Source: Acidobacteriota bacterium
GTDB lineage: Bacteria > Acidobacteriota > UBA6911 > RPQK01 > JAJDTT01
Direction: 5' to 3'
DNA: 64,000 nucleotides
Assembly: GCA_965209055.1 (NCBI GenBank)
Contig: OZ242374.1
Coordinates: 4,448,001-4,512,000 of the forward strand
Shown: one piece after another, positions 1 to 64,000 of the stretch
Layout of the letters: each line of letters begins with the position of its first letter
Position numbering within the stretch: position 1 is the stretch's first letter
Position numbers and translations under genes: made by a program
Notes under the pieces: generated by a model
Told to the model about the DNA's origin: nothing
Seen by the model: only the letters and a program-made list of their open reading frames with translations
The model's database searches: none

Positions 1-761
1 GCCGCCTCATCACTGAGGATGTCCCCGAACAGATTCGTGGAAAGAAGCACGTCGAAATGCCTGGGCCGCGAGATCAACTGCATGGAACAGTTGTCCACCA
101 GCATGTGCTCCAAATCCACATCCGGGTAGTCGTTTGCGACCTCCTCCACCACCGTGCGCCAGAGCAGCGAGCTCTCCATGACGTTGGACTTGTCCACGCT
201 GGTGACGAGGCGGCGCCGTTCCCGGGCCAGTTGAAAGGCGGCCCGGGCGATCCGTTCGATCTCGTAGTCGTGGTAGATCTCCATGTTGTAGGCGCACCGG
301 ACGCCCGAACGCCGCTCGCTGCCCCGTGGCTCACCGAAATAGATCCCGCCCGTCAGTTCTCGAACGATCATGATGTCGACGTCTTCGATGATCGATTTCT
401 TGAACGGCGAAGTATCCAGGAGAGACGGATGGGTCTTGACGGGCCGTAGATTGGTGAACAGCCCCAACTCCTTGCGCAGTCGAAGCAGAGCCTGTTCGGG
501 ACGCATCGGGGCGGGATTGGAGTCGAACCGGGAATCTCCCGCCGCCCCGACCAGTACGGCATCCGCTTCCCTGCAGGCAGCGAGAACAAAATCGGGCAGA
601 GGGTCCCCGTAGCGCTCCAGGGCGGTTCCTCCGGCCGGAAAGGTGCGAATATCCAGTTGCAGACCGTGGTTGCGTCCACACCACTCCAGGACGTCGACGG
701 CCGCGGCGATCACCTCCGGACCGATGCCGTCCCCCGGCAGCACGGCGATCACGTGGGTCAT
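1..761 (-). CDS. leuB: 3-isopropylmalate dehydrogenase (partial; runs off the left edge)
   Basis: Manual translation from ATG at 761 gives MTHVIAVLPGDGIGPEV...PEQALLRLRKELGLFTNLRP...IVRELTGGIYFG...VDKSNV...NLFGDILSDEAA, the typical IPMDH motifs. Absent from the ORF track because there is no stop in the window. Confidence 0.92.
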   Translation of the reverse strand, partial: MTHVIAVLPGDGIGPEVIAAAVDVLEWCGRNHGLQLDIRTFPAGGTALERYGDPLPDFVLAACREADAVLVGAAGDSRFDSNPAPMRPEQALLRLRKELGLFTNLRPVKTHPSLLDTSPFKKSIIEDVDIMIVRELTGGIYFGEPRGSERRSGVRCAYNMEIYHDYEIERIARAAFQLARERRRLVTSVDKSNVMESSLLWRTVVEEVANDYPDVDLEHMLVDNCSMQLISRPRHFDVLLSTNLFGDILSDEA

Positions 762-856
762 GAGTCATCCCCTCCCGGTGGTTCCCTCCGAACGGTGGGA
801 GCCTACCACAGCCCCCGCGGCCAACGCCCCGGAAGCCCGACTCCCATCCGGCGGGC

Positions 857-865
857 TGCTATACT
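857..865 (+). promoter_or_regulatory. Putative extended -10 promoter (TGcTATACT) for the DtxR/MntR gene
   Basis: TGCTATACT about 77 bp upstream of ATG 942, in a divergent intergenic region. Confidence 0.5.
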
Positions 866-941
866 GTGACGCCGCCGGCCGGATTTCCCGCTCCGGCCGG
901 CATCGATCGGCAACAGCGACGCAGCCGGACAGGCCAGGATC

Positions 942-1616
942 ATGGCAGCCAAGACGACACCGGTGATCAGCCGTGCAATGGAAGATTACCTCAAGGCCAT
1001 CTACGAGTTGGCCGCCGGAGACTCGCTGGTCACGACCTCCAGGGTCGCCGCCGCCATGTCATGCCGGCCGGCCAGCGTGACCAACATGGTCCAGCGCCTT
1101 TCCGACCTGAAGCTGGTGGAATACCAGCGCTACAAGGGAGTCCGCCTGACTCCGGCCGGAACCCGGATCGCGCTCGAGATCATCCGGCACCACCGGCTGC
1201 TGGAACTGTACCTGTCCGAGGTCCTGGGCTACACCTGGGACAAGGTGCACGAGGAAGCGGATCTCCTGGAACACGTCATTTCCGAGGAGTTCGAAGAGAA
1301 GATCGACCAGGCGCTCGGATATCCCCGGAAGGATCCCCACGGCGATCCCATTCCAACCAAGAAAGGCGAGATCGATCTGGAACGGGTGGGAAGGCTCTGG
1401 GACATGGTCGCCGGCCAGGAGACCCGGGTGCGGAGGGTCAGCGACAAGGACCCCAATGTCCTGCGCCACCTGGCCTCCATCGGCATCTTCCCCGACGTCA
1501 AGCTGGACCTGGTGAGACGTGACCCTTTCAACGGACCCGTCTACGTCCGGGTCAATGGAGTCGAGCACGGACTCAGCGAGGAACTGGCCCGCCAGATCTT
1601 CGTCAGCCTGCCATGA
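942..1616 (+). CDS. DtxR/MntR family metal-dependent transcriptional repressor with C-terminal FeoA/SH3 domain
   Basis: MEDYLKAIY, RHHRLLELYL, HEEADLLEH and DPHGDPIP motifs. Confidence 0.93.
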   Translation: MAAKTTPVISRAMEDYLKAIYELAAGDSLVTTSRVAAAMSCRPASVTNMVQRLSDLKLVEYQRYKGVRLTPAGTRIALEIIRHHRLLELYLSEVLGYTWDKVHEEADLLEHVISEEFEEKIDQALGYPRKDPHGDPIPTKKGEIDLERVGRLWDMVAGQETRVRRVSDKDPNVLRHLASIGIFPDVKLDLVRRDPFNGPVYVRVNGVEHGLSEELARQIFVSLP

Positions 1617-3172
1617 GGGTGCCGCTCACTCCCCTGCGGTTTCTCTACCGCGCCAGGGACCAATTCGGTTCCAAAGCCGGCATCGTCGACGCCGGGCGAA
1701 GCTGGACCTACCGCGAGTTTTCCCGGCGCTGCCATCGCTTGGCCGCCATCCTCTCCTCCTGGCGGCTCCCCGCCGGCTCCCGGGTCGCTCTCCTCTCATA
1801 CAACCAGCACCCGCTCCTGGAAGCCTATTACGGAGTCCCCCTGGCCGGCTGCATCCTCCTCCCTCTGAACACCCGTCTCCGGGCCGCCGACTTCCGCCAC
1901 ATCCTCAACGACGCGGGGGCGCGGGTCCTCATCTTCCATCCTGACTTTCTCCCCGTCGTGGAGGAGATTCGCCGCGACCTCCACGGCGTTCGGCGTTTCC
2001 TGCTCCTGGAGCCCGGTCCGTCCCTCGACTGGGTCGAGCCCGGCTCCTACCGGCGCCTGATGGAAACCGGCGAGTGCGCGCCGGACCGGGACATTGCCGG
2101 AGTCGACGAAGAGGACGTCGCCGAGTTGTTCTACACCTCGGGCACGACGGCTCTTCCCAAGGGGGTCATGCTCACCCATCGCAACCTCTACCTTCATGCG
2201 CTGGAGGTGTCCCTGGCATTGGGTATCCGGGAAGAGGACACCCAACTGCACACCATCCCCCTGTTCCACGTGAACGGTTGGGGGACGCCCCAGTTCCTGA
2301 CCTGTCTGGGAGGACGGCACGTCCTCATGAAGCGCTTCCATCCCGGCGACGCGTACCGCCTGATCCAGGAACATGGCGTCACGTTCTTTTTCCTGGTGCC
2401 GACCATGGCCATTTCGCTCCTGAACCATTCCGAACGGGATCGGTTCGACACCTCTTCGGTCCGGTTGATCAACCTGGGGGGAGCAGCCGCCAATCCCCGG
2501 CTCGTGGAGCAATTGGAAGCGGCCTTCGACTGCCGGTGCGTCGCCGGCTATGGCCTCACGGAATGCTCTCCCGTGGTGACGCTCTCGTTTCCCAAGAGCC
2601 ATCTCGCGGTCCAGGGCGAGCGCCGCCTGGCCGTCCAGTCCATGACCGGCTACCCCATTCCCGGCGTGGAACTGGCGCTGCTGGACGGGCAGGGCCGTTC
2701 CCTTCCCTGGAACGGCAGCGATCTAGGGGAAATCGCCATCCGGGGCGACGGCGTCATGAAGGGCTATTGGGGACAGGCGGAGACGGAGGCGGCGGCCGGG
2801 AACTGGTTGCGGACCGGCGACCTGGCCACCATCGACCCGGACGGCTACGTTCAGATCGTCGATCGAAAGAAGGACATCATCGTCAGCGGCGGCGAGAACA
2901 TCTCCAGCCTGGAGGTGGAACGGGTGCTTCTGTCCCATCCCGGCGTCCTGGAATGCGCCGTGATACCGGTTTCCGACGATCACTGGGGAGAGATTCCCAA
3001 GGCGGTGGTCGTCCCCAGAACGCCGGACTGTGTCACCCCGAAGGAACTCGTCTCCTATTGCCGGCGCCGGCTGGCCTCCTTCAAGGTCCCCCGGATCGTC
3101 GAACTCGTGTCCGGCCTGCCCAAGGGAGGGACCGGCAAGATACTGAAGCGGGAACTCAGAAAGCGCGGCTGA
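1613..3172 (+). CDS. Long-chain fatty-acid--CoA ligase (AMP-binding enzyme)
   Basis: YTSGTTALPKG, GYGLTE, RTGDL, DRKKDIIVSGGENI and LPKGGTGKILK motifs. ATGA overlap with the upstream gene. Confidence 0.92.
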   Translation: MRVPLTPLRFLYRARDQFGSKAGIVDAGRSWTYREFSRRCHRLAAILSSWRLPAGSRVALLSYNQHPLLEAYYGVPLAGCILLPLNTRLRAADFRHILNDAGARVLIFHPDFLPVVEEIRRDLHGVRRFLLLEPGPSLDWVEPGSYRRLMETGECAPDRDIAGVDEEDVAELFYTSGTTALPKGVMLTHRNLYLHALEVSLALGIREEDTQLHTIPLFHVNGWGTPQFLTCLGGRHVLMKRFHPGDAYRLIQEHGVTFFFLVPTMAISLLNHSERDRFDTSSVRLINLGGAAANPRLVEQLEAAFDCRCVAGYGLTECSPVVTLSFPKSHLAVQGERRLAVQSMTGYPIPGVELALLDGQGRSLPWNGSDLGEIAIRGDGVMKGYWGQAETEAAAGNWLRTGDLATIDPDGYVQIVDRKKDIIVSGGENISSLEVERVLLSHPGVLECAVIPVSDDHWGEIPKAVVVPRTPDCVTPKELVSYCRRRLASFKVPRIVELVSGLPKGGTGKILKRELRKRG

Positions 3173-3216
3173 AACCGCCGGTTCCGTGCTACGGAAGGTT
3201 CGAACGGACGGACCGG

Positions 3217-4140
3217 TCAGTCCGAATGGGCCAGATTCTCCAGATACTTCTCGGCGTCGATGGCCGCCCGGCAACCCGCCCCGGCGGCGGTGACCGCCTG
3301 GCGGTAGACGTGGTCGTGAATGTCACCGGCGGCGAAGACCCCCTCGACGCTGGTCCGGGAGCCGCCATGGACGGAGATGTAGCCGCCGTGGGTCTTCACT
3401 TTGTCTCGGAAAGCCTGGGAGTTGGGCGTGTGCCCGATGGCGACGAACACTCCTTCCATTGGGATCTGACTCTCCTCGCCGGTCTTCACGTTGCGGAGCC
3501 GGATCGCCTCGACCCGTTTCTTTCCCGGGTCCAGGATATCGGTCACGACCGTGTCCCAGATAAAATTGATCTTGGGATGGCTCAGGGCGCGGGCCGCCAT
3601 GATCTTGGAGGCCCTCAACTCGTCCCGACGGTGGATAACGGTGACGCTGGCGGCAAACTTGGTGAGGAAGAGAGACTCCTCCATGGCGCTGTCGCCCCCG
3701 CCGACGACGGCGACGCGCTGGTCCCTGAAGAAGAATCCGTCGCAGGTCGCGCAGGTGGAGACGCCGTACCCGATGAGCTGTTTCTCCGACTCCAGTCCCA
3801 TGAGCCGGGCCGACGCGCCCGAGGCGATGATCAAGGAGAGGGCCCGGTAGCTGGACGCTTCCGTCCGGACCGTGAAGGGATGGTTCAAATCCGCTTCGAC
3901 CACCGTCTCCATCCGGTATTCGGCCCCGAAGCGCTGGGCCTGTTCCTTCATTCTCTGGACCAGCTCCGGACCGTCGATCCCATCGGGAAAACCAGGGTAG
4001 TTCTCGACCAGGGTGGTCAGGGAGAGCTGTCCGCCCGGCTCGTGTCCTTCGAGGACGAGCGGATTCAGATTGGCCCTGGCGGCGTAAATGGCGGCCGTGG
4101 AACCGGCGCAGCCTGAACCCAGAATGATCACCTTGTACAC
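3217..4140 (-). CDS. trxB: Thioredoxin-disulfide reductase
   Basis: GSGCAG, CATCDG, GGGDSAMEE, HRRDELRA and VFAAGD motifs. GTG start. Confidence 0.95.
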   Translation of the reverse strand: MYKVIILGSGCAGSTAAIYAARANLNPLVLEGHEPGGQLSLTTLVENYPGFPDGIDGPELVQRMKEQAQRFGAEYRMETVVEADLNHPFTVRTEASSYRALSLIIASGASARLMGLESEKQLIGYGVSTCATCDGFFFRDQRVAVVGGGDSAMEESLFLTKFAASVTVIHRRDELRASKIMAARALSHPKINFIWDTVVTDILDPGKKRVEAIRLRNVKTGEESQIPMEGVFVAIGHTPNSQAFRDKVKTHGGYISVHGGSRTSVEGVFAAGDIHDHVYRQAVTAAGAGCRAAIDAEKYLENLAHSD

Positions 4141-4332
4141 GGAATCGCCCCTCTCTCGTTTATCCGGCGAACTTGCCCATCTTCAGCCCCATACCCCTGC
4201 GCCCGTCCGCTGAAACGGGACACCTGCTTCAGCGCGGGGTACGATAAGGTAACGGATGGCGCCACGGCTTGGCAACGGACCGCCGGACCGGGAGCCCGGT
4301 TGCGCCGTGTCCGAGTCAGGGAGAATGAGTCG

Positions 4333-5424
4333 ATGCTCGATCAAGACTGGCTGATTCCACTCAGGACGGTCTGGCAGTCTCTGGTCCAACTGTCGTTGGA
4401 GCGAATCTTGTGGGCGCTCCTGATCGCCGTGGCCGGCCTGTTGTCGGCCCGCCTGGTGGACAAGTTGGTCAGCACGCTGCTCTACCGGTTGACGCGGCGG
4501 ACCAAGACCGAGCTGGACGATCTCATCATCGATCAACTCCACCGCCCCGTCATGCGGAGCACGGTTCTCATCGGCTTCTACGTTGCCCTCAAAGTGTCCG
4601 GCTTGCACGACCAGGTGGTGAATCTCCTGGCTCACTTGATCCAGACCCTGATCGTCCTGATCTGGCTGTTTGCCGCGATGCCCCTTGCCGGAATCGTCTT
4701 CCGCTGGATGAGCCAGCATGAAACCCGGTTTCGGGCCGTTCAACCGGCCAGCCTCCCCCTGTTTTCCATCGGAAGCAAGGTCGCGCTCGTCAGCGCCGCC
4801 GTCTACGTGGGCATGCTGACCTGGGAAATCGACATCGCGGCCTGGGTGGCTTCAGCCGGAATCATGGGCCTCGCCGTCGGTTTTGCCGCCCGGGACACCC
4901 TGGCCAACCTGTTTGCGGGCGTCTCCATTCTCGCCGACGCTCCCTACAAGATCGGCGACTACATCGTGCTCACCGACGGCAACAAACGGGGTATGGTGAC
5001 GCATATCGGACTCCGCAGCACCCGCATATTGACGCGTGACGACATCGAAATCACCATTCCCAACGCGGCCATCGCCAATTCGACGCTGGTCAACGAGAGC
5101 GGCGGACCCGCGATTCACCAGCGAGTCCGTCTCCGGCTCAACGTCGCCTATGGATCGGACGTGGACCAAGTGCGCGACCTGCTCCTGGCCGTGGCGCGGG
5201 AGGAACCCATGGTCCGGCCCGAACCCGCGCCGCGCGTGCGGTTCCGCCAGTTCGGAGATTCGGGACTGATTTTCGAGCTGCTCTGCTGGATTGCGGAAGC
5301 GGAGTTGCGGGGCAGGGCCATCGACGCCCTTCACACCCGGGCCTACAAGTCCCTGGGCGACGCGGGAATCGAAATTCCGTTTCCCCAGCAGGACATCCAT
5401 ATCCGGCAGGCGCCGAAAGGGTAG
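4333..5424 (+). CDS. MscS family small-conductance mechanosensitive channel
   Basis: N-terminal TM helices, GLAVGFAARDTLANLFAG, IGLRSTRI, IPNA and GIEIPFPQ. Start placed at ATG 4333. Confidence 0.92.
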   Translation: MLDQDWLIPLRTVWQSLVQLSLERILWALLIAVAGLLSARLVDKLVSTLLYRLTRRTKTELDDLIIDQLHRPVMRSTVLIGFYVALKVSGLHDQVVNLLAHLIQTLIVLIWLFAAMPLAGIVFRWMSQHETRFRAVQPASLPLFSIGSKVALVSAAVYVGMLTWEIDIAAWVASAGIMGLAVGFAARDTLANLFAGVSILADAPYKIGDYIVLTDGNKRGMVTHIGLRSTRILTRDDIEITIPNAAIANSTLVNESGGPAIHQRVRLRLNVAYGSDVDQVRDLLLAVAREEPMVRPEPAPRVRFRQFGDSGLIFELLCWIAEAELRGRAIDALHTRAYKSLGDAGIEIPFPQQDIHIRQAPKG

Positions 5425-5520
5425 CTGGAAAATCGGCGCCACCACCAGCGACCTGCTTCGGCGGGACGGAAGAGGGCGGCTACAAGGGCCCCTCCGAAGC
5501 AATATATCGCGCCCAGCGGG

Positions 5521-6564
5521 TCAGATCGCATCGAACTCGGCCAGTTTGACGGGCCGCCCCTCCCGGGCCGACCGGTCGGCCGCGAACACCACCTTGTGGC
5601 TCTCCCAAGCCTCGCGGACCCCGGTCAAAGGCATGGCGCGGCCCTCTCGAACGCTGTCCACGAAGGCCTGGAACTGGGGTTCGTACGGATGGTGGCTCAC
5701 GTCTCCCGAATCGATCAACTGGGTTTCCAGAGTGCTCCAGGCCTCCTTGCTCAACCCTTTTAATTTGGCACTGTAGATCCGGTTGTCCAGCAGGCTGCCT
5801 TCGCTCCCCACCAGGTGGATATGGAAGTAGTACGGCTGGAGGCAATCCACCACCGAGGCGACCTTGCCCAACCGGCCGTCCTCGAACTTGAGGAGGGTGA
5901 CGCTGGTAGTGTCGTACTCGTAGGGAGAGAAAATGGAGTTGGAGGATCGATTTCCGTGGGACACCACCTCCTCGACGCGGCCCCCCATGAACATCAGCAG
6001 TCCGTCCAAGGCGTGGCAGCCGGCCGTGAGCAGGCTGCTTCCCGCGTACCTCTTCTTGACGTTCCACTCGAACTGCCCATACCAAGGTCCGATGCCGTGA
6101 TAGTAGTCCACCTCCGCGTAGTGGATCCGGCCCAGGAGGCCTTCCGAAATACAGGACTGAATCATGGTGAAGTGCTCGCTGAAACGGCACTCGAAACAGA
6201 CACAGACCCCGACGCCGGCTTCTTCGACGGCCCGCTTCATGGCCGCAAGATCCTCGACCGTCAGACAGAGGGGTTTCTCGATGATGAGGTGCTTGCCGGC
6301 CCGGGCCGCCGCGATGGACTGCTCGGCGTGCAGATGATGCGGGGTGCAGATGTCCACGACGTCGATTTCAGGATCGGCCAACATCTCCTCGTAGCTGCCG
6401 TAGGCCTTCAGCGGGACGCCGTACGTGGCCTCCAGTTCCGACTCGTCCAGCCGGCGCCTGGAGGAGACGCCGCCGACACGCGCCCCCGAGACGGTCTTGA
6501 AGGTTTCGATGTGGGCTCCCGCGACCCAGCCCAGTCCCACGATTCCGACGTTCAATTCGCTCAT
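5521..6564 (-). CDS. Gfo/Idh/MocA family oxidoreductase
   Basis: [18 protein letters not shown] and KHLIIEKP. Start MSELNV after a GGAG-type RBS. Confidence 0.9.
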
Positions 6565-6669
6565 TTTCACTCCCTCCCGGTCTGATGGGATCGAACCCGC
6601 TCCGCTGACGGCCGGTCCCTGCAAGTCCTGAGCCCCAGGGCACAAGAGATTGGACGATATCTGCTATAT

Positions 6670-7515
6670 TTGGTTCTCAAACAGGAAAAAACAACCGGAA
6701 AACGTTACAAAACACTCCCCGATAGCGGAACTGTGGAGACGCGGAAGTCCACCCTTCAGACGACGACACCGGGAATCGTCACCCGGTCCCGCCCACAATC
6801 CGCCATCCGCTCAGCCGGGATCGGCCTCCTGCCCGTCCTGGGCATCCTGGCCGGTCTGACCGCACTGGCACTCGCCGGCCTGTACGTCAACGACCGCTTC
6901 CAGACTCTGGAGGAGCGGATATCCGTGAATCGGGAGTACCTTCACGCCGAGCGGGAGGAATTGAAGCGTCTCAGTTCACGGTTGCTGGGCCTCAGCGGCG
7001 ACTCCCAACGATTGGAGGGGGAGCTGGAAAAGGAGGACCAGAAGCTGCGGAACGCCGTCAGGTCCAGCTTCCAGCAGGCTCGGAAGAGAATCGAGGAAAG
7101 CCGCGGGGACATCGAGAAGCTGAGCGGCGCCCTGGAGGCTCTCGCCGGCACCGTGGAACAACTGAACCAGAGCCATCTGGAGACCGCGGACCGGTCCCAG
7201 GCCCGGCACACGGAGACGGAGAAGAGTACGGAGTCCAACCGGGTGGCCGTTGAGAATCTCCGGTCCCGAGTGTCCCGGATCCAAGGACAATTGGGGTCCC
7301 ACCTGGAACGGCTGAACGGGCTGGGCAAGACCTTGGAGGGACTGGCCACCCAGGTACAGTCGGTCGAAGAAGCCGGCAAGAGTACCGTGGTTTCGCTGGA
7401 ATCCAACCTGCAGGCCCTGTCGGAACGGGTCAGCCTGGCCCTCAGCGACGTTCGGGCTCGCCTGGACGACCTGTCCGCCCGGTTGGACCGGCAGGGCGGC
7501 CAGGAGGCCTTTTAG
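6670..7515 (+). CDS. Hypothetical membrane-anchored coiled-coil protein
   Basis: One hydrophobic helix (LLPVLGILAGLTALALAGLYV) followed by a heptad-rich L/E/R region. Start uncertain. Confidence 0.7.
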   Translation: MVLKQEKTTGKRYKTLPDSGTVETRKSTLQTTTPGIVTRSRPQSAIRSAGIGLLPVLGILAGLTALALAGLYVNDRFQTLEERISVNREYLHAEREELKRLSSRLLGLSGDSQRLEGELEKEDQKLRNAVRSSFQQARKRIEESRGDIEKLSGALEALAGTVEQLNQSHLETADRSQARHTETEKSTESNRVAVENLRSRVSRIQGQLGSHLERLNGLGKTLEGLATQVQSVEEAGKSTVVSLESNLQALSERVSLALSDVRARLDDLSARLDRQGGQEAF

Positions 7516-7527
7516 CCCCTTTCCAGG

Positions 7528-8670
7528 TCAGTCGACCGTCACCCACTCCAAGTTCCGCGCGGAATCGAGAACCGCCTCCTGGGTTTTCTGGGTGGCCAGC
7601 GCCTCCCGGAAGCTGGGGTGGGTCCCCTCACCCGATTCCAACCCCTTCAAGAAATCGGCCAACGCGTTGATGAAGGTGTGCTCATAGCCGATCACGCAAC
7701 CCGGAACCCACCAATTCTTCATGTAGGGGTGCTCGAACGCCGTCACCATGATGGTGCGCCAACCCTGGAGGTGAGACGGGTCGTCGTGGTTGAAGTACTG
7801 CAACTGGTGCATGTTCTCCAGGTCGAAGTAGAGCGATCCCTTCTCTCCGTTGACCTCGAACGAGTTCTTGTTCTTTCGTCCGCGAGCGTAGCGGGTGGCC
7901 TCGAAGGTTCCGTTGGACCCGTTTGAAAAGCGGGCCATGAAGGTGCAGACGTCGTCGATCTCCACCGCCTTCCGCTCCGTCGGGCTTCCCTGCACCGGCC
8001 GCTCCTTGACGAAGATCTCCGTCATCCCGGACACCGATTCGATGGGGCCGTTGAGCCAGATCGCCGTGTCGATGCTGTGGCTCGCCAGATCGCCCGAGAC
8101 TCCTGCGCCGGCCACCTCCTTCTCCAGGCGCCAGAGCGTGGGACCGCCCAGCGGAACGTCCGCCGAAATGGTCCAGTCCTGCAGGTAGGTGGACCGGTAG
8201 TGGAAAATCCGTCCCAGCCGGCCTTCATCAATCATCTGACGGGCCAGGGAGATGGCCGGAACCCTGCGATAGTTGAACCAGACCATGTTGGCGACCCCCG
8301 CCGCCTCCACGGCCTCCGCCATCTGGACCGCCTCATCCACATCGATGGCCAGCGGTTTTTCGCACAGCACCATCTTGCCCCGGCTCGCGGCGGCCAGAGC
8401 GATCTCATGGTGGGTGTTGTTGGGGCTGCAGATGTCGATGACGTCGATGTCGTCCCGCTCCACCAGGCGCCGCCAGTCCGTCTCCGTCGATTCCCAGCCC
8501 CAATTGCGGGCGAAGGGCTCCAACTTGTCCGAATTCCGGGCCGCCACCGCCTTGAGCACGGGGGCATGGTCCAGCTCGAAGAATTGGCTGACCTTCCGGT
8601 AAGCGTTGGAGTGGGCCCGGCCCATGAAGCCGTAGCCGATCATCCCTACGTTCAGCGTCTTTTTTGCCAT
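7528..8670 (-). CDS. Gfo/Idh/MocA family oxidoreductase
   Basis: VGMIGYGFMGRAHS, VLCEKP, FNYRRVPA and YLQDW. Confidence 0.92.
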   Translation of the reverse strand: MAKKTLNVGMIGYGFMGRAHSNAYRKVSQFFELDHAPVLKAVAARNSDKLEPFARNWGWESTETDWRRLVERDDIDVIDICSPNNTHHEIALAAASRGKMVLCEKPLAIDVDEAVQMAEAVEAAGVANMVWFNYRRVPAISLARQMIDEGRLGRIFHYRSTYLQDWTISADVPLGGPTLWRLEKEVAGAGVSGDLASHSIDTAIWLNGPIESVSGMTEIFVKERPVQGSPTERKAVEIDDVCTFMARFSNGSNGTFEATRYARGRKNKNSFEVNGEKGSLYFDLENMHQLQYFNHDDPSHLQGWRTIMVTAFEHPYMKNWWVPGCVIGYEHTFINALADFLKGLESGEGTHPSFREALATQKTQEAVLDSARNLEWVTVD

Positions 8671-8856
8671 GACCTCTCTCCGGGTCTGCCGAGGCCGGCT
8701 CCCTCGTCCCACCGATTTGACGAGCCGATTTCCTCAATCCGTCGTGTAGAGAGAGTACGCCCGCACCGATCCTGCCCGCAAGCCCGCCCGGGTGGCGGCA
8801 CGGGGCCGCCGGGTGGGATAATCGGGACCGTCCCCGGTCTGGGAGATCTGGCGAAC

Positions 8857-9699
8857 ATGCGCGTGGGAATGAATCTGCTCCTCTGGACCACCGAAGTCGG
8901 GCCGTCCCACCGGGACCTCCTCAGGCAAATTCGCGGCTGGGGGTTCGACGGCGTCGAGATTCCCATTTTTTCGCCCCACCCACAGCGTGCACGGGAACTC
9001 GGCCTGCTTCTGGACGACCTGGGATTGGAGCGAACGGCCGTCACCGTCGTTCCGCCGGACGCCAATCCCATACACCAGGATCCATCCGTGCGGGCCAACG
9101 CCCTGGAGTACCTGAAGTCGGTGGTGGAGGCCTGCCATCTGGCCGGGGTCCGTCTCCTCGCAGGCCCGCTTCACTCCCCCGTCGGTCTCCTGGCGGGGCG
9201 GAGCCGCACCCGGGAGGAGTGGCAATGGGCTTTGGAAATCCTGCAACAGACGGCGGATCTGGCTCGATCCAGCCGGATCACGCTGGCGCTGGAATTCCTG
9301 AACCGGTTCGAGTCCTATTTTCTGAACTGCGCAAAGGATACGGTCGAGTTCACCACTCAGGCCGGTCGGCCCAATCTGGGGATTCTGTACGACACCTACC
9401 ACGCCCACCTGGAGGAGAAGAACGTCTCCGCGGCGATTCGCAACTGTGCAGGCGCACTTCGGCACGTCCACGTCAGCGAGAACGACCGGGCGACTCCCGG
9501 AGAGGGTCAGGTCCGCTGGAGCGAGACCTTCGACACTCTCAAGGACGTCGGCTATTCGGGCTGGATGGTCATCGAGGCCTTCGGACAGGCGATGCCGGAA
9601 CTGGCCGCCGCGACCTGCATCTGGCGGCGCATGTTCCCGACCGAAGAGCACCTGGCGCGGAATGGCCTGGAATGGATCCGCTCCAACTGGGACTGCTAG
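8857..9699 (+). CDS. Sugar phosphate isomerase/epimerase (D-tagatose/D-psicose 3-epimerase-like TIM barrel)
   Basis: GFDGVEIP, EFLNRFE, DTYHAHLEE, HVHVSENDRATPG and IEAF. The 5' extension in the ORF track overlaps the divergent gene. Confidence 0.9.
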   Translation: MRVGMNLLLWTTEVGPSHRDLLRQIRGWGFDGVEIPIFSPHPQRARELGLLLDDLGLERTAVTVVPPDANPIHQDPSVRANALEYLKSVVEACHLAGVRLLAGPLHSPVGLLAGRSRTREEWQWALEILQQTADLARSSRITLALEFLNRFESYFLNCAKDTVEFTTQAGRPNLGILYDTYHAHLEEKNVSAAIRNCAGALRHVHVSENDRATPGEGQVRWSETFDTLKDVGYSGWMVIEAFGQAMPELAAATCIWRRMFPTEEHLARNGLEWIRSNWDC

Positions 9700-9833
9700 C
9701 CCGCATTTCTCACCAGGCCGCTTTGCGTATGATGAAAAAGAGCGTGTGTTGGAGCATTTACGAGATTGTTTCCGAGTGTTCTCCGGGACACCCTGCGCTG
9801 GGCGCTCGCTCGCTGGTGAGAAATGCGGGCTAG
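9696..9833. mobile_element. MITE (~134 bp excluding one CTAG) with perfect terminal inverted repeats and CTAG target duplication
   Basis: gctagcccgcatttctcaccag (9695-9716) is the exact reverse complement of ctggtgagaaatgcgggctagc (9813-9834). The interior is non-coding and AT-richer. Confidence 0.85.
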
Positions 9834-10588
9834 CCGTCCCGGAAACGATCGGCCGTGTCCTGCGGCTCGAATCCCAGGTCCCTCCGGGCGTTTTCCAGTG
9901 ACCGGTAGTTCCACTGGTTGTCGGACACCACATAGTAGATCCCGAACTTCAGGGCCCCGGGCGCATCGATGCAGCGGCGGATCATCTGGGCGATGTCCGC
10001 GTGACTGCACCAGACCGAGAAATCCCGAACCTCGTTGGGACGGTCGTTCCAATGGACGCGGCCGATGCGGAGACAGATCATGGACAGGCCCCACCGGTCG
10101 GAGAAGAAGCGGGCCAAGGTTTCACCGAACTGCTTGCTGCACCCGTAGAGGCCGTTGGCCCGGATCAACGAGGTGTCCAGCAAGTCCCAGTGGGTCACCT
10201 CTCCGTATCGTCCTTCGACCAGGGCATCGTAGGGCGCATGGCGCTCCCACTCGCTGACGGCGGCCCCGCTGCTGGCGAATATGACCCTTTCCACACCGGC
10301 CGCCCGGGCCGCTTCGAACACGTTGTAGGTGCCGACGATGTTGTGCGGAAGCACGTCCTCCCAGGTGGGGTCCCCCTGGGCCATGGCGGCCAGGTGGACG
10401 ACGGTTTCCACTCCCTCGAAGGCCGGCCGGATGGCATCCAGATCCGCAATGTCCGCCTGGAGGCAGGAGAGCCCCTCCACCGGGCGCCGATTCAATGCGC
10501 TCAGCTCGTACAAATCTCCCATCTCCCGCCGGCAGACCTGCCCGATGAGTCCGCTCATGCCCGTAATCAACACTTTCTTCTTGGCCAT
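9830..10588 (-). CDS. NAD-dependent epimerase/dehydratase family protein (uronate dehydrogenase-like SDR)
   Basis: VLITGMSGLIG, HLAA, FASS, YGCSK and CLRIG. Confidence 0.88.
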   Translation of the reverse strand: MAKKKVLITGMSGLIGQVCRREMGDLYELSALNRRPVEGLSCLQADIADLDAIRPAFEGVETVVHLAAMAQGDPTWEDVLPHNIVGTYNVFEAARAAGVERVIFASSGAAVSEWERHAPYDALVEGRYGEVTHWDLLDTSLIRANGLYGCSKQFGETLARFFSDRWGLSMICLRIGRVHWNDRPNEVRDFSVWCSHADIAQMIRRCIDAPGALKFGIYYVVSDNQWNYRSLENARRDLGFEPQDTADRFRDG

Positions 10589-10726
10589 GCCGCGATTCTA
10601 CCGCAGCGACTCCCGACTTCGCCCCCCGGGTTCCGCGGCCGGTTTTCATTCCCACTGCCAGCCCCTATGATGGGCTCTCGTCTCAACGCCCAATTGAATC
10701 GGCATCCGGCGAACGGGAGCAAATGC

Positions 10727-11461
10727 ATGTTTCGAAACAAGATCCTCAAGAGAATCAAGAGCGGCGAGAAGGCCCTGGGCCTGTTCATGTCGGACCCTTC
10801 CGAAGAACTGGTGGAAATGGCCGGGCGGATGGGGCTGGACTTCGTCGGATTCGACGGCCAACACTCTCCCCTCACGCCGGAGCGCGTCGGCACCTTGTGC
10901 ACCATCGCCGACGGGTTCGACGTCACCCCCACCATGCGCGTTCCCGACGGAAACGAGAGCACGCTCCTGTCCTATCTCGACCGTGGAATTCGCGGCATCA
11001 CCGTCCCCAATATCCAAACCCGGGAAGAAGCCGAAAAACTGGTCAAATTCGCTTATTTCGCTCCGCTGGGCCTGCGCAGCTCCACCAGCTACCGCATGGT
11101 CATGAACCAGGAGGGGAAGGACCGCAACACCCTCTTCCAGGAAGTCAACGCCAACCTGATGATCGTCCCCCAACTGGAGAGCGTGACTTCAATCCGGAAT
11201 CTGGACGAGATCCTCAAGGTGGAGGGAATCGACTATTTCGGAGGGGGACCCGAAGACATGGCCCAGTCCATGGGCATTCCGGGCCGGCACGACGACCCCA
11301 GGGTGGCCGAGATCTACAAGGAGATGGAACGGAAGGTCCATGCCGCCGGAAAGTTCATGGCGGGAGACTACATGGAGTCGGTGAACGTCTTCTGGAACGT
11401 CAAGGGCGCCTTGGAGCAACTGCTTGAAAGCCACGGCCGTCGCTCCCGCATGACCTGGTAG
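10727..11461 (+). CDS. HpcH/HpaI aldolase family protein
   Basis: GLDFVGFDGQH, MRVP, QLES and GGPEDMAQSMG. Confidence 0.88.
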   Translation: MFRNKILKRIKSGEKALGLFMSDPSEELVEMAGRMGLDFVGFDGQHSPLTPERVGTLCTIADGFDVTPTMRVPDGNESTLLSYLDRGIRGITVPNIQTREEAEKLVKFAYFAPLGLRSSTSYRMVMNQEGKDRNTLFQEVNANLMIVPQLESVTSIRNLDEILKVEGIDYFGGGPEDMAQSMGIPGRHDDPRVAEIYKEMERKVHAAGKFMAGDYMESVNVFWNVKGALEQLLESHGRRSRMTW

Positions 11462-11475
11462 TCAAACCCCATCCC

Positions 11476-12429
11476 GTGAAGTACGTCCTGAATCTGCCCA
11501 TCGCAGGCCCCTTGGCGGTTCCCCGCAGCCTCTCGGCCCTGGCTCGATCCGCCGAAGCCCACGGAGTCGACGTCATCTCCTCCAGCGAACGCCTGGTCCT
11601 GCCCCGATCCGTCGAGACCCGCTACCCGTACGGCGCCACGGGCAAGTTTCCCGGGGGAACCGGCGGCCAAAAGTGCCTGGAGATGCTGACGACCCTGGCC
11701 TTCCTCTGCGGGCAGACGTCCCGGGTCCGCATCCTGACCTCGGTGCTGGTTCTGCCCTACCGGGACCCGATCCTGGCGGCCAAGATGCTGGCCACCCTGG
11801 ACGTCCTCTCCTGGGGCCGGCTCATCGTGGGCTGCGGCGTCGGCTGGATGCGGGAGGAGTTCGAAGCCCTGGACCTGCCGGTCCGATTCGAGGACCGGGG
11901 CCGCGCCTCGGACGAGTACCTGAGGGGCATGCAGGAACTCTGGTGCAGCGACAACCCCCGGTTCCAGGGCGACCACGTCCGTTTTTCCGGCATCGAATTC
12001 CATCCCAGGCCGGTGCAAAGGCCTCATCCACCCTTCTGGTTCGGTGGAGAGAGCCCCGCGGCCCTCCGGCGCGTCGCCCGCTTCGGAGCCGGGTGGATGC
12101 CCATCGCCGGAAACCCGCGCCATCCGCTGGACGACGACCGCCAACTCGCCCAAGCGATCGGAAGACTCCGTCGTTTGGTGGAGGCCGAAGGCCGGGATCC
12201 GGACAAGATTCACGTCCGGTTCGGCGGCGGGTGGAACGAGACCCCCCGCCGCGGCCCGGAAGGAAAAAGACTGGCCATGAGCGGTTCGGCCCAACAGGTG
12301 GCCGGGGACATCCGCCGCTACCAGGATCTGGGAGTCGACCACCTGGGAGTGGGTCTGCTGACCGATGACCTGTCCGAGAGCCTGGAACGGATCGAGCGCT
12401 TCATGACCAGTGTCGCGCCCTTGGTCTGA
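11476..12429 (+). CDS. LLM class (F420/flavin-dependent) oxidoreductase
   Basis: TSVLVLPYRDP, KMLATLDVLSWGRL, GVGWMREEF, PRPVQRPHPP and GGES. Confidence 0.9.
   Translation: MKYVLNLPIAGPLAVPRSLSALARSAEAHGVDVISSSERLVLPRSVETRYPYGATGKFPGGTGGQKCLEMLTTLAFLCGQTSRVRILTSVLVLPYRDPILAAKMLATLDVLSWGRLIVGCGVGWMREEFEALDLPVRFEDRGRASDEYLRGMQELWCSDNPRFQGDHVRFSGIEFHPRPVQRPHPPFWFGGESPAALRRVARFGAGWMPIAGNPRHPLDDDRQLAQAIGRLRRLVEAEGRDPDKIHVRFGGGWNETPRRGPEGKRLAMSGSAQQVAGDIRRYQDLGVDHLGVGLLTDDLSESLERIERFMTSVAPLV
12384..12409 (+). repeat. Direct repeat copy 1 (3' end of the LLM gene)
   Basis: ggaacggatcgagcgcttcatgacca, identical to 16920-16945. Confidence 0.9.
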
Positions 12430-12442
12430 GAGCTTGTGCGAG

Positions 12443-13702
12443 TCAAACTCTGAGGAAGATCTTCCGCCGATACATCCACCAGCAGACCAGCCAGAACGTG
12501 AGCCCCACCATCACCGACTCGAGGGCGGGCTCATTGGCGGCTCCCCAGAGCCGGAAGATGTTCTGCCCCAGGTGTGTCCGCAAGGTTGCCGCGGTCCAGT
12601 CGGGCAGGAGCATGCTCATCGAGTAGATGGCGATGGAGTTGGTTCCCACCACCACCAGCGGGAAGGTCCAGCGACGGATCCCGGCCACGTCGATCAGAGC
12701 GTAGAGCCCTCCCAGGATCAGGCAGCACCAGCCCGTCGAAAAGATTGCCCAGGAGGGTGTCCAGATCCGCTTGACGAGTGGACAGACACCTGTCCACTCG
12801 AGGATCAGTCCTACGGTCAGACCAATCATCCCGGCTGCCAGAATTGTTCCGAGCTTGGTTCGGGCCGAGCGGCGCGAACGCAGGAACCCGCCTACCATCA
12901 GGCCGAAGAGCATGGTGGCCAGTGAGGAAATGAAGTTGATGGTCGGATACCCTCCTCCGTCGTAGACGAACGGTTCCCGGCGCGGCATCCGGTTCAGCAG
13001 CCAGACGTCAACGGCATGACCGGCGTTGGCGTTCTTGTGCCAGGCTGGAGGCACTTCCGCCAGATGCCGCTGGGCCCACTCCGGTTGAACCCCCACCTCG
13101 GGCGAGCCGCTCGCAAGCTCGACGCCGGCTCCGGGATACAGGACGTACAACATCCACGTCAGGATCAGGACGAACACTGCCCCAAGGAACTGAATTCGAA
13201 GTCCTCGACGCCAGAACAAGAAGAGGAAGGTGTAGCCCAGCCCGATCTGGGTCAGGACATTCATCAGCGACCAATTGGTGCTGGAGAGGGAATCGGATAT
13301 CAGGAAGACGCCCAGCAGGATGAGGACGGCGGATCTCCAGAGGGCGTGGCGCAGCATCCTGCCGTAGGAGTGCCCCAGTCCGGACCGTTTGGCATAGGAG
13401 TAGGCCATGGACACTCCCACCATGAACATGAAGGAGGGCTGGATCAGATCCCAGTAGCCGCATCCGGTCCAGGGGACGTGGGAAAACTGGTAGTGAACCG
13501 TTTGCCAGAAGGAAGAGTCCGGGTTCGTCGCCAGATGATTCCCGGCCGTCTCCCTGAGACCGAAACCCTTGAAGGCGAGGGAGACCATGATCAGCCCGCG
13601 ATAGGTGTCGAGAGACAGCAACCTCCGTTGCTGCCGGTTGCCTTTCGCGGATTCGGATTCACCGTGGGATCCCACGAACGCCCCCCGTAGAGTCGACATC
13701 AA
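12443..13702 (-). CDS. Heparan-alpha-glucosaminide N-acetyltransferase-like membrane acyltransferase (DUF5009 type)
   Basis: RLLSLDTYRG, HVPWTG..WDLIQPSFMFMVGVSM, CPLVKRIWTPSW, GTNSIAIY and C-terminal KIFLRV. Confidence 0.85.
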   Translation of the reverse strand: MMSTLRGAFVGSHGESESAKGNRQQRRLLSLDTYRGLIMVSLAFKGFGLRETAGNHLATNPDSSFWQTVHYQFSHVPWTGCGYWDLIQPSFMFMVGVSMAYSYAKRSGLGHSYGRMLRHALWRSAVLILLGVFLISDSLSSTNWSLMNVLTQIGLGYTFLFLFWRRGLRIQFLGAVFVLILTWMLYVLYPGAGVELASGSPEVGVQPEWAQRHLAEVPPAWHKNANAGHAVDVWLLNRMPRREPFVYDGGGYPTINFISSLATMLFGLMVGGFLRSRRSARTKLGTILAAGMIGLTVGLILEWTGVCPLVKRIWTPSWAIFSTGWCCLILGGLYALIDVAGIRRWTFPLVVVGTNSIAIYSMSMLLPDWTAATLRTHLGQNIFRLWGAANEPALESVMVGLTFWLVCWWMYRRKIFLRV

Positions 13703-13999
13703 CCATCTACGATGATCCGCATGCTGGCACCGTTCGCAGGGTGATTCAACCGGCCATGGATGGTCTTTCCGCTACTCGGTATCCCGGTGCAGAGCAACCG
13801 ATTCAGATATCTGCACACTCCCCCAAGGCCTCGTCATTGATCCAAGAGGGACCCCGGCCTCGCTGCTGGCCGGAACCTCGAGCTTGGGTCTGCGGTTCTC
13901 CGCCCCGCCTGTGAGCTCAATCGACTCCGATCCATAGAGTTCGTTCCGGGATTCGGCCCGGAGAGGTTCCCCTGCATCAATGAACCTGAGGAGCGAATA

Positions 14000-15520
14000 A
14001 TGATGCCAGCCGGCGCCCGCAGCAAACCGCATCCGATACGGCCAAGACCTCCGACAGTCCTCTTGGCTGCAATACTGGGAGTGAGCCTCTTTCCTACGAC
14101 TCTGGCACGGGAACTCCCGACATATAAGGTGCATGCCTTTCTCCCGCCGGATCTGTACCGGGAATCCGAAACTCCCGAGGAACTGAATCCTTCTGCGGTC
14201 AGCCGGATGCGAGATCAAATCCGAGAAGTCGATCCGGGGGTCACACAACTCGGCACCTTGCCTTCCTGGGTCTTCCCCCTCTTTGCGCACGCGGCTTTGG
14301 AGCCAGACTTCGGTCCACACCGCGATATCACTGGCCGTGATGTACCCGTGGCGCTGGCGCAGTGCATTCCGTCCCTCAAGAGTCCCGAATATCGCCGATT
14401 GATCGGAATTCGAAATCGAGTCTGGGCCACAATCATCAGGGAGTTCCCTGAAATCAATCACTGGATCGTGGGTCCGGAACCGATTTACTACAGGAAAGGT
14501 CTCTACTCTCCACTCGTTGACTGCAAAGGGAGAAACCTAAGGGGCTTCGATGTCATTGAGTTCATCGTCGACACCCTCGAAGAACTGCACCCGGCGATCA
14601 ATCAGGCCAATCCCTGCGCCAAGGTAATTGCCCATTTTTCGTATGTCCCCTTTGATGAAGACCCCGACATTGATCTTCCCCGCTTGATCCAAGTGGAGAT
14701 TCAGCGCCGGGGGAATGACCCCAAGGAATACTACGACCTGCTCGCGGAACAGGCGGCACCTCAGTTCGATTTCGTCCCCTGGGGAGGAGTCCTGTTGGAC
14801 CAATTTCCCGAAGGACGTTGTACGCTGGACTTTGCCCATTTCGGGAATGGACCTTCGATCCGCTCCGATCTGGTGCTGGTCAATCGGACCACCTCGGCAT
14901 TGCGTCCCTCCGTATTGTTTTTCGATCAGAAAAGAAATCCGGTGCCCCCCGACTCGTTGGTCGACGTGGCGGAAGGTTTGGAATTCCAGGACGGCGCCTT
15001 GAGGGTTCGGACGGAGTTGGCGCCCTTGGGAGAGACGAAAATTACGACGAATGGTCGAGGGGACCTGGTGACCGGTTCGGTGAGGATTGTCTCCGACGGT
15101 CCCGTCGGCGGGGTGCTGCGTTTCAATGTTTCGAACGTCGGCGTGTCCGGCGTAGGTATCAGTCGACCCGTCAATGACGCCCTGTTTCCGGTCCGGCGAC
15201 AAGAGGGCGGTGTCCGGACCGCCGCAGCCATCCACAACCTCAGTACGAAAAAGATTGAGTTGACCTGCCAATTGATGAAGGAGGGCATCATCCTGGAAGA
15301 AGTCGGGGTCTCTGTGGAAGCCAACGGACAGGTGGCCCAGTTCATCGACGAAATGTTCATCGAGACCGATACCTCGGACTTTGCGGGTTCGGTACGGTGT
15401 GCGGCTCCGTGGAGGGAGCTGTTCACCGGAATGGCGGTAGAGATGGATGCCAACAGTCGAATCTTCACCACACTGCCCATAGTGCCGGTCCGGCAATGGC
15501 CGCTGGAGAACCTCCATTAA
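14000..15520 (+). CDS. Hypothetical secreted protein; C-terminal beta-rich domain related to the proteins at 62.5-64 kb
   Basis: Signal-like VLLAAILGVSLF. C-terminal LDFAHFGNG...SDLVLVN...TAAAIHN...EANGQVAQFIDEMF...FAGSVRC. Confidence 0.7.
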   Translation: MMPAGARSKPHPIRPRPPTVLLAAILGVSLFPTTLARELPTYKVHAFLPPDLYRESETPEELNPSAVSRMRDQIREVDPGVTQLGTLPSWVFPLFAHAALEPDFGPHRDITGRDVPVALAQCIPSLKSPEYRRLIGIRNRVWATIIREFPEINHWIVGPEPIYYRKGLYSPLVDCKGRNLRGFDVIEFIVDTLEELHPAINQANPCAKVIAHFSYVPFDEDPDIDLPRLIQVEIQRRGNDPKEYYDLLAEQAAPQFDFVPWGGVLLDQFPEGRCTLDFAHFGNGPSIRSDLVLVNRTTSALRPSVLFFDQKRNPVPPDSLVDVAEGLEFQDGALRVRTELAPLGETKITTNGRGDLVTGSVRIVSDGPVGGVLRFNVSNVGVSGVGISRPVNDALFPVRRQEGGVRTAAAIHNLSTKKIELTCQLMKEGIILEEVGVSVEANGQVAQFIDEMFIETDTSDFAGSVRCAAPWRELFTGMAVEMDANSRIFTTLPIVPVRQWPLENLH

Positions 15521-15587
15521 CCGAACTTGAAGGAAGTCCTCAAAAAAAGGGGCGCTGGCGCGAGAATCCGCAGCAGATCGGGAGATC

Positions 15588-15769
15588 TTACGGATGTCTT
15601 GGCTTGAGCATGCGGTAGCCGACCCGGCGCACGGTAGAGATGTAGGTTGGCCGGCCCGCTTCATCGCCGAGCTTGCGGCGGAGCCCGTCTCCAACGCCCT
15701 TGCGATCATCTCATCTCTCTTGTAGCCGGAGATGAAGATCACCGGCAGATCGGAATCTGCGAGCTTCAT
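15588..15769 (-). pseudogene. OmpR/KdpE-type response regulator remnant (internally deleted, frameshifted)
   Basis: Receiver fragment DLPVIFISGY..ARALETG is joined out of frame to the winged-helix C-terminus LRRKLGDEAGRPTYISTVRRVGYRM. Confidence 0.8.
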
Positions 15770-16473
15770 TAATGACGTCTTCGGACAATTATTCACAATA
15801 TTTTAAGCGGATAAGAAGCGGATAAGAGATAATTTTCATTGTTTACTCACTTAGTCGCTATGTTTCTAATCGGGGACATCTATACAATGCTACGGTTCAG
15901 GCTTCTGAGATTCGTAAGAACGACCCACGGCGGCAGAGGCTATTCAAATGGCAGTTTTCGATGCAGCACATCGAAGTATCCGCCAGCGTAGATCTTTAGC
16001 GGCGTCAAGCCGCGTCTCGAAACCAAACTTCGACACACCTCATGAAAGATTTCCAGGCCCGAATTCTGGGCGTCCATGTGAAGCTGGCGGGATTCTTTGT
16101 GCCCCCGGACCGGCTCCCATTGATTTCACCCCTTTCCGGCCGGTCGCGCAGGAAGAGTCTTCCAGGTGGAGGATCTCGTCAACGGATGGGCAAATGCCTG
16201 TCAGAGAACACGATAGGAGGATGTTTTCATTTTTCGGAAGAAGATGACAACGGCTGCCATCCCGTTATCAGAGGGTCTCCCTATGCACGGAGCGCTCAGA
16301 CCGGAGAGAGTTGCGAAGTCTCCAGTCGATACGTCGATACGTATCGGACTGTCACCATCGGGAGCGAAAGGTAGTCTGCACGGGTGCGACATTCCCAGCC
16401 TGCCGTCGAGGCGGGCACATCGTTTGCTTCGTCTCCTCAGATCGATAGGTTAGCGGGTCCGTACCCCCGGCGA

Positions 16474-16806
16474 ATGATGTTCCTCAAATACCTGCTCAGG
16501 CTGGGCGTGTGGATCGTCCTGATCCCATTGTGGATCTACGTGGGCTGGTCCCTTGTGAACGGGACGTTCCATTGGCGATACCTCGCCGGCGCCATCCTAC
16601 CGATCATCTTCTGGGCCGTGTACCGATGGGTCCATGAACAAAACGAGGCGGCGATAGACGAAGAGGAGCGCGAAGAGGAGCGTCTGAGGCGCTTCCGCCA
16701 GCACCGGGATCAATACGACCGGCGATATGGCGCCCAGTCTCGCAACCGGTGGAAGGAGCACCGGTGGAAGGCTGCCCACCCCGAGGCTAGAGAGCCGGAT
16801 GAGTAA
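16474..16806 (+). CDS. Small hypothetical membrane protein (2 TM helices, charged C-terminus)
   Basis: Two hydrophobic segments followed by an E/R-rich tail. Confidence 0.6.
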   Translation: MMFLKYLLRLGVWIVLIPLWIYVGWSLVNGTFHWRYLAGAILPIIFWAVYRWVHEQNEAAIDEEEREEERLRRFRQHRDQYDRRYGAQSRNRWKEHRWKAAHPEAREPDE

Positions 16807-16919
16807 GAGGAAGAACCAGCATCTCCACACGGTCGAGCGGTGTGCTGTCCGTGATCTGGAGACTGAACAAGGTCCGATTCCTCGTAGCTGATCGGGCCGA
16901 CCTTTTGCCGCAGTGGTCA

Positions 16920-16945
16920 GGAACGGATCGAGCGCTTCATGACCA
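16920..16945 (+). repeat. Direct repeat copy 2 (orphan 3' end of the LLM gene)
   Basis: Identical 26-mer. It continues as ERIERFMTTAAPLI versus ERIERFMTSVAPLV in the gene. Confidence 0.88.
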
Positions 16946-16969
16946 CCGCGGCGCCGCTGATCCGGGCAC

Positions 16970-18190
16970 CTACACCGACGCGACGGTCTCCCGCCGGCAG
17001 ATTCCGGCCAGCAGCCGCATTCCCTCCTGAATGACCCGGGGAGGATCGTACCCGAAACAGAGCCTGGCGCAGTTGTGACCCGAATTTCCCCCGGGCGACA
17101 GGCGTATGCCGGGAAAGATGATAATACCCTCGCGCAGGGCCCGGTCGGCAACCGCCTGCATGTCGACTGCAGGAGCCAAAGTCAGCCAGATGAACAGGCC
17201 GCCCCGGGGACGTCTCCAGGAGGCTTCGATATCCGATCGCTCCCCGAATCCCTCTGCCAAGCCCGCCAGCATGGCGTCCCGCTTGCGCCTGAGAATCCCG
17301 TTGGCGGACCGGATGTGCTCCTCCAGGTGGGTCACGGCATAACGATGGATGGCCAGCGCCCCCAACTGGCTCACCCCCCCTCCACTCTTGATGGCCGAGA
17401 TCCGGTCCAGGAGAGGAGAAGGTCCGGCCAGGTAACCGAGGCGCACGCCCGGTCCGATGATCTTGGAGAAGGAACCGACGTACACCACCACCCCGTCGGT
17501 ATCGAGGGAGGCGATGGCCGGCACCGGCTCCCCCTCAAAACGAAGGTCCACGTAGCAATCGTCTTCCAGGATGGCGATCCCGTGCCGTTGGGCCGTCTCC
17601 AACAGGTGCTGCCGGCGCTCCAGGCTCATGACCCATCCCAGGGGATTCTGGAAAGTCGGAATCGTGTAGATGAGCTTGACCCGCTTCCCTTCGCTGCAAG
17701 CGCTTCGGATCGCTCTCTCCAGCGCATCGGGCAGGAATCCTTCCTGGTCGCAGGCCACCCCGCGGATATCGGCCCCGAATCGCCTCAGAATACCCAGAGT
17801 CCCCGGATAGGTGAACTCTTCGGTCAGGACCACCTCGCCCGGGTTCATCAGCGCTTCGATGATCATGTGATTGGGCTGGCTGGAACCGTCCCCGAGGATG
17901 ATGTCCTGCGGCGAAACCGAAAGACCCCGGTCCCGCGCCAGCTTCTCGGCGACGTACTCCCGCAAGGGTGGATATCCCGAAGGATGGGGGTATTTGGCCA
18001 GATCTCTCCCTTCCTCTTCGAGACCCACTCGAAGGCCTTCCGCCAACTCCGCCAGCGGCAGGGAGCCGGGATCGGGATAGGCCACGCCGAAATCGTAGGT
18101 TGCGGCCGGATGAGCCACCCGCGGCCCCGCCTGGCGGGGTATGGAGCGGGAATAAACGTCGTCCTGGGCGAACAAGCTTGGTTGCGACAT
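16970..18190 (-). CDS. PLP-dependent aminotransferase class I/II (LysN/MocR-like, no HTH)
   Basis: YTIPTFQNPLG, ILEDDCY, GSFSKIIGPGVRLG, PRGGLFIW and RLCFG. Confidence 0.9.
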   Translation of the reverse strand: MSQPSLFAQDDVYSRSIPRQAGPRVAHPAATYDFGVAYPDPGSLPLAELAEGLRVGLEEEGRDLAKYPHPSGYPPLREYVAEKLARDRGLSVSPQDIILGDGSSQPNHMIIEALMNPGEVVLTEEFTYPGTLGILRRFGADIRGVACDQEGFLPDALERAIRSACSEGKRVKLIYTIPTFQNPLGWVMSLERRQHLLETAQRHGIAILEDDCYVDLRFEGEPVPAIASLDTDGVVVYVGSFSKIIGPGVRLGYLAGPSPLLDRISAIKSGGGVSQLGALAIHRYAVTHLEEHIRSANGILRRKRDAMLAGLAEGFGERSDIEASWRRPRGGLFIWLTLAPAVDMQAVADRALREGIIIFPGIRLSPGGNSGHNCARLCFGYDPPRVIQEGMRLLAGICRRETVASV

Positions 18191-18280
18191 GGTTGGATCC
18201 TCCCGGCGCCCGGGCCGAGTCCGCTTGCGGCATCTCCCCGGCTCTGCCATTCTGCCAGACCATCGACGATTGCCGATGAA

Positions 18281-20299
18281 ATGTCCAGCCGAAGGTCGAC
18301 ATTCCTCCCTTCCCTCGCGACCTTGGGCGCCCTCTGCTGCCAGCCGGCTCTCGACTCGGAAATGCCCGGGTCCTCGCCCTATCTGATCTCCGACGAAACC
18401 CCGCAGGGGGCCGCGATCGTCCTGGACCCGGAACGCCGGCCCCGCCGTTTCCGGGAGGCCCCGATGCTGGCCCGCCTGGTGGCCCAGGGCAAGCTGCCGC
18501 CGGTCGAGGAACGGCTGCCGGAGAATCCGCTGGTGCTCCAGCCCATCGAGGCCATCGGCCGGTACGGAGGAACCGTGCAATCCGGAATGATCGCCAAGGG
18601 TCTCAACGAAGAGATGAACCGGATCATGGGTATGGAGAAGTTCCTCTTCTACGACGCGTCCGGGACCCGAATCGTCCCCAGCGTGGCCGAGGACTGGCGC
18701 CAGAGCGAGGATGGCCGCCGCCTCCGGATTCACCTGCGGCGAGGCATGCGCTGGTCCGACGGCCATCCCTTCACCGCGGAGGACGTGCGCTTCTACTGGG
18801 AAGATCTCAACGCCCACCCCGACGTGTTCCCCTTCCCCGATCCGGACCTGGTGGTCAACGGCAAGCAGATGCGGTTCCGGGTCCTGGATCCGCACACGGT
18901 GCTCTTCCGATACGACGACCCGTATCACCGGCTCCTGGAGATCGTGGCCTCCGCCTTCGGCCGGTTCGGGGGAGGCGTCTTCGGAGAGTTCCTCTGGGGG
19001 CCCTACGCGCCGGCGCACTATCTCAAGCAGTTCCATCCCAGCTACGTGTCCCCGGAGGATCTCCGTCGCAAGGTGCGGGAATCACAGCAGGAGGACTGGG
19101 TCGGGCTGATGAAGCTCCGGAACAACTACGCCCTGAACGCCGAACTGCCCGTCCTGATGCCTTGGAGGACCGTACAGGCGCGGGACAGTTCCGCGTGGGT
19201 CCTGGAACGGAACCCTTATTTCTGGGAGGTGGACACGGAAGGCAACCAGCTTCCCTATATCGATCGCTGGGTCCTGACCAAGGCGACGGACCGCGAGGTC
19301 GTCAACCTGCGGGCCATCGCCGGCGAGTACGACTTTCAGTACCGGGATCTGGACCTTCAGAATCTGCCCGTCTTTCTGGAGCATGCCGGGGAGGAGAACT
19401 ACAACATCCATCTCGACCCCTCCTCCTCAAGGATGCTCTTCGGCTGCTACTTCAACCTGGGGTGGGAGGGAGACCCCGAGATCTCCAGGTTGCTTCGGAA
19501 CGCCGACTTCCGGCGCGCGCTCTCCCTGGGTCTCCGCCGATCCCAGTTCAGTGACGCCTTCTACTTCTCCTTGGCCCGCCCCGGCGCGGCCGGGCCCAAC
19601 TCGGCGCATCCCGAACACCCGGGCGAGAGCTACCTGACCCTCTGGTCCGCCTACGACCCGGACCGGGCCAATGCCATGCTGGACGGCCTGGGACTGGAGG
19701 AACGGGACAGCGAAGGATACCGGATGCGTAGCGACGGCCGCGGCCGATTGCGAATCCGGATTCCGGCGCCCTCCGATCGCCTGGTGATCCCCAAGTTCCA
19801 GATGTTGGAACAGCAGCTCGAAGAACTGGGCATCGCCGTGGACGTTCCCATCCTGGGACGGACCCTCTGGTGGGAGGAGATGCGGGCCAACCGCACCCAG
19901 ATCACCTGTTGGACCAATCCCACCCAGTCCGTCTGGGGGAGCCAGCCCATGTATGTCCTTCCCGTCGACCGGATTTCCCCCATCGGCCCTCTTTTCGGCC
20001 TCTGGTTTTCCAGCAACGGACGACTGGGGAAACGACCCGCCGACCCGCAGATTCTCCGGGCCCAGGATCTCTATCGGTTCGGCCGAACCCAACCTGACGT
20101 GGAAAGGACCCGGATCGGACGGGAGATCTGGGGGACCGCCATTCGTGAGCAGTGGATGATGAGCACCGTTGGCGGGGCTCCCGGCAGGGTGCGCCTCGTC
20201 CACCGGCGGCTGGGCAACGTCCCGGCCCGGCTCTGTACCCGGGACGATTGCCGCTACCCGTCCACGGGCCGCCTGGAGACCCTGTATTGGAAGGAGTAG
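18281..20299 (+). CDS. ABC transporter substrate-binding protein, family 5
   Basis: LPPVEERLPENP, GRYGG, WSDGHPFTAEDV, RNPYFWEVDTEGNQLPYID and FRRALSLG. Confidence 0.92.
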   Translation: MSSRRSTFLPSLATLGALCCQPALDSEMPGSSPYLISDETPQGAAIVLDPERRPRRFREAPMLARLVAQGKLPPVEERLPENPLVLQPIEAIGRYGGTVQSGMIAKGLNEEMNRIMGMEKFLFYDASGTRIVPSVAEDWRQSEDGRRLRIHLRRGMRWSDGHPFTAEDVRFYWEDLNAHPDVFPFPDPDLVVNGKQMRFRVLDPHTVLFRYDDPYHRLLEIVASAFGRFGGGVFGEFLWGPYAPAHYLKQFHPSYVSPEDLRRKVRESQQEDWVGLMKLRNNYALNAELPVLMPWRTVQARDSSAWVLERNPYFWEVDTEGNQLPYIDRWVLTKATDREVVNLRAIAGEYDFQYRDLDLQNLPVFLEHAGEENYNIHLDPSSSRMLFGCYFNLGWEGDPEISRLLRNADFRRALSLGLRRSQFSDAFYFSLARPGAAGPNSAHPEHPGESYLTLWSAYDPDRANAMLDGLGLEERDSEGYRMRSDGRGRLRIRIPAPSDRLVIPKFQMLEQQLEELGIAVDVPILGRTLWWEEMRANRTQITCWTNPTQSVWGSQPMYVLPVDRISPIGPLFGLWFSSNGRLGKRPADPQILRAQDLYRFGRTQPDVERTRIGREIWGTAIREQWMMSTVGGAPGRVRLVHRRLGNVPARLCTRDDCRYPSTGRLETLYWKE

Positions 20300-20384
20300 T
20301 CATGCGTCCGGGAGCGGTCAACGCGTCTCATCCGGATCGTCTGCAAACCCCGTCCGGCGCCGCCCTCCGGCAGGCCGGCACCAG

Positions 20385-21386
20385 ATGACCGATATGGCTG
20401 CCTATCTGCGCCACCGCCTGCTCCAGGCGGCCCTCACGATCTGGGCCATCAGCATCATCTCATTCGTACTCATCGAGCTCCCGCCGGGGGATTTCGTCAC
20501 GGCCTACGTGGATCGCCGGGCCTCCCAGGGGATTCCCCTGCCCCCGGATGAGGTCCGGGTTCTGAGGGTCCGCTACGGCTTGGACCAACCGGCGGCGCAG
20601 CGCTATCTGATCTGGATGGGGCGGTTGCTCCGGGGCGATCTGGGCGTCTCCTGGATTCGGGGACAGCCGGTCTCGGAGATCATCTCCGATCGTCTCTGGC
20701 TCACCATGGCCGTGTCGCTGGCCGCCATCCTGTTCACCTGGGCGGTGGCTCTGCCGGTGGGAGTCTACTCGGCCATCCGCCAATACTCGGCGGGAGACTA
20801 CCTGTTCACCCTCCTCTGCTTCGCCGGCGTCGGGGTGCCCAACTTCCTGCTCGGCCTCCTGGTCATGTACCTGGGATTCGCCTGGTTCGATGCGGACGTG
20901 GGCGGGCTGCTCTCGGCCCAATACGTGGACGCTCCCTGGGACGCGGCCAAGCTCTGGGACCTGGTCAAACATCTGCCGCTGCCGGCCCTGGTCCTGGGAA
21001 TGGGGGGCACGGCCTACATGATTCGGATCCTGCGGGCCAATTTGCTGGATGAACTCTCCAAGCCGTACGTGCTCACGGCCAGGGCCAAGGGACTCTCCGA
21101 GATCCGGCTCCTCCTCAGATATCCCCTGCGCGTGGCCCTGAATCCGTTCGTCAGCACGGCCGGCTACCTGCTTCCCTACCTGGTGTCGGGCAGCATCATC
21201 GTCTCCATGGTCATGAGCCTTCCCACCGTGGCGCCGGTCCTGCTGTCGGCCCTCATGGACCAGGACCTCTATCTGGCCGGCACCCTGGTGCTCCTGCTGG
21301 GCGCCCTCACCGTGGCGGGAACCCTGATCTCCGATTTGCTCCTGCTCTGGATCGACCCCAGGATCCGGTTCCGGGGGAGGTCATGA
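20385..21386 (+). CDS. Dpp/Opp-type ABC transporter permease (DppB-like)
   Basis: LLRGDLGVS, EAA-type motif YVLTARAKGL and IDPRIR. Confidence 0.92.
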   Translation: MTDMAAYLRHRLLQAALTIWAISIISFVLIELPPGDFVTAYVDRRASQGIPLPPDEVRVLRVRYGLDQPAAQRYLIWMGRLLRGDLGVSWIRGQPVSEIISDRLWLTMAVSLAAILFTWAVALPVGVYSAIRQYSAGDYLFTLLCFAGVGVPNFLLGLLVMYLGFAWFDADVGGLLSAQYVDAPWDAAKLWDLVKHLPLPALVLGMGGTAYMIRILRANLLDELSKPYVLTARAKGLSEIRLLLRYPLRVALNPFVSTAGYLLPYLVSGSIIVSMVMSLPTVAPVLLSALMDQDLYLAGTLVLLLGALTVAGTLISDLLLLWIDPRIRFRGRS

Positions 21387-22495
21387 ATCGGGAGCCGGAG
21401 GAGTTCGGGGCCCAACTCGAAACCGCGTCCGCCTGGCAACTGACCTGGAGACGGTTCCGCCGTCACAAGCTGGGCGTGGTCGCCCTGATCTTCCTGGGAT
21501 TCCTGTACCTGGTGGTCCTCCTGGCCGACTTCCTGGCCACCGCCGATCCGAACCGAATCGACGCCGGCCGGGCCTACCGTCCTCCCCAGCCCATCCACCT
21601 CCGGGACGAAGGCGGATTCAACCCCCATGTCCACGCGGTGTCCGGGGAGTGGGACCACCGCATTTTTCGAAGGCTCCACCGCACCGATCCGGAACGGAGG
21701 TATCCAGTCCGGCTTCTGGTCAGAGGTTACGAGTACGAGTTTCTGGGACTGTTTCCCACCGATCTGCACCTCATGGGCGTGGAAGGTGACGCCCACGCCC
21801 TCTCGATACTGGGCACGGACGGACTGGGACGCGATCTCTACTCCCGCCTGGTCCACGGCACCCGGACCTCCCTGACCATCGGCCTTGTGGGGGTCGTCCT
21901 GAGCCTGGTTCTGGGAGTCGTGCTGGGGGGGATCTCCGGGTTCTACGGAGGAACGGTCGACACGGTCATTCAGCGGATCATCGAGATCCTGCTCTCCATC
22001 CCAACCATTCCCCTGTGGCTGGGACTGGCCGCCGCCATGCCCCGGGATTGGGGCGTGCTTCGAGTCTATTTCATCCTGACCATGATCCTGTCCCTCATCG
22101 GATGGACCCGCCTGGGCCGGGAAGTTCGCGGCCGATTCCTGGTCCTGCGCCGGGAAGACTACGTCCTGGCCGCCGAACTGATGGGCGCCGGCCGCGCCTC
22201 CATCATCGGGCGCCACCTGGTGCCCGCCATCGCCAGCCACGTCATCGCCACCGCCACCCTGGCCCTTCCGGCCATGATCATCGCCGAAACCTCGCTGAGC
22301 TTCCTGGGACTGGGACTGCGTCCGCCGGCCATCAGTTGGGGAATTCTGCTTCAGGGAGCCCAACAGGTGCAGGTCCTGGCGCTGAGACCCTGGCTGCTGG
22401 CTCCCGCAGTTCCCGTCGTCGCAGCCATTCTGGCCTTCAACTTCGCGGGCGACGGCCTGCGTGACGCCGCGGATCCCTACGCGAGGAGAACGTGA
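21383..22495 (+). CDS. Dpp/Opp-type ABC transporter permease (DppC-like)
   Basis: LGTDGLGRDLYSRL, ETSLSFLGLG and GDGLRDAADP. Confidence 0.93.
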   Translation: MNREPEEFGAQLETASAWQLTWRRFRRHKLGVVALIFLGFLYLVVLLADFLATADPNRIDAGRAYRPPQPIHLRDEGGFNPHVHAVSGEWDHRIFRRLHRTDPERRYPVRLLVRGYEYEFLGLFPTDLHLMGVEGDAHALSILGTDGLGRDLYSRLVHGTRTSLTIGLVGVVLSLVLGVVLGGISGFYGGTVDTVIQRIIEILLSIPTIPLWLGLAAAMPRDWGVLRVYFILTMILSLIGWTRLGREVRGRFLVLRREDYVLAAELMGAGRASIIGRHLVPAIASHVIATATLALPAMIIAETSLSFLGLGLRPPAISWGILLQGAQQVQVLALRPWLLAPAVPVVAAILAFNFAGDGLRDAADPYARRT

Positions 22496-23589
22496 CGCCC
22501 ATGTCTGAGGACTGGATCCTCTCGGTCAAGGACCTGAAGACCCACTTCTTTACCCGGGAAGGGGTCGTCCGTGCTGTGGACGGCGTCGGATTCGACCTGG
22601 CCCCCGGGCAGGTGTTGGGCATCGTGGGGGAAAGCGGCTGCGGCAAGAGCGTCACGGCCCTGTCCATCCTGGGCATCGTGGACCATCCGGGACGCATCGT
22701 GGAAGGCCGAATCCTGCTCCGTCCGGTCGAGGGGGGTCGTCCCGCGGATCTGGCAAGATTGCACCCCAGGGGACGCCGGATCCGATCGATCCGGGGCGGG
22801 GAGATCGCTCTCATCTTCCAGGAACCCATGACCTCGCTGAGTCCGGTGCACACCATCGGCCAGCAGATCTCGGAGACCATTCGGCTGCACCACCGGGTGG
22901 ACCGGCGGCGGTCCCGGGAACAGGCGGTGGAGATCCTGCGCTCGGTGGGCATGCCCGATCCCGAGGAGGGGACGAAGCTGTATCCCTTCCAGCTCAGCGG
23001 CGGACTGCGCCAGCGAGCCCTGATCGCCCAAGCCCTGGCGGGCGAACCCCGGGTCCTCATCGCCGACGAACCCACCACGGCCCTGGATGTGACCACTCAG
23101 GCCCAGATCCTGGACTTGCTGCGGGATCTCCAGAAGAAGAGAGGGATGGCCATCGTTCTCATCACCCACGACCTTGGGGTGATTGCGGAGATGGCCGACG
23201 AGGTCCTTGTGATGTACCTGGGAAAAGGGGTGGAGAGAGCACCCGTCGATAGCATCTTCCACTCGCCCGGACATCCTTATACCCGCGCCCTACTGAACTC
23301 CATGCCCGGTCTGGGCGCCGCCGCGAAGCAGGCGCTTCCCAGCATCTCCGGTGCCGTGCCGCCCGCTTTCCGGCGGCCCGCCGGGTGTTCGTTCCACCCT
23401 CGCTGCCCGGAATTCCTGGACGGGACCTGCAATCGAAGGGAACCGCAACCGGTGATGGTGAGCCCGGACCAAGAGGTGTTGTGCTTGCTCCGTGAGCCGG
23501 AAAAGCCGTCCCAAACGCGGCAAGATCGTCCGAAAACGGACACTTCGTCCCGAAAACGGACACTTCGACCCGATCGAAAAGGAGAGTAG
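22492..23589 (+). CDS. Oligopeptide ABC transporter ATP-binding protein (DppD-like)
   Basis: GESGCGKS, LSGG, ADEPTTALD, HPYT and GCSFHPRC. Confidence 0.93.
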   Translation: MTPMSEDWILSVKDLKTHFFTREGVVRAVDGVGFDLAPGQVLGIVGESGCGKSVTALSILGIVDHPGRIVEGRILLRPVEGGRPADLARLHPRGRRIRSIRGGEIALIFQEPMTSLSPVHTIGQQISETIRLHHRVDRRRSREQAVEILRSVGMPDPEEGTKLYPFQLSGGLRQRALIAQALAGEPRVLIADEPTTALDVTTQAQILDLLRDLQKKRGMAIVLITHDLGVIAEMADEVLVMYLGKGVERAPVDSIFHSPGHPYTRALLNSMPGLGAAAKQALPSISGAVPPAFRRPAGCSFHPRCPEFLDGTCNRREPQPVMVSPDQEVLCLLREPEKPSQTRQDRPKTDTSSRKRTLRPDRKGE

Positions 23590-23592
23590 AGA

Positions 23593-24624
23593 TTGAGACC
23601 CGGGATCCTCCTCGACGTCAGGAACCTGACCAAGCACTTCCCGGTCCGTTCCGGGCCCTTCCAGCGGCCGGACGGCACGGTTCAGGCCGTCACCGATGTC
23701 AGTTTCCAACTGAGCGAGGGGGAATCGCTGTCGCTGGTGGGAGAGTCCGGCTGCGGCAAGACCACGCTGGCCCGGACTCTCCTCCGGGGATACGAGGCGA
23801 CCGCCGGATCGGCCCGGTTCCGAACCGAAGAGGATCAAGTCGTCGATCTGCTGAAGCTGCCCCGCCGCCGGCTCAAACCCTTGCGGCGGCAACTGCAGAT
23901 GATCTTCCAGGACCCCTACTCCTCCCTGAATCCCAGGATGACGGTTCAGCAGATCATCGGCGAACCATTGTGCATTCACGCCGGAGAGCTGGGAATCCCC
24001 ACCCGGGCGGCCCGACGGGAACGGGTCCGCGAGCTGTTGTTGCAGGTGGGGCTGCGGCCCGAGGCGGCCCGGCGCTACCCCCACGCCTTCAGCGGAGGGG
24101 AGAGGCAGCGGATCGGCATCGCGCGAACTCTGGCCACCCGGCCCCGGTTGGTGGTGGCGGACGAACCGGTCTCGGCCCTGGACGTCTCCGTCCAGGCCCA
24201 GATCCTCAACCTGATGTTGGAACTGCAAAACCGGTACCGGATCGGCACGCTGCTCCTCACTCACAACCTGATGGTGGTCCGTCACGTCAGCGACCGGGTC
24301 GCCGTCATGTACCTGGGGAGGATCATGGAGACGGCGCCCACCGGGACTCTCTTCACGAGTCCCGGACACCCATATACGGCGGCCCTTCTCGATGCGATCC
24401 CCCGGCCCGATCCCCGGGTCCGGAACCGGTCCAGGATCAAACTGAGCGGCGAAGTTCCCAGCCCCCGGAACCCACCCTCCGGATGCCCCTTCCATCCCCG
24501 CTGCGTCCACGCCCGGGATCGATGCGGCAACGACCTGCCGGAGTTGGAGCAAATCGCCCCCGGGCACCAGGTCCGATGCCACCTCTGGCGGGAGTTGGAC
24601 TTGAATGGAGCGACGAATTGCTGA
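23593..24624 (+). CDS. Oligopeptide ABC transporter ATP-binding protein (DppF-like)
   Basis: GESGCGKT, FSGGERQR, DEPVSALD and GCPFHPRC. Confidence 0.93.
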   Translation: MRPGILLDVRNLTKHFPVRSGPFQRPDGTVQAVTDVSFQLSEGESLSLVGESGCGKTTLARTLLRGYEATAGSARFRTEEDQVVDLLKLPRRRLKPLRRQLQMIFQDPYSSLNPRMTVQQIIGEPLCIHAGELGIPTRAARRERVRELLLQVGLRPEAARRYPHAFSGGERQRIGIARTLATRPRLVVADEPVSALDVSVQAQILNLMLELQNRYRIGTLLLTHNLMVVRHVSDRVAVMYLGRIMETAPTGTLFTSPGHPYTAALLDAIPRPDPRVRNRSRIKLSGEVPSPRNPPSGCPFHPRCVHARDRCGNDLPELEQIAPGHQVRCHLWRELDLNGATNC

Positions 24625-24752
24625 TCGTCATGGAGCGGCGGATTCCAGCCGCCGAACTTCAATGGAGCAATACCCAGAGAGGGAACCGGCGATGGACCCA
24701 CTTTCCAACCTGAGATTTGGAGCTTGAGATTTGGAGAGCCCAGGAAACTTTA

Positions 24753-24829
<77 letters not shown>

Positions 24830-24908
24830 ACCCGACAGACAGACGGAGTGTAGCAGAACCACCCTGGATATGAGAGCGAAACGGCCACGAAAGCAGGAGA
24901 ATCGGAGA

Positions 24909-24983
24909 CGTCCCCAACGGGATTTGAACCCGTGTTGCCGCCTTGAAAGGGCGGTGTCCTAGGCCAGGCTAGACGATGGGGAC
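24909..24983 (-). tRNA. tRNA-Glu (TTC), CCA not encoded
   Basis: Reverse complement GTCCCCATCGTCTAGCCTGGCCTAGGACACCGCCCTTTCAAGGCGGCAACACGGGTTCAAATCCCGTTGGGGACG. Confidence 0.96.
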
Positions 24984-25170
24984 GTCAGATATGAAGCGCG
25001 CATTCTAGCAGCCGCTCCCGACGGCTGTCCACCGGCCGGTCAGACCGGCCAGCCAGATCGTACGTGCTGAGAAAACCGGAACAAAACCTTGAGGTTGTCC
25101 TCTAGCCGGACCATGGGTGTGGCAAAAAAATTCCGCAATTTCCCCTTTGAGCGAACGTGTGAGTCACGAC

Positions 25171-25863
25171 ATGCACCATCGTTGGAAGCCGATAGAAGAC
25201 TATGAAACCCACGCGGATCTGGCTACAGCCGAACTCGGTGCATTGGCCCAAGTCAGGCGCGAGCAATTCGAGCGGCTGCGCAGTCAGGACTCATACCGCC
25301 GGTTCGAAGCACGATAGAAGCGCGAATGGGCCATCGAGACCGGGTTGATCGAGCGCCTTTACACGCTCGACCGCGGCATCACCCAAGTGCTCATCGAACG
25401 TGGGATCCACGCGGCATTGATTCCGCACGAAAGCGGGGCCAATCCTGACGCCATTGCGGCGATGATCAGAGATCACGAGGCAGCAATCGATGGCGTATTC
25501 GACTTCGTGAAGGGCACCCGCCCACGGTCCACAAGCTACATCAAGGAGCTGCACGCCCTGATGACTCGGCATCAGGCAACCGTGGATGGCATCGACTCCC
25601 TGGGCAGAAAGACATCGGTTCCGCTCATTCGCGGCGCCTGCGAGCGCCTGCCCAACAATCCGTTGCGGCCGGACGGCACGATCCATGTGTACTGCCCTCC
25701 GGAACAGGTCGATTCGGAAATCGGGCCGGTCACGGCCGTGACGGACAGCGTCTTCCTGATCAACTACAAGGAACGTCCAGATGAGGCCGCGGCCCGGTTC
25801 TCTACCTGGCTGGAAGACGCTATCGTACGCAGTCTAAAGCTGTGGCAGGAGACAGCACCGTAG
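25171..25863 (+). pseudogene. Fic family protein pseudogene
   Basis: ORFs 25117-25317 and 25345-25863 are in the same frame, separated by TAG 25315-25317 (...RFEAR*KREWAIETGLIERLY). The sequence jumps from YCPPEQVDSE to a C-terminal segment, so the HPFxDGNGR motif is missing. Confidence 0.75.
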
Positions 25864-25912
25864 CGCCGGCGAGCCGTCGGCGATCACCGCCTGTGTCCGC
25901 CGTCATTGGGCG

Positions 25913-26095
25913 TCACTCCATTTGCTTGTCGACCAGCGGCGCGCCGCATTGGCGGCAATGCCACCGGCGCCGGGCGTTGAGAATGCCGCACTCCGGGCAG
26001 CGCCGGTACATGACGCGGGCGAACAGTTGAGTCAGAAGCGCGCACCCGACCAGGATCCCCACCACCACCAACACGCTCAGAATCGTCGCGGCCAT
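25913..26095 (-). CDS. Small membrane protein with C-terminal zinc ribbon
   Basis: TM helix followed by CPEC-x10-CRQC. Starts 5 bp downstream of the CbiX-like gene. Confidence 0.7.
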   Translation of the reverse strand: MAATILSVLVVVGILVGCALLTQLFARVMYRRCPECGILNARRRWHCRQCGAPLVDKQME

Positions 26096-26100
26096 GGCGG

Positions 26101-27099
26101 TTACCGGAAGGAAGAGGCCGCCCGTGCCGCGGCGGAATCGGAACAACAGAAGCTGGCGGAGTGAATCGAAGGAAACGGACTGTCCCATCCCGCCCGCGAA
26201 AAGCAGTCTTGAGCCTGCTCCCGCAGCCACCGGGTGACGTTCGGATGAGGGAGCAGCCCCATTCTGTCGGCGCTGTAGTCCAATCCCTCCAAAACCTCAT
26301 CGTAGGGTCCGAATCCGAATACCCGGAACGGGACGACCAATACCCTTCCCTGCCGGCTCTGTTTCGACACGAAACCCCGGATCCGCTCCTCGGCCACCCT
26401 GCGCTTGTCTTCCCAGTCTTCTCTCAGGGTCTCGACGCGAATCTCCCGAAACGTGCCCAGGGCCTTCAGTCCCTGGGTCAGGCTCTCCATCCGGTCCTTC
26501 CAGTACCGGTCACGGGCATCGGACCCGACACCGTGTCCGATGACGAGCACCGATTCGGCCGCCGGAGATTCGCTCAATGCCCGGACGCGGTCCAACAGCA
26601 CATCCCCGGTGAGACGGGAGTCCAGCAGGCCCGCTGCGCTCAAGATGACTTGGGACTCCAGCTCGAGGGGAGGCGGAATCTCCGATCCCCTCAACAGCCG
26701 GACCGCATCGCGGATCATCATATTGGGATGGTGATGATGATCATGGTGCAGAAAAAAGGGGGGCGGCTGATCGCTCACACCCAGCAGATACTCAGTCTGC
26801 GACAGAAAGGACCGGCCGTCCATGAAGAGCCGGACTACGGCGATCTTCCGAACACCTTGCTCTTCAAGCTGCAGGATGCCCTCCCGCAAGGGCTCCCGTT
26901 GCGCCATTCCATAGGCCACCACCACCGGACAGGCCTTCTCCAGCGGCGCCACGGCCTCCTTGACGGCCCGGTTCCACTGCTCGTCGCCGCCGTGAGCCAT
27001 GATCAGCAGGCCGGAGTCACGGGCGCCGCCTGCCGGACCCTGCGACCAGACGGCACCAACTCCCATCAGCAGAACGCCAATCCACACCCATCGCCTCAT
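26101..27099 (-). CDS. Secreted CbiX/SirB-like chelatase-fold protein with His-rich insert
   Basis: Signal peptide MRRWVWIGVLLMGVGAVWS. LLIMAHGG and VLVIGHG half-domains, with HHDHHHH between them. Confidence 0.8.
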   Translation of the reverse strand: MRRWVWIGVLLMGVGAVWSQGPAGGARDSGLLIMAHGGDEQWNRAVKEAVAPLEKACPVVVAYGMAQREPLREGILQLEEQGVRKIAVVRLFMDGRSFLSQTEYLLGVSDQPPPFFLHHDHHHHPNMMIRDAVRLLRGSEIPPPLELESQVILSAAGLLDSRLTGDVLLDRVRALSESPAAESVLVIGHGVGSDARDRYWKDRMESLTQGLKALGTFREIRVETLREDWEDKRRVAEERIRGFVSKQSRQGRVLVVPFRVFGFGPYDEVLEGLDYSADRMGLLPHPNVTRWLREQAQDCFSRAGWDSPFPSIHSASFCCSDSAAARAASSFR

Positions 27100-27272
27100 G
27101 GCCACACCCATCGTCCGCTCGAACTCCCTGCCGGTTGCGTTTCCGACCGGCAGCGCACTCTTCGAACCGTTTCGATTCCTGTTTTTCGCCGGGGCGCCAT
27201 GATGGAACAGAACCCGTCCGAGATCAACACTCGTGTACGTATTGGGGCACGATCTGCCGACCGCTGACTTCA

Positions 27273-27302
27273 TTGCCTGATATCAGGCTTCCTTGCTATA
27301 GT
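27273..27302 (+). promoter_or_regulatory. Putative sigma70 promoter of the ferredoxin gene with a 14-bp palindrome overlapping the -35 box and spacer
   Basis: TTGCCT (27273-27278), 18-bp spacer, TATAGT (27297-27302) with extended TG. Perfect palindrome gcctgatatcaggc at 27275-27288. Confidence 0.55.
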
Positions 27303-27338
27303 GGCGCCCTCAACGGGTCCAGCAGAAGGAGCACGAGA

Positions 27339-27704
27339 ATGACCTACATTGTGACCGAACGATGCGTCGACAACCGCTACACCGACTGTGTCGCCGACTG
27401 TCCAGTCGACTGCTTTTACGAGATCGAAGATCCGCACATGCTGATCATCAATCCGGACGAGTGTATCGACTGCGACGCCTGCGTCTCGTTGTGCCCGGTC
27501 AACGCCATCTACCCCGAGTCCGAGGTGCCGGAAGAGTACGACGAGTGGATCGACATGAACGACCCGGAACTCTGCACCGACGACAATCGGATTACCGACA
27601 CGGACGCGCCGCTGGACACGGCCATCACCATCGAAGAGGTGAAGAAAAGGGAGGAAGAGGATTTCGGCGAGGCACTGGAGGATCCATCCAGCGCCGCACA
27701 CTGA
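27339..27704 (+). CDS. Ferredoxin (7Fe FdxA-like) with acidic C-terminal extension
   Basis: MTYIVTERC..YTDCVADCPVDCF..INPDECIDCDACVSLCPVNAI. AAGGAG RBS. Confidence 0.92.
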   Translation: MTYIVTERCVDNRYTDCVADCPVDCFYEIEDPHMLIINPDECIDCDACVSLCPVNAIYPESEVPEEYDEWIDMNDPELCTDDNRITDTDAPLDTAITIEEVKKREEEDFGEALEDPSSAAH

Positions 27705-28073
27705 ATGCTTCCCCGGTCTGTTCGAGGGTCGATCCCGGCTTCCCGGACCGCCCGTTGTCCGAGGTCCCCCGGGATTGGCAGGAGGTCATTCGAAGAATTT
27801 CGGGAGCCGGTAAACAACCGCCCGCGCTCCCGGCCCCAAGTCGAATCCATTCCAGGCTCCGCGCGGCCGCAGGCCGAACTTCGCGGCGTCCGGCTCCGAG
27901 GCGGCAGTCGTATTGCCCCCCCTCTCCGCCATTCGAATTTCCTTTTGACCCCGCGGGACCCCAATCCCATCCCTGCGTCAGGTCCAATCTCGTCCGGAGG
28001 TGCAACGCTGAGGTCCGGTCGTAGTAGACTGGCCGGAAGGAGCGCGAACCGGCTGACAGGAGACAACTAAGCG

Positions 28074-28877
28074 ATGAAACGGAACAAGCTGAGAGAGGCT
28101 CTGAAGGCCGGAAGGCCCACGGTCGGGACCCACATCCACAGTTCCTGGCCGTCGGTGGTGGAGATCATCGGCCATACGGGAGTCTTCGACTACATCGAAT
28201 TCGTTGCGGAGTACGCTCCATTCGACCTCTTCTCCCTGGAAAACGTGTGCCGGGCGGCGGAGTTGCTGGGGCTTTCCTCCATGATCAAGCTGGACCAGGA
28301 ACCCCGGCGTTTTCTGGCTCAACGGTCCATCGGCGCCGGATTCGACAGTGTACTGTTCGCCGACTGCCGGAATCCGGATGACGTGCGGGAGTGCATCCGC
28401 GCGGTCAAGCCGGAAACTCCCGACGCCGGCGGCTACCACGGCGTCGGCGTGCGCCGGAGCAGCTACGTGCATGGTTCCGGACAATCGGATTACCCTCAGC
28501 AGTTGGACGACGTGGTGATCGCGTTCATGATCGAAAAGCGCACCGCGGTCGATGCTCTCGACGAGATCCTTGCCCTGGGAGGGGTGGACATGGTCCAGTG
28601 GGGTCCCGCCGACTACGCTCTGAGCATCGGCCGCCCCGGCGAGTTTCATGCGCCCGACGTCCGGGAAACGGAGCGGAGGGTGATCGCCACCTGCCTGGAA
28701 GCAGGGGTTCCGCCCCGTGCGGAGATCGAGAGCGTGGACCGGGCCAAGTACTACCTGGATCTGGGCGTTCGCCACTTCTGCATGGGGACCGACGTCATGA
28801 TTCTGTATCAGTTTCTGAGAGACCAGGGAGAGAAGCTCCAGGACGAGCTGGGCGAGATACTCGGGAAAGCGCCGTAA
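28074..28877 (+). CDS. HpcH/HpaI aldolase family protein
   Basis: FDYIEFVAEY, FMIEK and WGPADYALSIG. AGGAG RBS. Confidence 0.88.
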   Translation: MKRNKLREALKAGRPTVGTHIHSSWPSVVEIIGHTGVFDYIEFVAEYAPFDLFSLENVCRAAELLGLSSMIKLDQEPRRFLAQRSIGAGFDSVLFADCRNPDDVRECIRAVKPETPDAGGYHGVGVRRSSYVHGSGQSDYPQQLDDVVIAFMIEKRTAVDALDEILALGGVDMVQWGPADYALSIGRPGEFHAPDVRETERRVIATCLEAGVPPRAEIESVDRAKYYLDLGVRHFCMGTDVMILYQFLRDQGEKLQDELGEILGKAP

Positions 28878-28945
28878 CCTCCCGGCGACGGCGCATCCGG
28901 ACGCGTGGTGATAGGCTGGCCGTTACAGACACACGGGAGGAGACA

Positions 28946-30022
28946 ATGCATCGATCCACATCCGTAACTCCAAGTCGCCGGTACTCTTGGGCCCTGACCA
29001 TCATTCTCCTCGCCGGACTGTGGGGCTGCGCCCCGGCCCCGCCGCCCCCCGCAGAGGAACCGGCCCCGCAGTGGCCCGAGTTGGCGGGCTACGAGTCCAT
29101 GGCCATCCCCGAGGACAACGCCATGACGGTGGCCAAGATCGAATTGGGGAAACAGCTCTACTACGACCCCCGGCTCAGCGGAGACGGCGTTCGGTCATGC
29201 TACGGCTGCCACCTGAAGGAAAATGGCCTGACCGACGGCAAGCCCGTCGCCATCGGGGCTTTCGACAAGACCCTGACCCGGTCCAGTCCGACTCTGTGGA
29301 ACATCGGATACCACTCCGAGCTCTACTGGGACGGACGCACCAAGGGGTTGGAAGCCCAGGTGAAGGGCGCCTGGCGCGGTGGCAACATGGGCGCCTCGGG
29401 CAAGGACGGCGCCCCCAGCATGGACGACGTCTGCGCCAAGCTGAACGAGATCCCCGGCTACAAGGAGCAGTTCCAGGCAATCTTCGGCGGCGAAGCCAAC
29501 CCCGACCGCGTCGCCCAGGCCGTGGCCTCGTTCATGCGGACCATCGTCGCCGTGGGCTCTCCCTGGGTCCGTTTCCGGGAAGGCGACGAGTCGGCGCTGA
29601 GTGAAGCGGCGCGGCGCGGATACACCATTTTCAGCGAAAAGGCCAAGTGCACCAACTGCCACGACGGCCTGCTCCTGACCGACCTCCAGTATCACAACGT
29701 GGGCATCGGCATGGACGCCGAGTCGCCTGACATCGGCCGCGCCAAGGTCTCCGGAGACGAGCAAGACACGGGCGCCTTCAAGACACCCACCTTGCTTGAC
29801 ATCGCTGAATCGGCGCCGTACTTCCACGACGGGAGCGCGGCCACCCTGGAAGAGGCCGTGGACGTGATGCTGGGCGGCGGCAAGCCGAACCAGTGGCTGG
29901 ACGAGGAGAACCTCCGGGATGCCAAGGAAGCTGAGTTGACCGAAGAGGAAGTGGCCGACCTCCTGGCCTTCCTGCGAGAGCTCGACGTCAACTACGACGT
30001 CAACCCGCCGGAGCTGCCTTGA
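28946..30022 (+). CDS. Di-haem cytochrome c peroxidase (CCP/MauG family) lipoprotein
   Basis: Lipobox LWGC, two CxxCH motifs (CYGCH, CTNCH), YWDGR, FKTPTL and APYFHDG. Confidence 0.92.
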   Translation: MHRSTSVTPSRRYSWALTIILLAGLWGCAPAPPPPAEEPAPQWPELAGYESMAIPEDNAMTVAKIELGKQLYYDPRLSGDGVRSCYGCHLKENGLTDGKPVAIGAFDKTLTRSSPTLWNIGYHSELYWDGRTKGLEAQVKGAWRGGNMGASGKDGAPSMDDVCAKLNEIPGYKEQFQAIFGGEANPDRVAQAVASFMRTIVAVGSPWVRFREGDESALSEAARRGYTIFSEKAKCTNCHDGLLLTDLQYHNVGIGMDAESPDIGRAKVSGDEQDTGAFKTPTLLDIAESAPYFHDGSAATLEEAVDVMLGGGKPNQWLDEENLRDAKEAELTEEEVADLLAFLRELDVNYDVNPPELP

Positions 30023-30797
30023 CGGGAGGCGAGAGCAGGCAGTCGTCGTTCAGCGGAACGATGGGCGTGAAATCCCGGTGAGCGATCCACTCGGGCCGTT
30101 TGAACCTGCGGATGTGGTTGCTCACCTCGCAGAGGCTCAGATAGACGATGGTCCGGTTCCAGGGGCTGATGTTGGGCGGGCTGGCGTGGACCAGGTTTCC
30201 GTGGAACATGATCACGGATCCGGGCGGCCCCAGCGGAACCTCGATCCCTCCCTCATCGGCCAATCGGGTGATGGTCGCCCGATCCAGCGTCCAAAGCGGG
30301 TAGCTCGTGCTCTCCAGGTCGTGTCCCGCCTGCAGAACGCCCAGCTTGTGACTTCCCGGAATGAACATGAGGGGACCGTTGGCCGCGGTCACTTCGTCCA
30401 GGAAGACCGCGATGTTCATGGCGCGGGCCTCCGGCATGTGGTCGTCCCGTTTCCAGGTCCCGTAGTCCTGATGCCATTGCCAGACGTCGCCGTCGAAGGC
30501 GGCCTTGGCGTTGACCTTGTATTGGTGCATGTACACCGGACCGCCCAGGATCTGCATGACCGGCTCGATGAGCCGGGGATGGGCTCCCAGGAAGCGGAAC
30601 GGCTCGCTGTAGGTGTGGGCGGCAAAGGCCGTCCGGGCGGCGCCGCTGCTCTCCCGCCAGACTTCGGGCCGGTCCAGCTTGTAGATTCGCCGCGCCTCCT
30701 TCCGCAACGGCGCCACCTCCTCCACCTCGAACCGGCCGGGCAGAAAGAGGAACCCGTTCTTGCGGAAGGCCTCCAACTGTCGACGGGTGAGTCTCAT
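30000..30797 (-). CDS. Phytanoyl-CoA dioxygenase family Fe(II)/2OG enzyme (ectoine/proline hydroxylase-like)
   Basis: WQWHQDY, NGPLMFIPGSH and FHGNLVHAS. The 3' end overlaps the CCP gene by 23 bp. Confidence 0.88.
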   Translation of the reverse strand: MRLTRRQLEAFRKNGFLFLPGRFEVEEVAPLRKEARRIYKLDRPEVWRESSGAARTAFAAHTYSEPFRFLGAHPRLIEPVMQILGGPVYMHQYKVNAKAAFDGDVWQWHQDYGTWKRDDHMPEARAMNIAVFLDEVTAANGPLMFIPGSHKLGVLQAGHDLESTSYPLWTLDRATITRLADEGGIEVPLGPPGSVIMFHGNLVHASPPNISPWNRTIVYLSLCEVSNHIRRFKRPEWIAHRDFTPIVPLNDDCLLSPPVKAAPAG

Positions 30798-30928
30798 CGG
30801 AGTGAAATCTACCATAGATCCGGGGGAAGCGGCGCGGCCCGCCGCGGGCAGGGGAGGCGGGACTTGGCAGGTGCCGGCAACGGACCCGGCCATCCCGCCG
30901 TCACCACGGCCTGAGGACAGGAGGAGTC

Positions 30929-32608
30929 ATCTCCAAGCATCCCATCAGCGGCAATGTCCAAGGCATCCGGGCCTCTCAACGGCGGATGCTGGAGCGCACC
31001 TACCGCCGCCGCGTCCCTCCGCAGCAGGCGGTGACCCCCGAGCTGGCGCGGCATCTCACTTCCGCCTCCCACGACCTGGGCCGGGAAGTCGGGGTCCTGA
31101 TCGGCCGCGACGGCATCGTGCGCAACGTGATCGTCGGCAACGCCCGGGGACTCATGCTGCCCGACATCGGCCGTCTCCGCGGCGGGACCGGGCGATTCCG
31201 CGGTCTGCGGCTGCTCCACACGCGCCTCCGCGGTTCCGCCCTCAACCGCGACGACCTGAACGACCTGGTGCTGCTTCGCCTCGATCTGGTCGCCGTCATC
31301 GAGGTGTTGGACGGGGGGTGGCCGGGAAGGCTGGAAGCCGCCTACCTCGATCCCGCGTCCCTGGCCGGCAGCGGGAACGGGGATGTGCCGGCCGAACCCT
31401 TCCTGAGAATCCGATCCCGTTCGGTGCATGACCTGGAACTGGATTTCCAGGCCACGATCCAGGCGCTGGAGCGGGAGTTCGCCCGCCTGGCCCGGAGGAC
31501 CCGGGGACCGAAAGGCGCCGAGCGGGTCATGGTCGTCGGCCTCCGGCCCGAGGACGCCCATTTCGCCGAGACTTTGGAACTGGTCCGCTCCGCCGGCGTC
31601 ACCATCGCTGGACGCATGCGCCAACGGCGGCCCAGAATTCATCCGCGCACCGTATTGGGCAAGGGCAAGTTGGAGGAGTTGGTCCTGGAGAGCATGCGCT
31701 CGAACGCCACGGCGGCCGTCTTCGACATCGATCTGAAACCGGCGCAGGCACGGGCGTTCGAAGACCTGACCGGCCTCAAGGCAGTGGACCGCACCCAACT
31801 GATCCTGGACATCTTCGCCCAGCGAGCCCGCAGCGCCGACGGCAAGCTCCAGGTCGAACTGGCCCAACTGAAGTACTCCCTGCCCCGTCTGACCGAGAAG
31901 GACGAGGGCTTGTCCCGTCTCACGGGAGGCATCGGGGGCCGCGGACCGGGGGAAACGGTCATGGAGATCGGCCGGCGGCGGATTCGCACCCGAATCCGGC
32001 GGTTGGAGAAGCGGGTCGAACATCTTTCACGCCAGCGCGAACTCCGGCGCAGGCGCCGCCGCCGGCAGGGGCTTCCCGTGCTCTCCATTATCGGCTACAC
32101 CAACGCCGGCAAGAGCACCCTCCTGAACGCCTTGACCAACAGCGTCGTGGCGGCCCACGACCAGCTCTTCATGACCCTGGACCCCACCAGCCGGCGCCTG
32201 CGTTTTCCCCGGGAGGGGGAGGTGCTCATCACCGACACGGTGGGATTTATCGCCGAGCTGCCACCGGACCTGATCTCCGCCTTCCGGGCGACGCTGGAAG
32301 AGCTTGCGGACGCCAACCTGCTGCTTCACGTCATCGACGCCGCGGACCCGGAGTTGGACGACAAGATCCGGGCCGTGGAGATGCTGCTGGTCGATCTGGA
32401 TCTGAACCGGATCCCGTCGGTGAAGGTATTGAACAAGATGGATCTGGTGTCCCCGGAACAGGTGAGCGCCCTCTGCGGCCGGATCGGCGGGCTGGCAGTG
32501 AGCGCAACCCGGCGGGAGGGACTGGCGGAATTGGTGAAAACCGCCGAGGAACGGCTGTCCCGGCCTGAAGCTCCACGGTGGAATACCAGCTACACAACGC
32601 CGATTTAG
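30929..32608 (+). CDS. hflX: GTPase HflX (long N-terminal form); probable non-canonical start upstream of ATG 30986
   Basis: DRTQLILDIFAQRA, GIGGRGPGE, GYTNAGKS, DTVGFI and NKMD. Homologous-looking in-frame sequence extends to ATC 30929 behind AGGAGG. Confidence 0.93.
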   Translation: MSKHPISGNVQGIRASQRRMLERTYRRRVPPQQAVTPELARHLTSASHDLGREVGVLIGRDGIVRNVIVGNARGLMLPDIGRLRGGTGRFRGLRLLHTRLRGSALNRDDLNDLVLLRLDLVAVIEVLDGGWPGRLEAAYLDPASLAGSGNGDVPAEPFLRIRSRSVHDLELDFQATIQALEREFARLARRTRGPKGAERVMVVGLRPEDAHFAETLELVRSAGVTIAGRMRQRRPRIHPRTVLGKGKLEELVLESMRSNATAAVFDIDLKPAQARAFEDLTGLKAVDRTQLILDIFAQRARSADGKLQVELAQLKYSLPRLTEKDEGLSRLTGGIGGRGPGETVMEIGRRRIRTRIRRLEKRVEHLSRQRELRRRRRRRQGLPVLSIIGYTNAGKSTLLNALTNSVVAAHDQLFMTLDPTSRRLRFPREGEVLITDTVGFIAELPPDLISAFRATLEELADANLLLHVIDAADPELDDKIRAVEMLLVDLDLNRIPSVKVLNKMDLVSPEQVSALCGRIGGLAVSATRREGLAELVKTAEERLSRPEAPRWNTSYTTPI

Positions 32609-32618
32609 CCGCCACCCG

Positions 32619-33836
32619 TCAGCGCAACGGATTCTCGTACCAGACCACGTTGTTGCTGAGCCTGCCGGCAACCAGCAGATCGAGATCGCCGTCCCCATCC
32701 ATATCCACGGCGCGAATGTCGTAGGACTCCTGATCCCGATCCAGAACATGGACCCGGAACCGGCCCGAACCGTCGTTCTCGTACCAGGCGGCCATCTTGG
32801 CTCCGAAAGCGCAGGTCGCCGCATCCACGTCGCCGTCCTGATCCAGATCGGCCACGGTCAGGGCATGCGGTTCCCGGATCTCGGGATGGATCTCATTGAT
32901 CTTCCAATGGGGGGCCTCGAACCAGATCACACCCTGAGCATGCCCCCGGGAGGCCACGAAATCGACCCGGCCGTCTCCGTTGACGTCGGCCGGATGGATA
33001 TTGGTGGCTCCTGGCTGGAGGCCTCCCAACCGGTGCCGCTTCCAGGCCGCTTCGGGGTTTTTCGGCGCCTCCCACCAGGCGAACCAGTTCCCCAGGCCCG
33101 TCGTGTCGGTCGGACCTCCCTTGGCGGCCGAGGCGGCGTCAGGACGTCCGTCCCCATTCACGTCTCCGAATCCCAGGTAGTGACTGAGTCCCGGCGCGTC
33201 CCGGTGGGCGAAGACGAAGCGGTGCCAGGACTCGGCCTTCTTCGGATTCTCCGGAACCCGGTACCAGACCAGGGATTCGGGAAAGGGACCCTTGGGCCGG
33301 GCGCTGGTGGCCAGCAGGTCCAGGCGTCCGTCCTGGTCCACGTCGCCGGTCAGAAGCCCATGAATGCCGTTGACCTGATCGTCCACGAGCCGTTCCTTCC
33401 AGGCCTGGGATTCAGGATTCTCCGGTTGCTCCAGCCAAGTGATCAGCCCCGGCTGGTAGCGGGCGCCGATCCAGTCCAGGTCGCCGTCGCCATCCACGTC
33501 CAGGACCTCGCTGTGGATGAAGTCCCTCTCCTCCTCCGGTCCCAGCGGGATTTCCTTCCAATCGGGAGCCACCAGCAGGCGGGTCCGGCCCTCGCTGTTG
33601 GTGATGACGTCGGGCAATCCGTCCCCCGTGAAGTCTCCGCCCACGGCGGTGAGCGCCGAGGCGCCGGAATAGACCTGGTGCTTGCGCCACTTTCCTCTTG
33701 CGCCGGAAGTTCCCGAAACCGGATCCACAGACAGGGTGAGCGCCGCCATGGCCGCAACCGCCGGCAGGAATCGAAGACAACGGAGTCTCGATGTCTCCGT
33801 CGAAAAAGGATGGTTTGGTTGGATCGATTGCATCAT
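32619..33836 (-). CDS. Secreted FG-GAP/VCBS repeat protein
   Basis: Seven DxxxDGxxD repeats (DFTGDGLPD, DVDGDGDLD, DVDQDGRLD, DVNGDGRPD and others). Confidence 0.88.
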   Translation of the reverse strand: MMQSIQPNHPFSTETSRLRCLRFLPAVAAMAALTLSVDPVSGTSGARGKWRKHQVYSGASALTAVGGDFTGDGLPDVITNSEGRTRLLVAPDWKEIPLGPEEERDFIHSEVLDVDGDGDLDWIGARYQPGLITWLEQPENPESQAWKERLVDDQVNGIHGLLTGDVDQDGRLDLLATSARPKGPFPESLVWYRVPENPKKAESWHRFVFAHRDAPGLSHYLGFGDVNGDGRPDAASAAKGGPTDTTGLGNWFAWWEAPKNPEAAWKRHRLGGLQPGATNIHPADVNGDGRVDFVASRGHAQGVIWFEAPHWKINEIHPEIREPHALTVADLDQDGDVDAATCAFGAKMAAWYENDGSGRFRVHVLDRDQESYDIRAVDMDGDGDLDLLVAGRLSNNVVWYENPLR

Positions 33837-33996
33837 TCCTCCTGCGAGAACGGGAACCGCCGAACGCCTGGACCGGAAGGATTCGCCAATGGAGCCGGCT
33901 GAAGACTTTCCCGGACGAAAGTCAGTCTATGCGGAGCATCGAGAGGGGTTCAACCGCGACCCGTGCCGCCGCGATGAGAGGTTATACTCTCTGGCC

Positions 33997-36186
33997 ATGC
34001 GCTGGGGCATGGCCTGGGCCCTGATCCTGCTCCTGATGTGTCCGGCTCTGAGGGCCTTGGACGGAAGACTTCTCTTCCCCGACGGGACCCCGGTAGCAGG
34101 AGCCCAGGTCACGATCCTGGAACATCCCGGTCAGAGCCGAACCGACCAGCAGGGTAGATTCCGCTGGTCACCCGACCCTCCCGTGCCCTTCGAAGTCCGG
34201 GTGGAACTCCCAGGCGGACACGACACCTTGCACGCCGTCGTCCGGGAGACCGTCTCTGAAGGGACTCTGGAGTTGGTCGTCCGGCCGCTCTTCCGAGAGG
34301 ACCTGACGGTGACGGCCGGCAATCCGGCTCGTACCGGGACGACGCCTGCCAGCGCCTTGGAGTTGGTGACCCACGAGGAATTGGCTCAGACCCGGCCCTC
34401 CCGGCTGATCGAAGCCATCGAACGAATCCCCGGCGTGGCTCGGGTCTCAGCGGGTCACGCCGCGGTGCCCTCCATTCGAGGTTTGGCACGGGGACGAACG
34501 TTGATTCTTCTGGACGGCGCCAGAGTCATCTCGGAAAGGAGAGTCGGTCCCAGCGCGACTTTTCTGGATCCCTTCTTCCTGGACCGGATCGAAGTCGTTC
34601 GCGGCCCTGGATCCGTGGCCTATGGATCCGACGCCTTCGGAGGCGTGATTCACGCCCAGACTCGAAAACCGCGCCCCGAATCGACGTATGGCGGCCGATT
34701 CATGGGAACCCTCGGCTACGGAATGCCCGAGCAGAGCGCGGGTGTGGAACTGAGCCGCAGCCTGGAATCGGGTTCCGTATTCTTTTTGGGGAGCATGCGG
34801 AATTACGGCGACTACCGGAGTTCCGGAGTCACCGTGGACAATTCAGCCGCGCGCAACCGTTCGTTCCTCGCGGGCACCCTGCTGCGCGTCGCGGGAGGAG
34901 AACTCTCCCTTGGATGGCAGACCGACCGCGGCCACGATCTGGGCCGGCCCACTTTGCGCTCACCCCACATGCGGACCTTCTACCCGGAAGAGAACTCCGA
35001 CCGAATGCACCTCGCGTTCGATTCGAAGCCCATCGGCGGCTTCGACCAGGTCCGGATCGAAGGATCGATGGGCCGATACGCCCTCATCACCGATCGGGAA
35101 CGCCTCCCTGCACCAAACCGGCCACGCCAACTGCAGAGGTCCCGGGTCGCCGCCCGCCACCTCGATTTCCGCGTGCAGGCCATCTCCCCGCTTAAGTGGA
35201 TCCGGTTGGAGTTGGGGTTTGACGTCAACGGCCGTTTCGGACTCCACTCCGAGAACACGACCCGCAGCTTCGACGCCGGGAACCGAACCACCGGAACCCT
35301 TGCGGCCGCATCCATCGAGGATGCGAGGCGCATCGACCTGGCGCCATTCCTCTCCGCGGAGTTGCCGGTCAACTCCTATCTGTCCCTCTGGGCAGGCGCC
35401 CGATGGGATCAGGTGTCCAGCTCGAGCCGCGGGTCGTTGGGAAACTTCGACAGGATCAACCGGGCGTTCTCCGGCTTCTTTGCGGTCGTCGCGCGGCCGC
35501 TGCCCCCGCTTCAGCTCACGGCTCAACTCTCCCGGGGCTTCCGGGAACCGACACTTTCGGACCGCTATTTCCAGGGGATCAGCGGCCGCGGCCTGATTCA
35601 CGGCAACCCCAACCTGGTGCCGGAAACCAGTCGGCAGTGGGACGTTTCGGCCCGTTGGTCCGGAAGCGACTGGCGTTGGGACCTGTTCCTCTACCGGTAC
35701 CAGATCCGCCAGTTGGTGGAGCGTTTCGAAGCGGAACCCCAGCACTTCTACTTCCGCAATCGCGGATCGGCCCTGTTGACCGGAGTGGAGGTGGAATTAC
35801 ATCGTCACATCGGCGAGGGGATGTCGCTGGGAGTCGGGGGACACGCGTCCGCCGGCCGGACCCGAGAGGATGGGAGTCCCCTCGACGACGTCCCGGCCCC
35901 TTCAATTGCCTTGATCATTGGAAAAACGCTCGGTTCCCGGGGCCACCTATGGCTCCAGGGCCGTACCTTTGCCCGCGACTCCAGATCCGGCCCCACGGAA
36001 GCTCCGACCCCGGGTTTCGCCACCCTGGATCTCTCCTGGAGTTGGCTGTTGGATTCCCAGACCCAGCTCCGTTTCCTGGTAAGAAACCTCACCGGCAAGG
36101 ACTACCCGGCCAGCCCCGACCGCTGGTCCGTTCCGGCCCCCGGCCGCGGTCTTCTCCTAAGTCTAATGTATACTCTCAGTGATTAA
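33997..36186 (+). CDS. TonB-dependent receptor
   Basis: Signal peptide, PSIRG, RIEVVRGPGSVAYGSDAFGGVI, FREPTL, NPNLVPE, NL..K.Y and PGR. Confidence 0.92.
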   Translation: MRWGMAWALILLLMCPALRALDGRLLFPDGTPVAGAQVTILEHPGQSRTDQQGRFRWSPDPPVPFEVRVELPGGHDTLHAVVRETVSEGTLELVVRPLFREDLTVTAGNPARTGTTPASALELVTHEELAQTRPSRLIEAIERIPGVARVSAGHAAVPSIRGLARGRTLILLDGARVISERRVGPSATFLDPFFLDRIEVVRGPGSVAYGSDAFGGVIHAQTRKPRPESTYGGRFMGTLGYGMPEQSAGVELSRSLESGSVFFLGSMRNYGDYRSSGVTVDNSAARNRSFLAGTLLRVAGGELSLGWQTDRGHDLGRPTLRSPHMRTFYPEENSDRMHLAFDSKPIGGFDQVRIEGSMGRYALITDRERLPAPNRPRQLQRSRVAARHLDFRVQAISPLKWIRLELGFDVNGRFGLHSENTTRSFDAGNRTTGTLAAASIEDARRIDLAPFLSAELPVNSYLSLWAGARWDQVSSSSRGSLGNFDRINRAFSGFFAVVARPLPPLQLTAQLSRGFREPTLSDRYFQGISGRGLIHGNPNLVPETSRQWDVSARWSGSDWRWDLFLYRYQIRQLVERFEAEPQHFYFRNRGSALLTGVEVELHRHIGEGMSLGVGGHASAGRTREDGSPLDDVPAPSIALIIGKTLGSRGHLWLQGRTFARDSRSGPTEAPTPGFATLDLSWSWLLDSQTQLRFLVRNLTGKDYPASPDRWSVPAPGRGLLLSLMYTLSD

Positions 36187-36226
36187 TCCTTAAATATTTA
36201 TAAATAATGGACAAGGAGGGTCCACA

Positions 36227-37165
36227 ATGGCTGTCGACTCGATGCATCTTCGAGAAATGGAGCCGGAGGACGGATGGGAAGTGGCCGAGCTCATCTACGC
36301 CTCCATCAACGCCTGGTACGGCCTTCGAGGCTTGGGACAGCCCTTTCAGGGGTCGCCCAAGGTCACGGAGATCTTCCATGAAGTCTACTCGGCGACGGGC
36401 TCCAGCCGCTGCGTCGTGGCAGAGAACGCCCGCACCGGGCGTCTCATGGGTTCCTGCTTCTACCACCCCAGGAAGACCCACGTGGGACTCGGCATCATGA
36501 CCGTCCATCCCAACTATTTCGGTTTCGGCGCCGGCAGCCGGCTCCTGGAATACATCTGCCGCTTCACCGACGGGAACGGGTACAAGGCCCTGCGCCTCAC
36601 CCAGAGCGCTCTCAACCTGGATTCCTTCTCGCTCTACAACCGGTACGGTTTCGTTCCCCGCCAGGCCTACCAGGACATGATCCTCCAGGTGCCCGAGTCC
36701 GGCCTGGATCACGAAGTGCCTGGACTCGACCGGATCCGCGACGCGACGTTGGACGACGTCCCGGCCATGGCGGCCCTGGAGATGGAGGTGAGCGGGGTGA
36801 GCCGGGAGGAGGACTACGGCCTGTGCATCCGAAACGACCTGGGATTCTGGTCGGTTTCGGTTTACGAGGGGTCCAGCGGGAACATCGAAGGGTTCCTGGC
36901 TTCGTCGTCTCACCCCGCCTTCAACATGCTGGGGCCGGGCGTGATCCGGACGGAACGGCAAGCGGCGGCCCTGATCCACACGGAACTGGACCGGCACCGG
37001 GGGCGGACGCCGGTCTTTCTGGTCCCCGTGGACCGTTACGGACTGGTCCGGCAAATGTACGATTGGGGCGCCCGCAACTGCGAGCTCCATTTCTGCCAGG
37101 TCCGGGGCCGATTCCAGCCCTATCAAGGCATCAACATGCCGACATTCGTGCTGGAAACGGCTTAA
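36227..37165 (+). CDS. GNAT family N-acetyltransferase (tandem GNAT)
   Basis: VHPNYFGFGAGSRLL and LYNRYGF. AAGGAGG RBS. Confidence 0.85.
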   Translation: MAVDSMHLREMEPEDGWEVAELIYASINAWYGLRGLGQPFQGSPKVTEIFHEVYSATGSSRCVVAENARTGRLMGSCFYHPRKTHVGLGIMTVHPNYFGFGAGSRLLEYICRFTDGNGYKALRLTQSALNLDSFSLYNRYGFVPRQAYQDMILQVPESGLDHEVPGLDRIRDATLDDVPAMAALEMEVSGVSREEDYGLCIRNDLGFWSVSVYEGSSGNIEGFLASSSHPAFNMLGPGVIRTERQAAALIHTELDRHRGRTPVFLVPVDRYGLVRQMYDWGARNCELHFCQVRGRFQPYQGINMPTFVLETA

Positions 37166-39354
37166 GTCGACCTCGCCCCGGCGCGGCGCCGATTCACAAA
37201 GACCAGGACCAGGCAACCCAGCAGGCACAGCCCCGACAAGGAAGCTCCCAGAATGATCGACGCCGGACGATAGACGAACTGCACCTCGTGCTCGCCGGCC
37301 GGGAGGAATACGGCTCGCAACGCCCCGTGTGCGCGGTAGAGCCTGGCCGGTTCACCATCGACGGTCGCCTTCCATCCGGGGAAGTGGGCATCTCCGAAAA
37401 CCAGGTACGCGGCGCACGGCATTCGCGCTCGCGTCCTCACTTCATGGAGGGTCGTCTCCAGGAACCTGACCACGCCCTCCTGTCCACATCCTTCGGGCCG
37501 GGGCAAGAGATCTTCCCCGTCAGATGCGATGGTTTCCGTGTCGTGAACCGTCCATGCCCGAGGGGACGCGTCCGGGTTGAGAAAGACCTTCCACCCCGTC
37601 GAACTTCTGAAGACTTCGACTTGTGATTCGCGGACCCGATCCCTGGAAACCGTATACACCGTGTTGAGCATGAGCCGCCGCCGTTCCCAGTCACCCCGGA
37701 AGAAGTCCAGAACGTCGCGGCTGACCGAGGCCAGGTAGCCGTCCACCATCTCCAGCCCCTCCCAACCCCCGATGTTCGGTTTTCTTCCCTCGGTCTCGAT
37801 GTGGAACCGGAAGGGCTTGGGCCTCGACTTGAGATACTCGGCGACCTCGCCGAACTCCGCCAACCTGTCGAGATGCCCGGGGCGGGCGGGATCGTTTCGA
37901 TGGGACAGTGACGTCGAATGCGCCACTCCCATCTCGAACAACATCAGAGCCACGATTGCGAAACGCGCGGCCGGCGCCGAGATCGAACCGCGCCGGACGG
38001 CATGCAGCAGCGCCGCCAAGCCAAACGCCGCCATGGCGGCAATCACCACCTGGTCGCCCGAGTGTCGAGTCATCTTGCCGTCGAGATACCGGTAGAGGGT
38101 CAAAAGCCATGCCGACGCGCCAAACCCCACCAGAGCCCGCTGGATGGCCGGCAACCAGCGCCCGCCCGGATGAGACTTCCGGTCCCGAAGCAGTCGATCC
38201 ACGCCGAACGCCGCCAGGACGAAGACCGCAAACTGGAAAACGAACACGGCATGCGCCGGCGCCCGGGCCTTGTCAAACAGCGGAACGGCAGCGTAGACCC
38301 AACCGTGCAGGATCGAGAACGGCCCCAGCGAATAGGCCAGCGCGGCGAGCGCAATGCAGGAATAGACGCGGACCCAGCGCTCCCTCCAGCAGGCGCCGAC
38401 GGCGTAGATGGCCAACGAGAGGCACACGAGCCCGACGAAGGTGCTGACCTGGAAATGGGCGTGCGGAACCAGCATGCCCAGCAGTGTGACCGCGTACAGG
38501 CGCAGGCCGGACTGTGCGTAGTACGGCACATCCTGGCCCATGGTCAAGGGGCGCTCGGCGCCGACCCAGCGGTAGGATTCGGCGCCGTATTCGATGGCCG
38601 GCAACAGTTGCAGCGCCGCCGCCGCGAACGTCGTCCCCGCAATCACCACGTACAGTCCCGTGAAACCTGCCGCCTCGCGGTACGACCGGCGCAGACGCTC
38701 GAACAGGAAATAGAAGAACACCCCGGTAAGAGCCAGCAGGGCATACATGGGGTTCTGGTGATGGCCGCTCAGCAAAGCCATGCCGATGGCCCCGCCACAA
38801 AACACGGCGTTGGTCCACCGGCCCGAAGGATCCCGGGCCCGCTCCATCCGATGAAACAGCAGGAAGATCAATGGGATCCAGATGGCGCCGTTGACCTTCT
38901 GCGGCCAATTGGTAGCGGCGAGATACCCGCCGCACCCGAACGCCAACGCAGCCAGAACCGCCGCGTACCGGCTTCTTCCCAACTCGCGCACCAGGCCGTA
39001 CATGAAGAGCGCCGCCAACACGTGCATCAGCACGAAGTGCCAGTGGACCCAACGGAGCTGGATCCGGCCGTCCTTGAGCGGCGCCAGGAACAACGGCCAG
39101 TTGAGCGGAAATGCGCCGCCGGGTTGCATCTGTCCCAACAACGACTGGCCCGCCCAGTGGTAGGGGTCCCACATGGGGAAGATCCCCTCGTGCCATGCCT
39201 TGGCCTGCACCTGGTACCAGGGCAGGACCTGGTACGCCAGGTCCGGATTGTCGGCGAAGGTGAATTGCTGACTGAGGCTGAGCCTCCAGAAGAAAAGAAC
39301 GACCAGAATGAGGATGACGGCCAGTGGGAATCGATCGAATAAGTCCGACTTCAT
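37162..39354 (-). CDS. YfhO-family multi-pass membrane glycosyltransferase (GT-C)
   Basis: PMWDPYHWAG, many TM helices and C-terminal FPGWKATVDG...LPAGEHEVQFVYRP. Confidence 0.85.
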   Translation of the reverse strand: MKSDLFDRFPLAVILILVVLFFWRLSLSQQFTFADNPDLAYQVLPWYQVQAKAWHEGIFPMWDPYHWAGQSLLGQMQPGGAFPLNWPLFLAPLKDGRIQLRWVHWHFVLMHVLAALFMYGLVRELGRSRYAAVLAALAFGCGGYLAATNWPQKVNGAIWIPLIFLLFHRMERARDPSGRWTNAVFCGGAIGMALLSGHHQNPMYALLALTGVFFYFLFERLRRSYREAAGFTGLYVVIAGTTFAAAALQLLPAIEYGAESYRWVGAERPLTMGQDVPYYAQSGLRLYAVTLLGMLVPHAHFQVSTFVGLVCLSLAIYAVGACWRERWVRVYSCIALAALAYSLGPFSILHGWVYAAVPLFDKARAPAHAVFVFQFAVFVLAAFGVDRLLRDRKSHPGGRWLPAIQRALVGFGASAWLLTLYRYLDGKMTRHSGDQVVIAAMAAFGLAALLHAVRRGSISAPAARFAIVALMLFEMGVAHSTSLSHRNDPARPGHLDRLAEFGEVAEYLKSRPKPFRFHIETEGRKPNIGGWEGLEMVDGYLASVSRDVLDFFRGDWERRRLMLNTVYTVSRDRVRESQVEVFRSSTGWKVFLNPDASPRAWTVHDTETIASDGEDLLPRPEGCGQEGVVRFLETTLHEVRTRARMPCAAYLVFGDAHFPGWKATVDGEPARLYRAHGALRAVFLPAGEHEVQFVYRPASIILGASLSGLCLLGCLVLVFVNRRRAGARST

Positions 39355-39598
39355 GGCTCAAATGCCGGCGTCCCGGCCGGCGGCAGCACTCATGTTCCCA
39401 GCAAATCAAGCCGGCTTCGAAGACGCAAGCCATGACGAAGTTCGGGATTCTCCCGATCGTCTACTCGCACCGGCCTTCTTCGCCCATTCATGCGGATCAA
39501 ATGAGGATCGAGACTTCTTGCTCCTGGAACGACTTGCTATCTTGAATACGGTTCCGATCGCTGGTGTTCATGGGCGACCAAATCGAGATTGCCGAGCC

Positions 39599-40300
39599 AT
39601 GCCGGGCAAGCTGAGCGTCATCATTCCCGTCTACAACGAACGCGGCACGCTGGAGGAAGTGTTGAGCCGGGTCGCCCAGGCGCCCATGGAAAAGGAGGTG
39701 ATCGTCGTGGACGACGGCTCCGACGACGGGACCCGGGAGATCCTCGAACGCCTCTCGATGAATGCCGGCCGATCGGATCGACTCCGGATCGTCTTCCACA
39801 ATGGGAATCAGGGCAAGGGTGCGGCGGTGCGCACCGGAATCGCTCAAGCCACGGGCGATTGGATCCTGATTCAGGACGCCGACCTGGAATACGATCCTCG
39901 GGATTATCCGATGCTTTTGGCTCCGCTCCAGGACGGCCGCGCCGACGTGGTCTACGGCAGCCGCTTCCTGGATGGCGCCCATCGGACCCGGTACTTTCAG
40001 CACTACCTGGCCAACCGCTTCCTGACCTTCGTCTCGAACCTGATGACCAACCAGAAGCTGTCGGACATGGAAACCGGCTACAAGGTCTTTCGCCGGGAGG
40101 TCCTGGACGGCATCCGCCTCCGGTCGAACCGCTTCGAGATCGAACCCGAGATCACGGTCAAGTTGACTCGCCAGGGATATCGAATCCACGAGATTCCCAT
40201 CTCCTACAACAGCCGCTCCTACCGGGAAGGCAAGAAAATCACCTGGGTGGACGGGCTCAAGGCATTGTGGGCCCTGTTTCGCTACCGGTTCTTCTCGTAG
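39599..40300 (+). CDS. Glycosyltransferase family 2 (polyprenol-phosphate mannose synthase-like)
   Basis: SVIIPVYNE, VDDGSDDGT, GKGAA, QDADLEYDP, YGSRF and DMETGYK. Confidence 0.93.
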   Translation: MPGKLSVIIPVYNERGTLEEVLSRVAQAPMEKEVIVVDDGSDDGTREILERLSMNAGRSDRLRIVFHNGNQGKGAAVRTGIAQATGDWILIQDADLEYDPRDYPMLLAPLQDGRADVVYGSRFLDGAHRTRYFQHYLANRFLTFVSNLMTNQKLSDMETGYKVFRREVLDGIRLRSNRFEIEPEITVKLTRQGYRIHEIPISYNSRSYREGKKITWVDGLKALWALFRYRFFS

Positions 40301-40304
40301 GGGC

Positions 40305-40410
40305 AGGAGGGGGGACTGTTGGTCCCTTAATCCCCCCTCGGCGACTGGGAAGTGTAGAGGGGGACTCCGTCTCCCTAACCCCCCTTCGGCGGTAGGAAAA
40401 CCGCCGCTCC
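40305..40410. repeat. REP-like composite palindromic intergenic repeat (intact copy)
   Basis: aggaggggggactgttggtccc ... gggggactccgtctccc ... cggcggt-aggaaa-accgccg. Colinear with 47125-47146 joined to 49914-50019. Confidence 0.8.
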
Positions 40411-43023
40411 TTACTTGCGGCGGGTCCAGGTTTCGAAGTTCCAGAGCTCCGAATCCCAGGCGTTCAACCGCACACCCTCGATTTCGTTGGAGTGGGCCGA
40501 AACGTACCCGCGGTGAATCAACGGGATGATCGAGTAGCTCTGCACCAGCATGTCGTTCAGGGCAATCGTGAGCTGGGCGCGCCGTTCCTGGTCGACGGTG
40601 CGCTGGAGTTCGGCGTGGACACGGTCATATTCGCCAGACTGGAAGCGCTGGACGTTTCCGCCGCGGAACGAGTTGGATGCCCCGGCGATCTCAGACGTGA
40701 CCCAGGCGCCCAGATAGCCTTCCGGGTCCACAAAGGATGAGCCGTTGGTATACATCTGAACGTCGGCGTAGAACTTGCCCACCGTGTCGGGGCTTTCCGG
40801 ATCTCCACCGAAGAACACCGAAGCGACGACGTCCTTCAATTCGGTCTCGACGCCGATCTCCGCCCACCAGCCCTTGATGTGCTCCTGGGTGGTCTGACGG
40901 ACGGCATTGGTCGATGTCTGGAACAGGATCTTGAGCGGAACCCCGTTGCGCTCCCGCACGCCGTCTCCGTCCGAGTCGACGATTCCGGCGCCGTCGAGAA
41001 TCTCCCTGGCGAGATCGAGGTTCTGGACGAGACATTCATCGTTGTTGGTCGATGCCTGGCCTGGAGGATACGGCCAGAGGTTGCACGTCGACCGGCCGGC
41101 AAGCGGACCATACCCGACCCGAACCAGAGTGTCGCGGTCGATGGCCAGGGAGAGGGCGCGGCCCACGACCGGATCGCTCAGGAACGGGTGGGGGTTCGTC
41201 CCTCCGGCGTACTCCGACCGGAGTTCCCCCAGACTTGGATCCGGGTTCGTCTGGTTGAGCATGAGGCGCTCGACGGCGGTGGCGAAACCGGTGACGATGG
41301 ATCCGCCTCCGCCCTCCGCCAGAGATTCCAGGACATCCGGTTCAATCTGGAGATTCCAGGCATAGTCCGCTTCGTTGAGCTGCAGCACGGCTCTTGCAGC
41401 ATCAGTGGCGTCACCGCCCCCCTGCATCATCACCTCGCCAAAATAGGGAACGCCGTAATCCACGCCCCGGTACAGCGGATTGAACTCGTAGCGGACGGAC
41501 TCGTTGCTGCTGAAATCGGCCACCACGTACGGTCCCGTGCCGATGGGCTGCTGGTTCGCTTCCGTACATCCGGCGGCCGACGCGCCCAGGCAGTCAGCGA
41601 ACTGCGCAGCCTGGAGAATCGGACCGTTGTAGGTCACGAACGGGGAAAACGGGAATGACGTCGGTCCATCGAACGTGATGGTGACGGTCCGGTCATCGAC
41701 GGCGTCGACCGAGCTTACGTTCGCGAACTTCGCCGCGTGGACGCAGCCGGCATCCGGCGCCGTGCAGTACCGCCAGGTGAATACGACATCTTCGGCCGTG
41801 CAGGGCGTTCCGTCGGACCAGACCACGTCCTCCCGAAGTGTCCAGGTAATCCGGGTCCGATCGGCCGAGACGCCGCCGTTGGCGAGAGTCGGAACCTTGT
41901 CGGCCAGAACCGGGACCAATTCCCCGTCGGGGTTGTACTCGGCCAGCGGCTCGATGACCAGGGATGCGCCTTCGGCTTCCTTGGTGCCGCGCGAAAGGTA
42001 CGGGTTGAGGATGGTCGGGGCCTGCCAATAGCGGAGCGTCGCCATCCCGCCCTCGCCGGCTCGATCCAGGTAGTAGCCGGCGCCGACCAGGATCGGCAGC
42101 CCATAGGAAACGACCCGCTTGACGAAAACCATCTTCCGGCGCTTCGTCTGGGTAGCGGGATTGAGGGACTTGTAATAGAGGAACGTCTCGCCGAACGCCT
42201 GCGCCACACTCAGGTCGTCCCGGTCGCTGTGCGACGTCAACTCGGAATCGGCGTAAGACCACTCTTCACGGGACGAGTCCCCGCTGAAGAGCGTCTTGCC
42301 GTGCCGGTCCACACCGAAGACGTAGATCGACTTGTGTGTCCACCGTGGGTCGGCAGACAGAGAGATGGAGGCGAAGTAGCCGTTCGCTTCCAGCTCCAGC
42401 GCGGCGCAGCGGACGAACTCCTGAAGTCTGTCCGCGGAAGGCTCGGCGGCCAGATCCATGGCGTTGACGTCTTCCGGCCTGCAGTTGCCGGGCAGGTCGG
42501 GGCGGTAGATGCCCGCGCCGATGGAGGCGGGGATTCCATCCCAGTCGATGGCTTTGAGGAAGGAGGCTTTCGGCGCCGGCTCTCCGGTCTCCGGATGCGG
42601 GGAGGCGTAGTAGATCCATGCCTCGTCGAATTTGGTCATGAGGCGGTACTGTTCCGCGTACCAGTCGTTGCCCCAGACATCGACATACAGCCCCCACGGC
42701 TGGCCTTCTCTCGACGGGTCACGCGGATAGACCAGCGACCTGGACTGATCGCTCACCGGCGACACCTCGTCCACGAAGACATAGATCGACCCGCTCTTCC
42801 ACCGGTCGTCCTCGTGGAAGGCCCGCCGAGCCTCCTCGAACCCCATTTCCTGGACATACTCGTGGGCGCATCGTACGAACGCCTGAACGTCCTCCGGAGT
42901 TCGGACGGCGCCCGCCGCAACGGAATTGTCGGAACAGGTCAGGTTTTCAGCGGCGGCGAAACCGGAACCGCCGATCAACAGGATCAAGGGAATACATAAT
43001 GGAGGGAGTGCCCGTCTCTTCAT
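40411..43023 (-). CDS. Peptide ABC substrate-binding protein (family 5) fused to two N-terminal Cache-like repeats
   Basis: The C-terminal ~545 aa have YWQAPTILNPYL, WSDGTP.TAEDV and PIGTGPY. The N-terminus has two repeats of FVRCA...W...SIYVF...GAGxY. Confidence 0.85.
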   Translation of the reverse strand: MKRRALPPLCIPLILLIGGSGFAAAENLTCSDNSVAAGAVRTPEDVQAFVRCAHEYVQEMGFEEARRAFHEDDRWKSGSIYVFVDEVSPVSDQSRSLVYPRDPSREGQPWGLYVDVWGNDWYAEQYRLMTKFDEAWIYYASPHPETGEPAPKASFLKAIDWDGIPASIGAGIYRPDLPGNCRPEDVNAMDLAAEPSADRLQEFVRCAALELEANGYFASISLSADPRWTHKSIYVFGVDRHGKTLFSGDSSREEWSYADSELTSHSDRDDLSVAQAFGETFLYYKSLNPATQTKRRKMVFVKRVVSYGLPILVGAGYYLDRAGEGGMATLRYWQAPTILNPYLSRGTKEAEGASLVIEPLAEYNPDGELVPVLADKVPTLANGGVSADRTRITWTLREDVVWSDGTPCTAEDVVFTWRYCTAPDAGCVHAAKFANVSSVDAVDDRTVTITFDGPTSFPFSPFVTYNGPILQAAQFADCLGASAAGCTEANQQPIGTGPYVVADFSSNESVRYEFNPLYRGVDYGVPYFGEVMMQGGGDATDAARAVLQLNEADYAWNLQIEPDVLESLAEGGGGSIVTGFATAVERLMLNQTNPDPSLGELRSEYAGGTNPHPFLSDPVVGRALSLAIDRDTLVRVGYGPLAGRSTCNLWPYPPGQASTNNDECLVQNLDLAREILDGAGIVDSDGDGVRERNGVPLKILFQTSTNAVRQTTQEHIKGWWAEIGVETELKDVVASVFFGGDPESPDTVGKFYADVQMYTNGSSFVDPEGYLGAWVTSEIAGASNSFRGGNVQRFQSGEYDRVHAELQRTVDQERRAQLTIALNDMLVQSYSIIPLIHRGYVSAHSNEIEGVRLNAWDSELWNFETWTRRK

Positions 43024-43152
43024 GGGACGAACAGACTACCACGGGCGGATGTGATATCAAGACGGGCGGGTCGGCGAAAAGTCCCCGGCTTCCGCGGTCG
43101 CGGGCGGACGGAATACGCCGCCGACGGCACACTCGCGAAAGGAGCCTGAATC

Positions 43153-43953
43153 GTGAATCTGGAGCAGATCCTGCTGCATCTGAGGCTGGACGGCTTCTGC
43201 GTGGTGGAAGGGGTCATTCCCCAGGAGGAGGTCCGGACCATTCGACGCGAGGTCGAGGCCGTCATGGCGGCGCAGGGTTCGGCCGACACCTACCAGGGTG
43301 TGACCAGCGCCTTCGGCGTGCTGGATTCCATCCCCACGTTCGTTCCCTACCTGGCGGATGAGACGGTCATGGCCGTGGCCCGCGCCTGGTTCGGCGGCCA
43401 CCTGCGGATCTCCTACACAGGGAGCATGATTACCGAACCGGGAAACGAGCGGGGCCGCTGGCACGCGGACTGGCCCTACAACCAGGAAAAGGCCGCCCAC
43501 GTCCCGGCTCCCTACCCCGACACGCCGTTCCAGCTCTCCTCCATCTGGATGATTTCCGACTTTACCGACGAAAACGGCGGCACCTGGATCGTCCCCGGCA
43601 GCCACCGGACCTCGGACAATCCCACCGGCGACATCGGAGTTCCCCTGTTCGAACCTTACCCCACCGAGCGGCACGCCACCGGTCCGGCGGGCAGCGTCTT
43701 TCTCTTCGACAGCCGGCTCTGGCACGCCACGGCGAGCAACGAGAGCGGCGGACGCCGCATCAGCATGATCGTGCGTTACGTTCCGTGGTGGCTGGACACG
43801 CGGGTCCTGATGCCGGGAACCAGAGCGCGCCGGACCATGGTGGACGAGCCGGGCTTGCCGGAGAACGAGATCCCGCCGGTGAGACCGGCCGTCTACGAAC
43901 GCCTCCCGGAAACGGTGAAGCCCCTTTACCGCCATTGGGTCAGGAGTTACTGA
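43153..43953 (+). CDS. Phytanoyl-CoA dioxygenase family protein
   Basis: WHADWP, NGGTWIVPGSH and FDSRLWH. Confidence 0.88.
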   Translation: MNLEQILLHLRLDGFCVVEGVIPQEEVRTIRREVEAVMAAQGSADTYQGVTSAFGVLDSIPTFVPYLADETVMAVARAWFGGHLRISYTGSMITEPGNERGRWHADWPYNQEKAAHVPAPYPDTPFQLSSIWMISDFTDENGGTWIVPGSHRTSDNPTGDIGVPLFEPYPTERHATGPAGSVFLFDSRLWHATASNESGGRRISMIVRYVPWWLDTRVLMPGTRARRTMVDEPGLPENEIPPVRPAVYERLPETVKPLYRHWVRSY

Positions 43954-43998
43954 CACTTTCCTCGGAGGCGCCTGAACAAACGAAGAGTCCAACTGACC

Positions 43999-44799
43999 AT
44001 GAACATGCACCGAGCGGCGGATACTCCGAGCGCCTTTCGGGAACGGTGGAACGGCTGGCTCAATTTCTCCTTGGCCGCATCCCTGGTTCCCTTCTCCTAT
44101 CGGTTCCCTCCCCTGGACCGCATGGTCGATATGGTCCGCCGGGATGAGGGAGTCCGGGTCCTGAGCGGAAGACAGGGAGACCGCATGGACGAGACCGACA
44201 TCTCGCGCCAATTCCGGTCCCTTCCCATCCAGGAGGCCCTGGACTCACCATTCCAGATGTCCCATTTCGACCTTGCCCGGTTCCAGCGACCGGGCGGGAT
44301 CCTGGAGGGACTGGAGGAGCAGGTGATGGTTCCCTGGAAGCGTTTCCTCCGTTCGGCCGGCTTCACTTGGCGGAGATGCTTCCCCATCCTGTTCTTCTCG
44401 GGTCCGGGCTGCGCCACCAACTACCACATGGACCTCTCCCACGTCCTGGCCTGGCAGATCTACGGGACCAAGCATTTCCATGGCCTGACGGATCCCGGCC
44501 GCTGGGCGCCCCTGGACAAGGTGGTGCAGCAAGCCCGCCGGGAGGAGTTGTCCAAGCCTCGCAGACTAAAGCCCGAGGATGTCCTCACTTTCGTCATGAA
44601 GCCGGGCGACTGCCTCTGGAACCAGCTCCTGACGCCCCACTGGGTGGAAGCAAGCTCGGAGACGGCCGTGAGCCTGAACCTCTCTCACGGAGGACTGCGC
44701 TGCCAGGGCCGGCTCGCGCCCCAGGAGCAAGCCTTGGAAGAGTGGTGGAAGACCCACCCTGACGAAGTCTGGCTGGGACCGCCGCATCTGCTGGAATAG
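43999..44799 (+). CDS. Cupin/JmjC-like hypothetical oxygenase
   Basis: TNYHMD (HxD), WQIYGTKHF and MKPGDCLW..TPHWV. Confidence 0.72.
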   Translation: MNMHRAADTPSAFRERWNGWLNFSLAASLVPFSYRFPPLDRMVDMVRRDEGVRVLSGRQGDRMDETDISRQFRSLPIQEALDSPFQMSHFDLARFQRPGGILEGLEEQVMVPWKRFLRSAGFTWRRCFPILFFSGPGCATNYHMDLSHVLAWQIYGTKHFHGLTDPGRWAPLDKVVQQARREELSKPRRLKPEDVLTFVMKPGDCLWNQLLTPHWVEASSETAVSLNLSHGGLRCQGRLAPQEQALEEWWKTHPDEVWLGPPHLLE

Positions 44800-44824
44800 G
44801 AGGTGGGACTGTTAGTCCCCCACT
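44793..44824. repeat. REP-like repeat unit (uninterrupted copy of the element's target site)
   Basis: ggaataggaggtgggactgttagtcccccact. 30/32 identical to the reconstructed empty site at 47120/49918. Confidence 0.85.
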
Positions 44825-44880
44825 GGAAGGGCGACTGTCCAGGCGACCATTCTTTCCAAATACAAAGTAGGATAGAGCGC

Positions 44881-45783
44881 ATGTTCGAAGAATTCACCCG
44901 AACCCGGATCGACGCCGACGGCACCTCCATCCACCTCGTCCACGGCGGACAGGGCCCTCCGCTCCTGCTGCTTCACGGATACCCCCAGACCCACGTCATG
45001 TGGCACAAGACGGCGCCGCTGCTGGCGCCGCACTTCACCGTGGTCGCACCCGACCTGCGCGGCTACGGCGACAGCGGAAAACCTCCCGTCCCCGCGGGAG
45101 ACCTGAGCGTCTACTGCAAGCGGACCACGGCCAACGACCAGGTCCAGGTCATGGCCCATCTCGGGTTCGATTCCTTCCACGTCGTGGGCCACGATCGCGG
45201 CGCCCGGGTCGGACACCGGATGGCCCTGGACCATCCGGACCGGGTCCGAACCCTGACCTCCCTGGACGTGGTCCCCTCCCAGGCGGCCTTCGACAAAATG
45301 GACAAGGACCTGTCTTTTTCCTGGTTTCACTGGCATTTAATGCGGCAACCCGAACCTTTTCCTGAAACTCTTATCGGCAACAGCGCCAAGTTCTACCTGG
45401 ACTTCCTCCTGGAGCGATGGTGCGGCATCGAAGGCTCCATCACCCCGGAGGCCTACGACGAGTATCTACGCTGTTTCTCCGACCCCGAGACGATCCGCGC
45501 CACCTGCCTGGACTACCGGGGCATCGAGCTGGACCTGGTCCACGACGAGGAGGACCGGGAACGGCGGCTGAGCTGTCCGGTGCTGGCGCTCTGGGGCAGC
45601 GACACCACCAAGCGTCCAGGTTGGCAGACCGGAGCCAGTCTGGATATGCTCACGGTGTGGCGGGAGAGAGCCGTGGACGTCCGGGGCCGAGCCTTGGCCT
45701 GCGGGCACTTCCTGCCCGAGGAGCTGCCCCAGGAGACAGCCGGCGAAATCATGAAGTTCCTGGGAGTCCGCCCAGATTCCTGA
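44881..45783 (+). CDS. Alpha/beta hydrolase, fluoroacetate dehalogenase-like
   Basis: LLHGYPQTHVMWH, DLRGYGDS, GHDRGARV and CGHFLPEE. Confidence 0.9.
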   Translation: MFEEFTRTRIDADGTSIHLVHGGQGPPLLLLHGYPQTHVMWHKTAPLLAPHFTVVAPDLRGYGDSGKPPVPAGDLSVYCKRTTANDQVQVMAHLGFDSFHVVGHDRGARVGHRMALDHPDRVRTLTSLDVVPSQAAFDKMDKDLSFSWFHWHLMRQPEPFPETLIGNSAKFYLDFLLERWCGIEGSITPEAYDEYLRCFSDPETIRATCLDYRGIELDLVHDEEDRERRLSCPVLALWGSDTTKRPGWQTGASLDMLTVWRERAVDVRGRALACGHFLPEELPQETAGEIMKFLGVRPDS

Positions 45784-45821
45784 ATCATCGGCGTGAGTCT
45801 TGGATTGAAGGAGAACCCCTG

Positions 45822-47120
45822 ATGATGAGACGTCCCTTCCAGTTGCTCGCCCCGACCGCGCTCGCCATCGTCATCGGCGCCTGCCAGCCGGCTCCCGAGC
45901 CAAAGACGCCATCCGACCCGCCCAAGATCCGTCTGGAGGTGGGTGATCCCGTGACGGTGCCTACCGGCCAATACCCGGGCCTGTCCTACGGGCCCCGGAT
46001 GGTGACCCTGCCGGACGGAAGAGTCCTGGTCGGCCGGGGAGAGATCGCCTTGACCACGACCGACTCGGGGGCGACATGGGACGTGGGCCCGGCCATCGCC
46101 AGGCCGCACCTGCTTCCTCTCCGGGACGGAAGCTATTTCTTCCTGAAGGGCCGCGGTTCCGCCACCGGCGAGCCGGGGCTGTTCTCCCTGGAAATGGCGC
46201 ACGTCCAGTCCCTGGATGAAAACGCCACCGAAGAACGGATCTCCTGGTCCCCCGCCACGGCGCGCGTCGACCGTTGGACGCCGCTGACGGCCGACAACGA
46301 GAGCGAAGTGGACTACCTGGGCGTCGGGGGCCCGTTCCTGGAGTTGGATGACGGGACCCTGCTGGCCGCCTGCTACGGGAATTTCAAGGGAGACACGGTG
46401 CCCATGGAGGGATTTCCCGCCACCAGCGGCCAGAAGTGGTTCAAGTACCGAACCTACCTGTTGTCCTCCAGCGACGGCGGCGCCACCTGGGAGTACCTCT
46501 CCACCATCGCCTACGACGGAGTCACGGGCCAGGAGAGCTTCTGCGAACCGGCCATGGTGGACCTTAGCGGCGGGGAGTTGTTGGCGGTGATGCGGACCGG
46601 CCGTTTCGCGCCCATGTTCCAGGTCCGTTCCCTGGACGGCGGCAATACCTGGCAGGAACCGGAGTCCATGCACATCCTGGGTCTGGCGCCCCAGATGGTC
46701 CTGCTGGAGAACGGCGCCCTCGTGTGCAGCTTCGGCTGGAGACGTCTGAAGGTGGGCTACGGCCATGGACTCAACGACGAGGGCGGACCGTACCCGGTCG
46801 CATTGCGGGATTACCAGGAACGCTATCTTCAAGACGTGGGCATCGAGAACCCGTCCGAAGCGGCCGGCGATTACGTGATGGTCAGCCTGGACAAGGGGAA
46901 GACCTGGTCCGAGCCCCGCAAGTTCGCCGAGCCCCTCACCTCCGGGTACACTCTCTTGGCCGCCACCGGACCCGACACCGTCCTGGTCATGTCAGCCAGA
47001 CTCACCATTCCGGGCCAGTCCCAGGAGCGTCACCTGGAGATCTGGGAGCGGGAATGGCCCCAGTGGTCCGACAAGTCCGTCGTGGTAAGAGTCGCCCGAA
47101 AGATCCGCGTCGTGCTGTAG
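45822..47120 (+). CDS. Sialidase/BNR (Asp-box) repeat lipoprotein
   Basis: Lipobox IGAC. Asp-boxes TTDSGATW, SSDGGATW, SLDGGNTW and SLDKGKTW. Confidence 0.85.
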   Translation: MMRRPFQLLAPTALAIVIGACQPAPEPKTPSDPPKIRLEVGDPVTVPTGQYPGLSYGPRMVTLPDGRVLVGRGEIALTTTDSGATWDVGPAIARPHLLPLRDGSYFFLKGRGSATGEPGLFSLEMAHVQSLDENATEERISWSPATARVDRWTPLTADNESEVDYLGVGGPFLELDDGTLLAACYGNFKGDTVPMEGFPATSGQKWFKYRTYLLSSSDGGATWEYLSTIAYDGVTGQESFCEPAMVDLSGGELLAVMRTGRFAPMFQVRSLDGGNTWQEPESMHILGLAPQMVLLENGALVCSFGWRRLKVGYGHGLNDEGGPYPVALRDYQERYLQDVGIENPSEAAGDYVMVSLDKGKTWSEPRKFAEPLTSGYTLLAATGPDTVLVMSARLTIPGQSQERHLEIWEREWPQWSDKSVVVRVARKIRVVL

Positions 47121-47393
47121 GAATAGGAGGGGGGACTGTTAGTCCCAACTGTCCCACAGTCAAAGACTACCGAACGTTAACGTTTTCAATATGTTACCGG
47201 GTTCTTCGCCGGACCGGTAAGGTGTTTGACTCCCCATGTTTGACGTGCTGAACAGGCAACAAACAGGCAGCCGAATCGGTTCCTGACAGCCGCCCCGCCC
47301 TTTTTTCCCCTTCCGGTGCCTGGCTCAGAGCCCTTATCAGTTAGGCTTTGCTGACCGTTTGGCTCCACCGCAGGACTCAGCCTGAGGCCGAAG

Positions 47394-47621
47394 GTGTCCG
47401 GCTTCGAACGGCTCGGCATTCCCAAGCATCAGCATCCCCGGCAAGTGTACTACGGCACGGTCGGGAAGACCCGGCACTACTTGGCGTTCAAACTGCCGAT
47501 TGCCGTCGAGGACGACAGGGCCGTCCTCGTCGGTGTCGATCCGGAGCCTGTGGCCACCAAGGGTCTGCGCTCCTGGATGGCGGCGCACCGGCGGTGGAGG
47601 AGCGCTCCGTCTCAGTTGTGA
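47394..47621 (+). pseudogene. Short hypothetical ORF, probably a gene fragment, inside the element
   Basis: 75-aa ORF with protein-like composition (RHYLAFKLPIAVEDDRAVLVGVDP). No RBS. Function not recognised. Confidence 0.4.
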
Positions 47622-47831
47622 TCGAGATGACCACTCTCGGCCGCCGCAAAGATTTTTGGAGACTCGTTTCGGGTGTGCGTCAAGGGGTCTCGCGCCCGAT
47701 CCGGGAGTGTGAATGGGACATGGGGGGTGGATTCACAAAAAGCGGTCCCGGTGATTCACACCTCCGCTTTCCCCGATCGTTTTTCCTTTCAGTCAGTTAC
47801 GGCCCCCTACCCCCGGACGCCGGCGCCCGCA

Positions 47832-47959
47832 CGGGGAGATCGGAGGTGGACGGGAGCGACCCCCCCTTTTTGCTGCCCGGTGCGGGCGCGGGGGTGTTGC
47901 GCGATTCACATCTGCGCAACACCCCCTGGGGGGGTCGCTCCCGTCTCAATTATCCTTGC
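47832..47959 (+). ncRNA. Candidate structured RNA/ssDNA element, copy A (three-way junction)
   Basis: 18-bp outer stem (47849-47866/47928-47945) encloses 6-bp and 13-bp hairpins. Covaries with copy B. Confidence 0.6.
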
Positions 47960-48405
47960 AGGAAGGCCCGGAGGAAGACCGTGGACCGGGTGGACCTGTC
48001 CCCCCAAACCCCCCAGTGGCGCCAGAACCCCTGGCGGCTCACATTGCCGCCAGTGAACCTGACGCTCGTCGCGGGTGGGCCAGCCCCCCCGAACCCCCCG
48101 GATGCGAAGAGACACATACCAACTGAAAATCCCTTCCAGAGAGCGCCGAGGCCCTGGGTTCGAGCCTCCCCACCGTGTGGAAAATCAGAGATTTCCCACA
48201 GGGTGCGTCGTTTTGCCGACCCTACAATCAGCGCCCCCCACCAAAGAAAGTCTGCTCCCGGCTGGAAGCCGTCCGAGACCGCGCGAGGGACCCATTCCTA
48301 TGGGACGCGACAAACAGGAGCGCGTGAAAAAGGGTCAGGCAGGGTGAGCCTGACTCTTTGAGGGCGCCACTGGGGGGTCTGGGGGGAAAGGTTCCCCCCG
48401 GTCCG

Positions 48406-48685
48406 TCATCCGTTCCGGCTGGCCGGCCTCGCGGACCAGGACGTCACCGGCCCGCCGTTGGAGGACCTCGACCACGGTCGCGGTCCAGGTCTCTTGGCCC
48501 CGCGTCGTGATCGGGATGGAGCCGCCGAGAAGGCGCTCGGGGAGCTTGCCGGTGGCCGCAAGGCAGGACGAACTCCAGGAGCCCTCTTCGAGCTTGTAGG
48601 GACTCCACGCCGACGATACGGAGCTTTCGCAGGTGTTTTGCCATCGACACCGGAGAGGTTGGACAGGGGCCGTGCTGGCGGCCAT
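48406..48685 (-). CDS. Small hypothetical protein (possibly degenerate), divergent from the integrase; boundaries approximate
   Basis: The segment SPYKLEEGSW...LPERLLGGSIPITTRGQETWTATVVEVLQR...VLVR looks like a small beta-domain. The ORF-track frame (48335-48685) runs on into the structured region, so the 3' boundary given here is not a stop codon. Confidence 0.35.
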
Positions 48686-48744
48686 GGACAGGTGGTACGA
48701 TTCGCCCCATGGCGAAGAACCCGGATCCGGAAAGGAGGAGATGC

Positions 48745-49956
48745 ATGGGCATCTACAAGGTGAAGGATCGCCGGGGGAGACGACGTTTCGTCGTCAGCAA
48801 GTACTGGCCGAACGGATCCGGTCGGCTCCGAATGTACGCCCCCAACTACCGGAGCGCACAGGCGCTTCAAACACGAATCGAGTCCAGCATCCTGGACGGC
48901 ACATGGAAGCAGCTCAAGGAGGAGCTCGCCGGCGGGAAACGCACCATCTGGACGGTCCGGAGCTTCTACGAGCGTTTCTTCGAGGAGTATTGCAAACCTC
49001 GTCTGCGCTCTTTGCGCCGGTACACGCTCTCGTTCAAGAGCCTCAACGCCATGCTGGGGAACATTCCCTTGAAGGAGTTCCAGCGCAAGGACCTCCACCG
49101 CTACGTCGCGAAACGGAAGGGGCAGGTCCAGCCGGCCACGGTGAACCGCGACATTGCGGCCCTCAGCAAGCTGTTTTCCTACGCGCTGGAGTGCGGGGAA
49201 GTGGACACGCACCCGCTGGTGAGATTCCCCAAACTCAAAGAACCCAAGAAGGTCTTCCGGCCCTTGACGGTTCAACAGTTCCGCGACCTGGTCGAGGCGG
49301 TGGACAACCCTTACCTGCAAGCCATGATCGCGGTGATCGGCGAGACGGGGATACGGAAAGGCGAAGCGTTGTCGCTCACCTGGAAACGGTTGGACCTGTC
49401 CCGGAGGCTGCTATGGGTGGAGTTCACCAAGGACGACGAGCCGAGGGAGATTCCGCTCTCGAAGTACGCTGCCGGATATCTGGCCGGGCTGGTTCGCTAC
49501 CTGAACATCCCTTACGTCTTCGTCAACACCCGGACGGGGACGAAATGGGTGAATCCCGACAAGCCTTTGCGCCGGGCCGCCGAGCGGGTGGGGTTGAAGG
49601 TCGGATTTCACGACCTGAGACGCTTCCGGTGCAGCCATTGGCTGATGCAGGGGGTGGACGTGAGGACGGTGCAGAAGCTGATGGGGCACTCATCGATCAG
49701 CACGACCATGCGCTACGCGGGTTACGTCAGTTCTCATGCACTCGCCAGCATACGGGAGGCACAGGCTACCGAAGACTCACAAATGCGACCGGCAACAAAC
49801 AGGCAACGGGCAGGAAATAGGGGAATGATTAGAGAAGAGCAGTGGCGTAAACCCTTGAAAACACAAGCACACGCCCCAAGCTCAGCAGGACAGAGCACGG
49901 GACTGTTAGTCCCCCATTCTTCAGTGTCGCTACTGGATACGATGGGTGGTAGGTGA
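48745..49956 (+). CDS. Tyrosine recombinase/phage-type integrase
   Basis: AGGAGG RBS. Catalytic R (GIRKGE), K (TKDD), HxxR (FHDLRR), H (LMGHSS) and Y (MRYA). PATVNRD core-binding motif. Confidence 0.93.
   Translation: MGIYKVKDRRGRRRFVVSKYWPNGSGRLRMYAPNYRSAQALQTRIESSILDGTWKQLKEELAGGKRTIWTVRSFYERFFEEYCKPRLRSLRRYTLSFKSLNAMLGNIPLKEFQRKDLHRYVAKRKGQVQPATVNRDIAALSKLFSYALECGEVDTHPLVRFPKLKEPKKVFRPLTVQQFRDLVEAVDNPYLQAMIAVIGETGIRKGEALSLTWKRLDLSRRLLWVEFTKDDEPREIPLSKYAAGYLAGLVRYLNIPYVFVNTRTGTKWVNPDKPLRRAAERVGLKVGFHDLRRFRCSHWLMQGVDVRTVQKLMGHSSISTTMRYAGYVSSHALASIREAQATEDSQMRPATNRQRAGNRGMIREEQWRKPLKTQAHAPSSAGQSTGLLVPHSSVSLLDTMGGR
49871..49914 (+). other. tRNA-like 5' half (acceptor 5' strand, D-arm, GTT anticodon arm) at the element's right end
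   Basis: ACGCCCCAAGCTCAGCAGGACAGAGC matches the local tRNA-Arg 5' end at 21/26 positions without gaps. D-stem GCTC/GAGC is intact. No T-arm follows. Confidence 0.7.
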
Positions 49957-50027
49957 AAGTGCATAGGGGGACTCCGTCCCCCTGCCCCCCCTGGTCGGCG
50001 ACAGGAAAGTCGCCGCTCCCTCGGCGG

Positions 50028-51776
50028 CTAGAAAGCCGCTGCTCCATCCGTTTCCGGTTCGTAGACGGGGTCGCCCCGATGAAGGCGGATGGCCACGCGG
50101 AGAGTCTGGTTCATGGCCCTTTGCGTCGGAGCGTGAGCCGCCAGATAACGGGCCGCTCCGACCATCACCAGATTCCTTTCCTCCCGATCCTCGGTCTCAC
50201 CGTATTGCCGAACGGCCGCCTCCAGCATCTGGAAGGTGTGGAAGTTGGCGTCTTCCCGCATCAGGCTCTCGGTCAAGGCCGAGATGAGCGGGCCGCCGGA
50301 CCCGCCGCCTTCCAGGTAGGTCCAGACCATCTGTCCGGCCCGGTCCGTCTCCTGCTGGTGGTTCATGAGTGTCAGGAGGCGGGACCGGATCGAATTCCCC
50401 CCGGATTCCGCGCCGGCCGCCGCCCGGCTTGAAGGCAGTCTTGCGGGCGGGATGTTGAAGAAACGGTCCAGGTAGACCCGCATGGCTCCGTGAAACACGC
50501 CCCTTGTCAGGTCCGGCGACTGGTTGCGTTTAAGCAGTTGATGCAGGGCATTGGAATAGGTGAAGGTGTGAAGGACGGCGATCCAGTCGGCCAACTCGTT
50601 CTGGACGTGAAAGTGGACGATGCGCAGCGCCGCGGCATAGGCCACCGCCTGGGCCAACTCCACCGGTTGGGCGCCCCCACGCAACGCCGCCAGCAGTGCC
50701 TCGATGGGGGTGTGAGGATCGTCGCTGAAAAGGGTTTCGGTGAAGTCCTGCGGCTTGGTCCAGATCTTCCCCTGCCCCGATTCCAGAGCCTCGGGAATCT
50801 GAGCCACGGCCTGGCGCAGCACCGGCACCAGATCGATGGGGTGCCGCCACGGGTTCCTCTCCTCGCTTCGAACCGCCAGGCACAGAGGCCGGATCAGGGC
50901 GGGCAGCAACCGGCCGGCATGTTCCCAGCCGATGCGGTCCAGCAGTTCGAAAGCCTTGTTCACGAAGTCGATGACGTGACCCCCATCCAGGTATACGTGG
51001 TCCGTGGCCGCGGCCCCGACCAGGTCGGTCAGTTGCGCGCTCGTCATCCCCTTGTGGACGGCGGTCAGAAGGCAGCGCTCGGCGCCCTCGGTGCTGCGGA
51101 CCTCCACGAAGTAGCGGAACCAGCGTTTGAGATGCTCTGCCGGGATTTCCTGATTTCGAAGGGGCGGGATCTCGAATTTGGGGGTGCGGCCGGCGCAGTC
51201 CCGGGCGATGTGGACCAGGCCATGGTACAGGGGCGGGATCCGCTCCGTCCCCTCCAGGAGGTCGCAGACATTGGCCATGGCGCTGAGAATGGTGAGGCCG
51301 GAACTCCAGTCCCGGCGATGCCGGACGCCGTAGAGCGCGCCCTGCCGCGCGACCTCATGGTGGGAGACGCCGCTGTGGTGCAGTCCCACCACCGACTTGC
51401 CCATGATCAAGCTGAGGTTCTGCTCCATTCCCTCCTGGAGCCGCCGGCTCCAGCGCTGGACCGGATCGACCGGCGGCGGCGTGACGTCCAGGTAGACCTC
51501 TCCGCCCCGGACCTCCACACGGAAGGAATCCACGTCGTCCGCGAACAGGTTGAAGGTGCATCCGCTCACCAGGTCGAAGCGCGCATGGTGCCAGTAGCAG
51601 GTGAGGATGCCGTCCTCCACGGTGCCGCGGTGCAGTGGAAAACCCATGTGCGGACAGCGGTTGTCGACGGCGCGCAGCTCTCCGTCGTGGTCGAAGATCA
51701 CGATGGGGACCGGACCCTTGGACACCACCAGGGGACTCCTGGACCGAACTTCCTCCAGCGATCCGACATGAATCAT
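50028..51776 (-). CDS. Rieske (2Fe-2S) domain protein with large C-terminal helical region
   Basis: CPHMGFPL...TCYWHHARFD Rieske motif. C-terminal GHVIDF, HTFTY and FHTFQ motifs. Confidence 0.85.
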   Translation of the reverse strand: MIHVGSLEEVRSRSPLVVSKGPVPIVIFDHDGELRAVDNRCPHMGFPLHRGTVEDGILTCYWHHARFDLVSGCTFNLFADDVDSFRVEVRGGEVYLDVTPPPVDPVQRWSRRLQEGMEQNLSLIMGKSVVGLHHSGVSHHEVARQGALYGVRHRRDWSSGLTILSAMANVCDLLEGTERIPPLYHGLVHIARDCAGRTPKFEIPPLRNQEIPAEHLKRWFRYFVEVRSTEGAERCLLTAVHKGMTSAQLTDLVGAAATDHVYLDGGHVIDFVNKAFELLDRIGWEHAGRLLPALIRPLCLAVRSEERNPWRHPIDLVPVLRQAVAQIPEALESGQGKIWTKPQDFTETLFSDDPHTPIEALLAALRGGAQPVELAQAVAYAAALRIVHFHVQNELADWIAVLHTFTYSNALHQLLKRNQSPDLTRGVFHGAMRVYLDRFFNIPPARLPSSRAAAGAESGGNSIRSRLLTLMNHQQETDRAGQMVWTYLEGGGSGGPLISALTESLMREDANFHTFQMLEAAVRQYGETEDREERNLVMVGAARYLAAHAPTQRAMNQTLRVAIRLHRGDPVYEPETDGAAAF

Positions 51777-51845
51777 TGTTCTCTCTCCTCGTTCACGTAC
51801 GATTCCGCTACACTTCCCTTCGGCAAGAAGGGAGGCGATTCACCC

Positions 51846-53153
51846 ATGAAACAGAAACCTGCGGCGTTTTCCGATTTCCTACGCTCCATCCTGCCGGTGC
51901 TGTTGTTGTGCGCGGCCTGCGCCGGTCCCGCAAACAAAGCCCCGGAGACGGACCCGGTCACGGAAATCCTCCGGCAGAACATGGTCGTCGACCCTGCGGT
52001 CACCACGCGGTTTTTCCGCTTCCCCAAGGAGCCGGAAACCGCGTTCGATCCGGCGGCCCTGCTGGCGGAAGGGATCGACGTCGCCGTCTTGGGCATCGGG
52101 ACGGTCACCGAGGCGCTCATCGTGGGAGACTTCACCCCCTACGTCTACACGTCCCCCGAACCGGGGCATGTCCTGGCTCGAAGTGTCTTCACTGGCGCCG
52201 ACGCCGTCAAGCGTTTCCTATGGGAAGTGGACGCCGTTCACGAGACGGCCGCTGCCCACTCCAACGTGGTCCTGGCTCTCACCGCGGATGATCTGGAACG
52301 CTTCCGCGCGGAAGGCAAGTTCTCCTTCATGCTGGGCGTGGACAGCGGCATCGTGGTGGAGGACCTGGCCACCCTGCGCGTCTACCACAAGCTGGGACTC
52401 CGGCGCCTGGAACTGGCTCACGCCTTCCCCGCCTCCTGGGCCGATGCCTGCTCCGGAATCCTGGACGACGACGACCTGGGACTGAACGACTTCGGGCTGG
52501 AGGTGGTGCGGGAGTGCAATCGCCTGGGGATCCTGGTGGACCTCTCCCATTCCTCGGACCAGACCATGAAAGAGGCCATCGAGGCGTCCGAGAAACCGGT
52601 CATCGCGTCCCATTCGGGAGCCCGGGCCCTGGTCGACGCAGTCCGAAACCTTACGGACGATCTCATCAAGGCGCTGGCCCGAAAAGGCGGATTGATCGCC
52701 GTCGGAGCCTACTACGACCCCCAACACCTGGAAGCGATCCGGACGGTGGGAACCTGGACCGCCCAGGCCCGGATCGGAAACTACCTGGCCCAACAATATC
52801 CGGATCCCTACCGCCTGGCCGCGGCCATCCGCGACCCCGCCGAGAAGCAGAAGGCTCTCGAGGTCCTGGGCCTGCCTCCTCTGACTCCCCTCCTGACCGT
52901 CCAACCCTACTCGGGACTCATCACTCACGGCTCCAACGTGGAAGGCACCCTGGACCACATCGATCACATCGTCAAGCTGGTCGGGATCGACCACGTGGGC
53001 ATCGGGACCGACATTGACATGAACCGGGAAGACTACACCTGGCTCTACCGGCAGTTCGCGGGCGGTCTCCTGGAGCGAGGTTATTCGGTGGAGGAGATCG
53101 CCAAGATCCTGGGCGGGAACTTCCTGCGCGTGCTCCGGGCCAACGAGGGGTAG
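51846..53153 (+). CDS. Membrane dipeptidase (M19/amidohydrolase) family lipoprotein, paralog 1
   Basis: Lipobox LCAAC, GL.DFG.EVVRECNRLGILVDLSH, ASHS, RNLTD, GTD and LGGNFLRV. Confidence 0.85.
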   Translation: MKQKPAAFSDFLRSILPVLLLCAACAGPANKAPETDPVTEILRQNMVVDPAVTTRFFRFPKEPETAFDPAALLAEGIDVAVLGIGTVTEALIVGDFTPYVYTSPEPGHVLARSVFTGADAVKRFLWEVDAVHETAAAHSNVVLALTADDLERFRAEGKFSFMLGVDSGIVVEDLATLRVYHKLGLRRLELAHAFPASWADACSGILDDDDLGLNDFGLEVVRECNRLGILVDLSHSSDQTMKEAIEASEKPVIASHSGARALVDAVRNLTDDLIKALARKGGLIAVGAYYDPQHLEAIRTVGTWTAQARIGNYLAQQYPDPYRLAAAIRDPAEKQKALEVLGLPPLTPLLTVQPYSGLITHGSNVEGTLDHIDHIVKLVGIDHVGIGTDIDMNREDYTWLYRQFAGGLLERGYSVEEIAKILGGNFLRVLRANEG

Positions 53154-53196
53154 ACAGCGCCGCACCCTTCTCATCAATCTAGGAGACAACTTTCCC

Positions 53197-54504
53197 ATGT
53201 ACCTGAACAGAAGCCGGCTTTCCGTCCCATTTCGAACCGCGTTTTCCATCGTTCTGCTGTGCGCGGCCTGCGCCGGACCCGCTCCCGAGGCGCCGGATGC
53301 GGATCCGGCCGCCGCGATTCTCCAGCGGCACATGGTGGTCGATCCGGCGGTCACGACGCGGTTTTTTCGCTTTCCCGAGGAACCAAAGACCTCCTTCGAT
53401 CCGTCGGCATTGCTGGCGGAAGGGATCGACGTGGCCGTTTTGGGCGTCGGCACCGTCACCGAGGCGCTCCTGGTGGGGGACCTGAGTGACTACTGGTACA
53501 CCTCTCCCCCACCGGGGTATGTCATAGCTAAAAGCGTCTTCACCGGCGCCGATGCCGTCAAACGTTTCCTTTGGGAAATCGATGCCGTCCACGAAGCCGC
53601 CGCTGCCCATCCCCAGGTGGAGGTGGCTCTCACCGCGGATGACCTGGAACGCTTCCGCGCCGAAGGCAAGCTCTCCCTCATGCTGGGCGTGGACAGCGGC
53701 ATCGTGGTCGAGGACCTGGCCACCCTTCGCGTCTACCACAAGCTGGGCCTCAGGCGCCTGGAACTGGCTCACGCCTTCCCCGCCTCCTGGGCCGATGCCT
53801 GCTCCGGAATCCTGGACGACGACGACCTGGGACTGAACGACTTCGGTCTTGAGGTGGTGCGGGAGTGCAACCGCCTGGGCATCCTGGTGGATCTGTCCCA
53901 TTCCTCGGACCAGACCATGGACGAAGCCATCGAAGCCTCCGGGAAACCGGTCATCGCGTCCCATTCAGGGGCCCGGGGTGTCGTCGATGCGGTTCGCAAC
54001 CTCACCGACGACCAGATCAATGCACTGGCCCAAAAGGGCGGATTGATCGCCGTCGGCGCCATGTACGACCCCAAACACCTGGAACCGATCCGCAAGACCG
54101 GGGCGTGGATCACCATTGCGCAGGTCAACAACTATCTGTTGGAACGCTATCCGGACCCCTTCCGGCTGGCTGCGGCCATACGCAACCCGGCAGAGAAGCT
54201 GGAAGCTCGCCAGGCCTTGGATCTGGAGCCTCTGTCTTCCCTCCACAAAGTCCGGCCCCGGTCGGGAGTCATCACCCAAGGGGCGACCGTGGAAGGCACC
54301 CTGGACCACATCGACTACATCGTGAAGCTGGTGGGCATCGACCACGTCAGCATCGGAACCGACACGGACATCGGGAGGGAAGACTACACGTGGCTCTACC
54401 AGCAGTTCGTCGGCGGTCTGCTGGAACGAGGATACTCGGAGGAGGAGATCGTCAAAATCCTGAGCGGGAACTTTCTGCGCGTGCTCCGTGCCAACGAGGA
54501 GTAG
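53197..54504 (+). CDS. Membrane dipeptidase (M19/amidohydrolase) family lipoprotein, paralog 2
   Basis: Same motifs as paralog 1. Tandem duplicate. Confidence 0.85.
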   Translation: MYLNRSRLSVPFRTAFSIVLLCAACAGPAPEAPDADPAAAILQRHMVVDPAVTTRFFRFPEEPKTSFDPSALLAEGIDVAVLGVGTVTEALLVGDLSDYWYTSPPPGYVIAKSVFTGADAVKRFLWEIDAVHEAAAAHPQVEVALTADDLERFRAEGKLSLMLGVDSGIVVEDLATLRVYHKLGLRRLELAHAFPASWADACSGILDDDDLGLNDFGLEVVRECNRLGILVDLSHSSDQTMDEAIEASGKPVIASHSGARGVVDAVRNLTDDQINALAQKGGLIAVGAMYDPKHLEPIRKTGAWITIAQVNNYLLERYPDPFRLAAAIRNPAEKLEARQALDLEPLSSLHKVRPRSGVITQGATVEGTLDHIDYIVKLVGIDHVSIGTDTDIGREDYTWLYQQFVGGLLERGYSEEEIVKILSGNFLRVLRANEE

Positions 54505-54564
54505 GCTAATGGCACCGCACCTTCCACAAATCGGCTCTCATGATTGCTGTCGGAGGTCGCTGCC

Positions 54565-55047
54565 TCAGGCACCATCGGCACCGGGAACGCAAAGGTCCCC
54601 CACGCGATCAACTACACGCTGGGCATGCTCGTAATACTCACGGATGCGGCTGTAGGTCAGTCCGACGGAACCTCCGTGAGCGATGACATTGCGCAGGCTC
54701 ACGATACTGTCGACCGCCACCTTACGTTCTTCGACCAGGAATTCCTCCAGTTCCTGCTGCCAATTCGGGTCGAAACTGCCCAAGAGCTGTTGGACGCGCG
54801 AGGCCTTCGCGTTCGTGAATCTCTTCGTTCGCAGCTCGACAAATCGTTGCAGTGTCGGCCCGCCCTTTTGCCGCGCATGTTCCAGTACAAACGCAACCAC
54901 AGCCTTCTCGATATAGCCCGAGACCAAAACACAGAGGTATCTGGCGAAGTCCGCCTGCAACTTGAGGTCTGGCCCGACGACGTTCGCTCGGTTGAAGGTC
55001 GCGTCAAGCCGCTGCTTCATCATGGAAACCTCAGCACGGCCTGTCAT
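54565..55047 (-). CDS. HEPN domain protein (RiboL-PSP/MAE_28990-like putative RNase)
   Basis: All-helical 160 aa, VLVSGYIE, RxxxxH motif RNVIAH. Overlaps the upstream gene stop. Confidence 0.8.
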   Translation of the reverse strand: MTGRAEVSMMKQRLDATFNRANVVGPDLKLQADFARYLCVLVSGYIEKAVVAFVLEHARQKGGPTLQRFVELRTKRFTNAKASRVQQLLGSFDPNWQQELEEFLVEERKVAVDSIVSLRNVIAHGGSVGLTYSRIREYYEHAQRVVDRVGDLCVPGADGA

Positions 55048-56183
55048 CTGACATCCACAAAGATATCCTTCGCGAGCTTCATTCGAGTCCGGACATTGGC
55101 CTCTTGCGAAGTCCCCTTGTCAGTCGCTGCGAGGTATTCGTGACTACTGAGCAACGACCGGTACCGGCGCAGGAATTGCTCGGCATCCCCTATCTCTCCA
55201 GACCTGAGACGTTTGGCAACTCCCGTCATCAAGGAGTCCACGACAGCGGCGTTCACGGCTCTCTTGGGTCGGAATGCTCGCCGCCCCAGAATGCTGTTCA
55301 ATACCGAAGTGGTCCTGCAGAAAACCTGTCGCAGTTCTGCCTCTGACTGCCTGTCAAGGTTCCGGTTCTCAGCCATGTACCGATTCAGGAAATCCTTCAT
55401 CGGCCTGCGATACCGATCGAAGCGATAGTAGAAGGCAAAGAATCGGAGGATCATCTCCATGTCCTTCAGACGCCGGGATTTTTTGCCGTACAGTTCTCGC
55501 CATGCCCGCTCTTCGTTGAGGCTCTTCAGAACCCGCACCAGTTGGCCATGATAGAGGGCCACACGGATCTCCTGGGGTTGGAGATTGACGCCTCCGGCAT
55601 TCAGGCGCTCGAAAATAATGTAAATACTACTTTGGTCCTCACTCGGCTCGTCCTGCCTGACGACGGTGGCGTGAATGATACTGTCGCCGAGTCTTCGACG
55701 GTCCTCTATATCCAGATCCGTGAAACGCATTCCCACGAAACGCCTTTGTACGTTTTCGAGGCGGTATTCCCGACCGTTGATCAGTCCTTTGTAATACCGG
55801 TGGAGGGTGTGGAGCCGTTGGTGTCCATCGAGCACCAGTAAGCGACCCGACGCTTCCCTGACCAGAAAAATACCGGGAACAGGCAGACCAAGGAGGAGGG
55901 ACTCAATGAACTTGTCCGCCTTCGGCTTCGGCCATACGTATTCGCGTTGAAATCCGACGATCCTGCTGTCTTCTTCGGAAACCCAGTCAAATGTCGGTAC
56001 AATGATGTCGCCGCGATCAAGTTGTTTTACGAGGGAATCCACAGGGCAGTCCGCACCATAGAACGTGATGCTATGGGTATACGGAATGACCTCATCTGCT
56101 TCGTCGAGGACATCTACGTCCTCTTCGACCCGGTTGTCGACAAGCGCTGACTCAGACATTTCCTGATGTCGAATTTCTCCCAT
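55044..56183 (-). CDS. DUF262 (GmrSD/ParB-like) domain protein
   Basis: FQREYVW, IESLLLGLPVP, LDGHQRL and IFERLNAGG..L.PQEIR. Confidence 0.9.
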   Translation of the reverse strand: MGEIRHQEMSESALVDNRVEEDVDVLDEADEVIPYTHSITFYGADCPVDSLVKQLDRGDIIVPTFDWVSEEDSRIVGFQREYVWPKPKADKFIESLLLGLPVPGIFLVREASGRLLVLDGHQRLHTLHRYYKGLINGREYRLENVQRRFVGMRFTDLDIEDRRRLGDSIIHATVVRQDEPSEDQSSIYIIFERLNAGGVNLQPQEIRVALYHGQLVRVLKSLNEERAWRELYGKKSRRLKDMEMILRFFAFYYRFDRYRRPMKDFLNRYMAENRNLDRQSEAELRQVFCRTTSVLNSILGRRAFRPKRAVNAAVVDSLMTGVAKRLRSGEIGDAEQFLRRYRSLLSSHEYLAATDKGTSQEANVRTRMKLAKDIFVDVR

Positions 56184-56340
56184 GATCCTCTTCCATGCAG
56201 TTGGCGGTCACCACTTACCCTAACGTGCCGAAGGCAAAATCCGTCACGGAATTTGCCGCGTGCGGTCAGGCTACTGCGCCGGCCAGCGGCGATTCAACTG
56301 GCACTCCGCTGCGTTGCGGCTTCTTGAGGGGAACCTGGCG

Positions 56341-57870
56341 ATGACGCCGTTTCTGGCCATGGGCGGTCCACCGGGCCGATTCGAGGGGCTCCACGGCGTC
56401 GACTATGCGGCCATCCTCTTTTACCTGGCCGCAGTCGTCCTCCTCGGCTACACCTTCAGCCGGCGCCAGAGCGACACCGAGGAGTACTTCCTGGCGGGGC
56501 GGAACATGCCCTGGTTCGCCGTGGGGCTGAGCCTGCTGGCCTCCATCCTCTCCACCATCACCTATCTCTCCCACCCCGGCGAGATCATCAAACACGGACT
56601 GGGCGCCAACTCCCAGTTGCTCTCCTATCCCATCGTCTTCCTTCTGGTGGGGTACCTGGTGGTTCCCTTCCTGATGCGACTGAAGATCACCTCGGCCTAC
56701 GAGTGCCTGGAGCGGCAATTCGACCTCTCCACGCGCCTCTTCGGGGCCACCATCTTCGTCCTGATCCGGCTGGCGTGGATGGGGACCATCGTCTTCACGG
56801 CAGCCGGCGCCCTGGCCACCATCAGCGGCCTGCCCTTCACCACGGTGGTCCTGGGGGTGGCGGCCGTGGGCACCGTCTATACGACTCTGGGCGGGATCCG
56901 GGCCGTGATCTGGACCGACGTGGTGCAGTTCTTCATCCTCCTGGCCGGCGCCCTATTCACCATCGCGTATGTCGCCCTCGACGCCGGGACCGGACCGCTC
57001 ACCTGGTACGGGCAGATGGCGGCGGCGGACATGGAGCCCCAGCCTCTCTTCAGCCTCGACCCGACGGTCCGGTTGACCTGGTTCGGGATGATCCTGTGGA
57101 CCCTCTTCTGGTGGATCTGCACCGCGGCCGGAGACCAGGTGGCCGTCCAGCGCTATCTCAGCACCGGCTCGGCCGCTTCGGCGCGGCGCTCGTTCGCCTG
57201 CAATCTGACGGCGAGCGTCGTCATCACTCTCCTTCTGAGCCTGTGCGGAATGGCGCTCTATTCCTACTACCAGACCCATCTCCCCGCGGACACGGACAGC
57301 GTCTTCCCGCACTTCATCGGTCACGTCCTCCCCCGGGGCCTGGCCGGGCTGGTGGTGGCGGCCCTCTTCTCCGCGGCCATGTCGAGCCTGGATTCGGGGA
57401 TCAATTCCATCTCCTCAGTGATCATTACCGACTACTACCGGCGTCTCCGGACCGTGGCCGTCACTCCCCACGGCGAGTTGAAGCTGGCCCGGGCCGTGAC
57501 CGTCGCCGCGGGAGTCGCAGCCATCCTGATCTGTTTCCTGTTGGATTCCATTCCCGACGATCAGCGTGGAAACCTCTTCGACCTGACGGGCCGGATCAGC
57601 AGCTTCCTGGTGGGCACCCTGGGGGCGATGATGTTTCTGGCCATCCTGAAGGTCCCGGCCAGCGGCCGGGCGGTCATCGTGTCCGCCCTTGCGGGGATGT
57701 CGGCGGGCCTGGTCTGGGCCCAGGGCCACTGGCTCTTCGGCCTCCCGCGGTTGGCCTGGATGTGGGTGATCCCGGTCTCCTCGCTGATCACGTTCGGATC
57801 GGCGCTGGTCCTGTCCCGAATTTGTCCCGCCCGGACTCGGGAGCGGCCAAACCAGGAGTTCGTTGAATGA
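56341..57870 (+). CDS. Sodium:solute symporter (SSS family)
   Basis: EYFLAGRNMPW, GGIRAVIWTDVVQ, DQVAVQRYL and AAMSSLDSGINS. Confidence 0.92.
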   Translation: MTPFLAMGGPPGRFEGLHGVDYAAILFYLAAVVLLGYTFSRRQSDTEEYFLAGRNMPWFAVGLSLLASILSTITYLSHPGEIIKHGLGANSQLLSYPIVFLLVGYLVVPFLMRLKITSAYECLERQFDLSTRLFGATIFVLIRLAWMGTIVFTAAGALATISGLPFTTVVLGVAAVGTVYTTLGGIRAVIWTDVVQFFILLAGALFTIAYVALDAGTGPLTWYGQMAAADMEPQPLFSLDPTVRLTWFGMILWTLFWWICTAAGDQVAVQRYLSTGSAASARRSFACNLTASVVITLLLSLCGMALYSYYQTHLPADTDSVFPHFIGHVLPRGLAGLVVAALFSAAMSSLDSGINSISSVIITDYYRRLRTVAVTPHGELKLARAVTVAAGVAAILICFLLDSIPDDQRGNLFDLTGRISSFLVGTLGAMMFLAILKVPASGRAVIVSALAGMSAGLVWAQGHWLFGLPRLAWMWVIPVSSLITFGSALVLSRICPARTRERPNQEFVE

Positions 57871-59408
57871 AACGCAGGTGGACGCCGATCCTTATGCGAC
57901 CGCCGGTTCTTGCGCTTCTCTTCCCCACGTTCTGCTGGAGCCTCCACTCGGAGGTCCTGGATGTCGGTTCGCGGCTGGAGTTGTTCGTGGAACCTTCCCT
58001 GGTGGAAGAGCTTCGGGGCGAGGCCCGGCTCCAACTGCAGCGTCCGATTCCCAGGGAGGCGGTCCTGGTGACCGACCGGCCCTGGGAGGGGAACGCCTGC
58101 TTCACCTTCACCATCTTTCAGGACGGAAACCTCTACCGGATGTACTACCGGGGCTGGCACTTCGAGACCGGGAAGAGGCTCGAATTTCCGCGCCGGCAGG
58201 TGACCTGCTATGCCGAGAGCCTCGACGGGGTCCACTGGTACCGGCCCCAACTGGGCCTGGTGGAGTTCGAGGGGTCCACGCGGAACAACATCCTCATGGA
58301 TCGGCTTGCAGACGGCGACATCATCCGCAACTTCGTCCCCTTCAAGGACCCCAATCCGGCCGCCTCGCCCGACGCACGCTACAAGGCTCTCTCCTGGAGC
58401 CGGCTCCGGGGGCTCTACGCGTGGAAGTCGGCCGACGCCATCCACTGGGAGCTGATGACGGACCGCCTGGTCATCACCCAGGGCTACTTCGACTCCCAGA
58501 ACCTGGCCTTCTGGGATTCGTTCCGGAACGAGTACCGTGAATACCACCGCGACTTCCGGCCGACCGCGGAGAATCAGCCGAGGACCAGGGGCATCCGGGA
58601 CGTCATGACCGGAACCTCCCAGGACTTTCTGAATTGGACCGACCCGGTCTGGCTCAGCTATCGGGGCTCCGCCGACGTGCAGCTCTACACCAACCAGATC
58701 ATCCCGTATTACCGGGCTCCCCACATCCTGCTGGGGTTTCCCAACCGCTACATCGAACGGGGATGGTCCGACTCCATGAGAGCCCTCCCGGGTTTGGAGC
58801 ACCGCCGGTTGCGGGCCGCCATCAGTCTCCGGTACGGCACGGTATTGACCGAGGGCCTCCTGATGGCAAGCCGGGACCGGGTCCGATTCCACCGCTGGCC
58901 GGAGGCCTTCATCCGGCCCGGCCTGAGACCGGTGGACAACTGGACCTACGGCGACAACGTCCAGAACTGGGGCCTGGTGGAAACCCGCAGCCACATCGAG
59001 GGGGCTCCCAACGAGATCTCCATGTACGCCACCGAGGGCTATTGGAGAGGCAAGAGTCTCAACCTGCGGCGTTTCACCCTACGGCTCGACGGCTTCGTGG
59101 CCGTATCCGCGCCCATGTCAGGCGGAGAGATCGTCACTCGCCCCATTCGCTTCCAGGGAGACCGCCTGCTGCTGAACTTCTCCACCTCAGCGGCGGGAAG
59201 CCTGAGGGTCGAGATCCAGGACGCCGCGGGAAGACCCATGGAGGGCTACGGCCTGGAGGATTGCCCTCCCACGTTCGGCGACGAACTGGAGCGGGAGGTC
59301 CGCTGGAAGCAGGGTCCGGAGGTCGGCGGACTGGCGGGTCAAACCGTGCGTCTTCGCTTCGTTTTAATGGACGCGGACCTCTTCGCCTTTCGTTTCACCG
59401 CCCGGTGA
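57867..59408 (+). CDS. Secreted hypothetical protein, glycoside-hydrolase beta-propeller-like
   Basis: Signal peptide, YRMYY, YAESLDG.HW, FDSQN, LRLDGFV and a C-terminal beta-sandwich. Coupled to the SSS transporter. Confidence 0.7.
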   Translation: MKRRWTPILMRPPVLALLFPTFCWSLHSEVLDVGSRLELFVEPSLVEELRGEARLQLQRPIPREAVLVTDRPWEGNACFTFTIFQDGNLYRMYYRGWHFETGKRLEFPRRQVTCYAESLDGVHWYRPQLGLVEFEGSTRNNILMDRLADGDIIRNFVPFKDPNPAASPDARYKALSWSRLRGLYAWKSADAIHWELMTDRLVITQGYFDSQNLAFWDSFRNEYREYHRDFRPTAENQPRTRGIRDVMTGTSQDFLNWTDPVWLSYRGSADVQLYTNQIIPYYRAPHILLGFPNRYIERGWSDSMRALPGLEHRRLRAAISLRYGTVLTEGLLMASRDRVRFHRWPEAFIRPGLRPVDNWTYGDNVQNWGLVETRSHIEGAPNEISMYATEGYWRGKSLNLRRFTLRLDGFVAVSAPMSGGEIVTRPIRFQGDRLLLNFSTSAAGSLRVEIQDAAGRPMEGYGLEDCPPTFGDELEREVRWKQGPEVGGLAGQTVRLRFVLMDADLFAFRFTAR

Positions 59409-59418
59409 GGAATTTGCG

Positions 59419-60549
59419 TCAATCCCCCGTCTGGGCCGGCTCTTCGGGATAGCGAAGATGCCAGGCACACCGGCCACAGCAGGTCTTGCCCAGACGATCG
59501 AAGATTCCGCCGTGGTGGTGCAGTTCCGGATGCCGGTCGTTGGCCCGGCAGAGAGGCCATCTCCGGCCGTCCGCCTCGTGGTAGCCGGCAAACGAGGGAC
59601 AGTCCTCCCGGACCACGCCGTCACCGTCCTGTGGAAGATCGATGCGATCGGGCAGTTCCGCCGGTCCCCGGCGCCAGGCCCGCAGCATGCCGGCTCCCTT
59701 GGCCAGGGCATCGGCGGCCAGATCGCCGTTTGCGGCATCGGCCGGCCGCAAGACGAAGCAATCGGGATCGTCGGCCATGATGGTGGCCATGAACCGGCGG
59801 AAGACGCGGGCCCGGATCAACCCCGAGTCGCTGCGTCCGACCTTGCCGGTGGTCATGATCCCCGAGGCCCGGACCACGTCCTGCATGATCCCGGGAAAAT
59901 CGTACTGGATCCGCTTTCCCGTGGCGCAGTAGGAGAGATGGCGGACCTCGGGATGGTAGTAGCCCAGGTAGCCCACCTCCAGGAGGTCCTCGTAGTAGTG
60001 CCAGAGCGTGATGGTGTCGACTCCGACTCCCAGGATGACGATGCAACCGTCCCACTCCACCACTTTCTCGAACGGATTCCCCCGGCCGCACGGCGTGGGG
60101 CACTCCCGCTGTCCCCGCAGGGCATCCCTCCGCCGGGCCCCGTTGGCGATCCAGGAGTGGGTGGGATGGCAGCCTCGCAGGCGGCCGGGGCGTTGGAGAG
60201 CGGCGTTGGGGATCGCCCCCTCCCGGCTGGCCCACTGGCTGGGGCAGAAGTCCTGCGGGCAGACCCCGCGGCAGTCCGGGAGGGCCATATGCTCGGTCCA
60301 GGCGCCTCCCGTGAAGGCCGGTGTCAACAAGGTCCCCTCCGGTCCCATGGCCTCCAGGAAGGCCTCCACCACCGTCGCCGCACCTCCCTCGACCCATCCC
60401 AGGCGGCTCAGGGAGCTGTGCAGCATGACGCAGTCCCCTTTTCGCACCCCGAGCCGAGTGAGATCCTGCGTCAAGCGTTTCCTGGTGATGCTTCGGGGCG
60501 AAGAGGGGATGTTGAGAGAGGTCTCTGCCACTGGCTGCGAGAATGTCAC
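59419..60549 (-). CDS. AAC(3) family N-acetyltransferase with Cys-rich extension
   Basis: LGVRKGD.VMLHSSLSRLGWVEGG, HPTHS and TLWHYYE. Confidence 0.85.
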   Translation of the reverse strand: MTFSQPVAETSLNIPSSPRSITRKRLTQDLTRLGVRKGDCVMLHSSLSRLGWVEGGAATVVEAFLEAMGPEGTLLTPAFTGGAWTEHMALPDCRGVCPQDFCPSQWASREGAIPNAALQRPGRLRGCHPTHSWIANGARRRDALRGQRECPTPCGRGNPFEKVVEWDGCIVILGVGVDTITLWHYYEDLLEVGYLGYYHPEVRHLSYCATGKRIQYDFPGIMQDVVRASGIMTTGKVGRSDSGLIRARVFRRFMATIMADDPDCFVLRPADAANGDLAADALAKGAGMLRAWRRGPAELPDRIDLPQDGDGVVREDCPSFAGYHEADGRRWPLCRANDRHPELHHHGGIFDRLGKTCCGRCAWHLRYPEEPAQTGD

Positions 60550-60761
60550 AGCACCCGAAACGGATCAAGACGTCTCGGATCTGAGGATTCCTCTATATTG
60601 TGGCCCCAAGCAAGCAGCGCAACAGGGACTGGTCCAACTACGAGCCCATTGAGATCCGAATGACGAGCGTTGTCGTTGGTGACAACATATGGCATGCGCA
60701 CAAGGACACGCCCCATCGGATGGATTCGGGCGGCACGGATATCGGGTCCGCCCGCGCCGAT

Positions 60762-60886
60762 CGGGGAAATCGGAGGTGGACGGGAGCGCCCCCCTTTTCG
60801 CTGCCCGGATCGGGCACGGCGGCGTTGCGCAACTTACCTTTGCGCAACGCCGCCTGGGGGGGCGCTCCCGTCCCATCAATCCTTGC
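60762..60886 (+). ncRNA. Candidate structured RNA/ssDNA element, copy B
   Basis: 17-bp outer stem (60778-60794/60857-60873) with inner 6-bp and 15-bp hairpins. Homologous to 47832-47959. Confidence 0.6.
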
Positions 60887-61016
60887 GGACTGTTTCCCTA
60901 AAGCCCATAAACCATTCTCTATAATAGAGTTATGAGATTTCCACCACCGCTCTTCCCCCCATTCTTTCCACCGGGATGAATCGGATGTCTTTGGCCCTTC
61001 GTGGCCGTGAACGGAC

Positions 61017-61368
61017 GTAACCGTTCGGTCAAGCCGTGGAGATCGACTTCCTGAGCCGGCCCTGCGGCCTCGCGCTCAAAGAGAGACAAACACCTGACGA
61101 AGGGCCACCTCTCCACCTCCAACGGGGTGGAGGCACAGACCGGATAATGTGCCCCATGGTGTCAGAACGATGCGGGTGTCAGAACGATGCGGTCGAATCG
61201 CGTGCCGTACAAAGATTTTGCGGCCGACGATCACCTGCCGCTATCCTTTCCCACGGAGATCTTACTGCCGCGAAGAGTGGTTCAAGCCCGACAGCAACCC
61301 AACGGGAATTGATCACTGCGGCGAGGATGCCGACCGACCTCTCTTCCACGGCTTGACCGAACGGTTAC
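61017..61368. mobile_element. Internally deleted IS/MITE with 24-bp perfect TIRs (IS66-like GTAA ends)
   Basis: gtaaccgttcggtcaagccgtgga (61017-61040) is the exact reverse complement of 61345-61368. Confidence 0.8.
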
Positions 61369-62045
61369 CCTTGGACTCCATGGACGAGTTTCGAGCCTCA
61401 ACTCGAAACCAAGCCGCCTAGCGTGGGAGTCGGTGAAGCGCCACCGAAGGCGCGAATTGGATCCGGAAAGCCATCGAGCAGGATCATGCCATGGCCCTGC
61501 TTGCGCTCCGTTACTTTGACGGCCAGGGACTCGAAAAAGCCGCCGCCGTGGCCGAGAGGTGGGTGCGCAAGGCCGCACGACAAGGCAATACCTTCGCTTC
61601 TGACCTTATCGGTCTCGGGAACCTAGATCCGCGATCCGGAAACAAGGGCCAGAGGACGACACCCTGATCCCTGCCCGTGACCCTCTGATATTCGCCCGGT
61701 GGAGCGGTCCGCCGCTGCCCTCTCCTTGCCCGATTTGGTGAGCCCATTGGAGTGAAAAACGAGGCAAGGTTCCTATCCGTCGGGTCGACAACTCCTCCTG
61801 CACTTCGGCCAAAAGGTTTTCCATCGCATCATTAAATACTGTCGGGAGGCCCCTCGTTACCTGGAGGAATAGACCTGGATGCCCGCTCACTCCCTAAGAA
61901 TTTCCTATCCTAGCGAACAAAGATCCGCGACTTTCTTTCTGGCGGCGCCCTTGGGTTCGAGTTTGCGGGTCTCGTCGGAGCCAACTACAGCACTGGGGCG
62001 ATTCTCTCGATTCCCGCCAGGGACTTCTCAGCCCCCTTATAGCGT

Positions 62046-62381
62046 GTGAATTGGAATCGCATCAGTTCGAGGTCCCTGATCGTCATCGGCGTGGTCGCCT
62101 TCATCGTCTGCTTATTGGGTTTCTTTGGGGCCATCTTCAAAGTTCCCTTTCTCGGGTCCGGCATTTGGGTTGCCGGCATCACTCTGAGCGCAATCTGGAC
62201 CCGGGACGCCATTCTATGCCTACTGGCAGAGAAGGCGGCATGTCAAGCAAATGTCCTCACTGCGGAGAAGCACCTGCGTAAGGTTCGGATGTTGCAAAAG
62301 AAGGACAGAGCGATCAGGTGGGAGTACGAACTGGGCCGAGATGTCGGATGCAAAAAAGGGAAATCCCATTGGTTGTCCTGA
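62046..62381 (+). CDS. Small hypothetical membrane protein
   Basis: Two hydrophobic helices followed by a basic tail. No recognised family. Confidence 0.45.
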   Translation: MNWNRISSRSLIVIGVVAFIVCLLGFFGAIFKVPFLGSGIWVAGITLSAIWTRDAILCLLAEKAACQANVLTAEKHLRKVRMLQKKDRAIRWEYELGRDVGCKKGKSHWLS

Positions 62382-62560
62382 TACCAGCCCCGATCGTTCT
62401 GGTCGGAGACGCTAAATCCACGGTTCAGAACATCGGCGAAGAGATGCTGATCGCCCCCATTTGCAGGATGTCGCATGGCTACAGCACTACGGTTGTGGTC
62501 AGAGATGCCGCGCTGCTGCTGAACTTCCTCGGATTCTGAAGGGATAAAAAGAAGGTTGCC

Positions 62561-63298
62561 ATGAAGTCAATGTCCGTTTTCGTATCCGTACTCCTGTTGT
62601 TAGTCCCCGCCACCAGTCTCGCCCAGGAGAAGGAGCTTGTCGCGCCGATATTCACGCAGGTCGATCCGTTGCGCTCTTGGCTCTCCATTTCGGAATCTTC
62701 GGGCCGGTATGTCGTAGTGGAAGTGCGGGAGTACACGAACGCGGGAGAGAGAGCGCACGAGAGGAGCTACTTTCTCGACCCCAATACAATTGTCGCTTAT
62801 TCCGCATACGCTGATTTGGGCATTGGTCCCGTCGCGAAGAACGGATGGGCACGGGTGACTTTTCCGGACGACCGAGACCTGCATATCGTCAGTACAACAT
62901 GGGACTACAGTCGGCGCGGTAGGTACGCTGAGTCCCAGCTTGTAGAACCTGCCCCGGCGTTCCGCCTGTTCGCCAAGTCAACGTCCGAAGGAGAAACAGG
63001 GATCGCCATCGTCAACCCGACGTCGGAGACGCAGACAGTCTCCGTGGCCTTTCACGAGTATCACCCGCGCTACAAGAACGTGACAGAGAAGGAGTGGGAA
63101 ATTGAAGCCGGGAACAGATTGAGCATGTTCCTTTCAGAATGGCTTCCCCTGGAAGAATTCGAAGGCGACGAGCACTGGTTCACTGGCATCGTGCGAGTCC
63201 AAGGGGAAACCGTCATCGCTGTGGGAGCTCTCACTTACTCACTGGCGACGGAGTGGTTTGAGACGGTTCTTGTTACAGAGGAGAACGGCGATGAGTAA
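62561..63298 (+). CDS. Hypothetical secreted protein
   Basis: Signal peptide ending SLA-QE, GWARV, ETGIAIVNP and FLSEWLP. Confidence 0.75.
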   Translation: MKSMSVFVSVLLLLVPATSLAQEKELVAPIFTQVDPLRSWLSISESSGRYVVVEVREYTNAGERAHERSYFLDPNTIVAYSAYADLGIGPVAKNGWARVTFPDDRDLHIVSTTWDYSRRGRYAESQLVEPAPAFRLFAKSTSEGETGIAIVNPTSETQTVSVAFHEYHPRYKNVTEKEWEIEAGNRLSMFLSEWLPLEEFEGDEHWFTGIVRVQGETVIAVGALTYSLATEWFETVLVTEENGDE

Positions 63299-64000
63299 GG
63301 ATACTGCCGTGAAGTCAATATCTGCGTTCGTGCTCGGTCTTTTCCTGCTCCCGTTGCTTCTCGGCGCCGGAAACAACAACCCGCTCACAACGACACCCCA
63401 GCCGCTCAAGGTTCTGATTGCCCCGATCTACCCTCAGACCTGGCCCCTGAGGACCTCTGTCACCCTGTTCGAAGCTCGTGGCCGAGCGATGGGGTTCTAC
63501 CTCCATGAGTTCACTGAAACGGGACATTACGTCGTGGGAGGAGGATTCCGTCACTTTATCGGCGCCAATTCCAGCGAGTCCTTATCCTTCTTCCATGACT
63601 TCTCAGGAAGGACAGTTGGAAACGGCGGCTGGGCGCGGTACACGTATCCAAGCCAGGATCGGGAGCTTCGGGGATTCGTCAATATTACGAAGCACAAAGA
63701 AGGCGAGCCGGAGTTTACGGTCCGGACGAGAGCGGTGGAACCAGCCAAGGGCTTTCGACTCCTGGCCTATCGTGGGGGCAACGAGGAGACGGCTATCTCA
63801 ATCGTCAACCCTACGGAAGAGGAGCAAGGAGTCACGGTCCGATTGTACGGCGGATGGACCATTCCGATCTCGAACGCAAGACCGGATCCCCGGTTCGTGG
63901 AAAAGTCTTGGACGCTTGGCCCTATGACCCGCCTGAGCCGGTTCCTCTCAGAGTTGCTTCCTATTGAAGGGTATGACGATTCGACAGGCAGAACTGACGA
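63291..64000 (+). CDS. Hypothetical secreted protein, paralog of the preceding gene (partial; runs off the right edge)
   Basis: Manual translation gives ...LIAPIYPQTWPLR...GWARY...VEPAKGFRL...ETAISIVNPT...RLSRFLSELLP, which aligns with 62561-63298. Confidence 0.78.
   Translation, partial: MSKDTAVKSISAFVLGLFLLPLLLGAGNNNPLTTTPQPLKVLIAPIYPQTWPLRTSVTLFEARGRAMGFYLHEFTETGHYVVGGGFRHFIGANSSESLSFFHDFSGRTVGNGGWARYTYPSQDRELRGFVNITKHKEGEPEFTVRTRAVEPAKGFRLLAYRGGNEETAISIVNPTEEEQGVTVRLYGGWTIPISNARPDPRFVEKSWTLGPMTRLSRFLSELLPIEGYDDSTGRTD

What the first reader, a model, noticed from the sequence alone, without database searches (positions are those of the whole stretch)
47120..50019. Tyrosine-integrase element inserted into a REP-like palindrome
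Seen: the 15-mer GGGACTGTTAGTCCC flanks a 2767-bp insert carrying an intact integrase. Removing the insert gives ggaataggaggggggactgttagtcccccatt, which is 30/32 identical to the uninterrupted repeat at 44793-44824. The flanks also rebuild the whole composite repeat seen at 40305-40410. Established: REP targeting is known for IS110-family (e.g. IS621) and IS3-family (IS1397) elements, whereas lambda-type integrases usually use unique sites such as tRNA genes. Inference: this is a minimal integrase-only element that uses a multicopy intergenic repeat as attB, so it could spread like a transposon with little gene disruption.
Basis: partly seen in the sequence, partly recalled or inferred. Interest (0 to 1): 0.88.

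Follow-up and report, generated by a model that had tools for sequence, protein, structure and literature searches.

The report
Integrase element that lands in REP hairpins
A 2.8-kb mobile element whose only conserved gene is a lambda-type integrase sits in a short palindromic intergenic repeat; it belongs to a family of about 28 copies in this genome that descends from tRNA-gene-specific islands and now uses repeat hairpins resembling a tRNA anticodon arm as landing sites.

Summary
The 15-mer GGGACTGTTAGTCCC lies at window 47132-47146 and 49899-49913, 2767 bp apart, around an integrase gene with all catalytic residues.

- The genome has 25 complete copies plus fragments, 2.7-25 kb long. One is a 100% identical twin in different flanks.
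- All 25 sit in REP-like hairpins of at least four classes. None sits in a tRNA gene.
- A close relative has an unoccupied hairpin exactly where one copy is inserted.
- Relatives at 71-84% identity sit in real tRNA-Arg genes. Every copy still carries a decayed tRNA-Arg 5' half beside its right core.
- The target hairpins have the shape of an anticodon arm. The element keeps its arms and changes only the 7-nt centre to match each repeat class.
- The protein model resembles full-length lambda Int. Candidate arm sites lie at fixed positions.
- Larger copies carry restriction-modification and defence genes.

One caveat: the window copy's two flanks lie about 600 kb apart in relatives. It marks one end of a ~570-kb inversion.

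No excision or circle evidence was obtained.

The parts
47121..47131 (+). Left half of the target REP-like palindrome (outer stem, ...ggaggg). It follows directly on the stop codon of the BNR-repeat gene (ORF 45417-47120).
   Evidence: The same ggaggg-type flank precedes most free and occupied hairpins.
47132..47146 (+). attL core: the 15-mer GGGACTGTTAGTCCC, shaped as 4-bp arms around a 7-nt centre CTGTTAG.
47147..47345 (+). Conserved left end (inferred P' arm). It is present in all 25 copies and as extra orphan copies in relatives.
47252..47269 (+). Two ACAGGCA repeats 11 bp apart (47252-47258 and 47263-47269): candidate arm-type integrase binding sites.
   Evidence: both sites are present at element positions 121 and 132 in 24 of 25 copies, and one in the 25th. 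The genome background is 0.066 per kb.
47800..47985 (.). Conserved long-hairpin module (a 17-bp outer and a 13-bp inner stem). Its function is unknown. It is present in every element and also dispersed alone.
   Evidence: 62 copies in the genome, 57 of them distinct. Of 34 predicted pairs, 3 show compensatory changes.
48745..49956 (+). Tyrosine integrase gene with a lambda-like three-domain model. In this copy the frame reads through attR.
49799..49805 (+). ACAGGCA repeat in the right (inferred P) arm, inside the integrase 3' coding tail.
   Evidence: present 108-127 bp before the right end in 25 of 25 copies, in the same orientation as the left sites.
49872..49898 (+). Decayed tRNA-Arg(TCT) 5'-half remnant (acceptor and D-arm-like), abutting the core.
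   Evidence: among 68 ARAGORN tRNA calls of the genome, the best match is tRNA-Arg(TCT); the homologous place in G003 is the 5' half of a real tRNA-Arg(TCT) gene.
49899..49913 (+). attR core: the second copy of the 15-mer.
49914..50019 (+). Right half of the target palindrome (ccattcttc...) and two further REP-like hairpins (49966-49982 and 49997-50014) of the composite array, ahead of the convergent Rieske-domain gene (ORF 50028-51776, minus strand).

Best explanation
Window 47132-49913 is a cargo-less member of a family of integrative elements run by a lambda-type (arm-binding) tyrosine integrase.

**Inferred attP.** The circular form would carry an attP of roughly 280 bp with these parts, in order:
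- a right arm with one ACAGGCA site;
- a decayed tRNA-Arg 5' half;
- a 15-bp core;
- a left arm with two ACAGGCA sites.

**Inferred attB.** The attB is a REP-like chromosomal hairpin shaped like an anticodon arm: 4-5-bp inverted arms, [GC][GC]GA ... TC[GC][GC], around a 7-nt centre. The arms serve as the inverted core-binding sites and the 7-nt centre as the overlap where strands are exchanged.

**Retargeting.** The ancestor integrated into the anticodon loop of tRNA-Arg genes and supplied the tRNA's 5' half. In this genus the element kept the arms of its core and changed only the 7-nt centre. Different lineages therefore match different repeat classes (CTGTTAG, its reverse CTAACAG, TTTCCAA, TTTCCTA and others). 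This opened dozens of harmless landing sites and let the family reach about 28 integrase copies in one genome, some carrying defence genes.

**What is shown.**
- The anatomy of the element.
- The copy census and the occupied and empty sites.
- The hybrid att arms that place the exchange inside the 7-nt centre.
- The tRNA ancestry.
- The protein fold, as a prediction.

**What is inferred.**
- The arm-site function of the ACAGGCA repeats.
- A double-stranded lambda-like pathway.
- Present-day activity.
- The way copy number rises.

**This locus.** The present flanks of the window copy come from two ancestral hairpin sites joined by a ~570-kb inversion. The other end of that inversion carries another family member.
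For: **Copy census.**
- blastn of the 2782-bp element against the genome gave 161 HSPs, including a 100% identical copy at genome 6054127-6056908.
- 28 integrase matches at E<=1e-30 in G000. Congeners have 14, 3, 3, 3, 2, 1, 1 and 0.
- there are 25 elements with both ends.
  - 8 have GGGACTGTTAGTCCC at both ends.
  - 7 have GGGACTAACAGTCCC / CGGACTAACAGTCCC, which is the same hairpin in the opposite orientation.
  - 6 are of the GCGATTTCCAATCCC / CGGATTTCCAATCGC kind.
  - 4 are of the GGGTTTTCCTATCCC / CGGATTTCCTACCCC kind.

**Position of the strand exchange.** In the last two kinds the outer arm of each junction is the repeat's and the inner arm is the element's. For the last kind this limits the exchange to the 7-nt centre.

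**Targets are a multicopy repeat.**
- hairpin families occur in 79, 73, 51 and 50 copies.
- 79 free exact GCGATTTCCAATCGC sites, and about 13 free against 32 junction cores for the GTT hairpin.
- the adjacent array occurs 29-53 times in every congener, including G001, which has no integrase match.

**Empty sites.**
- The flanks of the element at 3004455 are colinear in G008, with 21 nt between them that hold the 15-mer.
- The flanks of the element at 4664899 are colinear in G008 and G001, with the hairpin next to the attL-side flank.
- G001 has the exact 15-mer followed by ccattcttc next to the Rieske gene.

**tRNA ancestry.**
- the single G003 copy is a ~47-kb island in tRNA-Arg(TCT). Its right end forms the tRNA 5' half, and the displaced 5' half lies at its left junction.
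- among loci at or above about 74% identity, a tRNA lies beside the integrase in 1 of 14. At 71% identity, 3 of 3 abut tRNA-Arg on the same strand. Among the rest, 16 of 21 abut a tRNA.
- all four core types match tRNA-Arg(TCT) best.

**Integrase tree.** The two TCC-centred kinds form clades. GTT and AAC copies are intermixed, and one sister pair is supported at 98/94. The protein therefore does not read the centre.

**Integrase type.**
- the model has pLDDT 85.3 and an N-terminal three-strand sheet plus helix. The best PDB match is full-length lambda Int (1z1b_A), with 349 aligned columns and TM 0.63.
- ACAGGCA lies at fixed places in 25 of 25 copies.
- the integrase is the only ORF conserved at 80% coverage or more in 25 of 25.
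Against: - No circle junction or excised empty site was seen. The public runs hold assembled contigs only, and these break at the repeats, so nothing bridges the element.
- No excisionase or other conserved small ORF was found.
- A conservative recombinase does not by itself raise copy number, so the 28 copies need a further step: replication of the circle, transfer between chromosome copies or cells, or duplication.
- The window copy's flanks are not adjacent in any relative. This copy alone therefore cannot show a simple insertion.
- For a third extra element tested (839108), one flank was not found in any of 8 relative loci.
- The hairpin at the 3004455 site is present only in the closest relative, G008. 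G002 has a different hairpin there, and the others none. The hairpins themselves turn over.
- The arm-site role of ACAGGCA rests on conservation among related copies, which are not independent.
- The window copy has an altered C-terminal tail, and its activity is untested.
Confidence: 0.85

Rival explanations
1. The copies are relics that multiplied by segmental duplication, gene conversion or homologous recombination between repeats, not by integrase-mediated insertion. On this reading the hairpin association is a by-product.
For: - G000 is heavily rearranged, and both copies whose two flanks were traced (the window copy and its twin) lie at synteny breakpoints.
- Copies share 1.2 kb or more at 88-100% identity, which is enough for RecA.
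Against: - Identity between the twin copies ends inside the hairpin on both sides.
- All 25 of 25 copies end precisely at a core whose inner arm is the element's and whose outer arm is the repeat's.
- A relative has an exact empty site with a single core.
- Four or more core classes each match their own hairpin class.
Confidence: 0.05
2. The hairpins are made or carried by the element, as footprints or terminal structures, and are not a pre-existing repeat used as a target.
For: More than half of the GTT-type hairpin cores in G000 are element junctions: about 32 of about 45.
Against: - G001 has no integrase match at E<=1e-30 yet has the exact 15-mer hairpin and 45 matches to the adjacent array.
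- The TTCC-centred hairpins number 79 or more free copies against 6 elements.
- A Y1-transposase-like gene flanked by such hairpins suggests an independent REP/RAYT origin.
- Conservative recombination restores one site and does not create new ones.
Confidence: 0.04
3. The chemistry is the same, but the integrase acts on the hairpin as folded single-stranded or cruciform DNA, as integron integrases do on attC or XerCD on the CTX phage attP. It would then recognise structure more than sequence.
For: - The targets are perfect 9-12-bp GC-rich palindromes with short loops.
- Many different centres and some different arms are used across the genus.
- The protein has weak similarity to integron integrase models.
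Against: - The integron-integrase model scores 61.3 bits against a cut-off of 265.
- The predicted three-domain fold matches full-length lambda Int, which acts on duplex DNA.
- Fixed candidate arm sites lie on both sides of the core.
- The hybrid arms at attL and attR are those expected of a duplex core with a 7-bp overlap.
- The ancestral tRNA targets are ordinary duplex sites.
Confidence: 0.08

Closest known systems
Genomic islands and prophages that integrate into the anticodon loop of tRNA genes. Islander class 'A', described by Williams 2002 (known to me only from the reference list of the next paper) and Hudson et al. 2015 (PMC4383910, passages read).
   Same: - A tyrosine integrase.
- A core made of the anticodon stem as inverted arms and the 7-nt loop as the crossover region.
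- An attP that carries a tRNA fragment.
- Relatives of this element do exactly this in tRNA-Arg.
- Like 159 of the 3919 Islander islands, the fragment involved is the 5' one.
   Different: - In this genome 0 of 25 copies are in a tRNA gene.
- The targets are multicopy intergenic hairpins.
- The tRNA fragment is decayed and restores nothing.
- Copy number is about 28, not one per site.
REP-targeting insertion sequences: IS1397/ISKpn1 (IS3 family), and ISPpu9/ISPpu10 and IS621 (IS110 family). These are named in the finding and recalled; none was read here.
   Same: They use repetitive extragenic palindromes as safe, multicopy landing sites, with orientation-specific insertion.
   Different: - Their enzymes are DDE or DEDD transposases, RNA-guided in IS621.
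- Here the enzyme is a lambda-type tyrosine integrase with arm sites.
- Here the elements can carry up to about 22 kb of cargo.
Overlap-sequence promiscuity of lambdoid integrases (HK022 Int, PMC7736782, abstract seen in the listing) and retargeting of the Ms6 attP core to other tRNA-Ala genes (PMC1762012, abstract seen).
   Same: Specificity can be moved by changing the core or overlap while the protein stays the same. Here, near-identical integrases serve GTT and AAC centres.
   Different: Those are laboratory manipulations or single secondary sites. Here the switch happened repeatedly in nature, producing 4 or more classes in one genome and further centres in congeners.
Integrase-driven chromosomal inversions in Thermococcales (pTN3 integrase; Cossu et al. 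2017, PMC5495485, abstract and outline read).
   Same: Family members sit at both ends of a ~570-kb inversion, and at both ends of a flipped 2.36-kb segment, relative to a congener.
   Different: - That case involves an SSV-type archaeal integrase with shown in vitro activity.
- Here the cause (integrase or RecA) is not resolved.
Integron attC recombination, and XerCD-dependent dif or pdif modules (recalled; not read here).
   Same: Tyrosine recombinases act at many short palindromic sites and move gene cassettes.
   Different: - The element encodes its own arm-binding integrase.
- The IntI and XerC/XerD models score far below their cut-offs.
- The sites are chromosomal REP-like hairpins.

Membership tests
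Tyrosine site-specific recombinases (Pfam PF00589) | The catalytic domain scores above the family cut-off. | tested here: met
   93.1 bits against a cut-off of 27.1, over residues 186-337.
Tyrosine site-specific recombinases (Pfam PF00589) | The catalytic residues R, K, H-x-x-R, H/W and Y are present. | tested here: met
   R216, K241, H301, R304, H327 and Y336 (numbering of P0001) are invariant in 21 of 21 aligned sequences. Their assignment to catalytic roles is by motif, from recall.
Lambda-type heterobivalent integrases | An N-terminal arm-binding domain (three-strand sheet plus helix) ahead of the core-binding and catalytic domains. | tested here: met
   strands 2-7, 13-20 and 27-32 and helix 35-51, with pLDDT 83-89; the best match is full-length lambda Int 1z1b_A, with 349 aligned columns. 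This is a prediction, not a solved structure.
Lambda-type heterobivalent integrases | Arm-type binding sites in attP, away from the core. | tested here: inconclusive
   ACAGGCA repeats lie at fixed distances (about 105-125 bp) on both sides of the core in 25 of 25 copies. Binding was not tested.
Lambda-type heterobivalent integrases | Excision depends on a directionality factor (Xis) and host bending proteins. | not testable with these tools
   No conserved small ORF was found, and no assay was possible.
tRNA-gene-targeting islands (anticodon-centred class) | Integration within a tRNA gene, which the element restores. | tested here: not met
   no tRNA lies at the window copy, and 0 of 25 G000 copies are in a tRNA. 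The feature is met by relatives (G003 and the 71%-identity homologues).
tRNA-gene-targeting islands (anticodon-centred class) | attP carries a tRNA fragment next to the crossover. | tested here: met
   a decayed tRNA-Arg(TCT) 5' half abuts the right core in all four core types.
REP elements (the target repeat) | Short imperfect palindromes, intergenic, in many copies. | tested here: met
REP elements (the target repeat) | A cognate RAYT (Y1 transposase) gene flanked by the repeats. | tested here: inconclusive
   one Y1_Tnp-like frame (29-31 bits, cut-off 23) at genome 1142808-1143728 is flanked by TTCC/GGAA-centred hairpins. No link to the GTT-centred hairpin was shown.
REP-targeting IS elements (IS3 and IS110 families) | A DDE or DEDD transposase. 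| tested here: not met
   the only conserved ORF is a tyrosine integrase.
Integron integrases | A match to the IntI family model above its cut-off. | tested here: not met
   TIGR02249 scores 61.3 bits against a cut-off of 265.
XerC/XerD | A match to the equivalog models above their cut-offs. | tested here: not met
   XerC scores 95.3 against 335, and XerD 84.9 against 330.

The most novel reading that the evidence does not exclude
The family may be a self-diversifying 'site-specific transposon'. A lambda-type integrase would recognise little more than the 4-bp arms of an anticodon-arm-shaped hairpin. Any REP class of that shape then becomes a target once the element's 7-nt overlap mutates, or is copied from a mis-oriented target, to match it. 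The same enzyme, acting between att sites of different copies, would also flip chromosome segments. One selfish integrase would then both seed defence-gene cassettes at dozens of neutral sites and drive the large inversions that distinguish this genome from its congeners.
Probability: 0.3. Interest if true: 0.85.

Novelty: new variant of a known kind. Interest (0 to 1): 0.75.

Why it matters
Tyrosine integrases are the textbook case of one element using one site. Here a lineage has left its tRNA gene and spread through a repeat family to about 28 copies. The intermediate stages are still visible in neighbouring genomes.

- **Specificity.** It is a natural experiment in how integrase specificity is re-aimed. 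The arms are kept and the overlap is changed, which bears on the design of retargetable integrases.
- **REP hairpins.** It gives these hairpins a further role, as landing pads for defence cassettes.
- **Genome rearrangement.** It offers a testable cause for the heavy rearrangement of this genome.

Tried and rejected
**Public reads.** The best holders (X19 and X20, sharing 0.69 and 0.65 of the sampled words) are stored as assembled contigs. These stop at the hairpins, for example at window 47118. The 'joints' from 47146 to 49925-49996 have sides of only 20-26 letters with other letters between them, which means they are other free hairpins. No contig bridges the element, the empty site or a circle junction, so this says nothing either way.

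**Protein and RNA searches of the left 1.5 kb.**
- Pfam and PHROGs on the ORFs gave no family at the thresholds used, apart from two chance-level PHROG hits at E 0.06-0.07.
- Rfam on window 46900-50200 gave only two chance-level matches.

**Integrase tree.** For 2 of the 25 rows (elements at 337540 and 6047297) my script picked an out-of-frame stretch. They form a long artificial branch and should be ignored.

**Empty-site tests.**
- Five copies were examined in all.
- The window copy and the twin lie at synteny breakpoints.
- Two copies gave colinear flanks with a hairpin.
- For the element at 839108, one flank was absent from all 8 loci fetched.

**Literature.** Four full-text searches found no paper describing a tyrosine-integrase element family that targets REP sequences:
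- tyrosine recombinase / repetitive extragenic palindromic / integration site;
- integrase / REP sequence / anticodon / attB;
- integrase / REP elements / genomic island / inserted into;
- tyrosine recombinase / palindromic repeat / multicopy / attB.

PMC3390384 was checked by passages and concerns REP deserts, not integration into REPs. The library lacks most subscription journals, and supplements were closed, so absence from print is not shown.

**Not attempted.**
- A complex prediction.

**Considered and rejected.** The read-through of attR is not a designed feature. It is limited to the window copy and its twin.

Full report
**Observation.** The 15-mer GGGACTGTTAGTCCC occurs without mismatch at window 47132-47146 and 49899-49913, 2767 bp apart. 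A third exact copy lies at 44805-44819 and a one-mismatch copy at 40312-40326. That is 4 matches at up to 2 mismatches, against 0.14 expected by chance.
- Between the two copies lies one long ORF, 48745-49956. It is a tyrosine recombinase: Pfam Phage_integrase scores 93.1 bits.
- The residues R216, K241, H301, R304, H327 and Y336 are invariant in 21 of 21 homologues.
- Joining the flanks in a script gives 30 of 32 identities to the uninterrupted repeat at 44793-44824. It gives a gapped 109-of-130 match to the three-hairpin composite near 40305-40410.
One correction: in this copy the integrase frame runs through the right 15-mer. That is peculiar to this copy and its twin.

**The element is one of many.** The window is G000:C1:4448001-4512000 in a 6.08-Mb single-contig assembly.
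- blastn of the element against the genome, tblastn of the integrase and the genome search find 28 integrase matches at E<=1e-30.
- I could define both ends for 25 elements, 2,699 to 25,079 bp long.
- Two further left ends lack a partner. One runs off the end of the contig at 6074465-6077182. The other is degenerate, at 484600.
- A copy at genome 6054127-6056908 is 100% identical over all 2782 bp. Its flanks differ from the window's immediately outside the hairpin.
- The integrase is the only ORF conserved at 80% coverage or more in 25 of 25 elements.
- ORFs of the left 1.5 kb match nothing in Pfam or PHROGs.
- Three larger copies were examined. One carries a Type ISP-like restriction-modification enzyme and a trypsin-like protease. 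A second carries a Type III methylase and Res helicase, plus a weak Schlafen/AlbA_2 match (22.5 bits, below Pfam's 25.3-bit cut-off). A third carries a large LRR protein.
- The window copy is therefore the cargo-less form of a cassette-carrying family.

**All copies sit in hairpin repeats, of several classes.** The junctions fall into four groups.
- 8 elements have GGGACTGTTAGTCCC at both ends.
- 7 have GGGACTAACAGTCCC on the left and CGGACTAACAGTCCC on the right. This is the same hairpin entered in the opposite orientation. Their outer flanks are the reverse complement of those of the first group.
- 6 are of the kind GCGATTTCCAATCCC (left) and CGGATTTCCAATCGC (right).
- 4 are of the kind GGGTTTTCCTATCCC (left) and CGGATTTCCTACCCC (right).

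In the last two groups the outer arm of each junction is that of the chromosomal hairpin (GCGA...TCGC, or GGGT...CCCC). The inner arm is the element's (CGGA...TCCC). For the last group this confines the strand exchange to the 7-nt centre TTTCCTA.

The hairpins are a true multicopy repeat system.
- A scan for perfect stems of 8 bp or more gives families of 79, 73, 51 and 50 copies.
- There are 79 free exact GCGATTTCCAATCGC sites.
- There are about 13 free GTT-centred hairpins, against about 32 that are element junctions.
- The array next to the window element recurs 29-53 times in each of the 8 congeners.
- One Y1-transposase-like frame flanked by TTCC-centred hairpins hints at a REP/RAYT system, but this is not settled.

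**Empty sites.**
- For the 2,746-bp element at genome 3004455-3007200, the closest congener G008 has both flanks colinear (97% identity for the left flank). Exactly 21 nt lie between them and contain one copy of the 15-mer.
- For the element at 4661738-4664899, G008 and G001 have colinear flanks, with the hairpin next to the attL-side flank.
- G001 has no integrase match. It carries the exact 15-mer followed by ccattcttc beside the orthologue of the window's right-flank gene.
- For a third element (839108), one flank was missing from all 8 loci.

**Descent from tRNA-Arg islands.** The last ~27 bases before the right core look like the acceptor and D-arm of a tRNA.
- Among 68 ARAGORN calls in the genome, the best match for all four core types is tRNA-Arg(TCT).
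- In congener G003 the single family member (81% identity) is a ~47-kb island in a real tRNA-Arg(TCT) gene. The element's right end forms the tRNA's 5' half up to the anticodon loop. The displaced original 5' half sits at the left junction.
- In a wider scan, 45 loci were returned and I passed 38 to ARAGORN. The 7 left out were L156, L169, L182, L185, L186, L190 and L192, which are short or partial.
- In that scan a tRNA abuts the integrase in 1 of 14 loci at about 74% identity or more.
- At 71% identity, 3 of 3 loci abut tRNA-Arg on the same strand.
- Among the remaining loci, 16 of 21 abut a tRNA, mostly on the opposite strand.
- Islander counts 159 islands with a displaced 5' fragment among 3919, and 2083 with an anticodon-centred site (PMC4383910, passages). 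The ancestral habit is therefore a known minority type.
- The record titles of congeners place the genus in Acidobacteriota.

**How it most likely works.**
- The target hairpins have the form [GC][GC]GA-N7-TC[GC][GC], the geometry of an anticodon stem and 7-nt loop.
- The element's core keeps the arms derived from tRNA-Arg. It differs between lineages only in the 7-nt centre.
- Congeners show still more centres (CTTTTAG, CTTCCAG, TTTCTAG, TTTCCTG), each beside REP-type flanks.
- Near-identical integrases serve GTT and AAC centres, while the TCC-centred kinds form clades. This fits the established rule that tyrosine recombinases need overlap identity between partners but do not read the overlap. 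The HK022 abstract seen states this for lambdoid Int; the rest is general knowledge.
- The AlphaFold model (pLDDT 85.3) has an N-terminal three-strand sheet plus helix. It matches full-length lambda Int best (1z1b_A, 349 columns, TM 0.63).
- The 7-mer ACAGGCA lies at element positions 121 and 132, and about 115 bp before the right end, in 25 of 25 copies. I take these as arm-type sites, by inference.
- The inferred reaction is lambda-like. A ~280-bp attP with arms recombines with a bare ~15-21-bp hairpin attB.
- How copy number rises, and whether excision needs a factor supplied in trans, are unknown.

**The window locus is a rearrangement junction.**
- The left-flank gene (BNR repeat) and the right-flank gene (Rieske domain) lie about 600-850 kb apart, in opposite relative orientation, in all six congeners where both lie on one contig: G001, G002, G003, G004, G005 and G007.
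- G001's two ancestral loci map as follows in G000. One maps to 3925219-3926587 plus 4498041-4499790. The other maps to 3900999-3902445 and 3903959-3904117 plus 4492832-4495141.
- This describes a ~570-kb inversion. One end is the window element. The other end is a 21-kb AAC-type element at 3904154-3925235.
- The twin copy is likewise at a breakpoint.
- The 2.36-kb segment between the right ends of the twin and of the element at 6059271-6068576 is flipped relative to G001.
- I cannot tell whether the integrase or homologous recombination did this. The pTN3 integrase case (PMC5495485, abstract) is a precedent for the former.

**Verdict.** The finding is real. By kind, it is a new variant of a known thing: a tRNA-type integrase island re-aimed at REP-like hairpins, with natural overlap switching and high copy number. 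I found no description of such a family in four literature searches. The library is incomplete, so this does not show absence from print.

Noticed in passing
Genome 784166-786077, 3708108-3710021 and 5306069-5307982 (loci L193-L195): A 1.9-kb group II intron is inserted at the same nucleotide of the integrase gene (element position 1623/1624) in three copies of three different core types. L194, one of the three, was scanned against Rfam (RF02005 160.7 bits, RF00029 41 bits). For the other two the evidence is the same position and size. This looks like intron homing among integrase paralogues.
   Followed up: partly
Window 47800-47985; a further solo copy at about window 60749-60886: A ~190-nt module with a very stable nested hairpin (about -112 kcal/mol folded alone) occurs 62 times in the genome, inside every element and also alone. 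ARAGORN miscalls two copies as 85-nt 'tRNA-Val'. Its function is unknown.
   Followed up: partly
Window 47132-49913 and genome 3904154-3925235; genome 6056909-6059270: Family members sit at both ends of a ~570-kb inversion and of a flipped 2.36-kb segment relative to congener G001.
   Followed up: partly
Genome 1142808-1143728 (locus L083): A Y1-transposase-like (RAYT-like) frame, Pfam Y1_Tnp 29-31 bits, is flanked by TTCC/GGAA-centred hairpins. It lies about 40 bp from the right end (genome 1143771) of a family element.
   Followed up: partly
Genome 3903700-3903960: A 43-bp copy of the 3' end of the window's BNR gene, together with a GTT hairpin, lies beside a truncated gene and an IS-like transposase start. 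The transposase label is my reading of the translated start and was not tested. This points to further local rearrangement.
   Followed up: no
Locus L061 (G004), left junction: One element's left end abuts another element's tRNA-like right end. This is a tandem insertion into an existing attR.
   Followed up: no
G001 and G004: Left-end sequences outnumber integrase genes: 26 against 14 in G004, and 3 against 0 in G001. These may be orphan ends or non-autonomous derivatives.
   Followed up: no
Genome 6074465-6077182: The single contig ends inside a family copy, so the assembly probably broke on this repeat and is not closed there.
   Followed up: no
Window 40126-40214: ARAGORN calls a tRNA-Ser(CGA) on the minus strand just upstream of the composite repeat at 40305-40410. 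It was not examined.
   Followed up: no

Follow-up and report, generated by a model that had tools for sequence, protein, structure and literature searches.

We propose that a branched inverted repeat, here called S, is an origin of transfer (oriT), a reading to which we give a probability of about 60%, and that the islands carrying it are hitchers equipped with an oriT only. Most likely, S stems from a conjugative element and has been duplicated onto small integrating islands, dozens of them, that bear anti-phage genes. The element was found in a 64,000-nt stretch of DNA (C1:4448001-4512000, hereafter the window) from an Acidobacteriota genome, which is a single contig of 6.08 Mb (62.8% G+C, 98.4% complete). 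The initial annotation had described two copies of a covarying fold in this window, and guessed at either an unannotated non-coding RNA or a single-stranded DNA transfer signal of mobile elements. The gene context of S supports the transfer signal; the RNA alternative is less likely. Searches of the literature under Acidobacteriota, tyrosine recombinase, and defence or sponge conjugative elements and oriT found no description of the element.

Fold and covariation of S

Both copies lie where they had been placed, at 47832-47959 (copy A) and about 60762-60888 (copy B), on the + strand, and are 84% identical over 195 aligned columns. They adopt a common three-way-junction fold with minimum free energies of -90.3 (A) and -90.1 kcal/mol (B) and z-scores of -8.5 and -8.3, and none of 200 dinucleotide shuffles folded as well. 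The arms of the outer inverted repeat, P1, stand about 60 nt apart, and the intervening DNA forms two further hairpins, making the three-way junction (Table 1). Most of the finer description also held: hairpin 2 carries the two compensatory pairs claimed for it (GGGGGTGTTGCGC/GCGCAACACCCCC in one copy, GGCGGCGTTGCGC/GCGCAACGCCGCC in the other), and the flanks ATCGGAGGTG and ATCCTTGC are conserved. The loss of two pairs from the outer stem, as it had been described, was half right: one A-T pair is gone from both strands, but the C/G loss is one-sided and leaves one G unpaired (relative to copy A, copy B lacks A and one C in the 5' arm and T only in the 3' arm; the run of G is still 7). A T.G pair replaced by T-A in hairpin 1, which had been taken to favour the + strand, turned out to be weak evidence: wobble pairs pick no strand, because the three inner helices contain 81 G.T cells against 122 A.C cells across 81 distinct sequences. 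Finally, the fold is present twice in the 64-kb window, as described, but 64 times in the genome. Across these BLAST-detected copies (31 on the + strand, 33 on the - strand), S stays 73-100% identical.

Selection on structure, which the initial annotation had proposed, is supported by double-sided changes. When the 46 proposed pairs were tested on an alignment of 81 distinct sequences, 20 of them showed such changes against a shuffle mean of 11.9, and none of 500 shuffles reached 20; the copies are related and the events are not independent. Standard pairs fill 90.0% of cells, and 44-58% once the 3' partner is slid by 1-3 columns. Double-sided changes affect 12 of the 16 pairs of hairpin 2, and in a sub-family, S', this hairpin is wholly different in sequence with its pairing retained. 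Divergent copies have two adjacent pairs swapped in the outer stem (GGG/CCC to GAT/ATC). Among divergent genomes, six have GACGATAGCG/CGCTATCGTC in this stem where the usual pairing is GACGGGAGCG/CGCTCCCGTC, and two copies have GACGAGAGCG/CGCTCTCGTC; these swaps are better evidence of structural selection than counts on related copies. The most conserved letters of S are those of the outer stem and the 3' flank. It should be borne in mind that raw sequence may show covarying folds that are not RNAs. An Rfam search assigned S to no family: at gathering thresholds the whole window returned two tRNAs only, and the best sub-threshold match on S reached 23.4 bits against a cut-off of 53.1. The earlier remark that the fold was not recognised as a known family is therefore right for Rfam, but the kind of element, an oriT carried by integrative hitchers, is known.

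The 3' flank contains a near-invariant part of S. P1, an inverted repeat of 17-19 bp, is followed after 6-9 nt by ATCCCTGCGGGAAGG. Of 14 aligned copies, drawn from 11 genomes, 12 have this motif unchanged, while the hairpins inside P1 diverge. In the island copies, length variation gathers at ATCCCT-N(0-3)-CGGGAAGG, a pattern matched by 51 of 64, and the homology common to copies often ends just past it. In copy B, whose homology extends only 15 nt to the left, a different repeat of about 500 nt interrupts S at GCGG|ACTGTTTC (60888|60889), and this same repeat abuts five S copies, copy B included, at GCGG|ACTG. The length variation and the abutting repeat are possible footprints of cutting and joining.

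Table 1. Features of the window associated with S, in window coordinates.
Feature	Position	Strand	Basis or remark
Left attachment core GGGACTGTTAGTCCC	core 47129-47143, site 47126-47143	+	Twin identity starts at 47126
Conserved left-end module of the island family	47126-47300	+	31 BLAST matches in genome and coverage profile
Decayed fragment of 310-aa gene (about residues 127-197)	47391-47591	+	tblastn, 58-61% identity
Upstream module U	47680-47826	+	42 BLAST matches; two GATTCACA motifs
Element S, copy A	47827-47967	+	Probable oriT; covariance model match 47830-47968, 165.7 bits
Outer stem P1, 5' arm GGACGGGAGCGACCCCCC	47849-47866	+	Pairs with 47928-47945; fold, pair counts, GAT/ATC compensatory variants
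Hairpin 1	47872-47889	+	81.8% of cells paired
Hairpin 2	47890-47926	+	Stem sequence variable; loop retains TTCACA-like letters
Outer stem P1, 3' arm	47928-47945	+	Fold and pair counts
Nick-region-like motif ATCCTTGCAGGAAGG	47952-47966	+	Family consensus ATCCCT-N(0-3)-CGGGAAGG
Cargo slot	47968-48691	+	Repeated non-coding filler only; no convincing gene
Tyrosine recombinase, 415 aa	48709-49956	+	Pfam Phage_integrase, E = 2.2e-26
Right attachment core, direct repeat of left	49902-49916	+	Twin identity stops at 49921
Element S, copy B	60760-60895	+	Covariance model match 129.8 bits; solo, without upstream module
Repeat module of about 500 nt adjoining copy B, separate from S	60889-61446	+	

Conjugation clusters and islands that carry S

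A covariance model of S (R1), built from 82 sequences, was used to search genomes and detected the element in 26 of the 76 genomes of the order, representing 10 of 32 genera. Across an even sample of the phylum (151 genomes), strong matches were restricted to five genomes of the same order, and three weak matches outside it (E = 3e-6 to 5e-5) may be due to chance. The genomes bearing S are uncultured metagenome-assembled genomes of sponge-, coral- and marine-associated Acidobacteriota.

We expanded 18 loci around the most divergent S copies, from other genera and families, and in 12 of them this check of gene neighbourhoods placed S inside a type IV secretion cluster. The order of genes is VirB9 (CagX), VirB10 (TrbI), an ORF without assignment, VirB6 (TrbL) and VirB8, followed by a conserved gene of about 310 aa, S, the coupling protein, a VirB11-like ATPase, and SNase or ArdC. 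S is non-coding and lies between the 310-aa gene, found upstream in 11 of these 12 loci, and the gene for the coupling protein (about 770 aa, with TraG-D_C and TrwB_AAD_bind domains), on the same strand as both neighbours; in 6 loci the start codon of the coupling protein follows S by 47-48 nt. Each conjugative cluster examined has one S, and its syntenic position is kept across at least six families. Because S sits within an apparent single transcription unit, it is probably transcribed in conjugative elements. The remaining 6 of the 18 loci have no recognisable conjugation cluster; the neighbour of S there is an LRR protein preceded by a serine recombinase, or an AIPR protein, or genes without assignment. 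One conjugation cluster of the same kind is present in this genome (C1:1827670-1838060, - strand), and also encodes VirB4, a VirB2-type pilin, a primase-like protein and AlpA. The S of this cluster (1832115-1832255), flanked by the 310-aa gene and the coupling-protein gene, shares 76% identity with copy A and was among the sequences used for the covariance model.

In the 76 genomes of the order, S and the 310-aa protein each occur in 26, of which 25 have both, one has only S and one only the protein; this overlap is partly trivial, because remnants of the 310-aa gene travel with S. In at least 16 places in these genomes, nevertheless, a full-length 310-aa gene precedes S by 150-330 nt. The coupling protein was detected in 17 of the 76, all of which have S. 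Within the genus, S is present in all eight other species and the coupling protein was detected, with the query used, in one. As seven of these eight congeners have S and no detected coupling protein, S islands persist without a detectable helper, and many island copies of S may be stranded or fossil.

Copy A lies within a 2796-bp mobile element (47126-49921) that has an exact twin at C1:6054121-6056916. The left attachment core, GGGACTGTTAGTCCC, is an imperfect palindrome and begins its site 5 nt past the stop codon of a BNR-repeat gene (45417-47120). This is a minimal form of the island, 2.8 kb consisting of a recombinase gene and S. The 415-aa recombinase, whose reading frame crosses the right core, is the sole intact gene; it is Xer-like, but scores far under every NCBIfam cut-off. 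No relaxase or mating-pair gene was recognised in the island, which carries a pseudogene piece of the 310-aa gene. An apparent 75-aa ORF (47394-47621) with a coding-like GC3 pattern overlaps this piece and matched nothing in Pfam or NCBIfam. The region of module U aligns, in other copies, to the C-terminus of the 310-aa protein, and a third GATTCACA motif is found in the loop of hairpin 2. We had also considered copies A and B as attL and attR of a 12.9-kb island, and rejected this: the island is bounded by the GGGACTGTTAGTCCC cores at 47.1 and 49.9 kb, and ordinary chromosome fills the window from 50 to 60 kb. Likewise, a TnpB/omega-RNA pair involving a 401-aa ORF before copy B was discarded, as this frame has no Pfam match and a non-coding GC3 pattern; the actual gene before copy B is an acetyltransferase-like ORF on the opposite strand.

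About 26 small islands in the genome share the same backbone, in which GGGACTGTTAGTCCC cores flank a single tyrosine recombinase and S. There are 37 exact GGGACTGTTAGTCCC cores, some of them empty, in the form AGGAGGG-core-CCC, and one empty site follows a paralog of the same BNR gene. The recombinase has 26 near full-length paralogs, 87-100% identical at the amino acid level. Modules follow the order left end, variable stretch, U, S, cargo, recombinase and right core, with S 0.6-19 kb upstream of the recombinase and on its strand. We annotated 14 larger islands, in which the cargo consists mostly of restriction-modification systems (type I, type III, MmeI-like and type ISP) and other defence genes; the cargo includes GmrSD with a Schlafen domain, a HigB toxin and its HTH partner, IrrE together with DUF4411, and large LRR and fibronectin-III proteins, besides inserted transposases and group II introns. 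S is oriented as the cargo downstream of it, and the first cargo gene starts at a varying distance of 181-1540 nt. In this genome and its relatives, S units also occur in arrays, two to four of them pointing the same way and separated by genes.

The homology around S is lopsided. To the left it extends for at least 150 nt in 61 of the 64 copies, the three solo copies, copy B among them, being devoid of the upstream module; to the right it stops within 25 nt in 17 of 64, and several alternative modules follow the break. A collinear remnant of the 310-aa gene precedes S on the same strand in 32 of 64 copies (near full length in 3), and an N-terminal remnant of the coupling protein directly follows it in 7 of 64 (full length in 1). 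On these alignments, the flanks of island S are decayed pieces of two conjugation genes. As the flanking genes have decayed while the intergenic S stays 73-100% identical, S is the part retained. In a genome of another family, G023, S copies are 91-93% identical to copy A, a similarity that indicates recent horizontal transfer; together with the exact 2796-bp twin in this genome, we read these copies as signs of horizontal spread.

S as a probable origin of transfer and rival readings

The features above fit an oriT. S is non-coding, lies in a conjugative cluster and adjoins the coupling gene in 12 of 18 loci and in the cluster of this genome, and its conserved nick-like region is directly preceded, on the 5' side, by an inverted repeat that varies more. 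The islands in turn have attachment repeats with an integrase at one end, and an S that resembles the putative oriT of the cluster. We therefore suggest that a family of conjugative elements, found in Acidobacteriota associated with sponges and corals, would use S as its oriT. On the + strand, the long inverted repeat P1 would fold around the two variable hairpins in single-stranded DNA, and the folded P1 would place the relaxosome beside the near-invariant ATCCCTGCGGGAAGG, the proposed point of nicking and subsequent rejoining. The DNA 3' of the nick would enter the recipient first, so that the side of the coupling protein would lead in the conjugative element, and that of the cargo in the islands. 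Islands would excise and integrate by means of their own recombinase, and would borrow the type IV secretion system and relaxase of a helper element for transfer, in the manner of the iOriT type discussed below.

The main rival takes S for a structured RNA, namely a leader, processing site or stability element in the transcript of the 310-aa and coupling-protein genes, which the islands would have co-opted, for instance to tie cargo expression to activation of the helper element. Its covarying helices, its position 47-48 nt before the coupling-protein start on the strand of both neighbours, and its orientation along the downstream cargo in islands all agree with this. Comparison of contigs from three metatranscriptome runs and one DNA run with 47126-49921 showed RNA contigs covering the recombinase gene and, in one of the three RNA runs, overlapping U and S. 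These contigs stem from relatives at 88-95% identity and show neither strand nor ends, and DNA carry-over is possible. We consider an RNA unlikely: S has no Rfam match and no U-rich tail after the stem, and a scan of 47100-48750 returned no sigma-70-like promoter and two terminator-like sites, away from S and no more numerous than in shuffles. Moreover, islands have kept S where the coupling-protein gene has decayed or gone and the distance to the first cargo gene varies, and the conserved outer stem and 3' flank fit sequence-specific recognition of DNA by a protein better. Single-strand promoters and priming signals occur in the leading regions of plasmids, and S could be such a conjugation-related single-stranded DNA signal, acting in the recipient, rather than an oriT. 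The strong fold on one strand would suit this role, as would the fact that S directly precedes defence and anti-restriction genes that point the same way. No -35/-10-like boxes were seen in the folded stem, however, and each conjugative cluster has one S, between a DNA-binding gene and the coupling protein, where an oriT is expected. Besides, the + strand, if transferred, is the sense strand of the cargo and therefore no template for its transcription, and we find this reading very unlikely.

Two further explanations concern recombination and self-spreading. S might act as an attC-like folded site at which the island tyrosine recombinase captures or exchanges cargo cassettes. It shares with attC a layout of conserved ends, a branched centre that varies, and a short outer stem interrupted by an internal loop; homology breaks sharply after S, same-orientation arrays have cargo genes between their S units, and the Xer-like recombinase gives a weak, partial match to integron integrases. 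That match is low (TIGR02249, 61.3 bits against 265; NF011946, 28.4 against 435), though, and the island ends use another site, with the GGGACTGTTAGTCCC core. In conjugative elements S lies among secretion genes and not beside a recombinase, and by eye the 82-sequence alignment contains no RYYYAAC/GTTRRRY boxes, its ends being GGGGAAA.CGGAGGT and ATCCCTGCGGGAAGG; we regard an attC-like role as highly improbable. We give hardly any credence to S as a selfish miniature repeat of the MITE or REP kind, spreading by itself with no function for its carriers. The number of copies, the resemblance of the outer stem to terminal inverted repeats and the three solo copies would be expected of such a repeat. 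Against it stand the upstream homology common to 61 of 64 copies, with the same gene remnant in the same orientation in 32, the synteny of S in conjugation clusters across at least six families, and alignments in which no duplicated flank around S was seen by eye.

If S is indeed an oriT, its relaxase may be of an unusual kind. No match to the Pfam families Relaxase (PF03432), TrwC, TraI_2 or MobA_MobL was found in this 98.4%-complete genome, and control genomes were matched; the search comprised these four families. One relaxase family, MOBM, resembles tyrosine recombinases, according to the available text of a recent preprint (bioRxiv 10.64898/2026.01.13.699239). The 310-aa protein has no match above noise in Pfam, NCBIfam or PDB sequences, and in the ESM Atlas it matches only clusters of Acidobacteriota hypothetical proteins. 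Its full-length model (pLDDT 79) resembles solved structures over residues 1-89 only, a winged helix that reaches Z = 9.1 at most when compared with MarR/ArsR-type regulators; a model of the C-terminal domain by itself had a pLDDT of 52.6, too poor for a fold search. This protein could be the relaxase or an accessory oriT-binding protein, and it is speculation to read its conserved D/E/K residues as nuclease-like. A bolder and rather doubtful extension would make it an unrecognised kind of relaxase, or a specificity subunit, with S as its three-way-junction oriT. Nicking and rejoining from S to S in the same orientation would then excise and reshuffle sets of genes, and the S arrays and the mosaic junction after ATCCCT-N(0-3)-CGGGAAGG would be footprints of a relaxase-driven cassette system that builds and spreads defence and host-interaction islands in sponge symbionts.

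An oriT function of S would reveal an extensive mobilisation network in an uncultured symbiont lineage, with one conjugative machine for dozens of minimal islands. These islands would move restriction-modification and other defence genes, as well as LRR and fibronectin-type proteins, between genomes of different families. The conjugation system would have a relaxase that escapes four standard Pfam models, with the 310-aa protein as a concrete candidate, and the covariance model would provide a searchable sequence-and-structure marker of such islands in metagenomes.

Comparison with known systems

The SXT/R391-mobilizable and SGI1-type islands are small, integrate, mimic or share the oriT of their helper, and carry restriction-modification or other defence cargo; they also encode excision factors, and SGI1 has its own tyrosine-recombinase-like relaxase. 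The islands described here resemble them as small integrating islands that share the putative oriT of a helper and carry defence genes, but the window island has a recombinase only. Integron attC sites offer a likeness of another sort, being folded single-strand sites with conserved ends and a variable centre, repeated in one direction between cargo that includes defence genes. Unlike attC, S comes without an integron integrase or R and L boxes, the element ends use another core, and its ancestral context is inside a conjugation operon.

As for the site itself, the available text of one study describes an oriT as a nick region of high conservation that has a less conserved inverted repeat directly on its 5' side, and the MOBP nick consensus is given there as (C/T)ATCCTG(C/T) (PMC3772185). 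S resembles the MOBP-type oriT of RP4 and Ti plasmids and the oriT of H. pylori tfs4, as that text presents them, in having an inverted repeat immediately 5' of a conserved nick-like region, and its stretch TATCCCTGC resembles the MOBP-type TATCCTGC (PMC3772185). One extra base in S, however, takes it out of the consensus, and YATCCTGY was found in none of the 64 genome copies and none of the 14 aligned copies. The nick site was not located, because conservation runs about 9 nt past the G|C position suggested by analogy with RP4. S further differs from MOBP oriT, as far as these are described in that text, in repeat arms about 60 nt apart, two more hairpins and a three-way junction, and, unlike MOBP systems, this genome has no PF03432 relaxase.

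The closest parallel is provided by the iOriT, integrative hitchers equipped with an oriT only, which are often more numerous than their helpers and whose oriT has defence genes nearby, as set out in the available text of Ares-Arroyo et al. (bioRxiv 10.64898/2026.01.13.699239), where MpsA of SGI1 is also named. That study, in the same text, covers six nosocomial Proteobacteria, anchors each oriT to a known relaxase family, and counts no more than nine integrative elements on any chromosome, with hardly any smaller than 4 kb. Like the iOriT so described, the islands of this genome are delimited by attachment sites, have one integrase and an oriT-like site resembling that of a helper, have no recognised mating-pair or relaxase genes, and carry defence cargo. 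They differ from those of that account in belonging to uncultured Acidobacteriota, in the ratio of about 26 recombinase-bearing islands and 64 S copies to one secretion cluster, in a minimal island of 2.8 kb, and in that no relaxase was recognised with four Pfam families. Taken together, S and its islands would be a further case of the known oriT-hitcher kind, differing from those described in phylum, island number, size and relaxase.

Interrupted recombinase genes and recurrent recombinase 5' ends

Three paralogs of the island's tyrosine recombinase are interrupted (see table): a 1.9-kb insert, encoding a group II intron reverse transcriptase of 499 aa (RVT_1 and GIIM domains), splits each gene after nucleotide 63 of the shared module. 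Elsewhere the recombinase start stands alone, comprising the initial 60-66 codons up to a constant breakpoint at about nucleotide 182, beyond which all share one unrelated module. The recurrence of this N-terminal segment could stem from an event at a specific site, or the segment could be a small gene in its own right that encodes the N-terminal domain.

Features located in the window and on C1, the genome's single contig
Feature	Position	Strand	Remarks
Recombinase paralogs with 1.9-kb insert (n = 3)	C1:784165-786140, 3708045-3710022, 5306068-5308045		
Stand-alone recombinase 5' ends	C1:463582-463762, 2757471-2757652		~5 other places; also L143, L144, L146
Empty attachment core	window 44803-44830		AGGAGGT-GGGACTGTTAGTCCC-CC
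Repeat module, ~500 nt	window 60889-61446		internal inverted segments; ~10 copies
GmrSD_N-type restriction endonuclease-like gene	window 55044-56183	-	
Aminoglycoside 3-N-acetyltransferase-family gene	window 59419-60549	-	
ArdC-like anti-restriction genes with 310-aa gene paralog (n = 3)	C1:477582-479920, 1991772-1993631, 2522645-2524519		

Attachment cores and adjoining repeats

The tabulated empty core, lacking an island, overlaps the predicted GTG start of an alpha/beta-hydrolase ORF (window 44803-45783), and other empty cores are immediately preceded by stop codons. Directly beyond the right island end, at window 49960-50050, lies a member of a separate family of short repeats, which contain a pair of small hairpins (GGCGAC..GTCGCC and GCGGC..GCCGC); BLAST across the whole genome returned 71 matches, and attachment cores are often found near its copies.

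The ~500-nt module, whose initial bases resemble the attachment core, joins the folded element S at one constant point, GCGG/ACTGTTTC (slash, junction), in five copies in this genome, and the same junction occurs in two related genomes.

Recurrent motif and gene context of S

Three occurrences of the octamer GATTCACA share a single orientation: two lie in module U upstream of S (window 47730 and 47753) and one in the hairpin 2 loop of S (47904). TTCACA-like loop letters are retained in divergent S copies, and the octamer may serve as a binding site for a protein.

Between the two S copies of the window, the GmrSD_N-type and acetyltransferase-family genes sit in ordinary chromosome. Downstream of each of the three ArdC-like genes lies a full-length paralog of the conserved 310-aa winged-helix gene, and at the first locus, at least, a copy of S follows as well.

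Follow-up and report, generated by a model that had tools for sequence, protein, structure and literature searches.

A probable tRNA-Arg(UCU) relic in the attachment site of an integrase element found in REP-like hairpins

tRNA genes are classic landing sites for integrases; the usual explanation is that a symmetric stem with a 7-nt loop provides ready-made binding and exchange sites. Williams reportedly described an anticodon-loop class of tRNA-targeting tyrosine integrases in 2002, and Zhao and Williams are said to have described in the same year genomic islands that leave a 5' tDNA fragment, an arrangement called "reversed target orientation". Some insertion sequences target REP hairpins, and REP/RAYT systems are hairpin repeats mobilised by a Y1 HUH transposase. 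In integron attC recombination, a tyrosine recombinase acts on hairpin-forming sites.

Elements contributing the 5' portion of a tRNA have been described, but they are uncommon. In the Islander database paper, a 5' fragment is given for 159 islands and a 3' fragment for 3760; the paper also uses the term "anticodon centered attP site" (PMC4383910). In the literature on REP-targeting tyrosine recombinases and on 5'-half attP sites, no account was found of an element that was retargeted to REP hairpins and kept a tRNA fossil; the Islander island lists may hold relatives.

The locus described here lies in a window of 64,000 nt, which is the whole stretch of DNA analysed. A tRNA-like 43-mer (49871-49913) is found just 3' of a tyrosine integrase gene. 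It very probably represents the half of the attachment site contributed by the element itself, a mobile element with an integrase gene that derives from a conjugative element; the ancestor would have targeted tRNA-Arg(UCU), and the core has since been rewritten to REPs.

The window element and its tRNA-like end

A direct repeat of the core bounds an element of 2.78 kb (Table 1). Conjugation genes are absent from it; only the integrase gene is intact, accompanied by one gene remnant in which no Pfam family was found. Two other reading frames were considered and rejected: 47348-48361, which is long, Arg/Pro-rich and in another frame than the remnant, looks spurious, and 48633-49820 is in the wrong frame and has no Pfam family.

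The part of the integrase that is conserved in the family ends near residue 372 (about 49824), and other copies stop after about 372 residues. Only the window copy and an identical twin have the tail that continues through the tRNA-like stretch; near 49815 these two lack one base that the other 23 copies have, as seen from an alignment gap.

The 15-mer GGCAACAAACAGGCA has 46 exact copies in the genome, and all 46 are located either at integrase 3' ends or 108 nt inside left ends. These arm-type motifs are predicted to bind the integrase. Tandem direct repeats, analogous to the motif, occur at the same place in distant integrase homologues. At the level of sequence motifs, arm-type repeats on both sides of the core correspond to a heterobivalent (lambda-type) attachment site.

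Table 1. Features of the element and related sites in the window (coordinates are window positions)
Feature	Position	Strand	Remarks
Left core copy, 15 nt (attL side)	47132..47146	+	Preceded by host REP left flank; first base of the element is 47147
Conserved left-end module, putative P' arm of attachment site	47147..47320	+	30 homologous left ends in the genome; left end in G003 is homologous
Arm-type motif GGCAACAAACAGGCA in left-end module	47255-47269	+	108 nt inside left end
Truncated, probable remnant of the conjugative ancestor's first gene	47394..47621	+	Homology to the central part of a 314-aa protein encoded by the 47-kb G003 element
Tyrosine integrase ORF, 415 aa	48709..49956	+	PF00589, 2.2e-26, residues 186-337
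Arm-type motif GGCAACAAACAGGCA, putative P arm, in integrase 3' end	49791..49805	+	About 95 nt before core
Probable relic of tRNA-Arg(UCU) positions 1-28	49871..49898	+	Acceptor 5' strand 49871-49877; D arm 49880-49896
Right core copy at anticodon-arm position, putative recombination site	49899..49913	+	7-nt loop/predicted overlap 49903-49909
Host REP right flank CCATTCTTC, outside element	49914..49935		Unoccupied locus in G001 has the same core and right flank, then the same Rieske gene
Solo REP core, unoccupied target type	44805..44819	+	No adjacent element module
Solo REP core, one mismatch	40312..40326	+	

With up to three mismatches allowed, the window has a single occurrence of the 43-mer. 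Over the acceptor strand and D arm, an earlier sequence-only reading had aligned it without gaps to a tRNA-Arg of the window at 21/26; this is reproduced with tRNA-Arg(CCG) (24753-24829). The genome's own tRNA-Arg(UCU) gives 22/26 over the same part, 33/42 over its 5' 42 nt and 33/43 across the ungapped 43-mer. All positions on both strands of the 6.08-Mb genome (about 12 million) were scanned against these 42 nt. Scores of at least 27/42 are found at 36 positions, namely nine true tRNA genes and 27 right ends of the element family; the background reaches a maximum of 26/42 (two positions), with 25/42 at 40 positions.

The GTT triplet had been likened to tRNA-Asn. This source is ruled out, as the two ARAGORN tRNA-Asn calls of the genome match at 15/43 and 10/43, against 33/43 for tRNA-Arg(UCU). 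The source is tRNA-Arg(UCU), and GTT derives from the REP loop.

The local search with the Rfam model RF00005, suggested earlier as a check, gives a weak result. The stretch has no match at the gathering level (29 bits) and, in a 401-nt context, none at E<=10; ARAGORN makes no call there either. When the sequence is cut at 49916, a 3'-truncated match to model positions 1-44 is obtained with 11.0 bits (E 4.8 over 4227 families). Cut in this way, 5' parts of genuine tRNAs score 29.3-31.1 bits, and a genuine displaced 5' fragment scores 19.9 bits. In a pooled 20-source search, which lists matches from about 15 bits upward, none of nine other element ends and none of six arbitrary controls are among the matches listed. 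The stretch is therefore not classed as a tRNA gene or pseudogene, for which at least 29 bits with a full cloverleaf is taken as the level. Since the model score is weak, the relic claim is based on homology and comparison and not on the tRNA covariance model. A promoter scan of 49600-50100 found no sigma-70-like site; the consensus used may not be that of this organism.

Element copies, cores and REP targets

The genome contains 26 full-length copies of the integrase with 87-100% amino acid identity, in elements that range from 2.6 to 25 kb. The tRNA-like stretch is present in 25/25 analysable copies, at the same distance from the integrase gene and in 25 different flanks. The motif AGCTCAG..GGA.AGAGC, expected earlier to follow homologous integrases, does so in all 25 copies and also in REP-type copies in four other genomes.

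The twin of the window element (genome positions 6054121-6056916) is 1.56 Mb away and has different flanks. These two 2796-nt copies are 100% identical, which suggests recent mobility; the integrase is probably active at present. One inversion of about 572 kb, apparently attL x attR, was observed. Public assembled contigs contain joints from 47146 to 49925-49996 with sides of 22-26 nt and foreign letters between them; because other REP copies explain these joints, they are not evidence on excision either way.

The core GGGACTGTTAGTCCC occupies the anticodon-arm position, as had been proposed, and its loop CTGTTAG falls at 49903-49909 in the tRNA register. There are three exact copies and one with a single mismatch in the window, against 0.14 expected, and 37 exact copies and 20 with one mismatch in the genome; a reversed-pattern control gives 0. 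In 25/25 elements that could be paired with a left end, both junctions share the same core. The attL/attR identity block is centred on the 7-nt anticodon loop and includes linear positions 33-39 in each of the 25; in four it consists of those 7 nt only, and they are the only block common to both ends in every copy. The block is 15 nt in eight class A elements, 14 nt in seven class B elements, 11 nt in five class D/D2 elements and 7-10 nt in five class C/C2 elements. Strand exchange is likely to take place within the 7 nt.

The four core classes correspond to four host REP-like hairpin targets, two of which are one hairpin in opposite orientations. Class B is the class A REP entered from the other side: loop and both flanks read as the reverse complement of those of that REP. 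The cores of classes C and D match hairpins other than this one. The anticodon arm thus covaries with the target site, as had been anticipated. One copy has the loop TTTCTAA, which is one base off the CTTCTAA of the tRNA.

Y1_Tnp has two matches in the genome. One of these, a RAYT-like Y1 transposase gene, directly follows D-type hairpins in tandem; consequently, the D-type hairpins are probably REPs in the strict sense. REPs also occur without the element and pre-exist it. In G001, 18 exact A/B cores are found and the integrase is present only as a 65-aa remnant; in G003, a genome of the same genus, there are 34 D-type REPs and the only integrase is tRNA-targeting.

Ancestry and alternative explanations

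In G003, an integrase with 81% amino acid identity is located directly upstream of an intact tRNA-Arg(UCU). The spacer between them is the same as that between integrase and relic in the window, and the tRNA is identical to tRNA-Arg(UCU) of the present genome. At a distance of 47 kb, tRNA positions 1-42 are present a second time, without a tRNA call, and are fused to a left end homologous to that of the window element; the identity block is tRNA positions 1-42. The presence of the displaced 5' 42 nt at the far end implies that the G003 element supplies the 5' part of the tRNA. This element encodes VirB8 (3.3e-10) and a TrwB/TraG-D coupling protein (7.1e-11).

In G010 (71% identity) and at two loci of G035, the integrase gene is likewise followed by tRNA-Arg in the same orientation; it is this gene order that points to the reversed arrangement in both. 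An exact-pattern search of G003, G035 and G010 found the displaced 5' fragment in one of the three and not in G035 or G010, and blastn-short within 40 kb for the far ends of the three elements gave no match. An intact tRNA is regenerated at one junction only in the relatives G003, G035, G010, G021 and G023; in the window copy the core is followed by a REP flank and not by a tRNA 3' half. Among the 30 loci compared in this and other genomes, the 3' end of a tRNA faces the integrase gene at 12 loci of distant homologues (35-55% identity); additionally, there is one 3' fragment and one further locus in the classical arrangement.

In a tree obtained by a quick search under a single-matrix model, with an arbitrary distant outgroup and long-branch warnings among the classical sequences, a single clade (SH-aLRT 96) unites the 30 rows of REP-targeting integrases. 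This clade is sister to G003 (98) and then to G035/G010 (100), nested within classical 3'-side tRNA integrases. Classes A and B are intermixed, and one C-type copy is found among D-type copies. An almost unchanged integrase is used on a tRNA anticodon arm, on one REP hairpin in both directions and on at least two further REP hairpins.

The sequence-only reading had proposed descent from an element that integrates in an anticodon loop and supplies the 5' half. The G003 locus and the tree bear this out. The underlying observation is confirmed, and the interpretation is largely supported. The ancestor would have integrated in the anticodon loop of tRNA-Arg(UCU) in an unusual orientation, with the element upstream of the crossover and supplying positions 1-42; an intact tRNA would therefore have been regenerated beside the integrase gene. 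In this genus, the core (the anticodon stem and the 7-nt loop that serves as strand-exchange overlap) would then have been rewritten to match host REP-like hairpins, and insertion in these would have brought the element to about 26 copies. The acceptor strand and D arm would no longer join any tRNA, and would be a decaying relic between the arm-type sites and the core.

That reading had also left two routes open, retargeting or mis-integration. The latter, in which an element specific for a tRNA would have entered, by chance, a secondary site resembling an anticodon stem-loop, could draw on the pattern GGAC-T..TA-.TCC, shared by the REP hairpin and the anticodon arm of tRNA-Arg(UCU) at 11/17 positions. 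It is very improbable. An accidental landing does not account for a REP core, rather than a tRNA core, at both junctions of the 15 class A/B elements; the eight A, seven B, five C-type and five D-type insertions each match their own hairpin, which is regular specificity. In addition, tRNA-Arg(UCU) of this genome (307704-307778) is unoccupied, with the nearest integrase copy about 40 kb off. The identity of the core at both junctions in all 25 elements thus favours retargeting. There is just as little probability that the half-tRNA is chromosomal, i.e. the remnant of a tRNA gene split by insertion at this locus and lying outside the element. A chromosomal 5' half beside the element end is what ordinary tRNA-targeted islands show; here the stretch moves with the integrase gene to 25 loci with unrelated flanks (no segmental duplication), it is identical in the distant twin, and the orthologous locus of G001 is an unoccupied solo REP without a tRNA half. 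Chance likeness of a GC-rich hairpin flank to a tRNA is hardly credible: the low covariance score and the missing match in untruncated context are what it would predict, and against it stand the 33/42 identity above a background maximum of 26/42 and the complete tRNA at the same place in relatives.

A further alternative is that the tRNA-like part still works. For example, it might space or bend the attachment site or bind protein there, or it might give the integrase transcript a tRNA-like structure that tRNA-processing enzymes recognise. This alternative is unlikely, less so than the three explanations above. Compensatory changes at D-stem pair 10-26 (A-T in two copies, T-G in one) and a distance from arm-type motif to core that is fixed in all copies agree with it; so does the D-loop and 3' D-stem block GGACAGAG, which is kept at at least 88% across the 25 copies, on par with the coding region, and because of which part of the relic may have a residual role. 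The D stem is broken in 11/25 copies, however, and the acceptor strand, which lacks a partner, agrees with the tRNA at just 1-6 of its 7 positions, depending on the copy. The RF00005 score is 11 bits or unreported, against 29-31 for real halves. Folding of 49871-49960 into a cloverleaf-like shape does not surpass that of shuffled sequences (z -1.06; 23/200 shuffles fold as well) and draws on host flank, which differs in the twin.

The preferred reading remains that of an attachment-site half left by a retargeted tRNA-Arg(UCU) element. A more tentative proposal, held with slightly more doubt than confidence, is that target choice is carried mainly by attachment-site DNA (the 7-nt loop and the innermost stem pairs) and not by the protein. 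If true, rewriting a few loop bases would suffice to redirect the integrase of a conjugative element away from one tRNA gene and towards dozens of scattered hairpins, and the redirected element would become IS-like and genome-rearranging.

One family would thus provide a natural series: a classical 3'-side tRNA integrase, a reversed 5'-side tRNA-Arg integrase, and one that keeps the tRNA register and uses REP hairpins, with the unused front half of the tRNA left as a dated fossil. In such a series the overlap alone would set orientation, and a single-copy island would become a multi-copy element supplying many recombination sites for genome rearrangement. The family is a concrete, testable system for the acquisition of new targets by site-specific integrases.

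Comparison with known systems

The window family resembles REP-targeting insertion sequences in that a dispersed host hairpin repeat is the landing site. It differs from these and from REP/RAYT systems in its enzyme, which is a lambda-type tyrosine integrase with predicted arm-type sites on both arms and not of the DDE, DEDD or HUH type; the window element has no Y1 HUH transposase gene. In contrast to the insertion sequences, insertion appears conservative, with a core of 7-15 nt repeated at both ends.

As in integron attC recombination, a tyrosine recombinase is paired with hairpin-forming sites, and the units have the same core as their boundaries. Unlike in integrons, there is double-strand identity at both junctions, arm-type motifs are about 95-108 nt away and the unit carries its own integrase, in which no integron-specific Pfam family was found.

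The anticodon-loop class shares with the window family a tyrosine recombinase and a crossover block centred on a 7-nt loop, flanked by an inverted stem. The close homologues of the window integrase differ from that class in their reversed orientation, and the present targets are non-tRNA hairpins.

The arrangement of the reversed-orientation islands is seen in G003: the integrase gene is upstream of a co-oriented tRNA whose 5' part comes from the element, and the far end is marked by the displaced fragment, so that all features of a 5'-tDNA-fragment island are present. The window copy retains only the element-borne 5' part. Unlike those islands, it has neither a tRNA target nor a 3' half; its core is a REP hairpin, and its family numbers about 26 copies in one genome.

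The tRNA-like end of the element

The 43-mer at 49871-49913 occurs once in the window. The sequence-only reading had counted 21/26 matches to the window's tRNA-Arg(CCG), and the same ungapped count was obtained. The genome's tRNA-Arg(UCU) agrees with it at 22/26 positions, and at 33/43 overall; the two tRNA-Asn calls reach 15/43 and 10/43 (ungapped counts), and the earlier comparison with tRNA-Asn is corrected accordingly. When the 5' 42 nt of tRNA-Arg(UCU) are compared with every position on both strands of the 6.08-Mb genome, 36 positions reach at least 27/42: nine tRNA genes and 27 ends of the element family. Nothing else in this genome-wide scan exceeds 26/42.

The Rfam tRNA model, proposed as a check, responds weakly: it does not match the stretch in a 401-nt context, but gives a 3'-truncated match of 11.0 bits when the sequence is cut at 49916. 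With the same cut, genuine tRNA 5' parts score 29.3-31.1 bits; the value for a genuine displaced fragment is 19.9 bits. In a pooled search, none of nine other element ends and none of six arbitrary controls are among the matches listed. The original observation is confirmed as real.

This genome contains 26 full-length integrase copies (87-100% amino-acid identity) plus remnants. The window element, at 2.78 kb, is the smallest form, consisting of the integrase gene, a left end and the truncated remnant of a gene. The integrase reading frame runs through the tRNA-like stretch only here and in an identical twin, two copies that lack one base near 49815 relative to the 23 others in the alignment. 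Other copies have stops after about residue 372. As anticipated for homologues, the stretch follows the integrase, at constant distance, in 25/25 analysable copies; the 26th reaches a contig end and was left out. Gap-free agreement with tRNA-Arg(UCU) is 28-34 of 43 across the 25 copies, and several carry CCCGTAGCTCAGTTGGACAGAGCAACGGA, one base off the tRNA. The 15-nt motif GGCAACAAACAGGCA has 46 genome copies; each lies 108 nt inside a left end or in the integrase 3' end, some 95 nt short of the core. The copies sit on both arms of the attachment site, a lambda-type layout in which they are the putative arm-type sites.

The acceptor and D-arm part is read as a decaying relic that is still a spacer. 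That it has residual function is improbable: retention of the block GGACAGAG at 88% or more across copies and pair-preserving changes in three copies speak for it, but the D stem is broken in 11/25 copies, the acceptor strand agrees with tRNA at 1-6 of 7 positions, and tRNA-model scores fall well short of what real halves reach.

Window 47587-47968, in the left module, has far more partial genome copies than the integrase, with dozens of 70-88% matches away from any integrase. Two of these partial copies receive odd 85-nt 'tRNA-Val' calls from ARAGORN. ARAGORN also calls an 88-nt tRNA-Leu(UAA) at six places of G000:C1, a contig of this genome (e.g. 2104898-2104985), one of them inside the class B element 2095926-2106507. 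A probably false ARAGORN call, tRNA-Ser(CGA) at window 40126-40214 (-), sits within a glycosyltransferase ORF (39308-40300) and has no Rfam tRNA match at the gathering threshold.

Features of the window, this genome (G000) and related genomes (window positions unless otherwise named)
Feature	Position	Details
Tyrosine integrase gene	48709-49956	Pfam PF00589, 2.2e-26; tRNA-like stretch at its 3' end
Integrase module	48692-49915	conserved in all 26 full-length copies
Left-end module	start at 47147	2.6-25 kb upstream of each integrase copy
Twin element	genome 6054121-6056916	100% identical to window element; flanks differ
tRNA-Arg(CCG)	24753-24829	21/26 match to 43-mer, ungapped
RAYT-like Y1 transposase gene	G000:C1:1142807-1143830 (outside window)	Pfam Y1_Tnp, 30.8 bits; after two tandem D-type hairpins, beside D2 element right end
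Class A		8 copies; loop CTGTTAG; includes window copy
Class B		7 copies; loop CTAACAG
Class C / C2		4 / 1 copies; loops TTTCCTA / TTTCCAA
Class D / D2		4 / 1 copies; loops TTTCCAA / TTTCTAA
G003		integrase 81% identity; co-oriented tRNA-Arg(UCU) downstream
G035, two loci		integrase 71%; co-oriented Arg(UCG) and Arg(UCU)
G010		integrase 71%; co-oriented Arg(UCG)
G021		integrase 36%; co-oriented Arg(CCG)
G023		integrase remnant; co-oriented Thr(CGU)
Doubly flanked tRNA-Arg(UCG)	L007/L035 (G035:C1:5131109-5133487); L008/L037 (G010:C21:320539-322503)	

Core classes and REP hairpins

The core GGGACTGTTAGTCCC coincides with the anticodon arm as placed by the Rfam tRNA model, which agrees with the position assigned to it from sequence alone. 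Four window copies at no more than one mismatch compare with 0.14 expected; the genome holds 57 copies (37 exact), and none of a reversed-pattern control.

Each of 25 elements was paired with its own left end, and both junctions were aligned in tRNA register. The block identical between junctions spans 15 nt for class A and 14 nt for class B; for classes D and C it spans 11 nt and 7-10 nt. Linear positions 33-39 (anticodon-loop positions 32-38) lie within it in 25/25 elements; in four, it consists of those 7 nt alone.

Reverse-complementing the class A loop gives the class B loop; likewise, the class B right flank corresponds to the REP left flank, and its left flank to the REP right flank, in reverse complement. 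On this evidence, the anticodon arm covaries with the target site, as had been suggested, and core classes track their hairpins. Class B is the class A REP entered in the opposite orientation, with orientation presumably set by the asymmetric centre of the loop.

The hairpins are host repeats rather than scars of the element: they occur without it. The related genome G001 has 18 exact A/B cores, yet its integrase is present only as a 65-aa remnant; G003, of the same genus as this genome, has 34 exact D-type hairpins, yet its sole integrase is tRNA-targeting. Exact D-type 19-mers number 48 in this genome, which has five D-type elements. At the G001 locus orthologous to the window right flank, a hairpin stands alone; it shares the core and the right flank and is followed by the same Rieske gene. 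Tandem D-type hairpins directly precede the RAYT-like transposase gene. The REPs were there beforehand, and the elements adapted to them.

More hairpin repeat families are packed into the same intergenic region (49965-50030), namely GGGGGACTCCGTCCCCC and the GGCGAC.GGAAAGTCGCC-type; they have tens of copies genome-wide, several with loop TTTCC(T/A)A or its complement. Both in this genome and in relatives (window 47120-47131 and loci L042-L048), the upstream gene's stop codon TAG often lies within the conserved REP left flank (TAGGAGG...).

In 5/6 same-genus genomes examined, the exception being G007, an FG-GAP-like gene, a REP and the Rieske gene lie next to one another. Here, the FG-GAP gene is at 3.925 Mb (G000:C1:3925219-3926587, outside the window), where it adjoins a class B element's right end, and the Rieske gene adjoins that of the class A window element (49899-49935). 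The split neighbourhood fits one inversion of about 572 kb. This would involve exchange between the left junction of one A element and the right junction of one inverted B element; read on one strand, these junctions share a common overlap.

Ancestry of the integrase

The integrase was searched against 41 related genomes, and the 3' flank was read at 30 loci. At six loci a complete, co-oriented tRNA comes after the integrase. Twelve are classical, with the tRNA 3' end facing the integrase (27-50% identity where the HSP covered most of the integrase); besides these, one locus has a 3' fragment only and one more is classical. REP-type ends occur at two loci of this genome and at five loci spread over four further same-genus genomes; the remaining three loci hold broken remnants.

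The tRNA next to the G003 integrase has the same sequence as the tRNA-Arg(UCU) of this genome. Its positions 1-42 recur 47 kb leftward, where they have no ARAGORN tRNA call and are joined to a left end that is a homologue of the one in the window. Therefore, the 5' 42 nt of the tRNA beside the integrase are element-derived. This 47-kb element encodes VirB8 and a coupling protein and so looks like a conjugative one. An exact-pattern search found no displaced 5' fragment in G035 or G010.

A quick maximum-likelihood tree covering 47 integrases unites the 30 that are REP-linked in a single clade (SH-aLRT 96), with G003 as sister (98) and G035 plus G010 next (100); all are nested within classical tRNA integrases. 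Descent from an element supplying the tRNA 5' part, as first proposed, is supported by this nesting and by the G003 arrangement, with the tRNA corrected to Arg(UCU). Between the two routes then offered, retargeting is preferred over mis-integration.

In G035 and in G010, a single tRNA-Arg(UCG) gene has a classical integrase (47-55%) on its 3' side and a reversed one (71%) on its 5' side; both halves of the gene appear occupied.

Comparison with known elements

Elements that recombine with the tRNA 5' part are known but rare. A review passage describes them as considerably rarer, citing Zhao & Williams 2002 (PMC6563490); the Islander article gives 2083 anticodon-centred sites, and 159 islands with a 5' fragment versus 3760 with a 3' one (PMC4383910). 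The literature searched yielded no account of a tyrosine-integrase element targeting REP hairpins, or of one that retains a 5' tRNA portion once the tRNA is no longer its target. The window element does not regenerate a tRNA and so falls outside the definition of a tRNA-targeting island; it is like these islands in register and geometry.
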